64,000 nucleotides of DNA, taken from Planctomycetota bacterium. Lineage in GTDB: Bacteria > Planctomycetota > UBA11346. Shown here piece by piece: positions 1-64,000 of the stretch. The stretch covers positions 1-64,000 of the forward strand of contig JBBRLJ010000028.1 of the NCBI GenBank assembly GCA_038231435.1, in the 5' to 3' direction. Both the position numbers and the translations under genes were made by a program. The notes beneath the pieces are model-generated. The model ran no database searches. It had not been told where the DNA came from and saw only the letters and a list, made by a program, of their open reading frames with translations. Every line of letters starts with the position of its first letter. Within the stretch, counting starts at the first letter, position 1.

Positions 1-141
1 ACGACATTATCTTCAGCCAGCCTCGAACGATATTCCATCGCCGAGGCACTCATCGGAATCGGTTATCTCACCATCCGGAGCAGACGCATTCCTCAACCAC
101 TTTCGAAGATTTTTTTGTCAGAGATTGCCTAGGGGACACAC

Positions 142-1233
142 ATGGCGGTCTTCGTCAACAGCGAGGGTCTGCTCGTCACCGATCCGCGGCCGAAGTCCAG
201 GTCGAGCAGCATGGACATCACCGTGGAGGGCTTCATCCCCGGCCCGGCGACCGTGGATCCACGCGGCATCCCGCAAGCGTTGGCAGGGTATCGTCTGCTC
301 GAACGCCTCGGCGAAGGCGGCATGGGCGTGGTCTTCAAGGCCCACCACGCGACCCTCGATCGGCAAGCCGCCATGAAGGTGATGCGGCCCGAGCTGGCAC
401 AGAACGAACGCTTCGTGGCCCGCTTCCTGCGCGAGGCAAGGATCGCGGCGAAGATCGATCATCCCAATGTCGTCACCGTCTACGATGCCGGCGTGCAGGA
501 AGGCAGCCTGTTCATCGCGATGCGTTTCGTGCCCGGGGGCGATCTCGCGCAGGTGCTGCGCGACAAGGGCCCGATGCCTCAGCTGGATGCACTGGTGGTC
601 ATCGCGCGCTGTCTGATGGGCCTGCAAGCGATCAGCGACGGAGGCATGATCCATCGCGATATCAAACCGGCCAACATCCTGCTCGAGCTCGACGGCAGTC
701 CACGCCTCGCCGACCTCGGGCTCGCCAAGGGCGTCGAGATGGATGACCAGCTCAGCCAGGCCGGCAGCGTACAGGGCACGCCCTCGTTCATGTCGCCCGA
801 GCAGGCTCGCGGCAACGCCAATCTCGACGTGCGTAGTGACATCTATTCGCTCGGAGCCACCCTGTATGCGCTGTTGGCGGGCGTTCCGCCGTTCGCCGGG
901 GAATCGGCGTACGAGACCGTCTCGCACGTGCTCACCCGCGAGCCCGTGGCGCTGGCCAAGCGAGTGCCCGGGATCGCGCCCGAGGTCGACGCACTGGTGA
1001 TGCGTTCGCTGGCGAAGGATCCGGCCAACCGGCCGCAGACCCCCGAGGCCTTCATCGACGAGATCTCGGCCATCATCCCTCGGATCAGCACGTCGGTGGC
1101 CATGACAGCGAGCGGCAAATTGCGCACCCCGCTTCCCGAGGGATCGCGCGCATCCTCGGGCCGTCTCGATGCCAAGACCCGTTCCGGAGAGCACTGGCTC
1201 TCCCGCTGGCTGCATGGACGGGCGAAGCCATGA
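142..1233 (+). CDS. Cytoplasmic Hanks-type Ser/Thr protein kinase
   Basis: GEGGMGVV glycine loop, AMK lysine, HRDIKPAN, DLG, GTPSFMSPEQ, DIYSLG; no TM segment. Confidence 0.93.
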   Translation: MAVFVNSEGLLVTDPRPKSRSSSMDITVEGFIPGPATVDPRGIPQALAGYRLLERLGEGGMGVVFKAHHATLDRQAAMKVMRPELAQNERFVARFLREARIAAKIDHPNVVTVYDAGVQEGSLFIAMRFVPGGDLAQVLRDKGPMPQLDALVVIARCLMGLQAISDGGMIHRDIKPANILLELDGSPRLADLGLAKGVEMDDQLSQAGSVQGTPSFMSPEQARGNANLDVRSDIYSLGATLYALLAGVPPFAGESAYETVSHVLTREPVALAKRVPGIAPEVDALVMRSLAKDPANRPQTPEAFIDEISAIIPRISTSVAMTASGKLRTPLPEGSRASSGRLDAKTRSGEHWLSRWLHGRAKP

Positions 1234-1270
1234 TGCAGGCGACGGCACCGCCCCCATTTGGAAGGTGAGC

Positions 1271-2020
1271 ATGACCAATGAGGACAAGACGCAGAGCCGC
1301 ACAGACCGTCTCCGCCGCATGGCGGCGGTCGGATTCCTGACGCGCTCGTTCACGCACGAATTCAACAACGTCCTCGGCACGGTGCTCGGTTCTGCGCATC
1401 TGCTCGCGATGCGTACCGCCGATCCCGCACTCCAGACCCGGTTGACTGCCCTGGTCGCCGCGACCAAGCAGGCCATCGAGCTCAGTCGATCCCTGGGAGC
1501 GCTGGCGCTCGATCCGCGAGGCGGCGCGCGACGCGGGCTCGACGTGCACGCGTTGCTGCGTGCGCTTTCCGAGGCGACGGCTGAACCCGCCAGGGCGCCC
1601 ACCATGTCCCTGGATCCGCGCGCCAGCTCATGCCATGTGGATGGCGATGAAGGCTCGCTCGGCGAAGCTCTCGCCATCGTCGCCGAAGCCGTTGCGCGCG
1701 GAGTGGGCCGGACCCTCGTCTCGACCGCGAATTGCGGCCAGGTGTCATCGCGCGACACCGGAGATGGCATCGATCAGGGAGACGCCTGGCTGCGCATCAC
1801 CTTCGCTTGCGATGTTCCACCGCTGAGCGAGGCACGGCGGCAGGTCTTGATGCAACCGTTGTCGGCCTCTCCCGATGACGATGGCGCGGTGCTCCTGGCG
1901 GGTGCGATCGCCGTGATCCGCCAAGGGCGGGGGCGAGTCCTATCTCCGGAAGATGCGGCCAGGTCCGAGATCCAGGTCTTCTTGCCGACGGTCTCGGCGC
2001 CCAAGGCGGATGAAGAATGA
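1271..2020 (+). CDS. Histidine-kinase-like protein with intact H-box and degenerate ATPase domain
   Basis: FTHEFNNVLG H-box; N/G1/F/G2 boxes not recognisable; start chosen at ATG 1271. Confidence 0.65.
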   Translation: MTNEDKTQSRTDRLRRMAAVGFLTRSFTHEFNNVLGTVLGSAHLLAMRTADPALQTRLTALVAATKQAIELSRSLGALALDPRGGARRGLDVHALLRALSEATAEPARAPTMSLDPRASSCHVDGDEGSLGEALAIVAEAVARGVGRTLVSTANCGQVSSRDTGDGIDQGDAWLRITFACDVPPLSEARRQVLMQPLSASPDDDGAVLLAGAIAVIRQGRGRVLSPEDAARSEIQVFLPTVSAPKADEE

Positions 2021-2180
2021 CGAACGATCCATGACGGATGATCGGGGCCGCGAGGACAGGGAGATGCCCGCCTCTGATCGGCATTCCCGAGGGGATTGGC
2101 CGGGAGTTACGGCACGAGCGGTTATCCACGCCGGAACCCTCGATTCACCCTCCTGGAGAACGGCCTAAGGTCACGACCGC

Positions 2181-4043
2181 ATGTCCCCCGGCACCTCCTA
2201 TTCACGACTGTGGGTGATGGCCTGCGTCATCGCGAGCGCGCTCGTGAGTGCTCGCGCGCTGATCTCGTGGATGTCCTGGGACGCTCCGGTGGGCGATGTC
2301 GGACTCGATGTCGCCGCGTCGGTGCTCGCGTTGCTGCGCTCGACGCTGATCGCCGCAGTCACCTTATGGGCGGCGAGGCGCCTGCGGGCCCCCGGACGGA
2401 TCCTTTCGCTGGGTTGGTCCGCGATATGCGTAGGCCTGGTGCTCGGACTGATCGGAGACTGCTGGTGGACCTGGTTCCTGATCCGCGACGGCCATTTTCC
2501 CAGCGCATCGATCGCCGATTATTTCTTCCTCCCGATGTATCCGCTGCTGCTGGTCGGCTGCCTCTCACTGCCCGGCGCGCAGCGCCGGCGCGGAGAATTA
2601 CTGCCGCTGGCCTGCGAATTCTCCATCGTCCTGCTCGCCGCATTTTCGCTGCAGTGGGAGTGGTTCATCGCCCCGGCGATGGGCGGCTCGGACTCGGGAG
2701 CGGGCGGCGTTGGTAAGATCGCCAGCGTCGCCATCTATCCGCTCTGCGATCTGCTGGTGCTGTGGTCGATCTTGGTCGTGCTCTTCACCAGGCACGAACC
2801 GGCGCTGCTGACCGCTTGCAGGATCCTGGCGGTGGCTGGCATATGCCTGGTGGTGGCCGACACCGCGTACGGCATCCAGGTCGCATCCGGTACCTTCCGC
2901 TTCGCAGGATGGATCGGGATCCTGTGGATCACGTCGGGTTGCCTGGTCGGACTCGCCGCCATCCGCCAAGCCATGTCTGGGGTGATGACCATGCGGATGC
3001 CCGAGCAGACCTGCGCCAGGGCGACGTCCGACGGCCAGCGCACCTCGCATCGCGTGTACCTGCTGTGCATGGCCGGCGCCGGCGTTCTCACCGTGTGGTC
3101 GGCCACGGTGCGCGGTGAGCCGTCTCTGGTCCCCGATGTCATCTTGCTGGCGATGATCCTGCTGGTGCTGGCGCGCCTCGGACTCGAGATCGCGAGCACG
3201 GCGCGACTAGCCCGCGAGCTGCAATCGGTGAACCTGGATCTCGATCGACGCGTACAGCTGCGTACCGCCGAGCTGGTCGAGGTGAACGAACGATTGGTGA
3301 GCGGGATCGCCGAGAATCTCGAGCTCGAAGGCCAGCTTCGCCAGGCAGCGCGGGTCGAAGCGTTGGGCCGGCTCGCCGGCGGCATCGCCCATGACTTCAA
3401 CAACGTGCTGACAGTCATCAAAGGTTACGGCTCCCTGTTGCAGCATGCCCTGAAAGAACGGCCCGAGCAACAAGCGCAGATGCGCATGGTCCTTGGCGCC
3501 GTTGAGCACGCGTCCACGCTGACCGGCCAGCTGCTCTCCTTCGGGCGCACGTCCACGGCCGCGCCATGCGATCTCGATCCCGGACAGGTGGTGGTCGAGG
3601 TCGCGCAGATGCTCCAGCCGCTGCTGGGCCAGCGTGCGCGCCTGGAGGTCAGCCGCGATCCCGCCGCGGGACTCGTGCACATCGACCGCGGCCAATTGCA
3701 GCAGGTGCTGATGAACCTGGCCTTGAACGCGAGGGATGCGCTCATCGATGAAGGCCGCATCGAGATCGCGGTGGGCGAGGCCGCGTCCGCGGACTGCGCC
3801 GGCAGGCCTGGCCGCTTCGTGCGCGTCGCCGTCGCGGACAACGGTCGGGGCATGGACGAGGCCACTCGGGCGCGCATCTTCGAGCCATTCTTCACCACCA
3901 AGGCCGCCGGCAATGGCACGGGCCTCGGTCTCGCGACGGCGATCTCCATCGTCGAACATGCCGGCGGATGGATCGCCGTGGAGAGCAACCCCGGAAGGGG
4001 ATCGACGTTCGCGGTATTCCTGGCCCGGGTGGTGGAACAATAG
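2181..4043 (+). CDS. Multi-TM sensor histidine kinase
   Basis: Many hydrophobic helices, IAHDFNN, NLALNARDA, DNGRGM, FEPFFTTK, GTGLGL. Confidence 0.93.
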   Translation: MSPGTSYSRLWVMACVIASALVSARALISWMSWDAPVGDVGLDVAASVLALLRSTLIAAVTLWAARRLRAPGRILSLGWSAICVGLVLGLIGDCWWTWFLIRDGHFPSASIADYFFLPMYPLLLVGCLSLPGAQRRRGELLPLACEFSIVLLAAFSLQWEWFIAPAMGGSDSGAGGVGKIASVAIYPLCDLLVLWSILVVLFTRHEPALLTACRILAVAGICLVVADTAYGIQVASGTFRFAGWIGILWITSGCLVGLAAIRQAMSGVMTMRMPEQTCARATSDGQRTSHRVYLLCMAGAGVLTVWSATVRGEPSLVPDVILLAMILLVLARLGLEIASTARLARELQSVNLDLDRRVQLRTAELVEVNERLVSGIAENLELEGQLRQAARVEALGRLAGGIAHDFNNVLTVIKGYGSLLQHALKERPEQQAQMRMVLGAVEHASTLTGQLLSFGRTSTAAPCDLDPGQVVVEVAQMLQPLLGQRARLEVSRDPAAGLVHIDRGQLQQVLMNLALNARDALIDEGRIEIAVGEAASADCAGRPGRFVRVAVADNGRGMDEATRARIFEPFFTTKAAGNGTGLGLATAISIVEHAGGWIAVESNPGRGSTFAVFLARVVEQ

Positions 4044-4130
4044 GGACTGACGTCGGCCCAACCTGGTGTCCAGCCAGGATGACCGACGTTCGCAACCGGG
4101 ATGCAACCGCCCGGCGTCAGGTCCGCATCG

Positions 4131-4544
4131 CTACTTGGTCACTTTCAAGGCCACCACCCCCTCGACGGCGATGCTGGCGCTGACATAGCCGATGGCGCCA
4201 GGTGTCTTCTTTACCAGGTCGATCATCTCCTGGTCGTCCTTCGCCTCGGCCGGGGGCGACCCCTTGCCAGTGAACACGATGCGCTTCCAGGCTGCAGAAA
4301 ACGAAGCCGAGGTCTTGTCCAGATAGCGGACCAGGAAAGTCTCGGTCTCGTCGGAGTTGGCGTTGGTCAGCACCACGGCCTTGGTGCCGTCGCGCCACTT
4401 GGTCTTCTTCCCGAGGTAGAAGTCCGCGAGATCGTCGCTGCTGACCGTGGTGGTCGTGCAGTCCTTGTTGGCGATGACCTGCACGTCGGCCGCGACGCAC
4501 GGCATGGTGGCGACCAGCAGCATGAAGAGCGATTGTTGGAGCAT
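4131..4544 (-). CDS. Small periplasmic binding-like protein (phosphate ABC substrate-binding-like family)
   Basis: Signal peptide; FYLGKK..W.DG, W.R.VFTGKG.PP, PGAIGYV motifs. Confidence 0.8.
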   Translation of the reverse strand: MLQQSLFMLLVATMPCVAADVQVIANKDCTTTTVSSDDLADFYLGKKTKWRDGTKAVVLTNANSDETETFLVRYLDKTSASFSAAWKRIVFTGKGSPPAEAKDDQEMIDLVKKTPGAIGYVSASIAVEGVVALKVTK

Positions 4545-4554
4545 GGGTTCCCGA

Positions 4555-5748
4555 TCAGAAGCTGACGGTGGTTTTGAGGGCGAGCAGCATGGTGTCGTTC
4601 GTGAAACCATCGGGATTGTCCTGGGCGAACATCTGCGTGTAGCCGGTGATGTAGTGGCCCTCGGCCTTGATCGTCCAGTTGTCGAGCGGGTCGTAACGCA
4701 GGCTGAGGCTAGCGTCGTGCTGGAATCCGTCCTTCGGATTGGCGTATGTCCTGGCGAGGTGGTCGGTGCGATTGTTGTAGAATTCGCCATAGGTTGCGGC
4801 GATCTGCAGCTGCTGCGTCACCTGGTAGGCCACCTGCCCATACCAGCCACCCCAGCGGGTCGTGCCTGTCGATCCAGCGATGTCGTAGTCGAGATCCCAC
4901 AGCGTGAACTCTCCGGCAACGCGGAGACGGTCGTGCGCATATTCGCCACCCATCACCATGTTCCGTCCGCGGTCGACCGACAATGATGCTGCCACCGGGA
5001 CGGGCGCGAAGCCGATCAGGTCGCCGTGCGCCACCAGATGGTCGAACTGCAGGTAGCTGGCATCGAGCCGCAAGCCGTGAAGAGGCGTCTCCCAGATGAC
5101 GCTCCCTCCGTACATGCGGCCGAGCGTCACGTGATCGGTGCGGAAGTCGGTGGTCGACGTGTAGACGGCGTTGCGCATGAACTCCGCGACCGAGCCGTCG
5201 CGCTCGAGCGTCTTGGTGCCCAGGAAGCCTTCGTACTCGAGGGCGCCGAGACGGCCGAGCGAGAAGGTGCCGTATACCGAGGCGCCCTCGACCGAGACCA
5301 GGAAATCGCGCAGCCGCTGATCGTACACCGATTGCGGCAACAGGATGGTGGGATTGGCGAGATCGAGATCGAAGTACTCGTTGTAGAGCCCGCGTGCCAC
5401 CTTGACCTGTCCGACGCGAAAGCCCAACTCATCGCGCCAGTGGTAGTCGAAGTATCCCCAGTCGATACCGACGCGGTTGTTGCCGATACCGCCGAGATCG
5501 CGGGCGAACAGCTGCACACCCACCCTCAGATCTGGGGTCAGCTGCGATTGGAAGTTCAGTGCGGCCTCGTCGAAGGCGAAGGATCCGCTCTGAGTATCGC
5601 CGAGGTAATTGTTGCTGCTGGTCTTCAGATAGCCCTGGCTCACGAAGCCGTGAATATCCACCTTGGGGGCATCGGCTCCGCATGCCGCGATTGCGAGAAG
5701 GCACGGAGCGCATGTGCGCACGAGCCCGATGGAAGTTGTCATGATCAT
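4555..5748 (-). CDS. Outer-membrane beta-barrel/porin-like protein
   Basis: Signal peptide, IHGFVSQG, amphipathic strands, C-terminal Phe (KTTVSF); start uncertain (5742/5748). Confidence 0.8.
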   Translation of the reverse strand: MIMTTSIGLVRTCAPCLLAIAACGADAPKVDIHGFVSQGYLKTSSNNYLGDTQSGSFAFDEAALNFQSQLTPDLRVGVQLFARDLGGIGNNRVGIDWGYFDYHWRDELGFRVGQVKVARGLYNEYFDLDLANPTILLPQSVYDQRLRDFLVSVEGASVYGTFSLGRLGALEYEGFLGTKTLERDGSVAEFMRNAVYTSTTDFRTDHVTLGRMYGGSVIWETPLHGLRLDASYLQFDHLVAHGDLIGFAPVPVAASLSVDRGRNMVMGGEYAHDRLRVAGEFTLWDLDYDIAGSTGTTRWGGWYGQVAYQVTQQLQIAATYGEFYNNRTDHLARTYANPKDGFQHDASLSLRYDPLDNWTIKAEGHYITGYTQMFAQDNPDGFTNDTMLLALKTTVSF

Positions 5749-6075
5749 GTCCTTGAGAGGCTTGTTGGGTGGGACTGGAAACACCTGTTTCGTATTGCGC
5801 GGCGCGTGCCAATCCGCGACCGCTCAATCGTACGGGAATTAGCGATAAGCACGGCATTCGCGCACGATCCTGCTGTCGACGCTGACCACCATGTCATGGG
5901 GATGACCTGGAGAGCACGAAGCGCACGAAGGCCGCTGGGATTGGACGAGGATGACTGATGGATGCGGGATGAGCGACGCATAACGAAACGCGGCATCGTC
6001 CGCGCGGGCGGCGGCCGACGCCGTTCCCGCGGAGTAGCGCGACGAGACCGCGGGTTACGTCTAGCGCGGAGCTTC

Positions 6076-8304
6076 CTAGATCGCGGCGATGACTTCCAAG
6101 CGATGCGCCTTGCCGGCGTCGCGAGCGCCCCCGCCCGTACCGTCCGCCGACACGACCACGAACCTGTCGATCAGCATCTGCAGCCGCTGGGCCTGCGCGG
6201 ACATCTCTTCGGCGCTGGCCGCCATCTCCTCTGCGCTTCCGGAATTCTCATCGGTCACCATCGCCACGCCCGCCATGGCCTTGGATACCCGATCGGCGAT
6301 GAGCGACTGATCGACGGTCGATTTGGTGATGCCACGCAGGCTGTCGGCGGTCGCGCGGATGCCCGAGCTCATCTCGGCCAGCGCTTCAGCGACCTCGGCG
6401 GAGAGCCGTTGGCCGTCGTCGACGCGACGCGTCTCCTCCTCGATCAATCGGGATATCTCGCTGGTAGCCTGGGAGCTCCGTTCGGCGAGGCGGCGGACCT
6501 CGTCCGCGACCACGGCGAATCCGAGGCCGTGCTCGCCGGCGCTGGCGGCTTCGATCGCAGCGTTCAGGGCCAGCAGGTTGGTCTGGCTGGCGATCGATCC
6601 GATCACGGTGATGATCTTTCGAATGTTGTTGGATGAGTCGTGGATCTGCTTCATGCCGATGAGGGAGCGCTCGACGGCGATCGCGCCGCGGTTGGCGAAT
6701 GCGAGCGTGCGGCTGGCGATGCCATCGGCCCCCTCGCTCGCTACCGCCACCTCGCGCACCGAGTCCACCAGCGACCGCAGCGAGGTGCTGATGCTTTCGA
6801 CATCGGTCGCCTGCTGCTGGGCGCCGCGGCTGATGGTTTGGGCCGATGCGGACAGTTCTTCACTGGAGGCCGCGGTCGAAGTGGCCGAGGCGCCGATGTC
6901 CTTCACCACGCCATTCAGGTCGGCGACCATGTGGTTGAGCGAACGACCCATGTCCGCCAGCTCATCGTCGCCCACAGAATCGATCCGCACGGTGAGGTCG
7001 CCATTGGCGACGCGATCGATCGCCGATGCCACCGCGCGCGTCGGCTTCACCACCATGCGCGTCATGGATGACGCCACGATCAGACTCAGGGATAGCGTCA
7101 ACAGACCCACCGCGCCGTCGATGCGGAGGATCCACGAGGCTCGCGCCCCGACCGCGGTAGCTCCGGCAGAGAGCTGCTGCTTGGCCGTCTCGTGGAGTCC
7201 GTCCATGATCGGCTGCATCGCTCTCGCCACGGATTGCAGGGTGTCGCCGCGCGCGGCGATGGTCGCATCGATCGCGACCAGGTCGGCGAAGCCGTCGAGG
7301 TATCCCTTCAGCGCTTCGGCGAGCGTATGCTTGTCGGCATCGGGGATCGCCGATGCGTCGATGGAATCTGAGATGCCCTCGGCAGAGACCCGCAGGTCGC
7401 GCGCGGCATTGGCGGCGTGATCGAGACGGTATTCGCTCTCGTGGCGGCACATCTCTTGGAACTGCACCTCGAGATCCGGCACGTAGATCGAGCCCAGCGA
7501 GGCGCTGAGCGCGCGCGCGGGCCCGGCATCGAGAGCCGCCCATGCGGCGCGCCCTGCGGGAGCTTGTCCGCCACCGACAGCCTGGCCCCCCACGATGCAG
7601 GCATCGCGGGTGCGGCGATAGTCCTCGAGCTGTTCGCGCAATCTGGCCGCGGTGTCGGCGGCGTGATGCGACGCCTTGCCATACATGCCGACGAGCAGCG
7701 AGAGCTTGTCGAGTTCGTGATTCCACCGTTCGAGCCGCTCGGGGTTGGGATCTGCTGCATACTCGCTGCGGGCCTCGAGGATCTGCAGGTTAGTGAGGCC
7801 GAGTTCTCCGGCGGCATTCTCCTGGACGCGCTCGGCGAGCCGGTCTACGGCGGTGCGGAAGCGCGCCCGGATCCCCTGATCCAGGGTCAGGCCGCGTTCC
7901 TGGCAGGCGGCCGCGAGTTCGTCGAAGGCGTCGGCATGGCCCTGGGCCATGGCGGCGAGTTTCTCTATGGCGGCGAGGGATTCGCGATGCCCGTGAGCAT
8001 GCGCGACCTCACGCATGCCGACGATGTCCTCGGCCAAGTGCACCCCTGCGCTGCGAACCTGCTGCGCGACAGCGGGATCGGCATGGCCGAGGAAGTCGTC
8101 CTCGCAGCGCCGCTCCACCTGCAGCCAGGCCGATGAGTCGAGCGCCAGCAGCGCGATGCGGTTTTCATCACCGAGCAGGTTGGTGAATCCCGAGGTGGAG
8201 TTGCGGGCTGTCCAGATCCCCGCGCCGATGCAGCCGGCCATCAGCGAAGTGACGGCTCCGAAGCCCACCAGCATTTTTCGCGCGATGACCGCCATGTTAT
8301 TCAA
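6076..8304 (-). CDS. Methyl-accepting chemotaxis protein
   Basis: 2 TMs, large periplasmic helical domain, [36 protein letters not shown]. Confidence 0.95.
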
Positions 8305-8362
8305 GCCTCTTCATTGGACTACGGGCAGGCGCGAAGCGCTGGATCTTTCAGCGTGGCACGGC

Positions 8363-10630
8363 TCACGCATGGTAGAGAGCGCCTGCCGCGGTCATGGTTC
8401 CGCCCTGGTCGGCATCCATCGCCTTGTGAGCGGGTTTCGCCACCGTGGCGTGGCTCCTGGCCACCTGTGCACGCGCGGCCGGGCGCGCGGGCTCGGGTCC
8501 GTCCTGATCCTCGGTGGTGAAGCGCTCGACCAGCATCTGCAGGCGCTGCGCCTGGGCCGACAACTCCTCGGCGCTGGCCGCCATCTCCTCGGCGCTGCCT
8601 GAGTTCTCCTCGGTGACCGCGGAGACTCCCTCCATCGCCGAGGATACCTGCTCGGCCATGACCGTCTGCTCGGATGCCGACTTGGTGATGGTACGCAGGC
8701 TGGTCGCGGTCGATTGGATTCCCGAGACGATGTCGGTGAGCGCCTTGCCCACTTCGGACGAGAATCGCTGCCCATCATCGACGCGCTGGGCCTCCTCCTC
8801 GATGAGCTGGGTGATCTCCGCCGCCGCCTGGCTGCTGCGCTCGGCGAGCTTCCGCACCTCGTCGGCGACCACGGCGAATCCGAGTCCGTGCTCGCCGGCG
8901 CTGGCGGCCTCGATCGCCGCGTTCAGCGCGAGCAGGTTGGTCTGGTTCGCGATCTCGCCAATGACGTTGATGATCTTCTTGATGTGCTTCGATGAATCGT
9001 GGATCTGCTTCATGCCCGCGATCGAGCGATCGACGGTGGAGGTCCCCTGTCCCGCCAGCTCCATGGTTTTGGCGGCCATGGAGTCGGCCCCCACGCTGCT
9101 CTGGGCGACGGCGCGGACGGTGTCGACGAGCGATTGCAGCGAGGAGCTGATCTCCTCGACGTTGCTCGCCTGCTGCTGCGCTCCACGGCTGATGGTCTGC
9201 GCCGATGCCGAGAGCTCCTCGCTCGAGGCGGCGGTGGCGGTGGCCGAGACGCGGATCTCCTTCACCACCTGATGCAGATCTCCGACCATGGCGTTGAGCG
9301 AGCGGCCCATGCCGCCGATCTCGTCGGCGCCGGTGGACTCTATGCGTACCGTCAAATCGCCTCGCGACACCCGGTCGATGGCGCCGGCCATGGCCCTCAC
9401 CGGATTGACGATCATGCGCGTGATGATCACCGCGACCGCGATGCCCAGGCCCACCACCACCAGGCCGAAGATCATGTCCACCCAGGCGATGGATCCGGCA
9501 TGGGCGGTGACGTCGCCGGCTCCATGCTCCAGCGCGGTCTTGGCGTCGTCGTGGAGCTTGTCCATGATCGGCTCCATGGCATGCGCGGCGTCGCGCAGAA
9601 GCTCGATGTGCTGCTTTTCCGAACTGTCCACGGCCACCAACTTCGTAAAAGCCCCGATGAATTCCTCAAAATCCTTGCCGTGGGTGCGCTTGTCCTCGTC
9701 GGTCAGCGCCGAGGACGCGATCACGCGGCGCACGCCGTCGACGATCTCCGTCACCGCCTTCGCATGCGCCTCGTTCGGCGCTAGCCTGTACTCGGCCAGC
9801 CGCAGCAGCATGGTCTCGTCCGCGGCTTCGATTCCAGGAATGTAGACGGTCGAGATGATCTGGTCGATCGCCCGCGCGGAGGCAGCGAACTGCTGGATGC
9901 GAGCCTCTCGCCCCTTGGCGTCATCGCCGGATTCCGCTGCCTTGATGCTCGCGTCGTGATGGCGGCGGTACTCGGCGAGCTGCTCGCGCAGGCGCTTGGC
10001 CATCTCGGCGGCTTCACCCGACAGCTTGGCGTAGGCATCGATTCCGGCGGAGCACTCGCTCCACGCGCGGGCCCAGGCGTTTCCAGCCTGATCCCCCTCA
10101 CCTTCGTGCGCCCGCAGCTGGAGGAACTGGACGTAGACGGATCCGATGGCGTTGTCCTGCAGATGCTCGGTCAGACTCGACATGGCGCTATCGAGCCGGC
10201 CGGCCAGGCCCGAGTCGGAGGTCAGGCCGCGCTCCTGGGCACCCGCGACCACCGCCGCGAATTCATTGCGGTAGGTCTTCGAGAGGTCGAGGAGTTGCTT
10301 GCCTAGAATCGCGAGGTCCTCGTGATGGCGCGCCGAGGAGATCTCGATCACCGCCTCGATGTCGCTGGTCAGGCGGGAAAATGCTTCATCCACCAGCTTG
10401 ACGTACTTCATGTCACTGCGCATGAGGAAATCCTTCTCCGACCTGCGCTCCTGCAGCAGCGCCGCCTTGGCGTCGACCGCCAGCAGCGCGGTGCGATTCT
10501 CGTCGGCGAGCAGCCCTGCGAATCCGGATGTCGCGCTGTGGGTGGCCCAGATGCCAGCGCCGATGGCCGAGGCCATGAGCAATGTCACGCTCCCGAATCC
10601 GAGCGTCATTTTCGTTCCGATGGTGGTCAT
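8363..10630 (-). CDS. Methyl-accepting chemotaxis protein (paralog of neighbour)
   Basis: Same architecture; [17 protein letters not shown] hairpin motif. Confidence 0.95.
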
Positions 10631-11184
10631 GGCTGTCCCTTGTCATGGCTGGTGGCGTTGAAGGTTGTGGCGGCGGTGGCGGTGGCGACGTGATCGGTAG
10701 CGGTCTCGTTGGCTGAACGATCGCCCGCCGCGATGTCGATGATGGTCATCAGGCGACCGTCGATCGCGGCAATGCCGATGATCTGCTCGCGCGCCCTGGT
10801 GGTGATCGTCTGCGGTGGCTGTTTGATGTCGGACCTGGGTATCTTCATCACCTGGTGGACCTCGTCGACGATGAAGCCGACGACGCCGGTGAGGAGGCGA
10901 CAGACGAGGATCTGCTGCTGCTCGGGCGGCGTGCCGCCGACGTTCAGGCGCCGCCTGAGGTCGATGATAGGGATGATGGTGCCGCGGAGATTGTAGATGC
11001 CGACGATGTCATCCGGCATCTCGAAGGATCTCGCGATGTCCTGGCAGAGGATGACCTCCTGGACCTGCGCGATCGGAACGGCGTAGCGCTCCCCCTGCAG
11101 GCTGAAGGTCACCACCTGGAGGACCATCGAGGCCGCGCGCTTCGCGAAGCTGGCGGTTCCGGTATTTTCCTGGTTCGTGCGCAT
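10627..11184 (-). CDS. cheW: Chemotaxis adaptor CheW
   Basis: [38 protein letters not shown]; 4-bp overlap with MCP. Confidence 0.92.
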
Positions 11185-11382
11185 GGGGTCTCCGTTCCCC
11201 CATCATCACATTCCGTGCCAATGCGCTCCGACCGGAGTTTTCCGCTCCAGGGCTCGCGAGGCGAAAGCGCCTGACCGTAAGGTCAGGCCGCCTGACCTGT
11301 GCAGCACCCGGAGTCGGACAACAGCTGCATCGCCGCCAGGACGGGTGGCAATGCCTTGGCACGGGGTTTGTTATGCATCGGA

Positions 11383-12198
11383 ATGGATTGCCCGGAAACC
11401 CGTGTGCTCGCCGACCTCCACCTGCGTCTGTTCCAGGAGCTCGCCTACCGGATGGCCGGCATCAGGATAGCCGACAGCAAGCGCCTGCTCGTGCAGACAC
11501 GCCTGGCGAAACGGCTACGCGCGAGGTCCGTCGCCGACTTCGGCCAGTACCATGCGCTGATCATGCAGCCGCACGAGGCCGCGGAGCTGCAGCTGTGCCT
11601 CAACGCCCTGACCACCAACGAGACCTTCTTCTTCCGCCACAAGCCGCAGTGGGACTACATCGTCGAGCAGGTCTTCCCGCGTTGGCGCGCCGCGCAACGC
11701 ACCCCGCGGATGTGGAGCGCCGCCTGCTCGACGGGCGAGGAGCCGTATTCGCTCGCGATCCTGCTGCGCGAAAGCCTTTCCGAGCGCGAAGCGGTGATCG
11801 ACGCCACCGACATCAATGACGCCGTGTTGCGGGTGGCCCAGGCCGGCACCTACGGCGCCTACGGCGTGCAGAAGGCTTCGCCCGCGTGCATCACGAAATA
11901 TTTCCAACGGCTCGACCAAGATCGCTGGCGCCTGGTCGATGATGTCCGCGGCCGGGTCCGCTTCCGCCAGGCCAACCTGCTCGAGACCGGCCACGGTCCC
12001 GCCTACGACCTGGTCATGCTGCGCAACGTCCTCATCTATTTCGATGAGCCGAGCAAGGCTCGGGCGCTCGATGTGGTCGGTCGACGCATCGCCGAGGGCG
12101 GCTGGCTGGTGCTGGGCGGCGCCGAGAGTCTCGGCTCGCGCTGCCCGGGATTCACCTACGTCGCTCCCGGCATCTACCAGAAGGGTTTCGATGCCTGA
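11383..12198 (+). CDS. cheR: Chemotaxis methyltransferase CheR
   Basis: LTTNETFFFR, WSAACSTGEEPYSLA, ATDIN, RNVLIYFD; start uncertain. Confidence 0.93.
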   Translation: MDCPETRVLADLHLRLFQELAYRMAGIRIADSKRLLVQTRLAKRLRARSVADFGQYHALIMQPHEAAELQLCLNALTTNETFFFRHKPQWDYIVEQVFPRWRAAQRTPRMWSAACSTGEEPYSLAILLRESLSEREAVIDATDINDAVLRVAQAGTYGAYGVQKASPACITKYFQRLDQDRWRLVDDVRGRVRFRQANLLETGHGPAYDLVMLRNVLIYFDEPSKARALDVVGRRIAEGGWLVLGGAESLGSRCPGFTYVAPGIYQKGFDA

Positions 12199-12261
12199 TC
12201 GCACCATCCCCTGCGCATGCGGCCTGCGTAGGCCGCTCGCCGCGCTGCCCTTATCCCCGAC

Positions 12262-12861
12262 ATGGGCGAGCCCATGATCGGCAGCAACCCACCAGCGACC
12301 AACGGCGCGGCCCTGAGCCGCGTGATCCACATCCTGATCGGCCAGGTGCATATCGCGCGGCGGCCGCACGTGCTCTTCGCCGTGCTCGGCAGCTGCATCG
12401 GCGTCGCCATCATCGATCGTGCGTCTGGCATTGGCGGCATGGCGCATGTGCTGCTGCCCGAGTCCCGCGGCCAGGCCGAACCCGGGATGCCGGGCAAATA
12501 CGCAGACGTCGCGGTCGATTGCCTGGTCCGCGGCATGACCCAGGTGGGGGCAGATCCGTCCCGTCTGGTCTCGTTCGTGGCCGGCGGTGCCGCGCTCTGT
12601 TCGGAGGGCGATCCCCATGCCGGGATCGGCAGTTCCAATGCGGCGGTGACCCTGCTGGCGCTCGCGCGGCTCGGTATTCCCATCGCTGAGCGCAGCATCG
12701 GCGGCAAGGCAGGCCGCAAGGTGACGCTGCACACCGACAGCTGCCTCTTCCGTGTCGAGGCGCTAGGATCACCGGAACACGTGCTCACGGTGGAACGTGC
12801 CAGGCGACCGGTGGCAGCGGCCACCCGCAACGCTCCAGCTCCCGCGTCGAGTTCAGGGTAG
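12262..12861 (+). CDS. cheD: Chemoreceptor glutamine deamidase CheD
   Basis: LGSCIGV, GGMAHVLLP, GKYAD, AGGA, GG..GRKV. Confidence 0.9.
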   Translation: MGEPMIGSNPPATNGAALSRVIHILIGQVHIARRPHVLFAVLGSCIGVAIIDRASGIGGMAHVLLPESRGQAEPGMPGKYADVAVDCLVRGMTQVGADPSRLVSFVAGGAALCSEGDPHAGIGSSNAAVTLLALARLGIPIAERSIGGKAGRKVTLHTDSCLFRVEALGSPEHVLTVERARRPVAAATRNAPAPASSSG

Positions 12862-13114
12862 CGTACTTCCTGGCGCGGCCGCCCGTGATGGCAATCCTTC
12901 GGTTTCGACGAGATCGATCGAGCGCGAACACCACCATCGTCGCCTCAGCGATCGGAGCACGATATCGGACGGCAGACCAATCAGGTGGCCGAGTCGGAAC
13001 CGTCTGATATTTTCCGCGCTGATCGGCCCGCTGTGTCCAGTCCTGGATGCATTCGCGGCAAGCATCCAGAGCCGTGGCCCTTCCTAATCCGCGGACGTCC
13101 GCACCGAGAGACCC

Positions 13115-15322
13115 ATGACCGAACCCGTCGACCTGGTGAACCCGTTCCAGGGCACCGATTCGCATTTCGATCTCTCGCGCGGCAACACCTACCCCGCTGT
13201 CGCGATGCCGTGGGGGATGAACTTCTGGTCGCCGCAGACCAGCGATTCGCGCTGGATGTATGATCACCGCTCGCCGCGCCTGCAGGGCATCCGCTGCACC
13301 CATTCGCCCTCGCCGTGGATGGGAGACTACGGCCAATTCACGGTGATGCCGGTCACCGGCGATCCGTCGCCGGGACCCGAGGCGCGTTCGTCGTACCATC
13401 GTCACGCGGACACCACGTGCGGGCCGCACCGCTTCCGCACCCGCCTGATGCGCTATGACATCGGGATCGAGGTGGTGCCCACCATGCGCGGGGCGTGCTT
13501 CCGTTTCTCGTTCCCAGCCGACGCGGAAGCGGCGGTGATGATCCTGCCTGCCGGGGACCATGCCCGCGTCGAGATCGTGCGCGAAGCCGGGCGCGTCCTG
13601 CTGGTCGTCAAAGCCAACAGCGGCGGGGTGCCGGACAATTTCGCCCATCACGTGATCGCGGAATTCGATGCCCCGGTGATCTCATCCTCGATGATACGCG
13701 GCGACCAGGTTGGCAATGGCACTACCGCCGAAGGCCGGGTAGGAGCGATCCTGCGCTTCGGGCGCGTAAGTCGACCCGTGCACCTGCGCATCGCGACATC
13801 GTTCATCGATGCGCGGCAGGCTGCGCTCACGTTCGCGCGCGAAGTCTCGGGCCGTGGCATCGACGAGCTCGAGTCCGAGGCGCGCTCGGCATGGAATGGC
13901 CTGCTCGGCCGCGTCCGCCTCGACGGCGCCGACGAGCGCCAGCGCGCCACCTTCTATTCCTGCCTGTACCGCTGCCTGCTCTTCCCGCGCGTGATGCATG
14001 AACCGGACGAGATGGGCGCGCTCCGGCACTACAGTCCGTACGATGGCAAGGTGCACCCAGGCGAGATGGTGACCGACAACGGCTTCTGGGACACCTTCAG
14101 GACGGTCTATCCGCTGCTATCGGTGCTCTACCCCGACCATCTGCGGGGCATCCTCGCTGGCTGGATGAACGCTTACCGCGAGGGCGGCTGGTTCCCCAAG
14201 TGGGCGAGCCCCGGGTATCGCAACGTGATGATCGGCACCCACTCCGATGCGGTGTTCGCCGATGCCGCGGTGAAGGGCATCGGCGGATTCGATCTCGACG
14301 AGGCCTACGCCGGCTTGATCAAGAACGCCACCGTGCCCGGTGATCCAGAGGGACATTGGGGCCGCAAGGGGCTTGCGCATTACCTCGAGAAGGGCTGGGT
14401 CGCAGCGGAACAGGTCGAGGGCGCCTGCGCTCGGACCCAGGAGTTCGCCTACGGAGATTTCTGCGTGGCCCAGGTCGCAGCGCTGGTCGGCGCGACCGAT
14501 GCGGCCACGATGCTGCGCGATCGTTCGGGCAACTGGCGGCATTGCTGGGATCCCGAGGCCGGCTTCATGCGCGGACGCGACGCCGACGGCTCCTGGACGA
14601 AGCCATGGAGCGAATTCCGTTGGGGCGGGGAGTACGTCGAGGGAGGCCCGTGGCAGTGGTCGTGGGCAGTGCCGCACGATGCCGCCGGCCTGATCGCGGC
14701 GCATGGCGGCGACCAGACCTTCGTCGAGCGGCTCGATCTCATGCTCGCGACGCCGCCGCGCTTCGAGATCGGCACCTACCCGTACGAGATCCACGAGATG
14801 ACCGAGATGGCGGCCGCCGACTTCGGACAATACGCGCACTCGAACCAACCGGTCCACCACGTGCTGTACCTGTATCCGCATGCCGGCCGGCCGGATAGGC
14901 TGCAGTACTGGGCGCGGCGCATCTGCGCCGAACTCTATGGCCCCGGTCCCGACGGTTTTCCCGGCGACGAGGACAATGGCGAGATGTCGGCCTGGTACGT
15001 CATGAGTTCGCTGGGCTTCTTTCCACTGTGCCCCGGCCATCCCAGCTACGTGCTCGGCAGCCCGCTGTTCCCTCGCGCCGAACTACGCATTCCCGGCGCC
15101 GAGCGCCCCCTCGTGATCGAGGCCGTAGGCCAACGGGCCGATGCACCATACATCCAGTCCGCGAACCTGGATGGTCTGCCGTACGATCGCTGCTGGATCC
15201 CGCACGACCTGTTCACCCGCGGCGGAACGCTGTCGTTCGTGATGGGTACCACGCCGTCCGCGTGGGGGAGCCGCCCGCAGGACCGACCGTTCTCATTCAG
15301 CGCCACTCAGCGCAGCCACTGA
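13115..15322 (+). CDS. GH92 alpha-mannosidase
   Basis: VNPFQGT, GNTYP, WDTFRT..PL, MIGTHSD, YVEG, HSNQP.HH, GDEDNGEMSAWY. Confidence 0.93.
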   Translation: MTEPVDLVNPFQGTDSHFDLSRGNTYPAVAMPWGMNFWSPQTSDSRWMYDHRSPRLQGIRCTHSPSPWMGDYGQFTVMPVTGDPSPGPEARSSYHRHADTTCGPHRFRTRLMRYDIGIEVVPTMRGACFRFSFPADAEAAVMILPAGDHARVEIVREAGRVLLVVKANSGGVPDNFAHHVIAEFDAPVISSSMIRGDQVGNGTTAEGRVGAILRFGRVSRPVHLRIATSFIDARQAALTFAREVSGRGIDELESEARSAWNGLLGRVRLDGADERQRATFYSCLYRCLLFPRVMHEPDEMGALRHYSPYDGKVHPGEMVTDNGFWDTFRTVYPLLSVLYPDHLRGILAGWMNAYREGGWFPKWASPGYRNVMIGTHSDAVFADAAVKGIGGFDLDEAYAGLIKNATVPGDPEGHWGRKGLAHYLEKGWVAAEQVEGACARTQEFAYGDFCVAQVAALVGATDAATMLRDRSGNWRHCWDPEAGFMRGRDADGSWTKPWSEFRWGGEYVEGGPWQWSWAVPHDAAGLIAAHGGDQTFVERLDLMLATPPRFEIGTYPYEIHEMTEMAAADFGQYAHSNQPVHHVLYLYPHAGRPDRLQYWARRICAELYGPGPDGFPGDEDNGEMSAWYVMSSLGFFPLCPGHPSYVLGSPLFPRAELRIPGAERPLVIEAVGQRADAPYIQSANLDGLPYDRCWIPHDLFTRGGTLSFVMGTTPSAWGSRPQDRPFSFSATQRSH

Positions 15323-15370
15323 GTCAACGCGGTGGCATGCGCTGGGGATCGCACGCGCACGCTGCGAGAC

Positions 15371-15715
15371 CTACCCTCGCTTGCGCAGGTCCAGCCCGAC
15401 CAGCACGGCCTCGGTGTTCGACATATCGCCGATGATCTTGCGCATGGGAGCCGGCAGGTGCCTGACGAGGGTCGGAACCGCCAGGATCTGGGCTCCCTTC
15501 GCCAAACGCGGCTTCACCAGGAGGTCGATCACCTCGATCGAGTACAGGCCCGCCAGATGCTCGTCGCAGATCCTGCGCAGGTTCGCCAACGCCCGCACCG
15601 TCTTCGGAGTCTGTCCGGCGATGTAGAGCAGCATGTTCCACTGCAAGTTCTTCCGCTTCTTATGCGTATTCTTGAGGGGCCTCCGCTTGGCGGGCACGGC
15701 CTTCCTGGCGCTCAT
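15371..15715 (-). CDS. kaiB: Circadian clock protein KaiB family
   Basis: [23 protein letters not shown]...P.LA....[19 protein letters not shown]. Confidence 0.95.
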
Positions 15716-17484
15716 CGGCTCTCCTTCCGGGCGAGCCGCCGATTGCGTCTCACCGAGCGCAGCGTATCGGCGGTGCGCATGGCCGCGATGCGCTGCCGTG
15801 TCGAATCATCGTCGGCCATCCGCTCATCGCTGGCCTTCTGTGCCTGGAGCATCTCGGCACTGTCCGACTCGAGGCTCGCCTGGAGGACGCGGATCTGGGC
15901 TTCGGTGGCCAGGCGCTTGTGCTCGATGGCGCGACGGCGCTTCTCGAATTCTTGGGTCAGGCCGCGCTTATCCTGCCCCTCCCGTGCGCCGCGATCCACG
16001 CGGGCTGAACCCATCAGCACTCCCGACGAGCCCAGGTACACATCCACGAGTTCGATGCCCTTGTCGTTCATGATGAATTCCCGGACCTGGTTGGAGTGGC
16101 GCATGCCGCGCGACTTGACGATCATCAAGCCGCGATTCCGCTCGCCGTCGTGCTCGTACGTGCGCACCATCATCCAGGTGTCCATCAACGAGGATATGGT
16201 GGTCTCGGTCAATTCGAGAGCGCTGCCGCCGAAGGTGAGACTGGTGAAGATGCCGGTGATCTCCTGGTGCTTGAGCATATCGATCAGGCGGGTCAGCATC
16301 GACTTGACCTCGGTCGTCGTCCCCGCGGCGATGAAGTTCGAGATCGGATCGAGGATGACGAGCTCCGGTTTGAATTCGCGTATGGCGTTGGCCATCGTCA
16401 CCAGGTGCATCTCCAGCCCATGGAGCGAAGAGCGCGACGCCAGGATGCGGAGCGTTCCGTTCTGCAGGAAGGGAGCCATGTCGTTGCCGATCGAACGCAT
16501 GTTGCGGACGATCTGGTCGCGGGACTCCTCGAAGGCGAAGTACAGGCACCGTTCGCCGCGTCGGCAGGCGGCCGAGGCCATCCAAGCGGACAAGGTGCTC
16601 TTGCCGGTGCCGGCCGTACCGGAAATGAGGATGCTGCTGCCCTTGAAATACCCCCTGTCGCCGAATATCGTATCGAGGCGCTCGATTCCAGTGGATCGAC
16701 GCTCCGAAGACGCTCCGTGATCCAGCCCGATACCGATCGGGAACACCGAGAACCCGCGATCATCGATGAGGAATGGGAACTCATTGGTCGCGTGCGAGGA
16801 TCCGCGATATTTGACGACCCGCAGGCGGCGCGTGGTGATCTCATCCAGCACCTGGTGATCGAGCAGCACCACGCAATCGGACACGTACTCTTCGATACCG
16901 TAGCGGGTCAGGGCTCCTTGGCCCCGCTCCGCGGTGATCAAGGTGGTGATGCCGCGATCCTTCAGCCAACGGAAGAGGCGGCGCAATTCGGCGCGCAGGA
17001 TCGCCTCGTTCGGCAGCGAGGCGAACAGCACCTCGAGGGTATCCAGCACCAGGCGCTTGGCGCCGATCTGGTCGATCGCCGCGCCCAGCCGCACGAACAG
17101 TCCATCCAGGTCGTATTCGCCTCCGTCGATGACCTCGCTGCGGTCGAGATAGACATGCTCAACGAGCATCTTCTTCTTGCTGACCAGCGACGAGATGTCG
17201 TGGCCGATCGACGCGAGATTCATCGCCAGTTCCTCGGCGGTCTCCTCGAAGGTGAAATAGACGACCGGTTCATTCAATTCCCTCGCCGCATACGCGAGGA
17301 AGTGCATCGCGAACAGGGTTTTCCCCGTACCGGCGGAACCGCAGATCAGCGAGCATCGACCCTTGGGCAGACCGCCGCCGGTGATCTCGTCGAATCCTGG
17401 AACGCCGGTGAGGGCCTTGCGCAGGATGCCGGTAGGGGCTTTGCGCAGCGGGGACGGCAAGGCTAACTTCCGGCGAGTGACCAT
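15712..17484 (-). CDS. kaiC: KaiC (KaiC2-like double RecA-fold ATPase/kinase)
   Basis: Two Walker A motifs ([16 protein letters not shown]), TFEE/AFEE, KYRGS.H, ISSLMDT phosphosite region, coiled-coil tail. Confidence 0.95.
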
Positions 17485-17748
17485 GTGGACAGGCTCCGAT
17501 TCCCCACACCTTTCAAACCGGGGTGCTGACGGGATAAGGAAAAAGGCAGAAGCTTGCGGCATTCCGCAGATCCAAGCCTGCGCGCAGGCTCTTTCAGGTG
17601 CTTGAACGGCGATTGAAGACGAAGCCGCCGAGAAGTAACAGGCGCAGTTGCACCATCGGCCCCAATACCTGGTCTTGTCATCGACCGGGTGTCCAAGGTC
17701 CTTTGCAAGCCGTGCCGGTACGGTAGCGCGCTTCTGTAGCCTCTCACC

Positions 17749-18261
17749 ATGTCTGAGCTGCGCGTGCTGGTTATCGACGACAATCCCGGAGATGTGACGT
17801 TGCTGAGGGAAGCATTCATCGAGAACCACATCCCGTTGGATCTGCTGGTCGCCGAGAACGCCATCCAAGCCTACACGATGATGCGTGATATTCCCGAATC
17901 ACAGGCTCCAGACCTCATCCTCATCGACCTCAATCTTCCCATCATCAAAGGCCAAACCGTGCTGCGAGAATTGCGCGATTTCCATCCCTGGCGCAGATCG
18001 CGCAGGCTGGTGTTCAGCTCTTCGGCCGCCAGTTATGAGATCGACGAATGCATGCGGCTCGGGGCCCACGGGTATCTGGTCAAGCCGGCGCACTTCGCCG
18101 GCTACATCGAACTGGCGCGGCGCCTACGAGGCATGCGCCCGACCAGCGGATCGACCGCGAGACTTCGCACGGAAGCGTCCGTGAGCACGAAGCGGCCCGC
18201 CACGTCGCGGCGTATCCGTGCGACCAACGTCTCCGCCCAGTTCCGACACAACACACCCTGA
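17749..18261 (+). CDS. Single-domain response regulator
   Basis: LVIDDN, LILIDLNLP, FSSS, YLVKP. Confidence 0.85.
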   Translation: MSELRVLVIDDNPGDVTLLREAFIENHIPLDLLVAENAIQAYTMMRDIPESQAPDLILIDLNLPIIKGQTVLRELRDFHPWRRSRRLVFSSSAASYEIDECMRLGAHGYLVKPAHFAGYIELARRLRGMRPTSGSTARLRTEASVSTKRPATSRRIRATNVSAQFRHNTP

Positions 18262-18299
18262 GCCTGCTTTCAGAACCCGGCCCGACCTTCGGAGATGAC

Positions 18300-18884
18300 A
18301 TGCCCGACACCACCCAGTCCCGCGTCCCGACGATCGTCTACGTCGAGGACAACGCAGGCGACGCGACCTTGTTGGAGGAGGCTCTTCGGGAACGGAAGTA
18401 CGCCAGCCAATTGCTGATCCTCGCGACCGGAGAGAAAGCCCTCCACTATCTATCGGTCAGGGGAACCGCAGAGGATCTGCCTCCGCCCCACTGCATCCTG
18501 CTCGATGCCCATCTACCGATCGTGACGGGAGCCCAGCTCCTGAGATACATCAGGGCAACGAAGATCTACGACGACACGCCCGTGTACATCTTCGCGGCTG
18601 AATCCCAGTATCAGGATATCCTCCAGGCCGGCATCGTTTCGAAGGAAAGCTTCCTGACGAAAGGGAATTCGTGGGACGGGTTTCTGAGGCTCGCGGATCT
18701 GCTCATGCAGAGCGCGACGGCCAAACAGGATAACCAGATCGCGAACACGACCGATGCCATGCCTGAGGTCCATGCGGAAGGATCCCTGCGTCGTCAGGAG
18801 ACCCAGGTACAGCGGGACCGCACCCAGCAGGGCCGTTCGCATGAACCAGCCACGGGGCGACAGACGAGACGGCAAGTGCCGTAG
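18300..18884 (+). CDS. Single-domain response regulator
   Basis: VYVEDN, ILLDAHLP, FLTK; GGAG RBS before ATG 18300. Confidence 0.8.
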   Translation: MPDTTQSRVPTIVYVEDNAGDATLLEEALRERKYASQLLILATGEKALHYLSVRGTAEDLPPPHCILLDAHLPIVTGAQLLRYIRATKIYDDTPVYIFAAESQYQDILQAGIVSKESFLTKGNSWDGFLRLADLLMQSATAKQDNQIANTTDAMPEVHAEGSLRRQETQVQRDRTQQGRSHEPATGRQTRRQVP

Positions 18885-18963
18885 GATCCAGGCATCGCGC
18901 AGACGGGATTCGAGGCCGAACCGTTCGACGAACGCTCGCAACCTGACATGCACCGATTTCCGA

Positions 18964-19770
18964 TCACCAGGCTCGGGCGTGCGGCTCCCTCATCCTGCCA
19001 ATGCGGTGGCAGTGGGGGGGCCGGGTGAGCGGAAGGGTGATGATGAATTCAGTCCCGTATCCGATCCGGGTCTCGAATCGGAGACTGCCGCCATGATGCT
19101 TGACGATGATGTCCTGCGCGAGGTACAGACCCTGCCCGGTTCCCTGGCCGGCACCCTTGGTGGTGAAGAAGGGCTCGAAGATCCGCGAGCGCACGGCTTC
19201 TGGGATGCCGCCGCCGGTGTCGGCGATGCGGATCTCGGCGGCATCCTCGATGAGCCTGGTCGAAATGGTGATGGTGCCGCGCCCACCCTTCTGCTCGATG
19301 CGATCGCGAATGGCGTGCGCCGCGTTGACGATCCGATTCAGGATGACCTGGTTGATCTCATCGATCACGCACGGCACTGACGGCAGGCGCGCGTCGAAAT
19401 CGGTCACCGCGTCCGCCACATGGTGGTATTCGGAACGGCTGATCTCGAGTGTGGCGACGATGGCCAGGTGCAGGTCGACGTCACGTGGCTCGCTGCCGCA
19501 CGGATGGGTGAAGTGCTTCATGGCCCGGATGATCCCGGCGACGCGTCGCGCGCCCTCCAGCGACTGCTTGACGGCCTTGGGGAATTCGCCGAGCACGAAA
19601 TCGAGGTCGGCCTTGCGTTCGGCCGCTTCGATCAGCTCGATGGTTGCTTGCGAGGATCCCGGGGGCAGGTCAGCGCGCAGCCGCTGGTACGCCTCGACGA
19701 TCGGCGCCAGGCTCTGGGCGCACTCATCTATGAAATGAAGATTGTCGCTGATGAACTGCATCGGGGTGTC
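18964..19770 (-). pseudogene. 5'-truncated histidine kinase fragment
   Basis: Begins at TPMQFISDNL, just after where the AHEIN H-box should be; DTGGGI, FEPFFTTK and GTGQGL are intact. Confidence 0.75.
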
Positions 19771-19930
19771 CGCGAGGTGTCTGGTCCTCGAGATCACGGT
19801 CAGGATCGTCTGCGACGACTCACTCCCGGGCGTGATCGGTATCGGACAAGGAAGCGCCGCCCACCGCGACTCGCGCGCCGAGCCGGCATCACGCCGGCCA
19901 GCTGAGCGCGTGCCGGTGTCGCTGAACTGC

Positions 19931-22036
19931 CTACCGCCGCCGGTAGGCGCCGATGCCGAACAGGTAGAAGGCCGCCGCACCCCAGTTGTAGTCGCCGACG
20001 CCGCCCGGCGCGCCCTCGCCAGGGTCGGTATGCATGTTCTCGCGGAAGGTCGCGCCCGCCGACTGGCAGCCGATGACGCGCCGCGCCGCCTCCTCGGCCG
20101 CGTCGCCGTAGCCCTCGCGCGCGAGCATCTCGGTCAGCCAGAAGCTGATGTGGGGCCAGGCGCGGCCGCGCCAATAGCCGCCCGGCTCGTAGGTGGGCTC
20201 GTCGTAGGCCACCGAGGGGAAGGGGATCGGGCCGAAGAACTGCTTCGGGTCCAGCAGGACATCCTCGATCAACTCGCGCTTGGCCGCGCGTGGGATCGGT
20301 ACGCCGCAGACGATCGGCCAGAGCATGTAGAAGGTGCGCGTGCGGCGATGCGAGCGGGTGTGGTGGTTGTAGTCCCAGAAGCGGCGCTCCGACGGCAGGT
20401 AGAGCACGCGCATCATCGCCTCGGCGATGGCGTCGGCGCGCTTGCGCCACGATGACGCCTCCACCGCTCGGCCGCGGCGCTGCGCCAAGCGGCCGAGGAT
20501 GGTCGCATCCTGGTAGAGGAACGAATTCAGGCTCACCGACGCCACCGGCGGCAGGAAGCTGTTCTTGCCGCTGGTGAACTGATCGTACATCGGCGAATCG
20601 TCGGCGGTCTGGCCGCCCCAGGTCCACTCCGCGAGGCCGTCGCGATCGCGGTCGGCGAACTCGCGCCAGTAGCGGTGGTTGGCTATCAGCTTCGGCCACA
20701 TCGACGTGAGGTAGGCGGTGTCGGAGGCGGGAATGGCACCGCGCCGGTCGAGGTAGCGTTCGACCGCCCACGAGGCGATCGGCGCTTGCGGGGCGGCGTA
20801 GACCTTGCGCTCGGGCACGGCCCAGTTCTTGCGGTCCTCGGGGCTGGCGCCGTCGCGCTCGAGCTGGTCGACGAAGACGCTACGGATCGCTCCGCGCGCG
20901 AATTCGGGATCGAAATCCGCGAGCGCGACACCGGTGAAGAGCGAATCCCAGAAGAAGGCGGTCGAGAATGGCCCACTCTGCACCCAGCACATCGAGGCCA
21001 CGTCCTTGCCGAAGCGGCCATCGAGGCCGCGGATGCCCGTGCGCAGCAGGGCCCAGCGCGCGCGCATCAGCTTGGCGTCGACGGCCGGCGAGCCCGAACG
21101 CGGCGGGTGCGCGACATCGGCGTGCTCGGCGAACCACGCCTTCGCGCGCGCCAGCAGCACATCGACGTCGGCTCGCGGCGGGCGCTTCGACGGCCAGTCG
21201 AAGCGCGGGCGCTGGTGCCAGGCGATCGAGAGTTCGGTAGAGAACTGGTAGGTCCGCGATTGGCCGGGTGCAAGGCGCAGCGGGCCGGAGACCAGGGCGA
21301 AGAAGCCGGGGGCATGAGCGTCCGGGAAGCTCTTCAGGGATGGTACGCCCGCGGCGCTCCACCACGGCCGGGTCCCCAACCACGGCGTGATCTTGGCTGG
21401 CGCAGCGGTCGCAGCCACGGTCACCGCGCTCTGCGGCAAGTGCGGTGGACCGTCGACGACGTGGATGCCTCCGCGGATGCCGGCGGGTAGCCGGCGCATG
21501 AAGGTCGCGCGCCGCGCGAACGAGGTATCGGGATAGATCGGATCCGGCTTGCCGCGGAACTGGTCGCCGGGGAAGAAGCCGATCCAGGCCGGCGAGATGG
21601 TGACCGCGATGCCGGTCGGGTTCGAGAAGCGGAACTCGCTGACGATGCGGCACTCATCGGCGAAGACGTGGCGCGCGCACACGTCGATAGCGCCAGCGTC
21701 GGTCAGCAACTGCGCGCGCTCGGTCACCATCCACGGCAGGACTTCAAGGTCCTGCCGCTGCACGGACACCGCGCGGTCGCCGTCGCGCACCCACAGCTGC
21801 GAGGTGGCGTCGGTGACCTGGAAGGTGAAGTCGCAGGAGCGCGGGAAGATCATGCCGAGGCCGAGGGCATGGCCGGAGGGGAAATTCGTCGCCAGCGAGG
21901 CGAAGCGATCCACGAAGGGCACCGACCAGGCGTCGGGGACGATCTGGTTTCGCAGCATCGGCGCCCAGTCATCGGCGCGCGCCTGGCTCGGCTCGATCGC
22001 TCTGCGGGTACGGTCTCGACGGTCGCGGTTGATCAT
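19931..22036 (-). CDS. (alpha/alpha)6 glycoside hydrolase, GH63/MGH1/trehalase-like
   Basis: FFWDS, PQAP, DDSPMYD, YWRG.AW, FREN, YNWGAA. Confidence 0.8.
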   Translation of the reverse strand: MINRDRRDRTRRAIEPSQARADDWAPMLRNQIVPDAWSVPFVDRFASLATNFPSGHALGLGMIFPRSCDFTFQVTDATSQLWVRDGDRAVSVQRQDLEVLPWMVTERAQLLTDAGAIDVCARHVFADECRIVSEFRFSNPTGIAVTISPAWIGFFPGDQFRGKPDPIYPDTSFARRATFMRRLPAGIRGGIHVVDGPPHLPQSAVTVAATAAPAKITPWLGTRPWWSAAGVPSLKSFPDAHAPGFFALVSGPLRLAPGQSRTYQFSTELSIAWHQRPRFDWPSKRPPRADVDVLLARAKAWFAEHADVAHPPRSGSPAVDAKLMRARWALLRTGIRGLDGRFGKDVASMCWVQSGPFSTAFFWDSLFTGVALADFDPEFARGAIRSVFVDQLERDGASPEDRKNWAVPERKVYAAPQAPIASWAVERYLDRRGAIPASDTAYLTSMWPKLIANHRYWREFADRDRDGLAEWTWGGQTADDSPMYDQFTSGKNSFLPPVASVSLNSFLYQDATILGRLAQRRGRAVEASSWRKRADAIAEAMMRVLYLPSERRFWDYNHHTRSHRRTRTFYMLWPIVCGVPIPRAAKRELIEDVLLDPKQFFGPIPFPSVAYDEPTYEPGGYWRGRAWPHISFWLTEMLAREGYGDAAEEAARRVIGCQSAGATFRENMHTDPGEGAPGGVGDYNWGAAAFYLFGIGAYRRR

Positions 22037-22192
22037 GGGGTCCTCGCGCTATCGGCGCTGCCCCGCATCCTCCATCATCAGTCCGCGACTGTACATTGGG
22101 ACATCAGGCGGAGCGGACTCGCCGATCGTTGCGCTGGCGCACTGGTGCCGAGGCCATGGTTTACTGCCAGATGCCCGAATCGGGTCCGGACA

Positions 22193-22272
22193 GAAAATCC
22201 CAGGACAGACATCTCCCAGAAAAATCACAGAAATCCCAAAAATCCCCGAAAATCCCAGGACAGACATCTCCC
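22193..22272. repeat. 25-bp perfect direct repeat GAAAATCCCAGGACAGACATCTCCC x2, separated by AAATC stutters
   Basis: Copies at 22193-22217 and 22248-22272. Confidence 0.9.
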
Positions 22273-22442
22273 TGACCCACCACCAAACTACTCACCCCTC
22301 AGCCTCCCTGAGGCATGAACTTCCGGCTCAGCTCTGCTCTGCCGCAGCATTCGAACTCGACAACGACCCTCTCTGATCCACCAGATCGCCAGAATTTTGA
22401 GCTCGGGCGACGGCGATCCGATCCGTCATGTCCTGATCTCCG

Positions 22443-23489
22443 CTAACCGACCGCCGCTTCCCCATCTGTCGGATGCACTCGTGAGCGGTCAACGATCCAT
22501 TTCACCCCGCGCCGCACCGCTTCCTTCGCTCGCGCCAGGGCACAGCCGATCGCCGACCCTCCGAAGCGGCCACCCATCGACATCGCGTCCCTCCATCGCC
22601 CGAGATCGAGTTCCAGGCGGGCAAGGATCGGCGACAGGTACGTCGGGATCGCTCCTCGTTTCCCGATCCGCACGATCCGCCCCGTCTGGTCGACCAATTC
22701 CAGGTAGTCGTCGGTCGAGAGTGGGCACGGGCACAGCCGGCTCGTCTTGTCGGACCAGGGCGTGCACGCCTCGAGCGGAGCCAGCCATGATTGGACCAGC
22801 GGTGGATCTGCTGGCGTCGGGATCGCTCCGCTATCGACGAGACGCGCGCCGGCCTTCGCCATCTGACGCTCCTCGATGCGTCGCTGAATGCTCGTCAACT
22901 CGCTCGATTCGGGACGATCGGCTTGCCGCGCTCGGATCAGATTGAGATCCACGTATGCCATGCAGGCGATCACCGCCGCCTGATCGAGCAGCGACACCGA
23001 CGTGAAGCGCCCTTCCCAGAAATGGCCGGTGCAACGGTCCTCGCGATTCGCCCGCCGGGCGATGCGCTCCTTCATCACCTTCATGAACCACGACAGACTC
23101 GACAGGCGGGCCCGATGCTCAGAGACCCATTCCGCATCCGCCGCCTTGCCGTCGAGCCAGCGCAGATCCGGTGGCTTCGGATTCCCGTCGTCGTCCTTCA
23201 GCGGGAACATGACCGCCCAGCGCTCGGCCACCTCGCGACCGGACCACCTCGCGGCGCGGTCGGGATGGACCTTCATCACCAGGTGGAAGTGATTCGACAT
23301 CACCGCGTAGGCGAAGATATCGACGGCGAATACCGTCGCCTGCTCGCGAACGGCTGTTTCGATCCAATCTCGACGATGCGCCCATTGATCACTGCAGAGG
23401 AAGGAGCGACGGACGCAGCGGCTGATGACGTGATAGCAGCCAGGTTGCGTCTGGTCGATCAGATGCGAGCGGGCAGTCGTCATGAGCAC
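22443..23489 (-). CDS. HUH Y1 transposase, REP-associated tyrosine transposase (RAYT)/IS200-like
   Basis: YHVISRCVRR.FL, YAVMSNHFHL (HUH), GHFWEGRF.S, YVDLN. Confidence 0.9.
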   Translation of the reverse strand: MLMTTARSHLIDQTQPGCYHVISRCVRRSFLCSDQWAHRRDWIETAVREQATVFAVDIFAYAVMSNHFHLVMKVHPDRAARWSGREVAERWAVMFPLKDDDGNPKPPDLRWLDGKAADAEWVSEHRARLSSLSWFMKVMKERIARRANREDRCTGHFWEGRFTSVSLLDQAAVIACMAYVDLNLIRARQADRPESSELTSIQRRIEERQMAKAGARLVDSGAIPTPADPPLVQSWLAPLEACTPWSDKTSRLCPCPLSTDDYLELVDQTGRIVRIGKRGAIPTYLSPILARLELDLGRWRDAMSMGGRFGGSAIGCALARAKEAVRRGVKWIVDRSRVHPTDGEAAVG

Positions 23490-23543
23490 GGGATACGGGA
23501 TGGATTATGAGATTGGCGTGAGAACACATGCCTGTCCTAGGAT

Positions 23544-24494
23544 TTGTGTGCCGAGCGATTCATCGCCGTTCAGGACGGGCAGGTGAAGGTGACGACGATC
23601 CAGAAGTACCACTGCCACATTGGCTACTGGTTCACGGTCATCACACCGGGGTCGTCGCCGGCGAGCCTGACAGCCGAGAGCTTGCAGCTGGCCAGGAATG
23701 CACTGGTCAAGCGCATGTCGCCCGTGACGGCGAACTGCGCGCTCTCGACCCTCAAGCGGATCCTGAACTTCGCCTTCTTGGAGGGCTGGCTGACCTCGTC
23801 ACCGTGGAAGCGGGTAAAGAGCCTCCCAGAGCCCGACTTCACGTCGAGCTGGTGGACGCCGGAAGAGGTGGCGGTGGCCCTGCGAGTCGCAGGGCAAAAC
23901 CAACACCAGCCCACGGCCACCCTGATGATCGTGCTCGGCTGCATGCTGGGGCTGCGCAAGGATGAGATGGTCAACCTCCGCTGGCAGGACCTGCTGCTGG
24001 ACCGGCAGGACGAGGCGACTGGAGAGCCACGGCCGGTCTGCCATATCCGCTGTGATGCGGAGTGGCGGCCCAAGTCGGGGAAGGCGCGAGACCTCCCGAT
24101 CCCACCGCAGGCACGTGGCATCCTGCTTCCGCACCGCAAGGCTTCCGGCTACGTCCTAGTGGAGGAGCGGCGGGTGGCGAAGCGGGGCGGCACCAAACGG
24201 GTGTACCGATATGACCCGGACCGGGTTTGGGATCGGATCCGGTCCAAGTGCATCGCTGCAGGCGCGAAGCGCATCCGTTTCCACGACATGCGGCATTCGT
24301 ATGCGTCCATCTTGCTCGACCAAGGCTTCAGTGCCGAGAAGGTCGCCCGATGGCTCGGGCACTCGGACACGCGCATGGTCTTCGGGGTCTATGGGCATCT
24401 GCTCGCATACGACGAGCAGATTGAGGGCGTAAAGTTCACGCGCAGCGCGCAGCCTGACGACAAGCATCTCCTGCGCTTCCCGACTCGCAGCTGA
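23544..24494 (+). CDS. Tyrosine recombinase/phage-type integrase, probably N-terminally truncated
   Basis: GLRKDE (R), PKSGK (K), FHDMRH (HxxR), LGHS, VYGH (Y); no good start or RBS; adjacent to tRNA 3' end. Confidence 0.88.
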   Translation: MCAERFIAVQDGQVKVTTIQKYHCHIGYWFTVITPGSSPASLTAESLQLARNALVKRMSPVTANCALSTLKRILNFAFLEGWLTSSPWKRVKSLPEPDFTSSWWTPEEVAVALRVAGQNQHQPTATLMIVLGCMLGLRKDEMVNLRWQDLLLDRQDEATGEPRPVCHIRCDAEWRPKSGKARDLPIPPQARGILLPHRKASGYVLVEERRVAKRGGTKRVYRYDPDRVWDRIRSKCIAAGAKRIRFHDMRHSYASILLDQGFSAEKVARWLGHSDTRMVFGVYGHLLAYDEQIEGVKFTRSAQPDDKHLLRFPTRS

Positions 24495-24569
24495 TACAAC
24501 TTGCCATGAACGACGTCGTTTGCCGTCCGGAGATCCCGGGCGGCGAACGCGTTTTCTTTACCTATGAGG

Positions 24570-24634
24570 CGTTCGCCCGGATGGGCGAACAAAGGGCGAA
24601 AATGGGCGAACAACGCTGTTAACTTGTTCGCCCA
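24570..24634. repeat. Cluster of TGGGCGAACA-like direct and inverted repeats (putative integrase arm sites)
   Basis: Direct copies at 24582, 24593, 24603; inverted copies at 24570 and 24625. Confidence 0.6.
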
Positions 24635-24635
24635 C

Positions 24636-24675
24636 AAAAAAGAGGTCGCGGTAACTTGCGCTACCGCGACCCTTT
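24636..24675 (-). terminator. Hairpin plus U-tract downstream of tRNA-Asp
   Basis: GGTCGCGGTA/TACCGCGACC stem, followed by a T run on the minus strand. Confidence 0.7.
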
Positions 24676-24678
24676 AGA

Positions 24679-24755
24679 TGGCGACCTGGATGGGACTTGA
24701 ACCCACGACCTCCGCCGTGACAAGGCGGCGCTCTAACCAACTGAGCTACCAGGCC
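24679..24755 (-). tRNA. tRNA-Asp(GTC)
   Basis: GGCCTGGTAGCTCAGTTGG...CCGCC-TTGTCAC-GGCGG...GGTTCAAGTCC...CCA. Confidence 0.97.
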
Positions 24756-24797
24756 ATGATGTGAAAGAGACCTGAGCCGATCCGAATGTCGACGCCC

Positions 24798-24874
24798 TGG
24801 TAGGCGATGAGGGATTCGAACCCCCGACATCCTCCGTGTAAAGGAGGCGCTCTAGCCGACTGAGCTAATCGCCC
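24798..24874 (-). tRNA. tRNA-Val(TAC)
   Basis: GGGCGATTAGCTCAG...CCTCC-TTTACAC-GGAGG...GGTTCGAATCC...CCA. Confidence 0.97.
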
Positions 24875-25025
24875 CTTTACTGGAGGGTTGCGGATTATGA
24901 CTGTGGCATGTGCATGGCAAGGGGAATAGAGTTTCAACATGCTGTGTGGTTCGGGATTAGAGATGGGCTGGTCGAGCTGGCTCCTTGCGGGGCCGCTTCT
25001 CCTAGGATCGGGATGAAGGCCCTCA

Positions 25026-25094
25026 ATCACCAGGCGTAGATATCACCAGGCGTAGGGCGTAAAGAGTAACTCTCCTTTCACACCGCTTTCACAC
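25026..25094. repeat. Direct repeats ATCACCAGGCGTAG x2 and CTTTCACAC x2 in a divergent promoter region
   Basis: 25026-25039/25042-25055 and 25075-25083/25086-25094. Confidence 0.6.
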
Positions 25095-25188
25095 AAAGCC
25101 TTCAGATTCAGGCGCAAACCAGCAGCCACACAGGGCCGAGACCGCATGGGATCCATGTCAGCAGCATCGCACCGGACGGAGCCCACCC

Positions 25189-27138
25189 GTGGCTGATGCC
25201 GTCATCCACATCGCCGATGGCGAGTCGCACTGCCGCATCGTGGATCCGGTCAGCGGGACTCTGCAAGTCCCCTTGCGTGAGATCAGCCAGCAGGGCGCCC
25301 TGGTCGACACGCGGATGCAGTTCGAGGCCCAGGCGGCGGTCGACCTCACAGTGGTGCTCAAGGGCCTCTCACCGCGGCAGTTCTTCGCCAACGTCGCTTT
25401 CAGCGACAACGCCGGACTCCACCTGCAGTGGATGCCCATCGATTCTGGGGAACAGGCGCGCCTCCACTCGCTGCTCGAGGCTTACAAGACCTTGCATCCG
25501 CCTCAGGCCGCGGCATCCACCGAGGCCGCCGCTCCCGCCCGCGAGAAGACCAACACCCGCCGCGTGATCAGGCCCAAGGGCTTGGCAGCCGATTCCTCGA
25601 GCGCGATCATGCCGTTCACCGACGTATCGACGCCCCCGTCGACGCCGGTGCAGTCTTCAACCCAGTCCTCGTCGCAGCTGGGCTCGGGCGAGCGTGTGCG
25701 CACCCGCCGGATCGTGCGCCCGTCCAACCAGAGCCTGCCGCGGGTTGACGACGCGCCGGCCGATGATGACGCGACAGTCAAGACGACGCCCGCGAAGGGA
25801 GCCAACGGCGACAATACCCCGTCCACCCTGTCGATTTTCCGCGAGGAGACCGGCGCCCAGCGCGTGCTGGACGAGGATTCCGGCGACCACCTCGCGGATA
25901 CCGAACCCAGCACCGGCAAGGCCGGGGTCGTGGGCGCCGACGGGCGCATGGACATCGGCGCCTCGATCCGCAACAAGGCCAAGTCCATCCGCGCTTCCGA
26001 GCTCGCGGCGCGCCACGACCGCGTGCGCGTGCTCAACATGGGCACGATCAAGCAGCTCATCACCGAGGCGGTGGAAGAGGCCTCGGCGCACCTGACGCGC
26101 TCGCTCGGCGCCGAAGACCGCAAGCGCCTGCTCGAGGAAGCTGAAGAGAACTTCAAAGAACGCCTGAAGATGTTCGAGGCGGAAAAGCTCACCGCCGAGG
26201 TGAAGGCCAAGCAGCTGGTCGATCAGCTGCGCACCGCGCAGGATCTGCTCGAGAGCGAGCGCAAGCGCACGGTCAAGGCCGACCAGTTCACGGTGTCGGC
26301 CGCCGGCCTCGACGAGATCGAGCTCAAGTTCAAGCGCCTGCTCGACCATTCCATCGCCGAGGGCCGCGTCATCCCGACTCTCGAGGAAGAGCTGCGTCGC
26401 GTCATCGCGACGGTGTTCGACCAGGAGCGCCAGCGCATCCGCGAGCAGGAGATGCAGGCGCAGAACGAGAAGATCCAGCTGCTCGAGACCAAGATCAAAC
26501 GCCTCGCGAGCTCGCTCGACGAAACCGAGCGCCAGCGCGACGAGATGCAGGAGTGGGCCCAGACGCTCGAGGCATCCGGCGGCGGCGCGTTGCGCAACAT
26601 CATGTCCGCGGGCATACGCGACGATGGCAACAAGAAGCGCAAGATGGCGCTGATGAAGGAGATCCTCGACATCAACCGCGCGATGCGCAAAGAACTCGGC
26701 ATCGAGACCGCCCCGGTCGACGAGGAGACCGAAGAGGCGATCAAGAAGGTCGAGGCCGCATCCAAGCTCACTCCCGAGGAGGAAGCGGCGATCCGCGAGC
26801 AGCGCAAGCGCATCGACCCGCTGCCCGAAGCCAAGAAGCCCGACGCCGAGATGCTCAATGTCATGGCCGAGTCGGGCCATGCGCCGGCGGCTTCCGCCAA
26901 TCCCGATGACGAGCCCTTCGAGGCGGTCGGCACGGTCAAGGCGGCGGCAGGCGTGAAGAAGCTGAGCGCCGAAGGTGCCGAAGAGGTTCCCGAGGGCGCC
27001 GAGATCGACCCCGACGACATGGAGTGGACGCCCGCTGCCAAGGCCGGTCCGGTGACCGGCAACGATTCGGGGATCAAGAAGATCGCCACCACCACCGACT
27101 TCAAACTGCCACCCTTGCAGAAGAAGGGTAAGAAATGA
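25189..27138 (+). CDS. Hypothetical protein: PilZ-like N-terminus, disordered linker, long coiled coil, acidic tail
   Basis: EISQQGA beta-rich N-domain; E/K/R/L-rich helical core; host-like codon usage. Confidence 0.8.
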   Translation: MADAVIHIADGESHCRIVDPVSGTLQVPLREISQQGALVDTRMQFEAQAAVDLTVVLKGLSPRQFFANVAFSDNAGLHLQWMPIDSGEQARLHSLLEAYKTLHPPQAAASTEAAAPAREKTNTRRVIRPKGLAADSSSAIMPFTDVSTPPSTPVQSSTQSSSQLGSGERVRTRRIVRPSNQSLPRVDDAPADDDATVKTTPAKGANGDNTPSTLSIFREETGAQRVLDEDSGDHLADTEPSTGKAGVVGADGRMDIGASIRNKAKSIRASELAARHDRVRVLNMGTIKQLITEAVEEASAHLTRSLGAEDRKRLLEEAEENFKERLKMFEAEKLTAEVKAKQLVDQLRTAQDLLESERKRTVKADQFTVSAAGLDEIELKFKRLLDHSIAEGRVIPTLEEELRRVIATVFDQERQRIREQEMQAQNEKIQLLETKIKRLASSLDETERQRDEMQEWAQTLEASGGGALRNIMSAGIRDDGNKKRKMALMKEILDINRAMRKELGIETAPVDEETEEAIKKVEAASKLTPEEEAAIREQRKRIDPLPEAKKPDAEMLNVMAESGHAPAASANPDDEPFEAVGTVKAAAGVKKLSAEGAEEVPEGAEIDPDDMEWTPAAKAGPVTGNDSGIKKIATTTDFKLPPLQKKGKK

Positions 27139-27275
27139 TGTCCCTGTTCGCGTTGGAGAGGCGAAACCAACCGCCGTGACACTCACCCGACTCCCTGGTC
27201 GTCGATACCTCCCGGTTTCCCCCTTCTCGTCCAAACCCCAACACCAACCATCCCTTTACATTCCAGGAGCTTTCC

Positions 27276-28325
27276 ATGTCTGAAATCGTCTATCTCGGTA
27301 TCGATCTCGGTACCAGCCGCACCTCGATCACCTCGTCCACTGGCGTGCGCGAGACCGTATGGTCGTACGTCGGTTACCCGAAGGACCACGTCGCCAAGAA
27401 GAAGATGGGCGGCCGCGACATCATCTACGGCAAGGAGGCCCTCGAGAATCGCCTCGCGCTGAACCTGTTCCGCCCGCTCGCCGGCGGTTCGATCAAGCAC
27501 AAGGGCGCCAAGGACTCGGGCGAGACCAAGCGCGCGGTCAAGGACCTGCTCGAGCACACCGTCTCGCTCGCCAAGTCGGCGAAGGACGCGACCATCTACG
27601 CGGTCATCGGCGCTCCCGCCGAAGCCAGCGTCGAAGGCAAGGCCACCATCCTCGAAGCCGCCTCGAACTGCATCGATAGCGTGATCGTCTGCTCGGAACC
27701 GTTCGCGGTCGCCTACGGCCTGGACTTCCTCGACGATACCCTGGTGATCGACATCGGCGCGGGCACCACCGACCTCTGCCGCGTCCACGGCACCATGCCC
27801 GGACCGGATGACCAGCGCACCCACGAGATCGCTGGCGACGCCATCGATCAACTGCTGGCCAACCTGATCAAGGAGAAGCACCCCGACGCGCAGTTCTCCA
27901 TCAACATGGTGCGCCAGATCAAGGAGCGTCACGCCTCGGTCAGCCCCAAGATGGACGAGGTCATCGAGGTGCTCCCGGTCGCCGGCAAGCCGACCAAGTT
28001 CGATCTGACCGAGCTGGTCTACAAGGCCTGCTACAGCCTGGTGCCCCCGACGGTCAAGGCCCTGCAAGACCTGGTCGCCACCTACGACCCTGAATTCCAG
28101 GCCAAGATGCGTAACAATGTGCTGCTCGGCGGCGGCGGATCGCAGATCAAGTCGCTCGGCCTCGCCATCGAGAAGGCGCTCGACGAGTACGGCGGCGGCA
28201 AGGTCAAGACCGTCGAGGAACCGCAGTACGCTGGTTCGAACGGCGCGCTCAAGATTGCGCTCGATATGCCCGAGCAGTTCTGGAAAGAGTTCAAGTCGCA
28301 GCGCGGAGCCGCCGCCGCCGGCTGA
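27276..28325 (+). CDS. mamK: MamK-like bacterial actin (MreB/MamK family)
   Basis: LGIDLGTS, VGYPKD, AVIGAPA.AS, SEPFAVAYGLD, DIGAGTTDLC..HGT.PGP.DQ, AGKP, LGGGGSQI, P.QFW; AGGAG RBS; these motifs recall MamK more than MreB, so treat the symbol as mamK-like. Confidence 0.85.
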   Translation: MSEIVYLGIDLGTSRTSITSSTGVRETVWSYVGYPKDHVAKKKMGGRDIIYGKEALENRLALNLFRPLAGGSIKHKGAKDSGETKRAVKDLLEHTVSLAKSAKDATIYAVIGAPAEASVEGKATILEAASNCIDSVIVCSEPFAVAYGLDFLDDTLVIDIGAGTTDLCRVHGTMPGPDDQRTHEIAGDAIDQLLANLIKEKHPDAQFSINMVRQIKERHASVSPKMDEVIEVLPVAGKPTKFDLTELVYKACYSLVPPTVKALQDLVATYDPEFQAKMRNNVLLGGGGSQIKSLGLAIEKALDEYGGGKVKTVEEPQYAGSNGALKIALDMPEQFWKEFKSQRGAAAAG

Positions 28326-28338
28326 ACTGGCAGATGTT

Positions 28339-28386
28339 GTAAAACACAGCAACCCCGCGCGCGAGCGCGGGGTTGCTGTGTTTTAC
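28339..28386 (+). terminator. Intrinsic terminator, 22-bp perfect stem with GCGA loop
   Basis: GTAAAACACAGCAACCCCGCGC-GCGA-GCGCGGGGTTGCTGTGTTTTAC. Confidence 0.88.
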
Positions 28387-28387
28387 T

Positions 28388-28729
28388 GGGGCTCCGCCCC
28401 TACGGCCCTGCGGGCCTACCCCACGGGCTTTGTCGTGGCTCGTTTTCGCCGGGACGGCGAAAACGTGGGGGGATGGGCTACGCCCAGTGTATCCGCCCAC
28501 CGCCACTCGGCGCCCGCCCCATCGCGCAGCGATGGGGCCCCCGAGGTAAAAGGTTTTTCGGACTGACGCTCGGAAATATTCGGGTCCTTCAAGTCGCGGC
28601 GTCAGCCGCCGGCCGCCGAGTCCTGGTTTGCGTGAACAATGGGCGTAGCCCATCACGCAAACTTTCTGGCCGCCTGGCGGACAGAAAGAAGGACGACAAA
28701 GGACGTGGGGGACCGGGGGCGAAGCCCCC
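28388..28729. mobile_element. MITE/REPIN-like element with nested inverted repeats
   Basis: Outer arms 28388-28436/28693-28729; inner perfect 15-bp IR 28472-28486/28640-28654. Confidence 0.55.
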
Positions 28730-28739
28730 GTACAAACAG

Positions 28740-29624
28740 CTACTTTGCGGCGGGTGCTGGCTGCGGAGTCGCGGGTGCGACGGTCGGGGCCGGCGCGGGA
28801 ACGGGAGCAGGAGCGGCCGCCGTGGCGGGCGCGGCAGCGGACGGGACCGCGATGGGAGCTTGAGGTTCGGCGCCTGTCTGAGCGGCGGGGGGCGCCGCGA
28901 TCGAGGCTGGCGGGGCGTTCTTCTGCGCTGCGGCCTCGGCCTGCTGGCGCTTGAGTGTCCAATACATGGTGCGCGCGACGTTGAGCAGCTCGGTGGCGCC
29001 GGCATCGCTGCGGCCGATCAGCGGCTCGAGCTTGGCCATGGCTTCGTCGGGCTTGCCCGACTTGGTCAGGGTGCGCGCGGCGCCGAGTGTTGCCTCTAGC
29101 TGCTGGCTGAGGAATCGGCCGCCGGCGCTCTCGACCGCGGCGTAGTCCTTCGCGGCAGCCTCAAGATCGTTGAGCTGGTACTCGGCTCCGGCGAGCGTCA
29201 GGCGCGCGGCATACTTGAGCTCCTGGTCGGGAGTCTTGTCCGCCAGTTGCACCGCCTTCTGCGCTGCCTCCTTGGCCCCCGGACCGTCGTCCTTACTGAA
29301 ACGATTCTGCGCGACCTCGATGTAGGCGCGGGCGCGCCAATAGTCGGCGGTCGCGGCGTCCTCGGCGAGTTCCTTCATGGCTATCGCACGGCTGTCCTGA
29401 TCGGACTTCTCGAGCGCGAGATTGAAAGCGGTGGACGAGGCCGCATCAGGCCGCTCGACCGCCCAATGGCGCACGACCTGGGCGACCACGATCACCACCA
29501 CCAGCACGAGTACGTAGATCCACCAGCGGCGCTTGATGCCCTGGGCGAAGGTGTCGAGGCGATCGTAGATCGGATCCGAGTAGCTGGAGGAGGGACCGGC
29601 TTCGGTGAAGGGAGTCTGGGCCAT
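28740..29624 (-). CDS. Membrane-anchored TPR protein (YfgM-like)
   Basis: Single N-terminal TM, Ala-rich helical repeats, Pro/Ala tail. Confidence 0.7.
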   Translation of the reverse strand: MAQTPFTEAGPSSSYSDPIYDRLDTFAQGIKRRWWIYVLVLVVVIVVAQVVRHWAVERPDAASSTAFNLALEKSDQDSRAIAMKELAEDAATADYWRARAYIEVAQNRFSKDDGPGAKEAAQKAVQLADKTPDQELKYAARLTLAGAEYQLNDLEAAAKDYAAVESAGGRFLSQQLEATLGAARTLTKSGKPDEAMAKLEPLIGRSDAGATELLNVARTMYWTLKRQQAEAAAQKNAPPASIAAPPAAQTGAEPQAPIAVPSAAAPATAAAPAPVPAPAPTVAPATPQPAPAAK

Positions 29625-29673
29625 GGTGCTGTGCTCGTTCGTGGCGCGCGGCTGGTTCGAAGTCGTAGGCCGA

Positions 29674-30249
29674 TCACCGCGCCGGTGGCTCTGGCGCGGT
29701 GGCGCCCGGCGCATCCAGCTGGGAGGCTGGAGCGGCCGGGGTGGGCCGGAGGTGGAAACGGATGGTAGTGAGGCCTCCGCTACGTCCAGCCTCGATGAAC
29801 AGGTCCTCGGGGCCCTTGCGCCAGTGGCCGCGAGCGAGCTCGCCCATGCGCTCCCACCCGAGCGGGGGCAGTTCGGAGTCGTAGCGAGCCAGCACCGCCG
29901 AGCCCGGATCGGGACGAGCGCCCTGGCGCTCGATCATCGACACCTCGAAACGCCTCACCGAGCCTCCGGCAAGCGATACCGCGAGCTGGTCCTCACCAGG
30001 GATCAGCTGGTAACCGGCGACCGGGAACAGCGGGATGTCCGGGAAGTGCTCGGGGTGGAAGGCGGGGGGGTGGTAGAGCTGAGAGGGCGAGGGCGCGCGT
30101 TCTTCGCCACCGCATCCGCCGAGGGCCAGGACCGCGGCCAGAACCGACATCGTCGCGGTGAAGGAAGCGGCGGACAGGCCGGACGGGCGCAGGCTGCCGC
30201 GCGGCCCGGGCCAGCATCGGGGGAGGGCCCCCCTACCGGACAACGTCAT
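29674..30249 (-). CDS. Hypothetical lipoprotein
   Basis: Hydrophobic stretch ending LGGC; 4-bp overlap with the FHA gene. Confidence 0.55.
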   Translation of the reverse strand: MTLSGRGALPRCWPGPRGSLRPSGLSAASFTATMSVLAAVLALGGCGGEERAPSPSQLYHPPAFHPEHFPDIPLFPVAGYQLIPGEDQLAVSLAGGSVRRFEVSMIERQGARPDPGSAVLARYDSELPPLGWERMGELARGHWRKGPEDLFIEAGRSGGLTTIRFHLRPTPAAPASQLDAPGATAPEPPAR

Positions 30250-30920
30250 GCCTGCTTGTAGGTGAAGCTGTGGCCAGCAATGGTGATGATGTCTCCGACC
30301 TTGAGGTCGTGGGACGAGATCTTCTGGCCATTGACGCGCACCGAGCGGAAGCCGCCGGACGAGGTGACGCGATGGGTTTCTCCCGCGCGCACGATCTTCG
30401 CCTGGATCGGCTTCACCAGGAAGGCCTTGCAGGGGATGTCCGCGCCGGACTTGCCGATCGAGGTCTCCTCGCGGATCAGCGGCACCACCATCTCGCGTCC
30501 ACCCTGCATCAGGCTCAGGCCCATGCGCTTGGTGGACATGACCTTGGCGAGGGCCGCCTGGTCGACGAACATGGTCATCTCGCCGCCCATGCCGGCCTTC
30601 TTCTTGCCGCCGGCGCCTTCCGATTCGGCCTGGCCGTGCTGGTCGAAGAGCAGGCTGTGCTTGCCGAGGACGATGCGATCCGCGTGTTTCAGCGTGTGGC
30701 GTTTGATCTTCTGACCACCGACGAACGTGCCATTGTTCGATCCGCCGTCGACCACGACCCAGTCGTCGTTCTCCTTGACGATCGTGCAGTGGTGACGAGA
30801 TACGCCGAGGTTGTCCACCACGATCTCGCAATCCATGGCCCGGCCGATTTTGATCTCATCCTTCACAAGGGTATGTTCGGACTCGACGTTCGAACCGAAC
30901 ATAACACTGATCTTGGCCAT
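30246..30920 (-). CDS. FHA-domain protein (two FHA-like domains)
   Basis: IGRA..C.I......VSRHH, GSNNGTFV; second degenerate domain with VRVNGQ..L.VGD.I. Confidence 0.88.
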   Translation of the reverse strand: MAKISVMFGSNVESEHTLVKDEIKIGRAMDCEIVVDNLGVSRHHCTIVKENDDWVVVDGGSNNGTFVGGQKIKRHTLKHADRIVLGKHSLLFDQHGQAESEGAGGKKKAGMGGEMTMFVDQAALAKVMSTKRMGLSLMQGGREMVVPLIREETSIGKSGADIPCKAFLVKPIQAKIVRAGETHRVTSSGGFRSVRVNGQKISSHDLKVGDIITIAGHSFTYKQA

Positions 30921-31049
30921 GATCCGGACTCCTGACGGCTGTGACCATAGATGGCTGCTTGACGGGGTCAACGCAAGGCCTTGCATCCAACCCGGGGGGT
31001 CGTGGACGCCCTTGCGTAACACCGAAACAGGTGTCATGGCGGGACGCCG

Positions 31050-32735
31050 GTGGACTTGAGTTCCCCCCTGCTCCCAGAGACTGCCGGAATGCTCCCGGAT
31101 CGGCAATCGGCGGTGCAATTGGTGGGGCCGGATCGGCTGGAACTCAACCGCGACAAGGCGGTCGTCCAGCCCGGTCCGACGCAGATCCTCGGCAAGGTCG
31201 AATGCGTCGGGCTGTGCTTCTCAGACATGAAACTCCTGCATCAGTTCGACCGGCACCCCCGGAAATCACCCGTGCTGGCCCATCTCGCCGCGGAGGTCCT
31301 GCGGGACATCCCCAGCTACGTACCCGAATCCCGGCCCACGGTGCCTGGCCACGAGGTGGTGATGCGGGTACTCGCGGTGGGCGACCTGGTGACTAGCGTC
31401 AGGCCCGGCGGGCGCTACCTGATCCAGGCGGATTTCCGGGATCTCAAGACCGCGGGGTCGAACGGGGCCTTCGGCTACAATTTCGAGGGCGGTCTGCAGG
31501 AGTACGTCCTGCTCGACGAGCGCGTCACGGTTTCGGCGCACGGCGAAAGCTACCTGCTGCCAGTCCCCGAGGACCGCGGCGCGAGCCAGCTCGCCCTGGT
31601 CGAGCCCTGGGCATGCGTGGAAGATGCCTTCGCGTGCCGCGAACGCACCGGCCTGACCCCCGGCGGCACCCTGCTGCTGGTCTCATCGGCGGGCGCCCAA
31701 CCCGACCTGTCGGGCCTCGATCTCACCCTGCCGGCGCGGCGTCTGTGTTCGGGCCCGGTCTGTCCGCCGGGATTCACCAGTGTGAAGCTCGATCTGCCGG
31801 CGACGCAGACCATCGACGACCTGCTGATCGCCGGTGCCGACGCGGATGACATCGAACGCCTGACCCCCTTCCTCGCCAAGAACGGACTGCTGCTGATCGC
31901 GCGCGGCCCGGGCCGCTTCGGGCGGCAGGTAAGCCTGCCGGTGGGACGGGTGCATTACGGCAACATCCGCGTATCCGCGACCACCAGTTGGCGTTTCGAC
32001 GACGCGCTCGGCGGCATCCCGCGCAGCGGCGAACTGCGCGGCGGCGACCATGTCAACGTGGTCGGCGCCGGCGGACCGATGGGGGTGATGGCGATGGTGC
32101 GCGCCATCACCTCGTCGGCGCGCGGCGCGCTCGTCGAGGGCGGAGTGCGTAATCCAGGCCGCGCAGAGGCGCTGCGGCGCCGCGTCGAGACCGTGGCTCG
32201 CGCGCGCGGCGTGCAGGTACGGCTGTTCAATCCCGAGGCCGAGCCGCCGCGTGGCAGCGTCGACTACTGCTTCCTCATGGCGCCGGTCCCCGCGTTGGTC
32301 GCGCAGGCCGTGGCCGATGCGTCGTCGCGAGGCATCATCAACGTCTTCGCCGGCATCCCCGCCGACATACCCTGCCTACTCGATCTCGACGCTTTCACCG
32401 AAAAGCGCCTCTACTTCATCGGCACCTCGGGCAGCACCATGGAGGACATGCGCGCGGTGCTCGGCAAGGTCCTCGCCGACGAACTCGATACCGACCTGTC
32501 GGTGGGCGCGGTCTCGGGCATGCGCGGCGCCATCGCCGGTCTCGGGGCCGTCCGCGACCGCACCATCGCCGGCAAGATCGTCGTCTACCCAGAGCTCACC
32601 GATCTGCCGCTGCTCGAACTCGATGCCCTGGTCGCCCGTTACCCATCCATCGGTCCCAAGCTCGTCGACGGCTGCTGGACCCGCGCCGCCGAGACCGAAC
32701 TCCTGCGCCTCGCGCAGCCCACGCCAGCGCGCTGA
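31050..32735 (+). CDS. Zn-binding MDR/alcohol dehydrogenase family, L-sorbose-1-phosphate-reductase-like
   Basis: GLCFSDMK, PGHEV, GGLQEY, LVEPWACV, GAGGPMG. Confidence 0.8.
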   Translation: MDLSSPLLPETAGMLPDRQSAVQLVGPDRLELNRDKAVVQPGPTQILGKVECVGLCFSDMKLLHQFDRHPRKSPVLAHLAAEVLRDIPSYVPESRPTVPGHEVVMRVLAVGDLVTSVRPGGRYLIQADFRDLKTAGSNGAFGYNFEGGLQEYVLLDERVTVSAHGESYLLPVPEDRGASQLALVEPWACVEDAFACRERTGLTPGGTLLLVSSAGAQPDLSGLDLTLPARRLCSGPVCPPGFTSVKLDLPATQTIDDLLIAGADADDIERLTPFLAKNGLLLIARGPGRFGRQVSLPVGRVHYGNIRVSATTSWRFDDALGGIPRSGELRGGDHVNVVGAGGPMGVMAMVRAITSSARGALVEGGVRNPGRAEALRRRVETVARARGVQVRLFNPEAEPPRGSVDYCFLMAPVPALVAQAVADASSRGIINVFAGIPADIPCLLDLDAFTEKRLYFIGTSGSTMEDMRAVLGKVLADELDTDLSVGAVSGMRGAIAGLGAVRDRTIAGKIVVYPELTDLPLLELDALVARYPSIGPKLVDGCWTRAAETELLRLAQPTPAR

Positions 32736-32757
32736 CGGCCGCGGGGGACCGGAAAAG

Positions 32758-32787
32758 AGAAACCCTAGGCTCGCGCCTAGGGTTTCT
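32758..32787. terminator. Hairpin between convergent dehydrogenase gene and tRNA-Glu
   Basis: AGAAACCCTAGGC-TCGC-GCCTAGGGTTTCT. Confidence 0.8.
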
Positions 32788-32795
32788 CACTGGAC

Positions 32796-32868
32796 TACTC
32801 CCAACGGGATTCGAACCCGTGTCGCCAGAATGAAAATCTGGTGTCCTAGGCCTCTGGACGATGGGAGC
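32796..32868 (-). tRNA. tRNA-Glu(TTC), CCA not encoded
   Basis: GCTCCCATCGTCCAGAGG...CCAGA-TTTTCAT-TCTGG...GGTTCGAATCC.TTGGGAGTA. Confidence 0.95.
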
Positions 32869-32991
32869 CCTGCCAGGGGCCACAATCCTGGGATGGCCAG
32901 GCGGCTTGCAAGCGGGGGAGGCAGCCGCGCGGATAGGTCAGCGTCGACGTCAGGCACTCTCGTCTGGCCTTCTCGTAGGGGCGCCGGACTC

Positions 32992-33696
32992 CTAGTACCG
33001 CCAGCCAAATCCGACGACGACGGCTCCGCCGACCTGCCAGACCGAATCCTTCAGCGTCGTGGTCGAGCCGGTGACGGGATCGACATCGGTGAAGACCGGA
33101 CGCGATTCGCCCGCGAACGCGCGCAGGTCGCCACCCACCTGGAAGCCGGTCTTGGCTGTCCACCACGCACCCAGACGCAGCGCGCCTTCGAGATACAGCG
33201 CCGAGACCTTGGCCTGCCGGCCGCCTGATGGGGTGCGCCGCCAATCGGCAAGTCCGCCGCCGAGCATCGGCGTGAACTCGACATCGAATCGCTCGCCAAT
33301 CAGCCAGGCGTAGCCGGCGATGGCATCGATCGAATAAGTCTGCACGCGCATGCCCACGTTCGCGCTCGACCAGCTCGAACGCCCGAATGCGCCTTCGTAT
33401 CCATAGACCGCGCCGCTGTGCGCGCTCTGCATGTCGAAAGCCGACAGTGATTGCAGGGCGATGCGGTAGCTGTCGCTCACCGACGTCTGGCGATGCGCCG
33501 AGGCCGTGGTGTCGGGCAAGCCGGGCTGCGAGACGGTGGTGGTGCCATGCTCGGTGAACCTGCCGGGCGAGGGGCCGGCGATGATGCGGATATCGCCGAT
33601 CGCGTCTTCGGCAACCGTCACCCCCGCCAGGGCCAGGGACATGGCCGAAACGCCGGCGGCCAGCGCAAATCCGCGGATCCTGTCGGCTGCCGTCAT
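32992..33696 (-). CDS. Small outer-membrane beta-barrel protein
   Basis: Signal peptide, alternating strands, aromatic C-terminus GFGWRY. Confidence 0.7.
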   Translation of the reverse strand: MTAADRIRGFALAAGVSAMSLALAGVTVAEDAIGDIRIIAGPSPGRFTEHGTTTVSQPGLPDTTASAHRQTSVSDSYRIALQSLSAFDMQSAHSGAVYGYEGAFGRSSWSSANVGMRVQTYSIDAIAGYAWLIGERFDVEFTPMLGGGLADWRRTPSGGRQAKVSALYLEGALRLGAWWTAKTGFQVGGDLRAFAGESRPVFTDVDPVTGSTTTLKDSVWQVGGAVVVGFGWRY

Positions 33697-33799
33697 CGCA
33701 CCCCCGTTGTCGCGCAGCCTGACGCTATCGGCGGGCGCACAAGTCCCTGGCGGTCGCGCTGGGCTTCCAACAGTTCTGCTCGCCGTAGAGCTGCACACA

Positions 33800-34048
33800 C
33801 TACCCTACGATCGGCGTCCCGGTGCCGTCGCTGCCGGTGACGATCTTCAGCTCGAGTCCCGCCGCGGCGAGTAGGCGGCGCGCCTCATCGATCAGGTTCT
33901 CGCCCGCGAGGATGCGGTCGAGATCAGTCAGGCCGACCTGTGCGCGAACGCACCACTCTTCGCGCGTCATCCCCAGGCCAGGCAGGCCGACCATCGCCCG
34001 CTGCACGATCGACGCGAGCTTCCAGCGGTTGGCCGGGCTGATCATCAT
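33800..34048 (-). CDS. Small HTH-like protein
   Basis: GMTREEWC.RAQVG..DL.RIL.GE...LL.AAGLEL.I resembles the XRE/HipB pattern. Confidence 0.5.
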   Translation of the reverse strand: MMISPANRWKLASIVQRAMVGLPGLGMTREEWCVRAQVGLTDLDRILAGENLIDEARRLLAAAGLELKIVTGSDGTGTPIVG

Positions 34049-34115
34049 GGACGGGGTGTAGGCGCTGGGGCGTGGAGGGGAAGCGGGCCGCGGAGATCCT
34101 TCGGCGACGCGGACG

Positions 34116-35492
34116 TCAAGGTCCCGTGCTGCCGGCGATTGGCGAGCTCAAGGCCGCATCCGCTTCCGCCAGCGACGCGATGTGCCGGAGCACGCGCCGA
34201 TGGATCGCGTGGATGAAAGCCTCGGACCACAGCGACCAGTAGGCTTCGGGTCGCACGTCGACCTGGTACCAGGTGCTGCCTTCCAGGCGGGTGCGGCCCG
34301 CGGGCAAGGCGATGAGCCGGAACTCGCCGCGTCGGCTCGCGAGGTAGCCATCGAGGTGCGGCGCCCGCACCTCGGGCCACGGGCTCAGCTCCTTCATGGC
34401 GGGCGGCTGGGCCACGACATCGAACGCGAGCCGCGACCCGGGCTCCCAGACGGTGATGGGCTCGACGAAGGGACCGGTGGTGAACTCGTAGTAGCGTATC
34501 GCGCCGACACCAGAACCGACGATGCGCGCGCGCAGCGGGCACGCGATTCCGAGCGCGAAGATGCCGTCCGGCTTCGGGAGATCCGGAAACGACACCACCC
34601 GCTCCCAGACCGCCGCGGGCGGAGCCGCGACCTCGACACTGCTGCGCACCTCACGCAGCAGCGCGGGCTGGTGGCGCGTCTCCTGCCAGGCGATGGTCGG
34701 CAGCAGTAACAGCGGCAGGAGCAGCGTCCCACGGGAACGGAGTCCGCCGGCTCGGCCGCCGCTGCACAGCGCCCAGCCGAGCGCACTCCCGATCAGCATC
34801 AGGAAGGCCGCTATCGGCCAGGCCATCGCCACGCACATGGCGCCCTCGACCGCGACTCCGATCATCACCAGCAGGCATAGCACCAGAGCCGCCTGACCGA
34901 TGGCGATCGCGCCGCCGATTCCGATGTCGCCGGTACGGCGCGCGATCCCAGCGCTCACCACGCCCATCGCCACTGGCGTGAACACGAACAAGGCCATGCC
35001 ATAGGTGCGCAGTGCATAGACCCCGAGCAGGAGCATCCCGCCAGCGACCGCGCCGCTCGCCAACATCGCGAGCAACGCCGCGGCGAAGCGCGGCAGGCGA
35101 TGATCAGGCGGCTGCTCGACATCGCCCCGCCCAGCCGGCTCGGAGCGAGGCGCTGCCGCCAGCAACACCATCACCAGCCAGTTGAACACGGGCAGCAGGA
35201 AGAGCGCACCGTTCCAGCTCGGATAGCCGGCGTCGATCGCGCGGCGCATACTCATGTTCAGACCGATCCAGATGAACGGCAGTGTCCAGGCGAGCACCAC
35301 CCACGCTCCGACATCGCCATACAGCTCGGCGCGGTGCGTGACCATCGGATCGATGAACTGCAACGGGCTCAGCATCGCGCCCGTGAGCCTCCACAGCAGC
35401 GCGGTCTCGCCGAGGTACTTCACCACCATGAGCACGACGCCGGTGACGAGGTAATCGCGACGCGACACGCGCTCGCGATAGCCGAACCACAA
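34116..35492 (-). CDS. DUF805-like membrane domain fused to an SRPBCC/START-like domain
   Basis: RVSRRDY, SMRRAIDAG, multiple TMs, EV.APP..VW, FVEPITVWEPG.RLAFDV. Confidence 0.75.
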   Translation of the reverse strand: MWFGYRERVSRRDYLVTGVVLMVVKYLGETALLWRLTGAMLSPLQFIDPMVTHRAELYGDVGAWVVLAWTLPFIWIGLNMSMRRAIDAGYPSWNGALFLLPVFNWLVMVLLAAAPRSEPAGRGDVEQPPDHRLPRFAAALLAMLASGAVAGGMLLLGVYALRTYGMALFVFTPVAMGVVSAGIARRTGDIGIGGAIAIGQAALVLCLLVMIGVAVEGAMCVAMAWPIAAFLMLIGSALGWALCSGGRAGGLRSRGTLLLPLLLLPTIAWQETRHQPALLREVRSSVEVAAPPAAVWERVVSFPDLPKPDGIFALGIACPLRARIVGSGVGAIRYYEFTTGPFVEPITVWEPGSRLAFDVVAQPPAMKELSPWPEVRAPHLDGYLASRRGEFRLIALPAGRTRLEGSTWYQVDVRPEAYWSLWSEAFIHAIHRRVLRHIASLAEADAALSSPIAGSTGP

Positions 35493-35552
35493 ATGGAGGA
35501 GACGGGAAGCGGTCAGCGCCGGGACGTTAACGAGTGGGCTAGGGGATCAAGA

Positions 35553-35726
35553 TGGGGTGTAGAGCGGGAAAGAGGAAAAGAGGAAAGTTCAGAGCGAAAA
35601 GCACGAGCGCAGATCACCATCACATGAGTGTCATTTCCCCTGGTATCACCTCAAGCGTTCTGCTCTCCGCCTTCCGCTCATCGCTCATCGCTCATCCCTG
35701 TCCCTTCCCCCTCCTCTCCCCTCTCC
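35553..35726. repeat. Degenerate 7-mer tandem repeats (purine block, then pyrimidine block)
   Basis: GAAAGAG-like units, then TCCGCTC/ATCGCTC/ATCGCTC units. Confidence 0.65.
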
Positions 35727-35739
35727 ATGATCACGGTCG

Positions 35740-36438
35740 ATGCCCGTCACGTTCATCGGCGACGTCCACGGGTGGAGCGATCGGCTCGACCGCGTTCTCG
35801 CGCGCGCCGAGGGCACGCTGGTTTTCATGGGTGATCTCATCGATCGTGGGCCCGACGCTCCGGGCGTGCTCGAGCGCGTGCATCGGCTGTGCACTGATGG
35901 GCGCGCGCTGTGCCTGATCGGCAACCATGAATACGCGCTCGTGCGCTCGATCGGCTCCGACACCATCGGCATCGAGCCCGATCCGGATTTCTTCGAGGCC
36001 TGGCGCGATGGCTTCGGTGGGGCGGCGGTGCTGGCGGCGTATGGCGTCGCAACGGCCGAGGCGCTGCGTGAACGCCTCGGGCCTCTGCTCGACTGGATCA
36101 CCCTGCTGCCGTGGGTCCTCGAAGGCGAGGAAGCCGGCCAGCACTGGATCGCCGTCCATGCCGGACTGTCCGGCAACGTCCCCTTCGCCGATCAGATGGA
36201 CCAGCTGCGGAGCGGTTGGCGCGGGAGCGAATCGCCGCCCGAGGCGTTGTTCAGCAAGGAGCGTAAATTCTCGCTGCCGCCCGATCTGCCGGCGGGCTAC
36301 TGCGTGGTCAGCGGGCACACGCCGCTGCCGCAGGCCTTCGTCAGCCAGGCGAGGATCCTGTGCGATACCAGCGGGGGGCAGAAACATCGGCAGTTGAGCG
36401 GAGTGGTGTGGCCGGAGGGGAGGGTTGTGGAGTCGTAG
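35740..36438 (+). CDS. Metallophosphoesterase (PPP-type Ser/Thr phosphatase-like)
   Basis: GDVHG, GDLIDRG, GNHE, VHAG, GHTP. Confidence 0.92.
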   Translation: MPVTFIGDVHGWSDRLDRVLARAEGTLVFMGDLIDRGPDAPGVLERVHRLCTDGRALCLIGNHEYALVRSIGSDTIGIEPDPDFFEAWRDGFGGAAVLAAYGVATAEALRERLGPLLDWITLLPWVLEGEEAGQHWIAVHAGLSGNVPFADQMDQLRSGWRGSESPPEALFSKERKFSLPPDLPAGYCVVSGHTPLPQAFVSQARILCDTSGGQKHRQLSGVVWPEGRVVES

Positions 36439-36500
36439 GAGACGGAAGAGGGAAGAGGATATAGAGGAGGCGCGGTTTCTGTGGGGCTCTCCTCGAATTC

Positions 36501-36571
36501 GTGATCGTAGCGAACGTGCTCGCAGTCAAGGCCGATCGGCGGGGCGCCGATCGCCGCGGGGGAACCGCGGT
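36501..36571 (+). repeat. 5' half copy of the structured element
   Basis: GATCGTAGCGAACGT..TCAAGG, GATCGGC-GGGGC-GCCGATC, CCGCGG-GGGAA-CCGCGG; 3' stem arm missing. Confidence 0.7.
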
Positions 36572-36592
36572 TCGCAGCTCGAATCTCTGCAT
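36572..36592 (-). pseudogene. N-terminal remnant (MQRFEL) of a four-helix-bundle gene
   Basis: AAGGAG RBS then ATGCAGAGATTCGA, resembling ATGAGCAGATTCGA at 44981; similarity stops at the half element. Confidence 0.5.
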
Positions 36593-36615
36593 GTCGTTCT
36601 CCTTGCGCCCCACCG

Positions 36616-36703
36616 CGCGATCGTCCTCGGGGTCAAGGCTGGCCGCCCCGGCCACCGCGGCCCCCGCGGCCCGGCCTTGATGCCGAGGACGATCGCGACA
36701 ATC
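36616..36703 (-). ncRNA. Conserved multibranch structured element, copy 3
   Basis: 24-bp closing stem (2 mismatches) enclosing CCGCGG and GGCC-GGGGC-GGCC hairpins. Confidence 0.65.
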
Positions 36704-36932
36704 ACGCCACCGGGGAGAACGCCCACAAAACACATGCCGTCCAGCTGTCCTCGAGCCCTCGAGCTTGCTCACCTTCGAGCCTTCGAGACTTCACCTTCGA
36801 CGTCCGGCGTCTGCCCCCCCCCGCTCTCGCCTACCGACGACAACCAACAACGGACATTTCATCCCAGTCCAAAAAACAAACACGCGCGAGGCAGAGCCCC
36901 GCGCGTGTCCACCGTTCACTTCGACGCGTCGA

Positions 36933-38774
36933 CTACGGAGCGGGAGCGGGAGCCGGCACCGGTGCCCCTTCCACCCCTCCCATCACCTTCACCAACTCCA
37001 CCTCGAACACCAACAGCGCATTCGCCGGGATCTTCGGCGGCGATCCCGCCTCTCCATATCCCAGCTCGGGCTTGATGTAGACTTTGAACTTGTCGCCTTC
37101 CTTCATCAGCTGCAGCGCCTCGGTCCAACCCTTGATCACCTGGGTGACGCCGAATTCGGCGGGGGCGTCCTTCGAGGCGTCGAACTCGGTGCCGTCGACG
37201 AGCGTGCCCTTGTAGCGGACCTGCACGCGGTCGCTCGGCGCGGGCTTCTTGCCGCCCTCGGGGCCCGATGAGACGATCTCGTACTGCAGCCCGCTGGCGG
37301 TGGTCTTCACCTCGGGGCGCTTGCCGTTGTCGGCGAGCCACTGGCTGTTGGTCTTGCCGGTGTTGCCGGCCAAGGGTTCGGGCGGCTTGGCCTCGAGCAG
37401 CTTGTCCAGCGCTGGGCGCAGCTGCTTGAAGGATTCATCGCTGATGACGTAGTAGTATTTGATGAAGCGATCCTGGGCCTTGGCGGCCCGCTCGCGGCCG
37501 GTGGGCTTCTTCTTCTTCGGCTCCTCGGGCTTGTCGTCGGGCTTCTTCGCCGCCTTGTCCTCGGCGGCCTTCTTCGCGTCCTCGTCGGTGGCCTCATCGT
37601 AGCTGACGAAGACGATCATGTAGCGGCTGTGGCCGGCGGCCTCGGGCTTCTTGCCGTCCTTCTTATCATCCGCCTTGGGATCAGTCTTGGGATCAGTCTT
37701 GGCATCGTCCTTCTTGTCGGCCTTCGCTTCCGCATCGACGGTGATGTCGTCCTCGGGCGAGCTGTTGCCGAAGATCAGGTTGTAACGCAGGCCGTCCTTG
37801 CTGCCGATGTCCAGACGGCCCTCGGCGCCGATCACGGCCATGTTCTGGCCTTGGATGTTGAGCACCGGCGAGGTCTTGTCGATTTCGCCAGGCTTCGAGA
37901 AGTAGAAGCCTTTGGTCGACATCTCGCCGAGATCGGCGCTGGACTTCAGGCGGAACTGCCGAACTCCGGCGAGCCTGATCGAGGTCAAGGCGCTCACGAT
38001 GCTCGACGCCGTGCCCTGGGCCAGGCGCTTGTCCGCGGGGAGCGCGGCGGGCGTCGTCCAGGTCTGGTCGAGCGCGCGCACCAATGGGGTCTCGGAACGC
38101 ATCACCGGGTGGCCGCCGTCGGCCTCGGTGACGATCGAGTAGTCGGCCACGGTGAGGAAGCGCACGTCCTCGCTCTTCACCTTGAGCGGGTCCACCTCGA
38201 CGTAGTCGACGAATTTGGTGCTGAGATCCGGCTTGAGCTTGGCGGTATAGACCTGCTTCTCGGCGGCATCGCGAACGAAATACATGCTATCGCCCTGTTC
38301 CGCGCGCTTGCCGATGATCACGTCGACCATGGTCTTGCCGGTGACGTCCTGCATGGTCACGCGTTTGCCGCGACCGGATTTCTGCGACAGGTCGGGATCG
38401 AGGGGATCGATGACGCCGAGTTCCTCGAACTTCTTCGGGTCGTCGGTGACCGGCCGCGACTTGACCACGCCGAGGAAGTTGGCGGTGGCCTTGCCGACGG
38501 TGTCTTTGGTGTCGGCGGGGTAATCGTAGCGGCTCGGGATCACCCAGGCTCCGTTCGGCCCCGAGCGCTTGACCTCGATGAGCTTCGGGACGTTCAGGGT
38601 GTCGTCCCACTCGACCACGCGCAGATCGGCGACGTGCTCGGGGACGTCCTTGGCTCCAAATACCGCCTCGACGGTGGCGGTGTCCTTCTTGGTGGAACCG
38701 CCGGAATCCCCCTTCCAGGCCGGATAGGCGGTGACCAGCGCGAGGACGCCGAGGACGATGGGCAGTGGTCTCAT
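36933..38774 (-). CDS. DUF4340-like protein fused to a C-terminal FKBP-type PPIase
   Basis: W.I.S.YDYPAD, F.ELGV.DP; TTASGLQY, YKGTL.DG.EFD.S, VIKGW.E.L, ELGYG..G.PP.IP.NA.LVFEVEL. Confidence 0.88.
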   Translation of the reverse strand: MRPLPIVLGVLALVTAYPAWKGDSGGSTKKDTATVEAVFGAKDVPEHVADLRVVEWDDTLNVPKLIEVKRSGPNGAWVIPSRYDYPADTKDTVGKATANFLGVVKSRPVTDDPKKFEELGVIDPLDPDLSQKSGRGKRVTMQDVTGKTMVDVIIGKRAEQGDSMYFVRDAAEKQVYTAKLKPDLSTKFVDYVEVDPLKVKSEDVRFLTVADYSIVTEADGGHPVMRSETPLVRALDQTWTTPAALPADKRLAQGTASSIVSALTSIRLAGVRQFRLKSSADLGEMSTKGFYFSKPGEIDKTSPVLNIQGQNMAVIGAEGRLDIGSKDGLRYNLIFGNSSPEDDITVDAEAKADKKDDAKTDPKTDPKADDKKDGKKPEAAGHSRYMIVFVSYDEATDEDAKKAAEDKAAKKPDDKPEEPKKKKPTGRERAAKAQDRFIKYYYVISDESFKQLRPALDKLLEAKPPEPLAGNTGKTNSQWLADNGKRPEVKTTASGLQYEIVSSGPEGGKKPAPSDRVQVRYKGTLVDGTEFDASKDAPAEFGVTQVIKGWTEALQLMKEGDKFKVYIKPELGYGEAGSPPKIPANALLVFEVELVKVMGGVEGAPVPAPAPAP

Positions 38775-38838
38775 GGGATGTCGCTTTCGGTCTGGCTGTA
38801 CCTGATGACTGGTGCCGTCGTGAGGATGGAGTGTGCCA

Positions 38839-41670
38839 TCACGCCACGCGCTTGCGTGCGGCCGGCACGTGCGAGCGCTCGCCCACCAGGCGCTTGGTCC
38901 ATACGATCACCACCAGCAGCGCGAGCAGGACGCTGGGGATGCCGATGGCGAGAGCGCTGACGTAGCGCTCGACCCCGGCGATGGCTTGGCGCTGATTCGA
39001 TTTCGCCGCCGCCTCGTTCTTCTCGCGCATCTGATTGACGCGGCTGATCTCGATCTCGACGTTGCGACTGCCGATCTCGTTGGCGGTGGCGCGCTTGTCC
39101 GCCTTGGCGGCATCGTCGTCCTCGCTCTCCTCGATCTTCTGCATCTGACGCTGGAAATCGAGGTTGATGCGCGCGATCTGCTTCTCGGCGTCCTCCTCGT
39201 CCTGCTCGGTCGCCTTGCGCAGCTCGTCCTGGGTCTTGCGGTATTCCTCCTCGATACGCTTGAGCGGCCGCCGCTCGGGGCGGCGCGTGCGCAGGTCGAG
39301 GTAGTCCTTGTCGTTGAAGAGTTGGTCGACGACGTTGCCGGCGAACTGCACGTTGCGCAGGTTCGAGAGGAAGCGCTTGTCGTCGTCCGAGAACTGCCCG
39401 CCCTGGTTTCGGTACAGCTGGAAGAAGATCTCGCTGACGAAGTCGGAGTCGGCGACCAGGATCACGTGCACGGGCTTCGGGCTGGGGACTCCGGGCTTGC
39501 GCTCCGGCGCGGGCGGGCCGGATTCGCCGGCCTTGGCTTCGGGCGCCGACTTGGGATCGGGCTCCGGGAAGGCCGCAGCTATGGTGCCGGTGATCTCGAC
39601 CGCGTAGGTCGGCGGATTCTGCTGATCGCCGGTCGAACGGATCTTGGGATCGGGATTCAGGTTCATGCGCCCCGTGTAATCGAAGGTCGCCACGTCCTGC
39701 AGCGACACCATGCCCCACGGATAGCCGGCCATGCCCTTGATCAGCGGCGTCACCGTCAGGTCCGGACGCTTGTCGGCTGCGATGCCTATCGAGCCGGCGA
39801 ACGGCAGCAGCAGCGAGGTGATGCCGGCCGAGGCTCCGGTCTCACCGTCCTTGCCCTTGACCCGTTCGCGGTCGATCCACACGAAGGCGCGTGGCATCTG
39901 CTTGAGCTTGCGGAACTGATGGCTCGGAATGTAGTCCGACCACACCATCTGGTTCTCGTCGTAGTCGAGACCGAGGGCTTTCCACAGCGGCTTGATGTCG
40001 CCTTTCTTCGGGGCGCTCGCGTCGTCGTTGCCCATGTTGCCATAGGGGCTCTGGTTTGGGCTCTTCTTCGGCTTGCTTGGGATGAGCTCGGCCTTCTGAC
40101 TCATCAGCGGCAGCGGATCCTCGAGCAACAGCGTTGGGCGGCCGTTCCAGATGTAATCGTGCAGGTGCTCGAGCTGGGGCTGGGTGAGGCTCGACGGCTG
40201 CGGCACCACCAGCACCTCGACGTCGGCGGCGACGTCGCTGTCGAGGTTCACCGGACGGATCTCGTACTGCTTCTTCCATTCCTTGACGATCTCCCACTCG
40301 GGGACCATGCCGCCGGACTGGAAGTCGAAGCTGCCGTTCATCTCGAGATCGGTCTGGGCGAGTCCGAGCACGTGCTTCTTGCCCGCGACCACGGCGCGCA
40401 CCGCGCGCACTACTTCGTATTCGACCGACAGGCCGGGATCGAAGTACTCGATGACCTGGGTCTTGCCGGCGCACGAGATCGCGGCACCGCAGAACACGTC
40501 CTTCTGCTCGCGGCCCGCGGCGTCGTCGCTGAGCACCTGGCGGGTCTTCATGCCGAACTCGCGGGTGGCCTCGGAACCTGCGGGATCGAGCGCGTCCTCG
40601 GGATGCTTGACCTTGAGCTTGATGCGGGTGCTCGCGCGCTCGACGGCGCTGAGCTTGTCCTCGACCTCCTTGGCCTTGAGCTGCATGTCGGCGGGCAGCT
40701 CCTTGCTGATGTAAGCAGTGATGGTCACCGGCTCGTCGATCGATTTCAGCAGCACCAGGCTGGTCTTGCTCAGCGACGACTGGCCCTCGACGCTGACATC
40801 GGCGTAAGCGCCGAACTTGCCGACGATGAGCGCGACGTTGACGGCCAGGATCAGTCCGAACGCCAGGCTGAGTACCTGCGCCCACACCCTCGCACCGCTG
40901 CCCGGACGCCAGCGGCGGCTGGCGAGCGCGAGCACCGAGGCGCCGAGGCCTCCACCGATGACCGCGAGCGCGACCACGACGTGGCCGAGCGGCACCACGC
41001 CGCGGTTGAACGGATCGAACCACGATCCGAGCGAGGCGAAGAGCATCGCGAAGCCGCACAGCACCATGCCGAGCACGAAGGCGATCGTCGGCAGGCTGAC
41101 GATGACGCTGGCGAACAGGCCGAGCGACGCGAAGGCCATGCCCGCGAGCCACCAGCCGACGTAGTTCGCGACCACCAGGCCGGCGTCGGGATCGCCGAGC
41201 ACGGCCAGGGCGGCGACGTTGGACAGGCTGCACAGCAGCGCGATGGTGAAGTAGCTGCACACCGCGAGGAACTTGCCGAGCAGCGCGTCCAGGATGGAAA
41301 GCGGCAGCGTCAGCAGCAGCTCCTCGGTGCCCTGATCGCGCTCGGTGGCCCACGCGCCCATGGCCAGGGCGGGCAGCAGCACCACCAGCAGCCACGGCAT
41401 GATCGGTAGCAGCGGCCCGAGGTCCGAGATGTTGCGTGCGTAGAATTTATCGCTCTGGAAGAAGTAGATCGAGGCCGCGGTCGCGAGCACGAAGGCGAGG
41501 ATGAAGATGTAGCCGAGCGGATTGCCGAGCAGGCTGGAGAGCTGGCGGCGCCAGACGGCGATGATGCCGGTGAGGTGCAGATGGCCGCCGCGCTGCGGGG
41601 CTATCCCGGTGCCTGCTGCGGGACCCATCGATGACGAGCCGGGCTGGCCGGCGCTGGCGACGGTGCTCAT
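38839..41670 (-). CDS. ABC-2 permease fused to a GldG-like auxiliary domain
   Basis: PALAM..W..ER.QGT.ELL.TLP, LGKFLA; LS..S..LL..IDEPV.I.AY.S..LP; C-terminal coiled coil and TM. Confidence 0.88.
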   Translation of the reverse strand: MSTVASAGQPGSSSMGPAAGTGIAPQRGGHLHLTGIIAVWRRQLSSLLGNPLGYIFILAFVLATAASIYFFQSDKFYARNISDLGPLLPIMPWLLVVLLPALAMGAWATERDQGTEELLLTLPLSILDALLGKFLAVCSYFTIALLCSLSNVAALAVLGDPDAGLVVANYVGWWLAGMAFASLGLFASVIVSLPTIAFVLGMVLCGFAMLFASLGSWFDPFNRGVVPLGHVVVALAVIGGGLGASVLALASRRWRPGSGARVWAQVLSLAFGLILAVNVALIVGKFGAYADVSVEGQSSLSKTSLVLLKSIDEPVTITAYISKELPADMQLKAKEVEDKLSAVERASTRIKLKVKHPEDALDPAGSEATREFGMKTRQVLSDDAAGREQKDVFCGAAISCAGKTQVIEYFDPGLSVEYEVVRAVRAVVAGKKHVLGLAQTDLEMNGSFDFQSGGMVPEWEIVKEWKKQYEIRPVNLDSDVAADVEVLVVPQPSSLTQPQLEHLHDYIWNGRPTLLLEDPLPLMSQKAELIPSKPKKSPNQSPYGNMGNDDASAPKKGDIKPLWKALGLDYDENQMVWSDYIPSHQFRKLKQMPRAFVWIDRERVKGKDGETGASAGITSLLLPFAGSIGIAADKRPDLTVTPLIKGMAGYPWGMVSLQDVATFDYTGRMNLNPDPKIRSTGDQQNPPTYAVEITGTIAAAFPEPDPKSAPEAKAGESGPPAPERKPGVPSPKPVHVILVADSDFVSEIFFQLYRNQGGQFSDDDKRFLSNLRNVQFAGNVVDQLFNDKDYLDLRTRRPERRPLKRIEEEYRKTQDELRKATEQDEEDAEKQIARINLDFQRQMQKIEESEDDDAAKADKRATANEIGSRNVEIEISRVNQMREKNEAAAKSNQRQAIAGVERYVSALAIGIPSVLLALLVVIVWTKRLVGERSHVPAARKRVA

Positions 41671-42425
41671 GCCGCGACTCCCTTCGTGAGTTCGCGGAAG
41701 CGCGCCTCGATCGATTTGCCGCCGGCGAGCTCGGCCGGCGTGCCCTGGAACACCAGGCGGCCCTCGCTCACCAGGATGACGCGGTCGGCCATCGCCTCTA
41801 CCTCTTGCAGGATGTGGGTGCTCAGCAGCACGGTCTTGTCCTTCGCGAGCGAGCGCACCAGTTCGCGCACCAGCTGGATCTGGTTGGGATCGAGGCCCGA
41901 GGTCGGCTCGTCGAGGATCAGCACCTTGGGATCGTGCAGGATCGCCTGGGCGAGGCCGAGGCGCTGGCGGAAGCCCTTCGACAGCTTGCGCACCGGCTTG
42001 TGCCAGACCTCCTCGATGCGGCACGAGGCGGCGACGCGATCGAGCGCGGTCTTGAGCGGCGTGCCCGACATGCCGCGCACCTCGCCGGCGAAGCGCAGGT
42101 AGCTGGCGGGCGTCATGTCTGGATAGAGCGGACCATTCTCGGGGAGGTAGCCGAGCAGATGGCTGGCCTCGATGCGGTGCGTGTCCATGTCGTAGCCGGC
42201 GATCAGCGCGCGCCCTGCCGATGGGGCCAGGAAGCCGGTGAGGATCTTCATGGTCGTCGACTTGCCCGCGCCATTGGGCCCGAGGAAGGCGGTGACCGAA
42301 CCCTGAGGAACGCTGAAACTGATGTTCTGGATGGCGGTGAATTCGCCGTAGTACTTGCACAGCCCCTCGGCCTGGATGAGCCCGGGGGTGACGTGTACGG
42401 TGGGCGCGGTCGCGGAATCCGGCAT
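41667..42425 (-). CDS. ABC transporter ATP-binding protein (GldA-like)
   Basis: GPNGAGKST, LSKGFRQR, LILDEPTSGLD, STH. Confidence 0.95.
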   Translation of the reverse strand: MPDSATAPTVHVTPGLIQAEGLCKYYGEFTAIQNISFSVPQGSVTAFLGPNGAGKSTTMKILTGFLAPSAGRALIAGYDMDTHRIEASHLLGYLPENGPLYPDMTPASYLRFAGEVRGMSGTPLKTALDRVAASCRIEEVWHKPVRKLSKGFRQRLGLAQAILHDPKVLILDEPTSGLDPNQIQLVRELVRSLAKDKTVLLSTHILQEVEAMADRVILVSEGRLVFQGTPAELAGGKSIEARFRELTKGVAA

Positions 42426-42704
42426 GATGAATCCTCTGGTGGCCCCGCCGGAGACGGCGGAGGCGTGAGCAGGCGTAGCGGCTTTGACGACGCCGGCCAG
42501 GCAACCTTACACGCCTAGCGCGCAGGCCCCCGGTCTGGCGGAGGCGCGTGATTGTGTAGCACCATGGCCATGCGCAACCCGGTTGCCCGTACCGGGAGAG
42601 GCGGTAGGTAATGACCCCCGCGGCCGCGCCCCCCTTCATTCCGCCAGCTCCGGCCAGTGGATCGACCCCAGGCAAGCCCCGCCACTTTTTCCGCAGGAGC
42701 CACC

Positions 42705-43169
42705 ATGCAGTTCGACATCAGCCGCGACTTCCTCGATGGCATCATGCTCCAGCAACCCGTCGGCCGCGACGGCAAGGGCGAGATCCGCGCCGCCGGCCAG
42801 CTTCATTTCCTGCCCTCGAGCCCCGACGGCACCATGCACACCGCGGTGGTCGGCTTCGCCCTGATGCTCGGCGAGACCGACCAGCCTTTCGCGCGCGGCG
42901 GCTGGCGCTTCCTGTTCACCACCGACTCCGCCTTCGATCCGACCAAGGACCCCGAGAACAGCTTCTTCAACAACCTGCTGGTGCTGGGCTCGGGCAAGAT
43001 CATGGCCCAGCTCAACAACCTGTGCATGCACGCCAACCTACCGCTCATCCCCTTCGAGCCCGGCCGCATGGTCATGCAGAAGGCGCCGGCGCCCGGCAAT
43101 GGCAACGGCAACGGCAACGTGCCACCGAACGTCACCGGAAATCCCCCGGCCCAGGCCAAGAAGGCATGA
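42705..43169 (+). CDS. Hypothetical protein with GN-repeat tail
   Basis: AGGAG RBS, host-like codon usage. Confidence 0.7.
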   Translation: MQFDISRDFLDGIMLQQPVGRDGKGEIRAAGQLHFLPSSPDGTMHTAVVGFALMLGETDQPFARGGWRFLFTTDSAFDPTKDPENSFFNNLLVLGSGKIMAQLNNLCMHANLPLIPFEPGRMVMQKAPAPGNGNGNGNVPPNVTGNPPAQAKKA

Positions 43170-43200
43170 GCGGAACCACCGTCCCGGCATCGCGGTGACC

Positions 43201-44787
43201 GTGGATTCCACAGCGATCGCCTACCATCACGCGACCAAGTACGCTCCCGAGACCATCGGCAACCATCCGGGGCTCGATTGGGGCCGGCAGCCGGTGCCCT
43301 ACAAGGCCTACGACAGCCTCACGCCGATCGAACTCGCCTCGTACCTGCCCTTCGATCCGAATCCGTTCACCGGCAAGGCCCGCGCCGATGAGGGCGAGCC
43401 GCGCGATGGCGCGGTCGAACTGAACACCGTGAGCCGCTGGCTGTTCGCCAGCTACGGCATCACCGGCGTCATCCCCAACCAGCCGCGGCCCACCTACCTG
43501 CGCGCCGCGCCATCGGCCGGCGGACTGTATCCGGCCGAGGCCTACCTGGTGGTGCGCGACTGCGCGGGCTGCGAACCTGGCCTCTATGGCTACGACCCGC
43601 GCCGCCACCGCCTGGTGCCGCTGTGGGACGATCCCGACGTCGCCAAGCATCTCGCCGCAGCCTGCTTCGACGATGCGGCGATCGCCGCGGCCGGCGTGGC
43701 GCTGGTTGTCACCGGCGTCTTCGAGCGCAGCCGCTGGCGCTACGGCGAGCGCGCGTACCGGCGCATCCTGCTCGACAGCGGCCACCTGCTCGGCAACGCC
43801 TGCCTGATGGCGCCGGCGCTCGGGCTGCGCGCGAGCCTCACCGCCGCCTTCTGCGACGAGCGCCTCGACGAGCTGCTGCGCCTCGATCCGGATCAGGAAG
43901 GCGCGCTGGCGGTGGTCGGATTGAACGTGCGCGGCCCGGCCGAGCGCCCGCATTGGAGCGCGCTGCCGAGCGCGCGCGTCGCTCCGCCGGACCTCAGCGC
44001 GGCAACCGACGGGAACAGCGACGCGCCGCTCCTGCACGCCCTGCACGCCGCAGGCCGCCTGCCCTCTGAGCGCCCCCGCCTGATCCCGCGTGGCGAGGAG
44101 CTCTCCGAAGGACTCGAAGCCCGTTACGGTTGGACCGGTGGCACGACTATCGCCCCGGATTCCAGCGGTCAGGGCGGCGGCGTGCCCGGCGTGGCCTGGG
44201 ATGGCGGTGCGCTCGGCCGCGATCCGTTCCACGCCATCCTCCACCGCCGCAGCACGCGCCGCTTCCAGCGCGGCACCATGCGCCGCGAGCAGCTCGCGCG
44301 CGTGCTCGCCGCCGCGTACGCGCCCGAGACCCACGGACTCGGCGAACAACCCGCGATCGACCGCAACCACCTCATGACCTTCGTCGCCGTCGTCGATGTC
44401 GAAGGCCTCGACGCCGGCGTCTATTACCTCGCTCCCCACGGCCTCGAGCTGCGCCTGGTGCGCCCCGGCTGCTCGCGCGAGGCGCTGCAGTTCCTCTGCC
44501 TGGGCCAGGAACTCGGCGGCGACGCGACTGCGGTGGTCTTCCACACCGCCGATCTCGAGGAGACGGTGAAGCACCTCGGTGATCGCGCGTACCGGTATCT
44601 GCATCTCGATGCGGGCATGATCGGCGAACGGCTGGACCTCGCGGCCTTGGCCGAGGGATGCGGGGCGAGCGGGATCGGGGGATTCTTCGATGATCAGGTG
44701 ACGGATCTGCTGGGGATACCGAGGGAGCAGGCGGTGGTGTATGTCACGACGTTGGGGTTGCCGCAGGAGGCGGGGGGAGAGGAGTAG
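43201..44787 (+). CDS. SagB/ThcOx-family tandem nitroreductase-domain protein
   Basis: YHHATK, LRAAPSAGGLYPAE.Y, WRYGERAYR..LLDSGH, RRSTRRF, YRYLHLDAG, GIGGFFDD; start uncertain. Confidence 0.9.
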   Translation: MDSTAIAYHHATKYAPETIGNHPGLDWGRQPVPYKAYDSLTPIELASYLPFDPNPFTGKARADEGEPRDGAVELNTVSRWLFASYGITGVIPNQPRPTYLRAAPSAGGLYPAEAYLVVRDCAGCEPGLYGYDPRRHRLVPLWDDPDVAKHLAAACFDDAAIAAAGVALVVTGVFERSRWRYGERAYRRILLDSGHLLGNACLMAPALGLRASLTAAFCDERLDELLRLDPDQEGALAVVGLNVRGPAERPHWSALPSARVAPPDLSAATDGNSDAPLLHALHAAGRLPSERPRLIPRGEELSEGLEARYGWTGGTTIAPDSSGQGGGVPGVAWDGGALGRDPFHAILHRRSTRRFQRGTMRREQLARVLAAAYAPETHGLGEQPAIDRNHLMTFVAVVDVEGLDAGVYYLAPHGLELRLVRPGCSREALQFLCLGQELGGDATAVVFHTADLEETVKHLGDRAYRYLHLDAGMIGERLDLAALAEGCGASGIGGFFDDQVTDLLGIPREQAVVYVTTLGLPQEAGGEE

Positions 44788-44852
44788 GGAGGGGATAAGG
44801 GGAAGGAGCGGAGAGCGGAGAGCGGAGTTTACTACCGTTTCTCGCTTCACTC

Positions 44853-44956
44853 GATTGTCGCGATCGTCCAGGCTGGCAAGGTCGGCGGCCGGGGCGGCCT
44901 TGCCGCGGAGGAACCGCGGTGCCGGGGCGGCAACCTTGACAGCCTGGACGATCGCG
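44853..44956 (+). ncRNA. Conserved multibranch structured element, copy 1
   Basis: Stem 44859-44881/44934-44956 (22/23 complementary) enclosing three small hairpins; lies just before the AAGGAG RBS. Confidence 0.7.
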
Positions 44957-44980
44957 TGCCGGGGGTGAAGGAGAAACATC

Positions 44981-45334
44981 ATGAGCAGATTCGAACGACT
45001 TCTCATCTGGCAGCGGGCGCGCGAGGTGCGGATCCTGTTCCGCGACTGCACCGCCACCATGCGCGACGCAGTTCTCAAGGATCAGATCCGCCGCGCAGCG
45101 CTGTCGGTCATGGCGAACATCGCCGAAGGCAGCGAGCGCGCCACGAACGCCGATTTTCGCCGATTCCTGGCAATGGCGCACGGTTCGTGCGGCGAACTAC
45201 GCAGCCACCTGGTCGTAGCGCTGGATGACCACCTGGTCGATGACGCTTTCTATCTCCACCTCAACACCAAGCTCATCGAGCTCGGCAAGATGATCGCCGG
45301 CTTCATGAAGGCGCTCGCGCGAGGCGGCGGGTGA
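44981..45334 (+). CDS. Four helix bundle protein (23S rRNA IVS / bAvd-like family)
   Basis: FE.L.IWQ.A, L.DQIRRAA.SV.ANIAEG.ER, F.RFL..A.GS..E. Confidence 0.93.
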   Translation: MSRFERLLIWQRAREVRILFRDCTATMRDAVLKDQIRRAALSVMANIAEGSERATNADFRRFLAMAHGSCGELRSHLVVALDDHLVDDAFYLHLNTKLIELGKMIAGFMKALARGGG

Positions 45335-45396
45335 CCGCCGCCTCCTGCACTCCGCTGTCTCTCTCTTTCTGCTTTGAGCTGTCCGCTCCCCCTCTC

Positions 45397-45744
45397 TCAC
45401 CCACTCAAGCGGATGATGAACGCGCTGAGCATGCGCCGCACATAGTCGATGCGCTCGTCGAGCTGATCGAAAACGGACGTTTCCACATATCCCGCATTGC
45501 ATGCGATCGCCAGCTGCGCCTGCAGCTCGCCAGCCGAGCCACGGGCCATGGTCAAGAATCGTCGCAGCTCGGTGTCGCTCCTGTGCCCGGCGCCTTCCGC
45601 GATATTCGACGCGATCGATACCGCCGCGCGCCGCATCTGATCGCGCAGCCCGCACGCATCGCGCATCGATTCGGTGAGTTCGCGCACGGTGCGGACTACT
45701 GCGCGCGCTTCGTGCCACACTCTGAGTTCGTGGATCTTCGTCAT
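45397..45744 (-). CDS. Four helix bundle protein (second, convergent)
   Basis: L.VW..A, GLRDQMRRAAVSIASNIAEG, RFL.MARGS..EL. Confidence 0.93.
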   Translation of the reverse strand: MTKIHELRVWHEARAVVRTVRELTESMRDACGLRDQMRRAAVSIASNIAEGAGHRSDTELRRFLTMARGSAGELQAQLAIACNAGYVETSVFDQLDERIDYVRRMLSAFIIRLSG

Positions 45745-45767
45745 CTTCTGTCTCCTTGCGCACAACC

Positions 45768-45856
45768 CGCGATGGGCATCGGGGTCAAGGCTGGCCGCCC
45801 CGGCCACCGCGGTTCCTCCGCGGCATGGCCTTGACGCCGATGACGATCGCGACAAT
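45768..45856 (-). ncRNA. Conserved multibranch structured element, copy 2
   Basis: 24-bp stem (3 mismatches) enclosing CCGCGG-AGGAA-CCGCGG and GGCC-GGGGC-GGCC; lies upstream of the AAGGAG RBS. Confidence 0.7.
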
Positions 45857-45923
45857 GGGAGCTAGGAGACTGAGAATTGGGATAATCCGGAGATGGATGG
45901 ATCCGCATGCCGATCTACCGCGA

Positions 45924-46005
45924 TCCGACATCCGGGATCCGACGTCCGCTATCCGCCCTCCGCTGTCCGCTGTCCGCTGACAACTGACAACCGACAGCGG
46001 ACAGC
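45924..46005. repeat. 7-mer tandem array TCCGNNN x8, followed by partly inverted ACAACTG/ACAGCGG units
   Basis: Read directly from the sequence. Confidence 0.85.
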
Positions 46006-46008
46006 ATC

Positions 46009-46080
46009 GAAGGCGAGAAGGTAAGAAGGTAAGAAGGTAAGAAGGTAAGAAGGTAAGAAGGTAAGAAGGCGCGAAGGCCT
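46009..46080. repeat. 8-mer tandem array GAAGGTAA x6 perfect plus 3 degenerate units
   Basis: Perfect copies at 46017-46064. Confidence 0.95.
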
Positions 46081-46151
46081 GCCGGACTCCTACCGGGCGC
46101 TTGCCGCCCTCCCCTCTTCCCCCCGCCCCCTCTCCGCTACCCTCCCCTCCC

Positions 46152-46916
46152 ATGCTCTGCTACTCCTGGAACGTCAACGGCATCCGCTCGGTCGCGCGCA
46201 AGAATCTGCTGCCGTGGGTGGTCCTCCCCCGCGCCGATGTCATCTGCCTGCAAGAGACCAAGGCCCAGCAGCACATGCTGGAATCCTCGCTCGGCGAGCC
46301 CGATGGGTGGCATTCGCATTGGCATTCGGCGGTGAAACCCGGCTATTCCAGCGTGGCGATCATTTCGCGCGAGAAGCCCGACGAGGTCGTCAACGGCATC
46401 GGCGACGACACCTACGATTCGGAAGGGCGCGTGATCGCGGCGCGCTTCGGTACGCTGGTGGTCATCAGCGCCTATTTCCCGAACAGCCGCGACGGCGGCG
46501 CGCGCATCGACTACAAGCTTGGCTTTTGCGCGCAGATGGAGGGCGTCCTGCAGCATTGGCGCAATCGCGGCTGCGAGGTCGTCCTGCAGGGCGACTACAA
46601 CATCGCCCACAACCCGATCGATCTCGCGCGCCCGAAGGAGAACGAGAAGAACGCCGGCTACCTGCCGCAGGAGCGCGCGTGGCTGACGCGCTTCCTCGCG
46701 CTCGGCTACCGCGATGTCTTCCGCGAACGCAATCCCGACTTGGCGGGCGCCTATACATGGTGGACCAACTGGGCCGGCGCGCGGCAGCGCAACGTGGGGT
46801 GGCGCATCGATTACTCGACCGTGTCCCCAGGCCTCGCAGATCGCGTGAAGGACGTGCGGCACTACCCTGAAATCCTGGGCAGCGACCATTGCCCGGTCGC
46901 CATCGACGTGACCTGA
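46152..46916 (+). CDS. xth: Exodeoxyribonuclease III / AP endonuclease
   Basis: SWNVNGIR, CLQETK, EGRV, YFPN, GDYNIAH, YTWW, GWRIDY, GSDHCPV. Confidence 0.95.
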   Translation: MLCYSWNVNGIRSVARKNLLPWVVLPRADVICLQETKAQQHMLESSLGEPDGWHSHWHSAVKPGYSSVAIISREKPDEVVNGIGDDTYDSEGRVIAARFGTLVVISAYFPNSRDGGARIDYKLGFCAQMEGVLQHWRNRGCEVVLQGDYNIAHNPIDLARPKENEKNAGYLPQERAWLTRFLALGYRDVFRERNPDLAGAYTWWTNWAGARQRNVGWRIDYSTVSPGLADRVKDVRHYPEILGSDHCPVAIDVT

Positions 46917-46980
46917 CCCGAGGCAAAACCACAGAGCTTTCGGGCCTTCCAGCTTCTGGCCTTCGCGCCTCCCCGTGGTC

Positions 46981-49900
46981 CTACTCGCGCTCCCTGATCC
47001 TCGCCTCGATGAATAACATGATCACGTCGTCGCGGTTGAGATCGAGGCACGACCGGTAGTCAGCCAGGGCCTCCTCGGTCTCGCCACGGCAGTCGTGCTT
47101 GAGCGCGCGCGCGAATGGCAGCATTTGGCTCGCGATCACCGAGTACGGCTGGGCGAGGAAGCCCTTTTCATCGATGTCGCCGGCGATGTACGAGGCGAGG
47201 TACCACAGACGCTGACCGTAGACGTAGCGTTGGTGATCGATCACGGGACGCAGGCCGTTGGTGGCGTCGACGGTGCGCCCGAACAGCACCGGCATCATCA
47301 CCGGCAGCAGGTAATGGCTGAACATGGTCATGTCGTCGGTGTGGTCGGGCGGGATCTGGGCGAGGTGCTTGACCAGATCGGTGCCGGCGACCTCGTCGCC
47401 GTCGCGGATCAGGCACATGGCAACGCGATGGAGATCAGCCGGATCGAGCGGGCGGCGCGACAGGAGCTGGCGGTAGCGCCCCAAGGCGATCAGGGCGTCG
47501 CCCGGCTGGTCCGGATACTCCTCGAGCAGTTCCTGCCAGCGTTTCATCGCCTTCAAGGCCCGGTAGCGAGGAGCCAGCTGCTGCGGAGAGCGGTCGCCGT
47601 CATGCGGATTGGGGTACATCTTCAGCAGATCCTCGACGCGCCCGCAGTCGATCAGCGTGTCGGGGAGGCGGATGTCGGCCGGGAACTCCTTGATCAGCCG
47701 ATCGCAGTCCTTCTTCGCAATCAGGGTTTCGACGAGCTGCACCGGGTCGAGCCTCGGCCGCAGTTCGGCCCTGCCGCTCTCCTTGATCACCGCGTGCACC
47801 ACCGACTGCACGTACGGATGCTTGTCGATCACCTCCTGGAAGCGGCCCATGGCATAGAGGGCCGAGGCCGAAAAGAAGTCGTCGTAGCGGTACCATTCGT
47901 AGATGAGATCGGAGCGCCCGAGCATCCTCAGGACCGGGATGCATGCGGTAATGAACGGATTCAGGCGCAGCGAGACACCATAGGCGTCCGACAGCCGATG
48001 GAGCTCCCGCTGGACCACCGAGATGCGTTCGACGATGTCATCGGGAAAGGTGCGCGAGGTGAAATCCATCAGCGGCTTTGGCACCAGCACCTGCAGGTGC
48101 CGGCGCGCATAGTCGACCATGGTGCTGCGCAGGATGGGATGACCCTTGAAACGGGCCAGGTCCTCGCGCAGGCGCGAGGCCTCCGCCTCGTCGCCCTGGT
48201 CGGCGGCGGCGACGCTGCGCGCGTGCAAGGACAGCGGGATCGTCTCGTCGTCGGGGAATTGCCGCTCGAATTCCTTGAGCTCGGCGACTCCGGCCTGGGT
48301 ATCGCCCAGGCGCAACGCGCACACCGCGGCCTGGTAGCGCGCGCCGCCTTCGAGATCGGTTCCCGGATAGGCCTTGGCGATCTCGAGGAACTGCGCGCGC
48401 GCGTCTCCGAGCTTGCCGACCTGCATCAGCTTGTTGCCCACCGCCAGCGGTGAGATGCGTTGCGCGAGCGGCTGGATGAGCAGATGCAGGTTGCGGGCGG
48501 CGACGCAACTGCCGCCCGCATAGGTGTCGAGCCCGAAGCGCGTGGCGAGCGGCATCTCGTCGGATGCGAGAACCGGATAATCGATCAGCGTGCGGCCATC
48601 CATGATCAGCCGCAGGTGCTGGTGATTGCGCTCGAGCGTGAACTGGTAGTAGCGGCCAAGGGCGATGGGATGGCGCATCGCGCCCTCGGCGAGCAGGTTG
48701 TCATAGCCGCCGTGGGTGAGCAGCACGGTGGTGCTGCGGCCGCCACCGACGTGGAAGGTGAAGCCGGCTTCGCGATTCTCGCCGATGAAGCAGTTGAGGT
48801 CGCGGCCTTCGCGCACCGACATGTACTCCCATTCGACGCGGAAGTCGCCCGCAACCGGCTCGCGCCACACCAGGTCGACGTAGTCGGTGGTGCTGGTGAG
48901 GCGGACCGCCCCATCGACCACCGCCACGCGGGGATCGTCGTTGGGAATCTGCGCGAATGGCATCGGACCATCCGCCTTCTTGGCGAGGCGCGACCAGCGC
49001 AGATCGATCGCGGCCGGCGTCCCGGTGAAATCCTCGGCCGCGACCTCGACCCACAGCGCGCGTTCGCGTTCGCGTTCGCGCCACATCTCCCCGAACGCGA
49101 GCAACGCCGCGACAAGCGCAGCCGCGGTGGCCAGGAAGGCGCGCGGATTCGCGCGGTACCAGCGCAAGAGCATCTTCAGCGGGGGGTCGCGGTAGACGCT
49201 CACGCGCCTGCCGGCCTGGAAGGCGCGCAGATCCCCGAGGAGCTCCTCCACCGACAGGTAGCGGTTGTTCGGCGTGGCCGCCAACGCCTTGAGCGCGATG
49301 CGCAGGATCGCGGCCGGCACCGCGCGCCGCTCCTCTGCGGTCGGCAGGTCGATCTCGCCCGCTCGCTTCTTGATCCAGAAAGGCTCGGATTGGTCATGCC
49401 AGGTCGGCGGGCGCAGGAACAACGCGTGGAAGAGCGATGCGCCGACGCAGTAGACATCGCTGCTGGTGGTCGAGCCTTCGAGACGCGCCTGCTCCGGGCT
49501 CATGTACAGTGGTGTGCCGTAGAGCCGACGCCGGCTGTCGCCGATGCGCGTGGCGCTGCCCCAGTCCACCAGCAGCACCTCGCCGTAGGCACCGAGCATG
49601 ATGTTGTCGGGCTTCACGTCCTGATGGATCACGCCCTTGTGGTGAGCGAAGGCCAGGGCCTGGCAGACCGCGATGAAGACGTTGACGATGCCATTGGCCT
49701 CGGCCAGCTGCTCGGGCCGGTCGCCTTTCACCGCGCGCTCGATGCCCGCGCCCAGCGAGCTGCCCTCGATCTTCTTCATGCTGAAGTACGGGCGGCCCTG
49801 GTCGGTGACGTCGATGTCGTGGACCGGCAGCACGTTCGGGTGGGTCAGGGTGGCGGTGATGCGCGCTTCGTCGATGAAGTTGTCGATGTCCTCGTCGGCA

Positions 49901-50157
49901 TCGTGATCCTCGCCGAGCACCTTGATCGCCACTTCGCGATCGAGGCTGCGATCGGCGGCGATGTATACCTGGCCAGAAGCGCCGACACCGGCGACCCGGC
50001 GTATCTCGAAACGGTCGGCGGCCTCGGCCCGGCCGAGCCGCGAGCGCAGATCGGTTCCCGACAGATGCGGCGGGGCACCTTCCACCACGCGCGCGCGCGG
50101 ACGTGGTGCGTCGAGATCGACCGTGCGGCGCAGCTCGTCGGGATCCTGCGTGCTCAT
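46981..50157 (-). CDS. Membrane Ser/Thr kinase with beta-sandwich and TPR-like C-terminal region
   Basis: VAIK, HQDVKPDN, DWG, GTPLYMSPEQ; hydrophobic segment; helical repeats. Confidence 0.9.
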   Translation of the reverse strand: MSTQDPDELRRTVDLDAPRPRARVVEGAPPHLSGTDLRSRLGRAEAADRFEIRRVAGVGASGQVYIAADRSLDREVAIKVLGEDHDADEDIDNFIDEARITATLTHPNVLPVHDIDVTDQGRPYFSMKKIEGSSLGAGIERAVKGDRPEQLAEANGIVNVFIAVCQALAFAHHKGVIHQDVKPDNIMLGAYGEVLLVDWGSATRIGDSRRRLYGTPLYMSPEQARLEGSTTSSDVYCVGASLFHALFLRPPTWHDQSEPFWIKKRAGEIDLPTAEERRAVPAAILRIALKALAATPNNRYLSVEELLGDLRAFQAGRRVSVYRDPPLKMLLRWYRANPRAFLATAAALVAALLAFGEMWRERERERALWVEVAAEDFTGTPAAIDLRWSRLAKKADGPMPFAQIPNDDPRVAVVDGAVRLTSTTDYVDLVWREPVAGDFRVEWEYMSVREGRDLNCFIGENREAGFTFHVGGGRSTTVLLTHGGYDNLLAEGAMRHPIALGRYYQFTLERNHQHLRLIMDGRTLIDYPVLASDEMPLATRFGLDTYAGGSCVAARNLHLLIQPLAQRISPLAVGNKLMQVGKLGDARAQFLEIAKAYPGTDLEGGARYQAAVCALRLGDTQAGVAELKEFERQFPDDETIPLSLHARSVAAADQGDEAEASRLREDLARFKGHPILRSTMVDYARRHLQVLVPKPLMDFTSRTFPDDIVERISVVQRELHRLSDAYGVSLRLNPFITACIPVLRMLGRSDLIYEWYRYDDFFSASALYAMGRFQEVIDKHPYVQSVVHAVIKESGRAELRPRLDPVQLVETLIAKKDCDRLIKEFPADIRLPDTLIDCGRVEDLLKMYPNPHDGDRSPQQLAPRYRALKAMKRWQELLEEYPDQPGDALIALGRYRQLLSRRPLDPADLHRVAMCLIRDGDEVAGTDLVKHLAQIPPDHTDDMTMFSHYLLPVMMPVLFGRTVDATNGLRPVIDHQRYVYGQRLWYLASYIAGDIDEKGFLAQPYSVIASQMLPFARALKHDCRGETEEALADYRSCLDLNRDDVIMLFIEARIRERE

Positions 50158-53100
50158 GGCTGAATAGAAGCCGGCGCGAGCGCCGACAACCGCCACGCGA
50201 TGAATTCGTGGTATACGGCGGGGAAGCGCCCGCCCATGGACGCATTGGCGAGATCGTAGGCCGCTTTCGCCGCGGCGTCGTGGCCTAGGCAGTCCTCGCG
50301 CAGGGCGATGCCGAACTGGAGCAGCCAGCCCGTGTAATGCCGGCAGGGCTGGAGCGCGAACTGCCGTTCGTCGATGCGCCCCGTGACCAGCGCCGCGAGG
50401 TGCCAGACGCGCTGGTTGCACGACCAACGGTGGCGCTCGAGCACCGGCGCGAGCGCCTTGGCGGCTTCCGTGCCCGAGCGGCGCCCCAGCAGCATTGGCA
50501 TGAGCGGCTGGACCAGGAAATGCGGCATCCAATCGGTGGAATCGGCGTCCGGCTGGGCGTCCGCCAAGCGGGCGAGCAGGCCGCGGGCCTTGATCTCCTG
50601 GCCTTCGGCCAGCCACCTAAACGCGACCCGGTACATCGCGATCGCATCGCCGGGGACGCGGGCGACCAATTCGTCGTGGCGCCGCAGCCCGAGCATGGCG
50701 TCGATCTGGCAGCCGGCGTCGGGATACCGGTCGAGGATATCCTGGTAGGAGTGGCGCGCGGCGAGCACGCGGTAGCGCGGCGTCTGGAAGGCCTGGTTGC
50801 GCGTCGCGTCGTTCTCGGACTCGGCATGGCGCGCGAGGAACTCGTCGTATTTGCCCTCGGCCAGCAGCCGGTCATCGAGGTCGTAGTCCGGGAAGCGCGC
50901 ACGCAGCCTCGCCTGGTCCCCGAGCTCCACCAACGCGATGGGGATGCGCCAGCTGCCGTATGGATCGTCCGCCACCTCCTGGTATCGGCCCTGGAACAGC
51001 ATCGAATCCATACGCACGACCAGATCGTATGGAGCGCGCGCGATCGCCTCGTCGTATCGCCCCATCGCCATCAGTGCCCTGGCGCACACGCGATCGGAAT
51101 GGGGATAGTCGGCCAGCACCAGATCGGCGCGCCCGAGGCGGGTCAAGAGCGGCGCGGCCTTGTCCATGAACGGATCGTTGTGCAGCGGTATGCCGTAGGT
51201 GTCGGCCATGCGGCTCAGCTCGGCGTTGGTCGCGCTGATGCGTTCGATGGCGTCATCGGGGTAGTTGTGCCCGCCCACCTCGGTGGTTTCATGCCAGGCG
51301 ATCGACGGCAGACGGTCCGCCGCCATGTCGGTGAGCACCGCGTTGAGCACCGGGTGCCCCCGATACGTGCGCAACGCCGCGCGCAGCCGGTCGACGTCGG
51401 CGGCGGCGCCGGGTGGCGGCTCCTTCGACGAAGCCGCCGCGCGCGCGGCCAACAGGCGTTCATAGAGCGACACTGGGACCATTTCGTGTGCCGGGTGTTC
51501 CGCCTCGTATGCAAGCAACTGCGCCAGGCCCTGAGCCTTGTCGACCGAGCGCAGGGTGCTGAGCGCCCGCTCATAGCACGCCGACCCCGCCAGGACGGTT
51601 CCTGGGTACGAGCGCTCGATCTCGTGGTACTGCCGCACCGCTTCGTCGACCTTGCCGGCCTGGTACAGCCGGCGTCCCACCTCGAGCGGCGAGATGCGCT
51701 GCGGCAGCGGCCGATCGAAGACCCGCACATGCTCGATCGACTGGGCATTGCCCGCGTAGCAATCGAAGCCGAAGGTTGAGGTGGTCTCGGAATTGAACGC
51801 GTCGAAGTCCTGGTAGTCGAAGACCATCGCGCCGTCGATCGACATGCGCATGTGCCGACCGTCCTTCTCCATCACGTAATGGTACGGCTTGGCGATGACC
51901 AGCGGGTGGACGATGAAGCGCTGGTCCACGACCTTGAAGTACGCGCCCTTGGTCATCAGCGCGTAATGCGGATCGCCGTACGCGCCGACGTGGAAAGTGA
52001 AACCCTTCTCGCGGTCCGGTCCGATGAAGCAGTTCAGGTTCTGGTTGGCCCGCTCGCAGGTGTAATCCCATTCGACGCGGAAATCGCCATGCAGCTCCTC
52101 GCGCCATACCAGATCGACGTACTCGCGCTCGCTCGCCAGGTGCATGCGGCCGCCGGAGAGCGTCCAGCGCATTCCGGTCGACAGCGGAATCTCCGAGAAC
52201 GGCAGGCCGAAGGCGTCCGCGGATTTGGCCAGGCCGCGCCAGCGCGTCTCGAGTCCGGCCAGGGTGGCGTGCGCGAAATCCTCGTCTGCCACCGGCATCC
52301 AGCTCGAGCGCTCCTTGGACTTCTCCATCGCGAACACGCCGATCAGCGCGACGACCGCGCACGCACCCGCCGCCGCGATCCAGAACGGCTTGCGGTTGTG
52401 GCGATACCAGCGCGAGAGCAGCTGCCACGGCGAATCGCGATGCGCGCTGACCGCCAGCCCGGCCTGGAAAGCCTTCAAGTCGCGCAGCATCGCTTCGACG
52501 GACGAATATCGGGCAGACGGTTCCGGCACCATCGCCTTGAGCGCGATTCCCAGCAGCGGCGCCGGCACGCGCTTGCGCTCCTCCACGGTGGGCATGTCGA
52601 TCTCGCCACGGCGCTTGCGCGCCATCAACTCCTCGCCGCCATCCGCCCACGTTGGCAGGCGCCGCATCAGCGCGTGGAAGAGGCTCGCGCCGACGCAGTA
52701 CACGTCGCTCAGCGCGGACACGCCCTCGAGGCGCGCCTGCTCGGGACTCATGTACAGCGGCGTGCCGTAGAGCTTTGGCGGGGCTCCCTCGGTCGCACGG
52801 ATCGCGCTGCCCCAATCCACCAGCAGCACCTCGCCGAAATCGCCGAGCATGATGTTGTCCGGCTTCACATCCTGGTGCACGAAACCCCGGTGGTGCGCGT
52901 ACGACAACGCCTGGCAGACGCCGATGAAGACGCTGACCACCGCGTTCGGGGTCGCGAGCTGCTCGACCTGCTCGCCGAGCGAGTAGGCCTCGAGCGCGCG
53001 CCCGAGCGAGCGGCCCTCGATCTTCTTCATGCTGAAATACAGGCGGCCGTCGCGCGTGGCTTCGATGTCATAGACCGGAAGCACGTTCGGATGCTGGAGC

Positions 53101-53528
53101 GACGCGGTGATGCGCGCCTCGTCGATGAAGGACTCGACATTCTCGCGATCGCCTGGCCGCGACCGCTCGAGCAGTTTCACCGCCACCTCGCGCCCGAGAT
53201 TGCGGTCGATCATCGCGTAGACGCACGAGGTGCCGCCGACACCGGCGAGCCCGCGCAACTCGTAGCGCGCGCCGTCCACTCCGGCCCGCTGATGACCGAG
53301 ATCGCGCAGGCGCGAGTCGAGATCCTGGCCACCGAGGTCGGGCGGCGAGCTCACTCGATCCGGATCGAGCGCTGGTCGACCGGCCTCGCGGGTGACGCCC
53401 TGGTCGCGGACGGCGCGGGACGGGTCAAGCTGGAACGGCGGATCCGCTCGTCGCGTCGCGCCGCCGGCGCGCGGAGCGGCCTCAGGCGTGGCAGCAGGGG
53501 TGGCGGAGGTGGGCGGCTGCTCGGCCAT
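50154..53528 (-). CDS. Paralogous membrane Ser/Thr kinase
   Basis: Same motifs and architecture; 4-bp overlap with downstream paralog. Confidence 0.9.
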   Translation of the reverse strand: MAEQPPTSATPAATPEAAPRAGGATRRADPPFQLDPSRAVRDQGVTREAGRPALDPDRVSSPPDLGGQDLDSRLRDLGHQRAGVDGARYELRGLAGVGGTSCVYAMIDRNLGREVAVKLLERSRPGDRENVESFIDEARITASLQHPNVLPVYDIEATRDGRLYFSMKKIEGRSLGRALEAYSLGEQVEQLATPNAVVSVFIGVCQALSYAHHRGFVHQDVKPDNIMLGDFGEVLLVDWGSAIRATEGAPPKLYGTPLYMSPEQARLEGVSALSDVYCVGASLFHALMRRLPTWADGGEELMARKRRGEIDMPTVEERKRVPAPLLGIALKAMVPEPSARYSSVEAMLRDLKAFQAGLAVSAHRDSPWQLLSRWYRHNRKPFWIAAAGACAVVALIGVFAMEKSKERSSWMPVADEDFAHATLAGLETRWRGLAKSADAFGLPFSEIPLSTGMRWTLSGGRMHLASEREYVDLVWREELHGDFRVEWDYTCERANQNLNCFIGPDREKGFTFHVGAYGDPHYALMTKGAYFKVVDQRFIVHPLVIAKPYHYVMEKDGRHMRMSIDGAMVFDYQDFDAFNSETTSTFGFDCYAGNAQSIEHVRVFDRPLPQRISPLEVGRRLYQAGKVDEAVRQYHEIERSYPGTVLAGSACYERALSTLRSVDKAQGLAQLLAYEAEHPAHEMVPVSLYERLLAARAAASSKEPPPGAAADVDRLRAALRTYRGHPVLNAVLTDMAADRLPSIAWHETTEVGGHNYPDDAIERISATNAELSRMADTYGIPLHNDPFMDKAAPLLTRLGRADLVLADYPHSDRVCARALMAMGRYDEAIARAPYDLVVRMDSMLFQGRYQEVADDPYGSWRIPIALVELGDQARLRARFPDYDLDDRLLAEGKYDEFLARHAESENDATRNQAFQTPRYRVLAARHSYQDILDRYPDAGCQIDAMLGLRRHDELVARVPGDAIAMYRVAFRWLAEGQEIKARGLLARLADAQPDADSTDWMPHFLVQPLMPMLLGRRSGTEAAKALAPVLERHRWSCNQRVWHLAALVTGRIDERQFALQPCRHYTGWLLQFGIALREDCLGHDAAAKAAYDLANASMGGRFPAVYHEFIAWRLSALAPASIQP

Positions 53529-53944
53529 GGGATCCTGGAAGCGTCGGGAAGCACGCCGCGAGGAGGATACCGCATGCGCAGACGGAGTGATCAGCGGGAG
53601 CGGGGACGGCCTGGCGGGTAGCGCAGACACGGGCGGCCTGCGCGACTCACCGCCTCGGCGGAACAACGGGATGCACGCGGGAGCGCGGGACGAGCCGCTG
53701 GCGTCGCCCGCCTGCCCACCGCTCGATCGCACGGTGAGGTATGGAAGCGCTTCCAGGAGGCAGGTTCATCCTCGCGCTCCCCTCGTCGGAAGAGCCTCGA
53801 TGCACTGGGAACCCACCCACAGGGGGGCGTGGCGTGACGAAAAGTCGGCTAAAACGGGGCGAAAAAACCTCCCTCGGAAGGGCTAACGACCGTACCGCCT
53901 TGGCCCGCAGTAGGTAACACACCCGTCGAGAATGTCTAAATCTG

Positions 53945-53991
53945 GTACTATCCTTGGTGTTGATTTATCGTGTCCCCCCCATATGTAGTGG
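53945..53991 (+). promoter_or_regulatory. Tandem NrdR boxes
   Basis: GTACTATCCTTGGTGT (53945) and CCCCCATATGTAGTGG (53976), 31 bp apart, resembling acaCwAtATaTwGtg upstream of an RNR. Confidence 0.72.
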
Positions 53992-54219
53992 ACCCTTCGT
54001 GGCGCTCCCCCGCCAAGGGGTTTCTCAGGTCGCTCTCGCGAAAGGATCCGCTGTCGCTAGAATCCATACGGACCCATCGCCAGGCCGCCATCTGATCCAT
54101 CACGAGAGCCCTCCCGAACAAAAGCCATCCGAACTCGCCATTGCGGCCGTGATCGGTCCATACCAACCCATCCCTTCTTTCCCTTCCGTTTCAACCCTTT
54201 CTTTCCAGGACTCCATCCC

Positions 54220-56472
54220 ATGACGCTGTCGCAGCTCCAGGACTACACCTTCAACACCAAGTACGCTCGCTGGAATCCGGCCCTCGGTCGCCGCGAGACC
54301 TACGGCGAGGCCGTGGAGCGGGTGTTCTCGATGCATGAGAAGGTGTACGCGGGCAAGCCGGTCACCGCGGAGATCGAGTTCGCGAAGCAGGCCGCCAAGG
54401 AGCGTCTGGTGCTCGGCAGCCAGCGCGCCCTGCAGTTCGGCGGCAAGCCAGTGATGGACAAGAACGCGCGCCTCTACAACTGCACGGTCTCGTACTGCGA
54501 CCGCCCGCGCTTCTTCCAGGAATCGCTGTGGCTGCTGCTGTGCGGCTGCGGCGTCGGCTTCTCGGTGCAGACCCACCATGTCGCCAAACTGCCGACCATC
54601 GCGCGCCCGTCTGCCGCCGACAAGGTCACCTTCGTGGTGCCCGACTCGATCGAGGGCTGGTCCGACGCGCTCGGTGCCCTGATGTCGTCGTACTTCACCG
54701 CCGACCAACCGTTCCCCGAATACGCCGGCAAGAACGTGGTCTTCGACTACAGCGAGGTCCGCGCGGCGGGCTCGCCGCTCTCCAGCGGCATCGGCAAGGC
54801 TCCCGGCTCGGGCCCTCTCAAGCGCTCGCTCGAGCACATCCGCATGGTCCTCGAGAACCGCGTCGTCACCGCGGGCTCGAACTGCACCCTGCCGTCCATC
54901 GACGCCTACGACATCGTCATGCACGCCTCCGACGCGGTGCTGGCCGGCGGCGTGCGCCGCTCGGCGACGATCTGCATCTTCTCGATCGACGACGAGATCA
55001 TGATCAATGCCAAGACCGGCGACTGGTTCATCAAGAACCCGCAGCGCGGCCGCTCGAACAACTCGGCGTTGCTGCTGCGAGACAAGACCACCTTCGAGCA
55101 GTTCAATTCGCTGATGAAGGCGGTGAAGGAATTCGGCGAGCCCGGTTTCGTGTGGGCCGATTCCACCGAGATCATGTACAACCCCTGCGTCGAGATCGGC
55201 ATGTATCCGGTCGACGAGACCACCGGCGCGACCGGCTGGGCGTTCTGCAACCTCTGCGAGCTGAACGTCAAGGCCTGCACCACGCCCGAGATCTTCGCGC
55301 GCGCCTGCAAGGCGGCCGCGATCCTCGGCACCCTGCAGGCCGGCTACACCAGCTTCGACTACCTCGGCGCCACCACCGAGCGCATCGTGCGCCGCGAGGC
55401 CCTGCTCGGCTGCTCGATGACCGGCATGATGGACAACCCGGCGATCGCCTTCGATCCCCAGATCCAGCGCGACATGGCTCAGCTGATTCTCGAGACCAAC
55501 GAGGTGGTGGCCAAGAAGCTCGGCATCAACCCCTGCGCCCGCGCGACCTGCGTCAAGCCGGCCGGCACCACCTCGTGCATCCTCGGCACCGCATCGGGCA
55601 TCCACGCCCACCACGCGCGCCGCTACTTCCGCCGCGTGCAGGCGAACATCCAGGAGATGCCGTACCAGTACTTCAAGGCCCACAACCTGCGCGCCGTCGA
55701 ACGCAGCGTGTGGAATCCGAACGGCACCGACGCGGTCATCACCTTCTGCATCGAGGTGCCTGAGAACGCGCGCACGCTCAACGATGTCAGCGCCGTCGAA
55801 CTGCTGAAGTACGTCAAGCTCACCCAGGAGAACTGGGTGAACTACGGCAAGCGCGCCGACCGCTGCAGCCAGAAGTGGCTTCGCCACAACGTCTCGAACA
55901 CCATCACCGTGCGCGACACCGAGTGGGACGAGGTCGCCAAGTTCATCTACGAGAACCGCGATGCCTTCGCCGGCGTCTCGCTCCTGCCGATGGGCGGCGA
56001 TCTCGATTATCCGCAGGCGCCCTTCTGCGCGGTGTGGACGGTCGACGACATCGTCAAGGAGTACGGCATCGGCTCGCTCATGGCCTCGGGCCTGATTGTC
56101 GACGGCATGCACGCCTTCCAGGACGACCTGTGGGCCGCGTGCTCGTGCGCGCTGGGCACCGGACACTCGCTCGAGCTGCCCAAGCTCGAGGTTGGTAAGG
56201 AACAGGATCTCGAGGAGCTCCAGGGTCAGATCAAGAAGCTGCTCGCCCAGAAGGACTGGGTCCGGCGCTCGCACAAATTCGCCAAGAACTACTTCGGCGG
56301 CGATGTGCGGCGCATGACCTACTGCCTGAAGCGTGTCCATAACTGCAAGATGTGGGAAGACCTGCAGCGCGAGTACATCCCGGTGGACTACACCCTGATG
56401 CTCGAGCAGTCGGACGACACCAAGCTGGTCGATGCCGTGGCTTGCGCCGGCGGCAAGTGCGACATCGTCTGA
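54220..56472 (+). CDS. nrdJ: Class II (B12-dependent) ribonucleotide reductase, monomeric type
   Basis: YNC, GCGVGFSV, AGGVRRSA, NPCVEI, FCNL.E, TCVKPAGTTS, C-terminal CAGGKC; no beta subunit nearby. Confidence 0.9.
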   Translation: MTLSQLQDYTFNTKYARWNPALGRRETYGEAVERVFSMHEKVYAGKPVTAEIEFAKQAAKERLVLGSQRALQFGGKPVMDKNARLYNCTVSYCDRPRFFQESLWLLLCGCGVGFSVQTHHVAKLPTIARPSAADKVTFVVPDSIEGWSDALGALMSSYFTADQPFPEYAGKNVVFDYSEVRAAGSPLSSGIGKAPGSGPLKRSLEHIRMVLENRVVTAGSNCTLPSIDAYDIVMHASDAVLAGGVRRSATICIFSIDDEIMINAKTGDWFIKNPQRGRSNNSALLLRDKTTFEQFNSLMKAVKEFGEPGFVWADSTEIMYNPCVEIGMYPVDETTGATGWAFCNLCELNVKACTTPEIFARACKAAAILGTLQAGYTSFDYLGATTERIVRREALLGCSMTGMMDNPAIAFDPQIQRDMAQLILETNEVVAKKLGINPCARATCVKPAGTTSCILGTASGIHAHHARRYFRRVQANIQEMPYQYFKAHNLRAVERSVWNPNGTDAVITFCIEVPENARTLNDVSAVELLKYVKLTQENWVNYGKRADRCSQKWLRHNVSNTITVRDTEWDEVAKFIYENRDAFAGVSLLPMGGDLDYPQAPFCAVWTVDDIVKEYGIGSLMASGLIVDGMHAFQDDLWAACSCALGTGHSLELPKLEVGKEQDLEELQGQIKKLLAQKDWVRRSHKFAKNYFGGDVRRMTYCLKRVHNCKMWEDLQREYIPVDYTLMLEQSDDTKLVDAVACAGGKCDIV

Positions 56473-56479
56473 CACTCTC

Positions 56480-57043
56480 GTGGCCCGCCCCCTGAAGCAC
56501 CTGCTGACCGACGACATCCTGCTCGGGCTCATGCCCGGCTTGACCTCGTCGACCATCGTCGCCTTGCGCGCCAGCGACGTGAAGCGGGGTGGCTCGATCC
56601 AGAGCCGCTCCGCTCGGCAGCAGCCACCACCGCAATCGGAATACGCCCGCAAGATCGCCGAGGCCGAGACCGCGAAGATCGGCAATCCGGCGGCGAACGA
56701 CGAGGTCTCGACCGATCGCATCGAGAAGACGCGCAAGCCGACCGACTCGTTCACGCTCAGTCCCGAGATCGCCCGCCGCGTGTTCGAGACGCGGGCGATC
56801 GAGGTCATCGATCCCGATACCGGCGATCACATCGCCTTCGTGCGCGGGCTGATCTTCCGCGATCTGATGGACAAGGTCTCGAAGGTGCAGTGCTTCCTGA
56901 CCAAGGGGCACTACCTGAGCGCGGACGGCGCGAGGCTCGCCTTCCGCGTGGGCGGCGACGTGTACCGCGTGCGCGACGGCTTCTATGTGACTCCGCGCGG
57001 CGCGCACCAGGGCGAGTGGAGTTACCTGGGATACATCGGTTAG
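56480..57043 (+). CDS. Hypothetical protein
   Basis: ORF with host-like codon usage directly after nrdJ; start uncertain. Confidence 0.6.
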   Translation: MARPLKHLLTDDILLGLMPGLTSSTIVALRASDVKRGGSIQSRSARQQPPPQSEYARKIAEAETAKIGNPAANDEVSTDRIEKTRKPTDSFTLSPEIARRVFETRAIEVIDPDTGDHIAFVRGLIFRDLMDKVSKVQCFLTKGHYLSADGARLAFRVGGDVYRVRDGFYVTPRGAHQGEWSYLGYIG

Positions 57044-57615
57044 CGCACACCCGCGGGCTCGATGGACCCCGAAGCATCGCCGACCCTCTGCTGGTCGTCG
57101 TCGGCTGCGTCGTTCGCACGGCGATCCCTTGCAAGAGTCTTCGAGAGCACGAACGCCGTGGCCGGTCCCAGGACCAGGATCACGTACCAGCACGACGTCA
57201 GGTAGAAGAGGATCAGCTGCCAGAGGAACCCCAGCGTCCGCGGGTCGAGCGCATGAAAGTCGAACTCGCCGGCGACCAGCCCGGGGCCGATCATGAATGT
57301 CAGGAACCCGCCTATCGGCGCCGATACGCCCAGCATCGCCACCGCCAGTGGGCCGGGCCGCAGGCTCAGGGCATGCCGCCCAGCCGCGCACGTGACCAGC
57401 ACCACCACGATGAACGCGCAGCGCTCCGACCAGTGCGAGCGCGGTCCGATCAGCACATCCCTGGACGGCTCGGGGATCAGGAAAGCGAGGAACCAGGCGG
57501 TGGAGATCACCATGAAACAGCCCGCGAGAGCTGCTAGCCGATGCGGACGCAGGAAGGACGCAGCGGCCGAGGAGGCGGGGACCGGCGAATGCTGGACCGG
57601 GGAATGGACGGACAT
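57040..57615 (-). CDS. Hypothetical membrane protein
   Basis: About 4 hydrophobic segments. Confidence 0.55.
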   Translation of the reverse strand: MSVHSPVQHSPVPASSAAASFLRPHRLAALAGCFMVISTAWFLAFLIPEPSRDVLIGPRSHWSERCAFIVVVLVTCAAGRHALSLRPGPLAVAMLGVSAPIGGFLTFMIGPGLVAGEFDFHALDPRTLGFLWQLILFYLTSCWYVILVLGPATAFVLSKTLARDRRANDAADDDQQRVGDASGSIEPAGVR

Positions 57616-57796
57616 GGCCGACTCCAACGTAGGGGTGATGCCGCCACTATCCTCGGCCGTGTGACGGCACTGTGTGCGCTCGGTGATCACAGGATGAGGT
57701 GCGTCAGGTCCTGCCCGCAGCCGGCCCGTGTCACAGGGAAGACCGGGGGCCACACTTCCGTCTCGTATCGGTCGGCTTCCTGAATAACCCATCAGC

Positions 57797-58369
57797 ATGA
57801 GTCCAACCGTCGCCGCCACCGTCACCGCCCTCGCATGCATCCTGAACCTGACCGGATGCGGGCAGACGGCAGCACGATCGGATGCCGCGACGCCGACATC
57901 CACCACGGACGCCACCGCCTCGGCGAGGGACTTCCACGAGCGTCAACGGGCGTTCACCGAGACCGTGCTGCCGCTCCTGCGTTCAGCGAAGCACCTGACG
58001 CTGTACTCGCTCGATCCCGATGCCCCCGAGAGTGACGGTCCCGCCCGCGACGAGCCCGATTTCCACGGCTACCGTGTACTCGGTAAGACCCCGGTCGATG
58101 ATCCCACGTTGAAAGCCAAGCTGATCGACGCGCTGCGCAAGGACGTCGACGAGAGCGACGGCACTGTCGCCTTCTGCTTCGAGCCACGCCACGGCATCCG
58201 CGTCGTCGACGGGGCGCGCACCGTCGATCTGGCCATCTGTTTCACCTGCCTGCAGGTCGAGGCCTACGTGACCACCACCTATCCGGCGACCCTCGTCGGC
58301 AATGCGCGCGACGCCTTCGACGGCGTCCTGACGGCCGAAGGGATCGAGAAGGCGGCGCCCGCCAAGTAG
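57797..58369 (+). CDS. Hypothetical lipoprotein
   Basis: LTGC lipobox; CFEPRHGIR and ICFTC motifs. Confidence 0.75.
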   Translation: MSPTVAATVTALACILNLTGCGQTAARSDAATPTSTTDATASARDFHERQRAFTETVLPLLRSAKHLTLYSLDPDAPESDGPARDEPDFHGYRVLGKTPVDDPTLKAKLIDALRKDVDESDGTVAFCFEPRHGIRVVDGARTVDLAICFTCLQVEAYVTTTYPATLVGNARDAFDGVLTAEGIEKAAPAK

Positions 58370-58556
58370 CCTCGCGCAGAGCGATCCGCTCCGCGCCGTG
58401 AGCGTTAGGCATGGCTCGGCAACGCTCGTCCCTGCCCGTGTGTCATGCAACCATCGCGTCCTGCGCCCGCTGGAATCAGCCGCGCCTGGGCCTCGGCGCG
58501 AATTCCGTCATGATCCGCGCCATCCCCCGCCGCCTCCAGCACGTGAACGGATCACC

Positions 58557-59774
58557 ATGCGCACCACCCTCTCCGCATCTTCCCTGCGCCGCTTCCTACT
58601 CCTGCTGCTCGCCGTGAGCTGCTCGATCGGCACGGGCGGCATCGCCCGCGCGGCCGCCGAGAACGGCCCCAACACCACCATCCCGGTCGAGAAGGACCGC
58701 AACCGCCACGATGGGTTCCTGACCATCGCCAAGGCGGGCGGCGTCGACCTGCTGTTCCTCGGCGACTCCATCACCGATGGCTGGCGCGGCGGCGGCTTAA
58801 CCGTGTGGGACAAATATTTCGCGCCGCTGAAGGCGGCGAATTTCGGCATCGGCGGCGACCGCACCGAGCACGTCATCTGGCGTCTACGCAACGGCGAGTT
58901 GGAAGGCATCCAGCCGAAACTGGTGGTGCTGATGATCGGCACCAACAACGGCGGCGACCCCGCCGAGAACGTCGCGCTCGGCATCAAGACCATCCTCGCC
59001 GACATCCACGAGCGCTCGCCGAAGAGCCGGGTGCTGCTGCTCGGCATCTTCCCGCGCAGCGAGAAGCCCGATGGCACGCGCGCCAAGAACGATGAGGTCA
59101 ACAAGCTCATCGCCAAGTACGCGGACGGACGGCACGTGGTGTACCTGGATATCGGCCAGAAGTTCCTGACCCCGGACGGCACCTTGGGCAAGGACATCAT
59201 GCCGGACTTCCTGCATCCGAACGAGAAGGGCTACCAGATCTGGGCCGATGCGATCGTCGACACCGTCAAGCAGATGATGCAGGCCGATCCGTCGAAGCTC
59301 GCCCCCGGATTCACCAAGCCGTCCACCAGCCCGAAGGTGGCGAAGCTCGAGGAATCCATCGCCGCCGGCAAGGTGGGCGCCGGCGTGAAGGCGCTCGAGA
59401 AGCTCCTCGATGACAAGGATGCGAAGACCGTCGAGGCCGCCAGCGCCACGCTCGCTGTCATCGCCGACTGGAAGACCGGCATCGACGCCGAGATCGCCAA
59501 GGCCTGCGCGGACGGAGACGTCTTCACTGCCGCCGAGCTCGATGCCGGCATGGAAGCCTGCTACACCGGCGACATCGCCAAAAGCTACAAGGACCAGGCC
59601 GCCGAACTCAAGAAGGATGCGCGCTACGCCGCCGGCAAGGAGTACCAGAAGCTGGAAGCGATCCCCTCCGACGCGCGCAAGGACCCCCGCTTCAAGAAGA
59701 TGGTCGACGCGTTTGTGAAGAAATATCCCGACGAGTACTACGCCAAGCAGGCAGAGGCACTGCTGCCGAAGTGA
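58557..59774 (+). CDS. Secreted SGNH/GDSL hydrolase with helical C-terminal domain
   Basis: FLGDSIT, NFGIGGD.T, IGTNN, DFLHP. Confidence 0.9.
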   Translation: MRTTLSASSLRRFLLLLLAVSCSIGTGGIARAAAENGPNTTIPVEKDRNRHDGFLTIAKAGGVDLLFLGDSITDGWRGGGLTVWDKYFAPLKAANFGIGGDRTEHVIWRLRNGELEGIQPKLVVLMIGTNNGGDPAENVALGIKTILADIHERSPKSRVLLLGIFPRSEKPDGTRAKNDEVNKLIAKYADGRHVVYLDIGQKFLTPDGTLGKDIMPDFLHPNEKGYQIWADAIVDTVKQMMQADPSKLAPGFTKPSTSPKVAKLEESIAAGKVGAGVKALEKLLDDKDAKTVEAASATLAVIADWKTGIDAEIAKACADGDVFTAAELDAGMEACYTGDIAKSYKDQAAELKKDARYAAGKEYQKLEAIPSDARKDPRFKKMVDAFVKKYPDEYYAKQAEALLPK

Positions 59775-59903
59775 CGTGGATCGCCGGAGCGGCTGGCTAC
59801 ATGGCGGAATAGGTGGCGAAATACGTCGTCGTCCCAGAGCTTCACCGCCATTGATGTCACGATCCGCTCGGTACACCGTGCCCATGGCCGCCCATGGCCG
59901 CCC

Positions 59904-60485
59904 ATGCATAAGAACCGTCTCGAGGCGTTCAGTGACGGCGTGCTGGCGATCATCATCACCATCATGATCCTCGAATTGAAGATCCCGCATGGCGCGGACT
60001 GGGCGGCGCTCAAGCCGATGCTGCCGGTGTTCCTGAGCTACGTCCTGAGCTTCATCTACATCGGCATCTACTGGAACAATCACCACCACATGCTCCACGC
60101 CACCACCGCGGTGAACGGCGGCATACTCTGGGCGAACCTGCATCTGCTGTTCTGGCTGTCGCTGGTTCCGGTGGTCACCTCATGGATGGGCGAGCACTAC
60201 CGCGAGCCCACTCCGGTGGCGCTCTACGGCGTCGTCCTGCTGATGGCCGGCGCAGCCTACTTCATCCTCTCGCAGACCCTGATCGCGCACCACGGCAAGG
60301 ATTCGCTGCTCGCCAGGGCCGTGGGCAAGGACGCCAAGGGCCTGATCTCGGTCGTCCTCTACGCGGTCTCGATCCCCCTCGCGTATGTCGACACCTGGTT
60401 GTCCTGCGCGCTGTTCGTGATCGTCGCCGCGATGTGGCTGGTCCCCGATCGACGCATCGAGAAGACCCTGGCGAAGCCGAGCTGA
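59904..60485 (+). CDS. TMEM175-family potassium channel
   Basis: RLEAFSDGVLAIIITIMILE, YWNNHHH. Confidence 0.92.
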   Translation: MHKNRLEAFSDGVLAIIITIMILELKIPHGADWAALKPMLPVFLSYVLSFIYIGIYWNNHHHMLHATTAVNGGILWANLHLLFWLSLVPVVTSWMGEHYREPTPVALYGVVLLMAGAAYFILSQTLIAHHGKDSLLARAVGKDAKGLISVVLYAVSIPLAYVDTWLSCALFVIVAAMWLVPDRRIEKTLAKPS

Positions 60486-60563
60486 CGCCCGCTCATCGGG
60501 CTCCTGCTTCCCTCTCCGCTTTCCGCCCTCCCTTCTCTCTCCCTCCTCCCCGTACCGCGCGGC

Positions 60564-60755
60564 TCACAACTCGATCGGCGAGGAGACCGGAGTCGGTTGA
60601 TCCACGCTCGCGCCTGCCCTCTCTCGCCGTCGCACCGTCGATACCAGCCAGCCCCGGCGCCACTCCAGCCACGCCTCGGTGTCGGAGATGAAGGGATTGG
60701 CGTCCAGCTGCGCGCCCTGCATGCGCGCGCGTATGCCCATCGCGGCGGGTTCCAT
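60564..60755 (-). CDS. Small protein with an RMF/CrpP-like G..A..G...NP...W..GW pattern
   Basis: GGAGG RBS; ANPF...AW.EWRRGW. Confidence 0.5.
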   Translation of the reverse strand: MEPAAMGIRARMQGAQLDANPFISDTEAWLEWRRGWLVSTVRRRERAGASVDQPTPVSSPIEL

Positions 60756-60948
60756 CGCGGTCCTCCGCGTGGTTAGACGGCCAGGTTCGGCCGGGATTGA
60801 ACAGGGATCGGCATGACTCCCGCCGGCGTGTCACCCGGGCGGCACCTTCCGCGATGCGTCGCCGCGACGGTGGGGTATTGTTGCGGCGTGAATCTCTTCC
60901 AGGCCTGCGAGATTCCTGGTACAGAGCGCCTCACGAACGGAGGCCACG

Positions 60949-61110
60949 ATGATGAAGATCTCGCTCATAGCCGTATCCGCGGGCTGCGCGATCCTGGGGC
61001 TCGGCGTCCTCGATATCCTCCACCACCGCCCGGCGGTCATCGCCGCGGCGTGGATCCTGTTCGTCGTCGGTTGGCTGGCTTTGACCCGGGCCGCCACGCA
61101 GCGCGACTAG
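60949..61110 (+). CDS. 53-aa two-TM small protein (absent from the ORF track)
   Basis: GGAGG RBS; MMKISLIAVSAGCAILGLGVLDILHHRPAVIAAAWILFVVGWLALTRAATQRD. Confidence 0.6.
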   Translation: MMKISLIAVSAGCAILGLGVLDILHHRPAVIAAAWILFVVGWLALTRAATQRD

Positions 61111-61113
61111 CCG

Positions 61114-61872
61114 TCACCGGGGCGGATCGCCGTGCCAACGCGGATCGGGAGCCGCCAGCACCGCAGCGCGTGGATCCGGCTGGTCGAACACCTTCTGGCG
61201 CGGATCTGGCGCATCGCGGACCGGATCGACCGGAGCCTTGTGCGCGGGCGCGAGGCGCTCCCTGGATGGATCGGGATCCAGGTGGGCATAGATGCCATAG
61301 CGCCCGTACTGGCCGTACTGGGCGCATCCCGCTGATCGTGCACGTGGAGCGTCGCGCGAGGCCTGGCAACTGCGCTCGCGGCGTGCGTCCTCATGGCGAT
61401 CGTCGTCGCGATAGCCGCAATCTCCACGCTGCTCCACCACGATGACCGTGCCGACCGACGGGACATAGGTGGAATCCGCGGAGTCCGCGACCCGCGATGA
61501 CGATTCCACGACGGGGCGCGGAGCCGCATCGGCCATGGCTTCCGGCGCGCGGTCGGAAATAGGCTCGACGGACGTCTCGACGCGCATGGGCGCCGGCGCA
61601 TCCCAGTGTCCGACCTGGCGAACCCGGGTGACCACGCCATCTGAGACTTCGACGAAAAAGTCGGCGTAGCACAGGATCTCGTCGTTCGCGGCACGGTCGG
61701 AGCTGGCGATATCGGTGCTGATGGTCCCCTGCGGATCACCGAGCAGCGCGATCACCGCCTCCCGGCTGTCGCCACGCGATGGACGCGCGCCAGCCTCGGC
61801 CGCAGGCGCCGCCGGGGAGAAGACGCCGAGCGCCGACATCGTCACTGCGATCAGGATGAACGAGCGGGCCAT
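61114..61872 (-). CDS. Hypothetical secreted protein
   Basis: GGAGG RBS, signal peptide, GDSRE.V..LLGDP (SmpA/OmlA-like) motif, low-complexity tail. Confidence 0.6.
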   Translation of the reverse strand: MARSFILIAVTMSALGVFSPAAPAAEAGARPSRGDSREAVIALLGDPQGTISTDIASSDRAANDEILCYADFFVEVSDGVVTRVRQVGHWDAPAPMRVETSVEPISDRAPEAMADAAPRPVVESSSRVADSADSTYVPSVGTVIVVEQRGDCGYRDDDRHEDARRERSCQASRDAPRARSAGCAQYGQYGRYGIYAHLDPDPSRERLAPAHKAPVDPVRDAPDPRQKVFDQPDPRAAVLAAPDPRWHGDPPR

Positions 61873-61896
61873 GAGCCTCCGTCGGCTGTCCTCATC

Positions 61897-64000
61897 CTAT
61901 GCCGGCCGGAGCCGGGTGCCACGCTCGCATGCGCTTGCTCGGATGGCGTCGCCATGCTGGCGCGCCGCGAGCGGCAGCCGCTGCAGTCGCCAGAACAGGG
62001 ACGTGCCCAGCACCAGGGCGAGACCTGATCCGAGCCCGCACGAGACGTGGGAGTGGCCGCCGCCATCCGTCGACGCGCCCCCGTGAGCGGGTGGCGCGGC
62101 CGGTGATGCAGCCGCTACGCCTATGGACAACGTAACGATCAGCGTGCCCGTGCCGTCGGCATTGCTCGCCGAGACGGTGATGGACGAGGTCCCGAGCGCG
62201 GTCGGGACACCGCTGATCAGGCCGGTGGCGGCGTCCAGCGACAGGCCTGTGGGCAGGCCGCTCGCCGAGAAGCTGGTGGGGGCATGGCTGGCGGTGATCG
62301 CATAGCTGACGACCGCGCCGGGCGCTGCGCTGATGGACACGCCCGAGGTGATCACCGGCGAGGACACGGCCGAAGCCTTTACCAGGATCAGCGACGCGTG
62401 CGGCGCGATGACGACGCTCCCGGATCGACGCAGTCCATCCATGTCGACGTAATCCTCGGAGAGCGCGACCGTGCGCGGCGTGCCGCCGCGATTGCATTCG
62501 AAACGCATGCACGCGTCGGGATCGGTGAGCGCGACCACGGCCGGGCAGAGCCGGACATTGTCCATCCAGAACGGGCCATGGGCGCTCGATTCGTTGAAGT
62601 CGAAATCGACCATCGGGCTGGCGGTGTCGACGGGCGCGGTGAACAGGTATTCGCGTTCACCGCGCGACGTACCAACGCCTCCGAAGCTCGACGGCGCGAG
62701 GCGCTCGCCCGCGAGGTTGCGCAGGTAGACCTCGAAGGACAGCTCCCCAGAAGCGATCGCCGAGAAGCGCAGCACGTACGACTTCGTCGACTGCACCGCC
62801 TGGACTCCGAAGGTGAGGATCGACGGATTCGGGGTGCCCGAGGCCGGCTGGAAGCCGAATTGCATGGCTCCGCCATCGAGCCTGCCGCCGCTGTTCCACG
62901 ACACCGTCGCGTTGTTCGCCACCGACCACGCGCCGGCATCGTTGGTTCCGGCGTCGAATGTCGGGTTCCCGTACAGGTTCGCGCCCAGTGACGATACCGT
63001 GTACGGCGCGATCCTGACCGCTGCGGTCCGCGACGCGCCGTCGCGCAAGGAGTGGCTCTTCCAGCGCTGGAGATCATGCGCCACCGCCACCTGACCATTG
63101 ATCTTGGTGGTGATGGTGAAGCCGCCGTCCTGTGCGCGAGCATCCAGGGGACGGGCGTAGCAGTTGCGGTCGAAGGGGCCGAACTGGCCGAAGTCGTCGG
63201 CGTCGGACCACAGATCGAGGACCAGCTGGTGGGACGTGCGCGAGCAGAAGATATTGTCGGTGGACACCACGTTCCTGATCGGATCGGTGCCCGGCGAATT
63301 GAAGGAATGATCCATGAGCATCTGCCGACCGTTGCCGAATACGGTGTTGCCGGTGATGGCGATGTCGTGGGCGTTGTGCAGGAAGATCCCCGAGGCGCTG
63401 CAGTAGGCGATGCTGTTCCCGGACAACTCCACGTTCGGAGTGTTGTCATCCAGGTAGATGCCGTGCGAGTATCCGGCGGTGGTTTCGGTGCCGGCCGGAG
63501 CGCCGATGCCGTTGAGCACGATGTTGCCCACCACCCGGCGGCGGGTGAACGCCGGCGGGTTCATGCCGCTGTAGGTGTAGATCCCGCCGCCGTCGTCCTT
63601 CAACAGGCCGAATCCGTCGATGACGTTGTCGCGGACCAGGACGTCGTTGCCCTGGAAATTGATGGCGATGTACCCGGTGCGTTCGATGGAGTTGTCCTCG
63701 ACGATCGAGCCGTCGCCGAAGGCCATGATCGCCTGGTAGGTGCCATCTCCGCTGCCGCCCATGCCGGCGATCACCGCGGTGTCGGTGATCGCGTTGCCCC
63801 GGATCACCGCGTGCGGACCTTCCGGATAGGCGCAATCGATGGCGATGTTGCCGGTCCAGGCGATGGCGCAGCGCTCGATGGCGATATGGTCGGATCCCGA
63901 TCCCAGCACCGCGTCATTCCCGGAGCAGGCGATGGTGCAGTCCTGGACGCGGATCCCCACCGAGCCGTGCGCATCGATGGCGTCGCGGTTCGCCTCCAGC
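61897..64000 (-). CDS. Parallel beta-helix protein with carbohydrate-binding-like and Ig-like domains and a C-terminal anchor (5' end outside window)
   Basis: GIYLD.N..N....GN repeats, DGGGIY, ASGLP.GLS.D..TG.ISG.PT, C-terminal GGG....CGLGSGLA plus hydrophobic/basic tail. Confidence 0.85.
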   Translation of the reverse strand, partial: LEANRDAIDAHGSVGIRVQDCTIACSGNDAVLGSGSDHIAIERCAIAWTGNIAIDCAYPEGPHAVIRGNAITDTAVIAGMGGSGDGTYQAIMAFGDGSIVEDNSIERTGYIAINFQGNDVLVRDNVIDGFGLLKDDGGGIYTYSGMNPPAFTRRRVVGNIVLNGIGAPAGTETTAGYSHGIYLDDNTPNVELSGNSIAYCSASGIFLHNAHDIAITGNTVFGNGRQMLMDHSFNSPGTDPIRNVVSTDNIFCSRTSHQLVLDLWSDADDFGQFGPFDRNCYARPLDARAQDGGFTITTKINGQVAVAHDLQRWKSHSLRDGASRTAAVRIAPYTVSSLGANLYGNPTFDAGTNDAGAWSVANNATVSWNSGGRLDGGAMQFGFQPASGTPNPSILTFGVQAVQSTKSYVLRFSAIASGELSFEVYLRNLAGERLAPSSFGGVGTSRGEREYLFTAPVDTASPMVDFDFNESSAHGPFWMDNVRLCPAVVALTDPDACMRFECNRGGTPRTVALSEDYVDMDGLRRSGSVVIAPHASLILVKASAVSSPVITSGVSISAAPGAVVSYAITASHAPTSFSASGLPTGLSLDAATGLISGVPTALGTSSITVSASNADGTGTLIVTLSIGVAAASPAAPPAHGGASTDGGGHSHVSCGLGSGLALVLGTSLFWRLQRLPLAARQHGDAIRASACERGTRLRPA

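What the first reader, a model, noticed from the sequence alone, without database searches (positions are those of the whole stretch)
25189..28386. Orphan MamK-like actin paired with a PilZ-like/coiled-coil/acidic protein
Seen: an actin with MamK-type motifs (VGYPKD, SEPF.V.YGLD, GT.PGP.DQ, AGKP, P..FW), a strong RBS and terminator, and no mam or mreCD genes in the window. The co-oriented upstream gene encodes a PilZ-like domain without an N-terminal RxxxR, a long coiled coil and an acidic tail. Known: MamK positions magnetosomes together with the acidic adaptor MamJ. Inference: a non-magnetosome cytoskeletal filament-adaptor pair that positions some other cargo.
Basis: partly seen in the sequence, partly recalled or inferred. 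Interest (0 to 1): 0.72.

Follow-up and report, generated by a model that had tools for sequence, protein, structure and literature searches.

The report
Saltatorellin-type actin with portable docking partner
A non-magnetic planctomycete carries a MamK-related actin gene next to a conserved coiled-coil partner gene; one helix of the partner is predicted to dock in the actin's regulator groove, so the pair likely forms a filament plus an anchor/regulator whose interchangeable head would link the filament to signals or to the cell pole.

Summary
Observation confirmed. ORF B (27276-28325) is an actin 43% identical to MamK, 52% to saltatorellin of Saltatorellus ferox, and groups with saltatorellin (support 98), apart from magnetosome MamK, BeeR and MreB. 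The genome (88% complete) has a separate MreB and no core mam gene tested (A, B, I, M, P, Q). Non-magnetosome MamK-like actins of Planctomycetota are in print since 2019, so 'orphan' overstates novelty. ORF A (25189-27138) belongs to a partner family I did not find in print. It lies directly upstream in 38 of 39 close loci and in 29 of 37 distant loci in a held-out test, saltatorellin's included. Its shared part is a coiled coil ending in an amphipathic helix (K485-R500), predicted to bind the actin groove (score 0.78, controls 0.00), like ParR or arcadin-2. Heads vary: PilZ fold here, dead GGDEF, FimV polar-landmark plus membrane helix, or none. The acidic tail is lineage-specific, so the MamJ-like cargo reading is weaker than an anchor/regulator reading. 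No cargo was identified. This scan noted the same pair on other genomes at least seven times.

The parts
25189..27138 (+). ORF A, partner protein, 649 aa (GTG start, GGAG upstream)
   Evidence: 186 homologs of its core; upstream of the actin in 38 of 39 close loci
25189..25494 (+). PilZ-fold head (aa 1-102); no N-terminal RxxxR; second motif reads E-I-S-x-x-G (E31 in 96 of 102, G36 in 97 of 102)
25555..25575 (+). first TRRxx[RK]P motif (aa 123-129) in the disordered linker
   Evidence: 94 of 102 homologs carry 2-3 copies
25702..25722 (+). second TRRxx[RK]P motif (aa 172-178)
25945..26703 (+). conserved helical/coiled-coil core (aa 253-505), the family-defining part
26641..26688 (+). amphipathic helix K485-R500, predicted actin-docking element (K485 in 74 of 77, N496 in 76 of 77)
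26713..27048 (+). acidic, poorly conserved region (aa 509-620, 25% D/E)
27010..27117 (+). conserved C-terminal motifs PDDxxW, G-I-K-K-I and PPL (aa 608-643)
27265..27269 (+). Shine-Dalgarno AGGAG of the actin gene
   Evidence: AGGAG also precedes the actin in the 7 related loci printed
27276..28325 (+). ORF B, MamK-related actin of the saltatorellin clade, 349 aa
28339..28386 (.). 22-bp perfect hairpin, likely bidirectional terminator (the downstream TPR gene is convergent)

Best explanation
ORF B is a saltatorellin-clade, non-magnetosome actin that likely forms ATP-dependent filaments, and ORF A is its conserved partner, whose C-terminal helix (K485-R500) is predicted to dock in the actin's IA/IIA groove and so likely anchors or regulates filament ends. 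Shown: gene order, co-conservation, clade membership, fold of the head, and swapping of heads across lineages. Inferred: polymerisation (from saltatorellin and MamK); direct binding (model only); coiled-coil dimerisation that would present two helices, as ParR-type adaptors do; and a head that sets where or when filaments are held, here a PilZ fold that probably works through protein contacts or non-canonical c-di-GMP binding. The likely output is spatial organisation of the envelope or pole (shape change, pilus motility or FtsZ-less division), not alignment of an organelle.
For: Actin: MamK model 391.7 bits; 43% to PDB MamK; one clade with saltatorellin, SH-aLRT 98.1 and FastTree 0.982. Saltatorellin forms filaments in E. 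coli and M. gryphiswaldense (bioRxiv 10.1101/817700, passages). Partner: directly upstream in 38 of 39 close loci with enough DNA. A profile trained only on close homologs ranks the upstream ORF first in 29 of 37 distant loci, 24 of them at E<0.1. Of 401 genomes, 129 have both genes, 16 the actin only, 17 the partner only and 239 neither (kin not independent). The saltatorellin partner keeps only the C-terminal module, so that module is the minimal shared unit. Complex model: 0.78 against best control 0.00; mark reached by 116 of 157 solved and 2 of 215 mismatched pairs; runs agree in at least 59% of contacts; partner pLDDT at least 66. The contacting residues K485, M489, I492, N496 and R500 are the family's most conserved. 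The actin side (147-153, 172-174, 327-340) matches the groove used by ParR and arcadin-2 (groove role: PMC5173319 passages; residue register with actin recalled). Heads: PilZ fold; GGDEF-like without GG[DE]EF in 8 of 8 inspected, RxxD kept in 4; FimV_core plus a hydrophobic, probably membrane-spanning helix in 6 of 6 Verrucomicrobia loci. G000 has no FtsZ match and has 2 strong GGDEF and 5 PilT matches.
Against: Binding is a model, not a measurement. The calibration holds only roughly with my own alignments, and a pass can come from likeness to solved actin-helix complexes. The top contacts include an edge strand (137-139) and helix 119-126 beside the groove, so side binding is not excluded. 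Conservation at the actin interface is only mildly higher with a partner (0.81 vs 0.74 in the close clade; 0.53 vs 0.55 in the saltatorellin clade). That test is inconclusive, and its 'no partner' group was partly mis-assigned. Family f54 actins have no adjacent partner (4 of 4 loci). The FimV fusion is one lineage. PilT is present in all 25 genomes tested, with or without the actin, so pili are not specifically implicated. No phenotype is known for any member.
Confidence: 0.5

Rival explanations
1. MamJ-like tether: the partner binds filament sides and links a non-magnetosome organelle or granule to the filament.
For: Acidic stretch, mean 25% D/E in 102 homologs; predicted direct binding. MamK works with MamJ-type adaptors and Mad coiled-coil proteins (PMC10653835, PMC12748827 passages).
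Against: The acidic tail is missing from most distant partners. No cargo gene recurs near the pair. ORF A has no membrane helix. The predicted contact is the conserved helix, not the tail. No Mam/Mad model matched ORF A in NCBIfam.
Confidence: 0.25
2. Type II (ParM-ParR-like) DNA segregation: the partner binds a centromere and guides the actin spindle in an FtsZ-less cell.
For: Two-gene actin plus adaptor unit; groove-binding helix as in ParR; no FtsZ match.
Against: No centromere-like array: only one 14-bp two-copy repeat upstream, absent from 13 of 13 relatives. No ribbon-helix-helix or other DNA-binding match in Pfam, PDB-HMM or structure searches (inconclusive for the N-core). The heads are signalling or membrane domains. 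No plasmid hit.
Confidence: 0.08
3. The partner is a self-assembling coiled-coil (intermediate-filament-like) protein, co-expressed with the actin but without stable direct binding.
For: Long helices; 17 genomes have partner-like hits without the actin, and some copies lie away from the actin gene.
Against: Complex model 0.78 against 0.00; the invariant residues sit on one helix face at the predicted interface; adjacency is kept across families even when all else is swapped.
Confidence: 0.14
4. Remnant or part of a magnetosome gene cluster.
For: MamK model nearly at cut-off; the genome is 87.6% complete; magnetotactic Planctomycetota exist (PMC12713370 passage).
Against: No MamA/B/I/M/P/Q over cut-off in G000; MamB 0 of 41, MamP and MamA 0 of 25 genomes (these models lacked a positive control genome). 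The actin does not group with named magnetosome MamK. It occurs in 145 of 401 genomes.
Confidence: 0.03

Closest known systems
Saltatorellin, MamK-like actin of Saltatorellus ferox Poly30 (bioRxiv 10.1101/817700; protein P0428, named)
   Same: 52% identity over 340 aa; same supported clade; co-exists with MreB in an FtsZ-less planctomycete; same partner module encoded directly upstream.
   Different: ORF B sits in a separate sub-clade (support 100, 65-96% identity inside) and lacks the roughly 20-aa N-terminal extension. G128 holds both types, so they may be paralogs. G000's family is not among the families listed for the saltatorellin host's order. The partner here has a PilZ head and an acidic tail. 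The passages and section I read do not mention a partner gene.
MamK with MamJ / Mad coiled-coil proteins (magnetosome cytoskeleton; PDB 5JYG, 5LJV)
   Same: 43% identity; xEPx and DxGxG motifs; actin encoded with coiled-coil or acidic partners.
   Different: Separate clade; no magnetosome genes; the partner shows no match to any Mam/Mad model scanned.
ParM-ParR and crenactin-arcadin-2 (groove-binding C-terminal helix; PMC5173319)
   Same: An adaptor encoded beside its actin whose C-terminal helix binds the hydrophobic groove (predicted here).
   Different: No sequence similarity found; no parC array or DNA-binding domain detected; the partner has a long coiled coil and swappable heads.
BeeR (Verrucomicrobiota three-stranded actin; PMC11929497, PDB 8R2N)
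   Same: Non-magnetosome MamK relative in the PVC superphylum, function unknown.
   Different: 213.6 bits against a cut-off of 530; no 30-50-aa N-terminal extension; separate clade.
RxxxR-less PilZ adaptors (PA2960, Xac1133) binding PilB/FimX (bioRxiv 10.1101/814665 passages)
   Same: PilZ-type domain without the N-terminal RxxxR, so probably a protein-interaction module.
   Different: Here the barrel is predicted complete, keeps E-x-S/G-x-x-G, is followed by tandem TRRxx[RK]P motifs and is fused to an actin-docking coiled coil.

Membership tests
Saltatorellin clade (broad sense) | Groups with saltatorellin to the exclusion of magnetosome MamK, BeeR and MreB | tested here: met
   SH-aLRT 98.1 (69 sequences), FastTree 0.982 (135 sequences)
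Saltatorellin clade (broad sense) | Second actin beside MreB in an FtsZ-less planctomycete | tested here: met
   MreB 460 bits on C35; no tubulin/FtsZ match; genome 87.6% complete
Saltatorellin (strict sense, Saltatorellota/OM190 hosts) | One-to-one orthologue in the Saltatorellus lineage | tested here: not met
   ORF B is in a sister sub-clade (support 100); G128 holds both types; family f1 is not among the order's families
Saltatorellin clade (broad sense) | Forms filaments | not testable with these tools
   shown only for the S. ferox protein
Magnetosome MamK | NCBIfam NF040964 cut-off 400 | tested here: inconclusive
   391.7 bits; saltatorellin itself scores 419.9, so the cut-off does not separate the groups
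Magnetosome MamK | xEPx and DxGxG motifs | tested here: met
   motif definition from PMC10653835
Magnetosome MamK | Encoded with core mam genes | tested here: not met
   best bits / cut-off: MamA 57/200, MamB 102.5/350, MamM 95.5/350, MamP 31/300, MamQ 74.5/250 (matched stretch only), MamI none; MamE and MamO not tested; no positive control genome
Magnetosome MamK | Groups with named magnetosome MamK | tested here: not met
   P0344, P0309 and P0294 (named) form a separate branch
MreB | TIGR00904 cut-off and grouping with MreB | tested here: not met
   46.5 bits vs 365.75
Mad28 | SxGxG phosphate-2 and xExx connect-1 motifs | tested here: not met
   ORF B has the MamK forms
BeeR | NF053558 cut-off 530 and a 30-50-aa disordered N-terminus | tested here: not met
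   213.6 bits; the actin fold starts at residue 5
Canonical c-di-GMP-binding PilZ | PilZ beta-barrel fold | tested here: met
Canonical c-di-GMP-binding PilZ | N-terminal RxxxR | tested here: not met
   absent in ORF A; present in 4 of 100 homologs
Canonical c-di-GMP-binding PilZ | [D/N]hSxxG | tested here: inconclusive
   E-I-S-Q-Q-G; E 96, S 47 / G 44, G 97 of 102
Canonical c-di-GMP-binding PilZ | Binds c-di-GMP | not testable with these tools
   needs DRaCALA or ITC
MamJ | Sequence homology to MamJ | tested here: inconclusive
   no Mam model hit ORF A; I did not check that a MamJ model is in the library and had no MamJ sequence
ParR (type II partition adaptor) | Centromere repeat array beside the operon | tested here: not met
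   (upstream, intergenic and downstream regions only)
ParR (type II partition adaptor) | Ribbon-helix-helix DNA-binding domain | tested here: inconclusive
   no match; the N-core (A3 residues 1-54) was barely tested by the fold search

The most novel reading that the evidence does not exclude
A signal-gated bacterial actin cytoskeleton: a portable groove-binding helix, fused independently to c-di-GMP sensors (PilZ, dead GGDEF with I-site), to a FimV polar landmark or placed behind a tyrosine-kinase-like ATPase, controls nucleation or capping of saltatorellin-type filaments and drives the shape-shifting, amoeboid behaviour of FtsZ-less Planctomycetota. In this lineage the PilZ barrel would borrow its missing RxxxR from the tandem TRRxx[RK]P motifs downstream, a rearranged c-di-GMP site.
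Probability: 0.15. Interest if true: 0.85.

Novelty: new variant of a known kind. Interest (0 to 1): 0.55.

Why it matters
Saltatorellin was proposed to drive shape change in FtsZ-less planctomycetes, but no regulator was named in what I read. This gives a family-wide partner, a predicted 16-residue docking helix with two near-invariant residues to mutate, and a set of natural fusions that hint at the inputs (c-di-GMP, pole anchoring, tyrosine kinase). The open question of what these non-magnetosome MamK relatives do becomes testable in vitro and in E. coli, and in a cultivated carrier. If groove binding holds, it adds another prokaryotic case, beside ParR and arcadin-2, of regulators using the actin hot spot.

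Tried and rejected
Magnetosome island, MreB, Mad28 and BeeR: rejected (see Membership tests). Plasmid partition: no tblastn match among 72,556 plasmids at E 1e-20. ESM Atlas: no usable hit for the core (best 0.86, unnamed; none). PDB profile search of the core: only generic coiled coils, E 0.03 or worse. VIA-align: best Z 9.7 on long helices, not informative. A profile search with A3 returned only 14 proteins because of word and length limits, so the range outside PVC is untested. Flagellin and GvpA: not found in G000 (the GvpA control did not ring). PilT does not discriminate (25 of 25). MreB is in 380 of 401 genomes, so the actin is no MreB substitute. The upstream 14-bp repeat is not conserved. 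The interface-conservation contrast was inconclusive. Expression: no RNA holder was listed. Literature searches found 'saltatorellin' in 2 papers and no description of the partner. The preprint's supplements (Fig. S6, Table S4) were not seen and may list this sub-clade.
Full report
Observation. ORF A has a confident PilZ-fold head (pLDDT about 95; best Foldseek hit Alg44 PilZ, E 2e-6), a disordered linker, helices from about aa 284 to 502 and an acidic stretch followed by a short basic end. The host is a planctomycete by the labels of close homologs and because it shares a phylum with the genome that holds the saltatorellin gene.

The actin. It scores 391.7 on the MamK model (cut-off 400), 213.6 on BeeR (530) and 46.5 on MreB (365.75). 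It is 43% identical to solved MamK (alignment in PMC-independent PDB search). A canonical MreB and an MreC lie on other contigs. MamA, B, I, M, P and Q stay far below cut-off in G000 (87.6% complete), and MamB, MamP and MamA do so in 0 of 41, 0 of 25 and 0 of 25 genomes. These searches had no positive control genome, and MamE and MamO were not tested. Relatives at E 1e-40 occur in 145 of 401 genomes of the phylum sample, and in 20 of 23 of the same family. They form two tiers, about 65-90% and about 50-59% identity.

Comparison with saltatorellin. Wiegand et al. (bioRxiv 10.1101/817700; abstract, passages and section 5 read, supplements not seen) named saltatorellin, a MamK-like actin of FtsZ-less, shape-shifting Saltatorellota that forms filaments in E. 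coli and M. gryphiswaldense. A gene bounded by both of their primers lies in G596. Its protein is named 'MamK-like protein, Saltatorellus ferox' and is 52% identical to ORF B. In trees of 135 (FastTree) and 69 (IQ-TREE, fast mode) sequences rooted on MreB, ORF B and saltatorellin share a clade (0.982; SH-aLRT 98.1). Named magnetosome MamK and BeeR-like proteins fall outside, although the deeper nodes are weak. ORF B's sub-clade is distinct (100), and G128 holds both types. So the actin is a sister variant of saltatorellin, not a new kind of protein.

The partner. Its core has 186 homologs and no specific Pfam, NCBIfam, PDB or Atlas match. Of 47 close loci, 8 had under 700 bp upstream and were set aside. 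In 38 of the other 39 a homolog lies within 300 bp upstream on the same strand, and the 39th has one directly downstream (that profile was iterated on these loci). As a held-out test, a profile built only from close homologs was run on 37 distant loci of 44-161 ORFs each. Its top hit was the upstream co-oriented ORF in 29, 24 of them at E<0.1, the saltatorellin locus included. The 8 misses were four f54 loci, L114, L115, L118 and one divergently oriented copy. Over 401 genomes: 129 both, 16 actin only, 17 partner only, 239 neither (kin are not independent, and A3 was built from some of these genomes).

Modularity. The part shared by all is a coiled coil followed by G-x-x-D-P and a helix with K485 (74 of 77) and N496 (76 of 77) (selection by the profile inflates this). 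The saltatorellin partner keeps only that part. The heads differ. There is a PilZ fold in the close clade (seen by eye in several; Pfam weak). There is a GGDEF-like domain in family f5, with GG[DE]EF in 0 of 8 and RxxD in 4 of 8. There is a FimV_core domain over cut-off in 6 of 6 upstream-type Verrucomicrobia copies, with a hydrophobic, probably membrane-spanning helix (one lineage). Some have no head. A tyrosine-autokinase-like ATPase precedes the pair in 12 of the 40 loci L085-L124 but not here. The acidic tail and the TRRxx[RK]P motifs (2-3 copies in 94 of 102 close homologs) were found in only 2 of 19 loci inspected across the close clade, both of the window's type.

Predicted binding. ORF B(1-343) with ORF A(412-508), each as an alignment, scored 0.78 against a best control of 0.00. 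The mark was reached by 116 of 157 solved and 2 of 215 mismatched pairs; the runs agree in at least 59% of contacts, and partner pLDDT is at least 66. The counts hold only roughly with my own alignments, and likeness to solved actin-helix complexes may help the pass. The confident contacts are K485, L488, M489, I492, L493, N496, M499 and R500 against actin 137-139, 147-153, 172-174 and 327-340. By motif register (recalled) these include the equivalents of actin's hydrophobic groove. Izore et al. (PMC5173319, passages) describe this groove as the site used by arcadin-2, ParR, WH2 and cofilin. A check of interface conservation with and without a partner was inconclusive.

Mechanism. Shown: a terminator-bounded two-gene unit, family-wide co-conservation, a portable C-terminal module and swappable heads. 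Inferred: ATP-dependent filaments, groove docking and hence action at filament ends or on monomers, and a head that sets place or time. G000 has no FtsZ or flagellin match, and it has GGDEF proteins and five PilT-family ATPases, but PilT is in every genome tested. RxxxR-less PilZ domains act through PilB/FimX contacts (bioRxiv 10.1101/814665 passages), and FimV is a polar landmark, which fits anchoring at the pole or envelope. I give this reading 0.5, a MamJ-like cargo tether 0.25, no direct binding 0.14, DNA segregation 0.08 and a magnetosome remnant 0.03.

Novelty. The actin kind is known (saltatorellin 2019; BeeR, PMC11929497, part 1 of 2 read). The partner family and its docking helix were not found in six literature searches, which cover open-access papers only. 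Earlier notes of this scan report the same pair on other genomes. I had reached the saltatorellin and GGDEF readings before opening them. A word search of those notes for a groove or helix prediction returned nothing. Other papers were seen as passages only: PMC10653835, PMC12713370, PMC11032199 and PMC12748827. Verdict: real, new variant of a known kind, interest 0.55.

Noticed in passing
L020, L021, L025, L026, L028, L029 (Verrucomicrobia MAG loci): The actin (74% identical to ORF B, probably acquired from planctomycetes) has two partner homologs nearby: one fused to a FimV_core domain and a hydrophobic helix, and one directly downstream with a basic N-terminus.
   Followed up: partly
L127:14768-15856: A second copy of the partner module, fused to a degenerate GGDEF with RxxD, lies about 5 kb downstream of the saltatorellin gene.
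   Followed up: partly
window 24943-24949: A TGTGTGG box upstream of ORF A. A similar box occurs in 8 of 13 related upstream regions, in 4 of them 34 nt before a TTGA..TATA promoter-like site; possible regulator site.
   Followed up: partly
window 25026-25055: 14-bp direct repeat, two copies, not found in 13 related loci.
   Followed up: yes
window 27010-27117: C-terminal PDDxxW, G-I-K-K-I and PPL motifs are near-invariant in 102 homologs; the I-K-K-I plus polyproline pattern recalls WH2/profilin-binding motifs (recalled, untested).
   Followed up: partly
window 23544-24874: Tyrosine integrase (PF00589) beside tRNA-Asp and tRNA-Val, with a Y1 (IS200-like) transposase at 22443-23489: likely the edge of an integrated element.
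   Followed up: no
window 28740-31118: Convergent TPR gene and FHA-domain gene; the same neighbours recur in 9 and 7 related loci.
   Followed up: partly
window 15371-17868: KaiC-like ATPase with a small KaiB-like gene (by eye, not scanned).
   Followed up: no
P0269-P0295: A clade of MamK-like actins with 170-880-residue N-terminal extensions, and an FtsZ-MamK fusion record (P0309).
   Followed up: no
L109-L111, L123 (family f54): Actins without an adjacent partner; f54 genomes hold partner-like hits elsewhere that cover only profile positions up to about 205, so they lack the docking helix.
   Followed up: partly

What the first reader, a model, noticed from the sequence alone, without database searches (positions are those of the whole stretch)
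44788..46080. Cassette of two convergent four-helix-bundle genes, each preceded by the same covarying structured element
Seen: both genes have a ~90-105 nt element just upstream of an AAGGAG RBS. It reads ATTGTCGCGATCGTC-N-CAAGG...CCTTGA-N-ATCGCG and closes a 23-24 bp stem around small hairpins with conserved loops (GGGGC; AGGAA in CCGCGG/CCGCGG). The stem interior differs between copies (CAGGCTG, ATCGGCG, CTCGGCA on the 5' arm) while pairing is largely kept, which indicates structure conservation. The cassette lies between unrelated genes and is bracketed by 7/8-mer arrays. Known: this protein family includes 23S rRNA IVS proteins and is related to the nucleic-acid-binding DGR accessory protein Avd, but no rRNA or reverse transcriptase occurs in this window. 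Inference: a cognate structured RNA/ssDNA plus Avd-like protein module, either an autoregulatory leader or a mobile unit. I do not recognise it as a described motif.
Basis: partly seen in the sequence, partly recalled or inferred. Interest (0 to 1): 0.88.

Follow-up and report, generated by a model that had tools for sequence, protein, structure and literature searches.

The report
Single-strand promoter hairpins driving orphan genes
Each of two small genes of unknown function sits behind a fold-back hairpin of the same type that precedes the early genes of mobile conjugative DNA, which suggests that this scattered chromosomal cassette is switched on only while its DNA is single-stranded.

Summary
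It precedes all 16 four-helix-bundle (PF05635, Avd-fold) genes of this genome that have upstream sequence, and 61 of 65 sampled copies in the family precede such a gene. Covariation is strong. Rfam has no match. The cassette interrupts an ancestral sagB-xth junction.

The element is not specific to these genes. The same GTGCTCG-GTCAAGG...CCTTGAC hairpin precedes plasmid/ICE leading-region genes (DUF932, ArdC, KlcA, RadC: 30 of 58 classified metagenome ORFs). When the template strand folds back, one arm reads TTGAC(N)-14 nt-(T/G)ANNNT, with -12 paired and -11A unpaired (34 of 37 non-redundant copies; 0 of 37 on the control arm). This resembles the class-2 ssDNA promoter ssp2 of F/pESBL (my reading: TTGCAT-15-TAAGAT).

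Best reading (about 0.7): an ssp2-like single-strand promoter. An anti-SD stem would silence read-through RNA, and convergent pairs would express one gene from either strand. Against this: a short spacer, no expression data, and no mobiliser or ssDNA source found. The scan proposed ssDNA promoters before for other four-helix-bundle leaders on other DNA; the shared motif with leading-region genes is new here.

The parts
43099..44787 (+). Host SagB-like/nitroreductase gene; its stop codon marks the left edge of the insertion
   Evidence: directly coupled to xth in G004, G052, G053
44765..44829 (+). Left purine-rich arm and 7-mer array (GAGCGGA x3); complementary to the right arm
44838..44976 (.). 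Hairpin 1: anti-SD arm 44838-44850, bubble, spacer stem, GGCAAGG/CCTTGAC core, apical hairpins, SD 44968-44973
44854..44859 (-). Putative -10 (GACAAT) of hairpin 1; -11A is the first unpaired base when the minus strand folds
44874..44879 (-). Putative -35 of hairpin 1 (TTGCCA here; contigs from four runs mostly read T at 44876, giving TTGACA)
   Evidence: those contigs may be paralogous copies or other strains
44981..45334 (+). Four-helix-bundle gene 1 (117 aa, PF05635/TIGR02436)
45397..45744 (-). Four-helix-bundle gene 2 (115 aa); model matches Xcc0516 (TM 0.90) and DGR Avd (TM 0.80)
45750..45870 (.). Hairpin 2: SD 45752-45757, core, anti-SD arm 45864-45870
45831..45856 (+). Putative -35 TTGACG (45831-45836), 14-nt spacer and -10 GACAAT (45851-45856) of hairpin 2, used when the plus strand folds
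45918..46069 (+). Right 7-mer arrays (TCCGCT-type, CTGACAA) and 8-mer array AGAAGGTA x6.8
46104..46151 (+). Right pyrimidine-rich arm ending at the xth start, which has no SD; pairs with the left arm
46152..46916 (+). Host xth (exonuclease III) gene, right edge of the insertion
36479..36727 (.). Collapsed second cassette: one whole hairpin (TTGATG-14-GACAAT), SD and five codons fused to a truncated opposite hairpin (TTGACT-14-TACGAT); both genes deleted

Best explanation
The element is a single-stranded-DNA promoter of the class-2 (ssp2-like) type, and the unit is a dispersed, selfish-looking cassette built on it. SHOWN: the hairpin; the conserved boxes; the same motif before leading-region genes; insertion between host genes; selection on the protein. 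INFERRED: (1) when the template strand is single-stranded it folds so that the upstream arm supplies a paired -35 (TTGAC/TTTAC) and a -10 whose -12 is paired and whose -11A starts a ready-made bubble, and RNA polymerase then transcribes the other arm into the SD and gene; (2) in double-stranded DNA the boxes face away from the gene with a 14-bp spacer and are silent; (3) host read-through RNA includes the anti-SD arm and is not translated, whereas the ssDNA-promoter transcript starts just before the SD and lacks that arm; (4) a convergent pair gives one expressible gene whichever strand is exposed. SPECULATIVE: the ssDNA comes from DNA uptake or transfer (ComEC and DprA are present), and the Avd-fold protein acts on the incoming strand to help the cassette establish.
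For: xAxxxT lies 14 nt after TTGACN on the antisense 5' arm in 10 of 10 own and 24 of 27 family non-redundant copies. Controls: 0 of 10 and 0 of 27 on the 3' arm, and 1 of 28 in unpaired chance hits. The search pattern did not include these positions. In the own genome 18 of 18 gene-facing hairpin readings carry it and 0 of 15 reverse readings. In a 42%-GC relative the boxes read TAAGCT, TAAGAT, TAAACT, TAAGGT. Mean pairing in the template-strand DNA fold is 0.83 at -12 and 0.08 at -11, against 0.35-0.45 at -11 in sense folds (37 copies). Independent metagenome set: -10 pattern at 14-16 nt in 37 of 68 versus 3 of 66 on the control arm. Downstream ORFs there: DUF932 10, ArdC 8, antirestriction 6, RadC 4, ParB 1, methylase 1, IVP 6, other 6, none 16, of 58. 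The motif lies before DUF932-ParB in an integrase-to-relaxase element on NZ_CP044976. F and pESBL klcA/ardA hairpins, reported as 5'RACE-supported ssDNA promoters (PMC12672017), show GCAAGGG/CCCTTGC and TTGCAT-15-TAAGAT. The predicted +1 falls 1-8 nt before the SD's GGA in 30 of 32 copies. Variable stem positions show no G-U bias on the sense strand (G.T 9, A.C 11).
Against: The spacer is 14 nt, against 15 in ssp2 by my reading and 17 in ordinary promoters (established knowledge). Window-type copies form a 14/14 duplex with no bulge to relieve this. Window copies have G at -12, and hairpin 1 has TTGCCA. 31 of 68 metagenome copies lack the -10 pattern. In the GTDB scan 10 of 21 paired copies had it, against 5 of 21 on the control arm, and a mostly actinobacterial variant had it in only 2 of 29. 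One near-invariant stem position is T.G on the sense strand (27 of 37), which is a mismatch on the template strand. Hairpin 1 folds better on the sense strand (-58.7 against -54.6 kcal/mol). No MOBP or MOBF relaxase was found in this 88%-complete genome, and the cassettes sit among housekeeping genes, so no source of ssDNA is shown. I could not see the published figures that place the ssp2 boxes.
Confidence: 0.7

Rival explanations
1. The hairpin works as an RNA leader: it hides the SD, and the Avd-like protein (or RNase III) binds it to control translation.
For: The sense RNA folds very stably and buries the SD in most copies. The anti-SD arm covaries with the SD (one search list). There is a conserved sense T.G pair. 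Avd is part of an RT-RNA complex (PDB titles). IVS RNAs are cut by RNase III (PMC4990558 abstract).
Against: The same core precedes ArdC, DUF932, KlcA and RadC with no four-helix-bundle gene behind it. No G-U bias at variable positions. The conserved unpaired letters read as a -10 box only in antisense. SD hiding is also expected under the promoter model.
Confidence: 0.13
2. The hairpins are ends or nick sites for a trans-acting HUH (RAYT/IS200-like) enzyme or a recombinase that moves the cassette as ssDNA.
For: Inverted copies bracket the pairs. Conserved mismatches and a bulged base recall folded-DNA recombination sites (recalled resemblance). Collapsed and hybrid copies exist (window 36.5 kb; C14). 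A RAYT-like Y1 ORF lies at window 22446-23504.
Against: Cassette edges lie outside the hairpins, in variable 7/8-mer arrays. Single-gene cassettes have only one hairpin. Y1 matches occur in 42 of 48 family genomes, with or without the element. The motif also lies inside conjugative elements, ahead of genes.
Confidence: 0.08
3. The hairpin is mainly a single-strand initiation (priming) signal or a replication roadblock, not a promoter for the gene.
For: Frpo-type transcripts prime complementary-strand synthesis and ssp2 stalls it (10.64898/2026.01.09.698686, passages). Gene-less copies persist in the genome.
Against: An SD sits at a fixed distance behind the predicted start, and the ORF is under purifying selection, dN/dS 0.10-0.39 in 22 of 22 pairs. 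This role is compatible with the best explanation.
Confidence: 0.05
4. The boxes are an ordinary outward-facing double-stranded promoter, and the hairpin serves something else.
For: In duplex DNA the boxes do lie on one strand, pointing away from the gene.
Against: The spacer is only 14 bp. The complementary arm covaries exactly up to -12 and then stops (94.6% paired, against 49% for -11 to -7), which a duplex promoter does not need.
Confidence: 0.04

Closest known systems
Class-2 ssDNA promoters ssp2/ssp2a/2b before klcA(ardB) and ardA in F and pESBL (PMC12672017; PMC13478746; 10.64898/2026.01.09.698686)
   Same: Long GC-rich fold-back on the template strand; CAAGG/CCTTG core holding the -35; short (15-nt) distance to a TAAGAT-type -10 at a bubble; outer stem; relatives of this motif precede the same antirestriction family.
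   Different: No sequence homology beyond the core geometry; spacer 14; short branched tip; predicted start abuts the SD; sits on the chromosome among housekeeping genes with no oriT or relaxase found; occurs on both strands as convergent pairs.
Frpo/ssi class-1 promoters of F and ColIb-P9 (PMC9849209, PMC11541004)
   Same: Stem-loop that rebuilds -35 and -10 boxes from one strand.
   Different: No AT-rich UP-element stem; different sequence; not in a leading region.
ORF-bearing 23S rRNA intervening sequences (S23p; Coxiella, PMC4990558)
   Same: Same protein family; selfish insertion closed by a long RNA stem; protein apparently not made in ordinary growth (reported for Coxiella).
   Different: Not in rRNA; between protein genes; multi-copy; carries promoter-like hairpins.
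DGR accessory protein Avd
   Same: Same fold (TM 0.80, 13% identity).
   Different: No reverse transcriptase found in this genome or in three other element-rich genomes; no TR/VR repeat sought or seen.
REP/RAYT and IS200/IS605 hairpin ends
   Same: Multi-copy intergenic palindromes with small GC-rich tip hairpins; a RAYT-like gene is in the genome.
   Different: Always a gene-directed hairpin with an SD; no linked transposase; boundaries lie outside the hairpin.

Membership tests
ssDNA promoter (Frpo/ssp) | Template strand folds into a stable long stem-loop | tested here: met
   z -9.8 and -6.8, 0 of 200 shuffles; covariation
ssDNA promoter (Frpo/ssp) | Fold rebuilds a paired -35 and a -10 at a bubble, aimed at the gene | tested here: met
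   34 of 37 copies against 0 of 37 on the control arm; -12 paired 0.83, -11 0.08
ssDNA promoter (Frpo/ssp) | Box spacing usable by the sigma factor | tested here: inconclusive
   14 nt here; 15 in ssp2 by my reading; 14-16 in metagenome copies; published box positions not seen
ssDNA promoter (Frpo/ssp) | Lies in the leading region of a conjugative element | tested here: not met
   These copies lie among housekeeping genes and no relaxase was found with PF03432 or PF08751; met by sister copies elsewhere
ssDNA promoter (Frpo/ssp) | Transcribed from ssDNA and not from dsDNA | not testable with these tools
   needs in vitro transcription or 5'RACE
PF05635/TIGR02436 four-helix-bundle proteins | Profile score above cut-off and Xcc0516 fold | tested here: met
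   93.9 and 102 bits against a cut-off of 33.8; TM 0.90
23S rRNA IVS | Located inside a 23S rRNA gene | tested here: not met
   only tRNAs in the window; protein-gene neighbours
DGR | Linked reverse transcriptase | tested here: not met
   0 PF00078 matches in G000, 88% complete
DGR | Template/variable repeat pair with adenine-specific differences | not tested
   no dedicated search; none among the repeats listed for 43500-47500
REP/RAYT or IS200/IS605 | Hairpins flank a Y1 HUH transposase gene | tested here: not met
   the only Y1 match lies 21 kb away with no such hairpin beside it
Rfam families | Score at or above gathering threshold | tested here: not met

The most novel reading that the evidence does not exclude
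An undescribed class of minimal selfish element that has no mobility enzyme of its own and is expressed only when its DNA is single-stranded. It uses leading-region-type ssDNA promoters on both strands, so that an Avd-fold protein is made from whichever strand enters a cell (transformation or chromosomal transfer) and helps the cassette establish between host genes. Inverted flanking arms and an anti-SD stem hide it from the host operon the rest of the time.
Probability: 0.3. Interest if true: 0.93.

Novelty: new variant of a known kind. Interest (0 to 1): 0.82.

Why it matters
The papers found here describe ssDNA promoters only in plasmid leading regions and conjugative elements. This motif gives a widespread, alignable family of candidates across several phyla and in integrative elements. 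It also places them on chromosomes, in front of PF05635 genes, a large family without a known function whose IVS member appears not to be made in vivo. If the promoter works, it explains why such genes look silent yet stay under selection, tells experimenters when to look for the protein (ssDNA entry or stress), and links an Avd-fold protein to the anti-defence or establishment stage of DNA transfer. It is directly testable with short oligonucleotide templates and RNA polymerase.

Tried and rejected
- Rfam at gathering and E-value thresholds: only chance miRNA-type scores.
- Reverse transcriptase as mobiliser: none found with PF00078 in G000, G002, G013, G020, which all hold 9 or more element matches; the genomes are incomplete, and RTs are present in 33 of 48 family genomes.
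- Y1 transposase as mobiliser: no link with element presence.
- Relaxases: not found with two families; one weak coupling-protein fragment at a contig end.
- Sequencing runs: no RNA holder listed. Contigs of four DNA runs showed no joint removing the cassette or closing a circle among the rows shown (3 joints not shown; contigs cannot show absence).
- Target-site duplication: none recognisable, because copies end in variable arrays (part of the output was cut).
- Viral contigs: 14 loose-pattern matches, mostly chance, one before a DUF932-like ORF; 0 with the strict pattern.
- BLAST of the window hairpin against plasmids: nothing meaningful.
- Protein tree: leader-bearing genes cluster (7 changes against 20 shuffled, 0 of 500). 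It is a quick tree with poor resolution, the one-clade test did not finish, and six rows were mislabelled as leaderless. A single origin is not shown.
- Phylum scan with the model: 3 of 121 genomes, with only 27 candidates scored per genome.
- No complex prediction was sent, because it would mostly echo the solved Xcc0516 assembly.
- Literature searches found no paper joining four-helix-bundle genes with ssDNA promoters or describing this motif; subscription journals are largely missing from the library.

Full report
OBSERVATION. Window 44981-45334 (+) and 45397-45744 (-) encode convergent 117- and 115-aa proteins that score far above the PF05635 and TIGR02436 cut-offs. The model of the second (pLDDT 93.8) matches Xcc0516 (TM 0.90) and the DGR protein Avd (TM 0.80). 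It is a 120-140-nt rod running from an anti-SD arm to the SD, and it folds with z from -4.2 to -10.2 on both strands. Rfam has no match. A collapsed pair without genes lies at 36479-36727.

DISTRIBUTION. The genome (5.2 Mb, 67% GC, 88% complete) holds 17 such genes and 23 element copies at E<0.001. All 16 genes with upstream sequence have the element just ahead of the start; the 17th runs off a contig. Seven copies have no gene: two at contig ends, two in the collapsed pair, two whose gene is lost, and one hybrid. A covariance model found 22 of these sites and no new ones. Six cassettes are two-gene convergent pairs, and none of the six within-cassette pairs reaches 68% identity. G061 shows 8 such pairs. 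In relatives, 61 of 65 sampled elements with room downstream precede a four-helix-bundle gene. Among the 25 family genomes examined in both, the 10 with no gene have no element, the 8 with six or more genes have 9 or more matches, and 2 of 7 with one to three genes have a match. Ordinary family members outside this group have only short tandem arrays (output partly cut). Named GTDB records with the family-type leader are titled Planctomycetota (L089, L140), so the host probably belongs there. Paralogues show dN/dS 0.10-0.39 at dS 0.45-0.93 in 22 of 22 pairs compared: old copies under selection for protein, with some pseudogenes.

INSERTION. Of 19 relatives' sagB-like loci, 5 have xth next door. 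Three are coupled by an ATGA overlap, one has a roughly 140-nt spacer of inverted 7-mers, and one has a response-regulator gene between; none of the 19 has a four-helix-bundle gene. A second site (mutS/DUF374) is nearly empty in G002 and holds an unrelated palindrome in G001. Neighbours of the other cassettes are housekeeping genes such as mutS, valS, rnr, dxs and thiG. The left purine arm and right pyrimidine arm pair across the cassette (-97 kcal/mol; 1 of 300 shuffles as good) and bring the sagB stop near the SD-less xth start. That this preserves translational coupling is inference.

THE MOTIF IS NOT PRIVATE TO THIS PROTEIN. Of these, 58 had a downstream ORF under my start rule; 62 did not and were left unclassified. 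Pfam placed 30 of the 58 in DUF932 (10), ArdC (8), antirestriction KlcA/ArdB (6), RadC (4), ParB (1) and methylase (1); 6 were PF05635, 6 other, and 16 had no match. ArdC, KlcA, DUF932, ParB and methylases are the gene types of plasmid leading regions (F annotation; PMC11541004). BLAST with two such copies hit 245 and 289 plasmid records, of which 224 and 259 are typed conjugative; many of these are near-identical Salmonella plasmids, so they are not independent. In one, an integrase-to-relaxase element (Tn4371-like by recalled gene order), the motif precedes DUF932-ParB.

PROMOTER GEOMETRY. Read on the antisense strand, the upstream arm gives TTGAC(N), 14 nt, then (T/G)ANNNT. xAxxxT at that spacing occurs in 10 of 10 own and 24 of 27 family copies after removing near-duplicates, against 0 of 10 and 0 of 27 on the partner arm and 1 of 28 unpaired chance hits. 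The spacer letters next to it vary freely. The stem covaries through -12 (94.6% paired, 9 of 17 pairs with two-sided changes) and then stops (49% for -11 to -7). In the folded template strand, -12 pairs with probability 0.83 and -11 with 0.08. This is the fork junction that sigma70-type polymerase recognises (established knowledge, recalled). In a 42%-GC relative the hexamers read TAAGCT, TAAGAT, TAAACT and TAAGGT. The metagenome set gives 37 of 68 at 14-16 nt, mode 15, against 3 of 66. The hairpins before klcA in F and before klcA and ardA in pESBL have a GCAAGGG/CCCTTGC core and read TTGCAT-15-TAAGAT. These were reported as class-2 ssDNA promoters with 5'RACE support (PMC12672017). Three candidates in Supplementary Table 2 of PMC11541004 show the same 15-nt spacing by my reading. 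The predicted +1 lies 1-8 nt ahead of the SD's GGA in 30 of 32 copies, so such a transcript would lack the anti-SD arm.

EVIDENCE AGAINST, in full. The spacer is one base shorter than in ssp2 and three shorter than canonical, and the window-type copies have no bulge. The window copies have G at -12, and hairpin 1 has TTGCCA, although contigs from four runs mostly read TTGACA there. 31 of 68 metagenome copies lack the -10 pattern. The GTDB paired set was weak (10 of 21 against 5 of 21), and a mostly actinobacterial variant has it in 2 of 29. A near-invariant T.G pair suits the sense strand. Other variable positions show no such bias (G.T 9, A.C 11), and a rough ungapped count on the outer stem favours the antisense strand (A.C 36, G.T 19). 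No relaxase, RT or linked transposase was found, so how the cassette becomes single-stranded and how it reaches new sites is unknown. ComEC and DprA are present, but they also ring in 10 and 11 of 14 control genomes and prove little. No expression data were available. Copies are related, so counts overstate independence.

MECHANISM. Most likely (0.7) this is an ssp2-like ssDNA promoter driving an Avd-fold gene that is silent in duplex DNA and in read-through RNA. Convergent pairs would make the cassette expressible from either strand. Rivals: RNA leader with autoregulation (0.13), HUH or recombinase end (0.08), priming or roadblock site only (0.05), outward duplex promoter (0.04). It works like a class-2 ssDNA promoter, but it is not filed as a leading-region promoter because that location test fails here. 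It is not an rRNA IVS, a DGR or a REP/RAYT unit.

WHAT I SAW OF EACH PAPER. PMC11541004: passages, a supplement search, and Supplementary Table 2 in full (one picture PDF unreadable). PMC12672017: passages and supplement text, with figures not readable. 10.64898/2026.01.09.698686, PMC13478746 and PMC9849209: passages; their supplements were not seen and may fix the box positions. PMC3936711, PMC8700078 and PMC10053308: passages. PMC4990558: abstract and outline. Masai and Arai 1997: not read, known only through these papers. Searches found no description of this motif or of ssDNA promoters before four-helix-bundle genes.

EARLIER SCAN NOTES. I formed the promoter reading before seeing them. 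One search then showed three notes proposing Frpo-like geometry for four-helix-bundle leaders in other genomes, and one search showed several on hairpin-gated cassettes. They are unchecked AI notes, not support. None matched this sequence or the link to leading-region genes.

VERDICT. A real feature and a new variant of a known kind, with a live chance of a new class of ssDNA-triggered selfish element. Interest 0.82.

Noticed in passing
window 22446-23504 (-): 353-aa open frame with a weak Y1_Tnp match and RAYT-like HUH motifs, next to an integrase-like fragment and tRNA genes; the only Y1 candidate found in the genome.
   Followed up: partly
L262 (G000:C14:82032-82149): Gene-less hybrid element with the 5' arm of one copy and the inverted 5' arm of another, as expected if both genes were deleted between the two core repeats.
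   Followed up: partly
L273 (G000:C25:46401-46427): Remnant holding only the upstream arm of the element, followed by 8-mer arrays, beside thiG.
   Followed up: no
L268 (G000:C47:9894-10241): Four-helix-bundle copy with a stop at codon 10; its partner gene is deleted and only the leader remains.
   Followed up: partly
L289, L318, L081: The motif precedes sigma70-family genes in three unrelated records: a sigma factor possibly expressed from ssDNA.
   Followed up: no
L298, L308: The motif precedes ISL3 transposase ORFs in two metagenome loci.
   Followed up: no
L062, L064, L078, L094, L112 and others: Actinobacterial variant in reverse register, with TA 16 nt after TTGACN but usually no -7T, often without an SD-led ORF behind it.
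   Followed up: partly
L199 upstream of 3472 (pESBL DUF1281 gene): Hairpin reading TTGCAT-15-TAACGT on the template strand, the same geometry as ssp2; whether it equals the published class-3 promoter was not checked.
   Followed up: no
L400, L403 (G069, another family): Motif copies with 15-nt spacing (TAGCGT, TACCCT); one has a divergent four-helix-bundle gene further downstream.
   Followed up: partly
L430 (G001, mutS/DUF374 gap): An unrelated REP-like inverted repeat occupies the site that holds a cassette in this genome.
   Followed up: no
window 46981-53732 (-): Two tandem giant Ser/Thr kinase-TPR genes of about 1200 aa.
   Followed up: no
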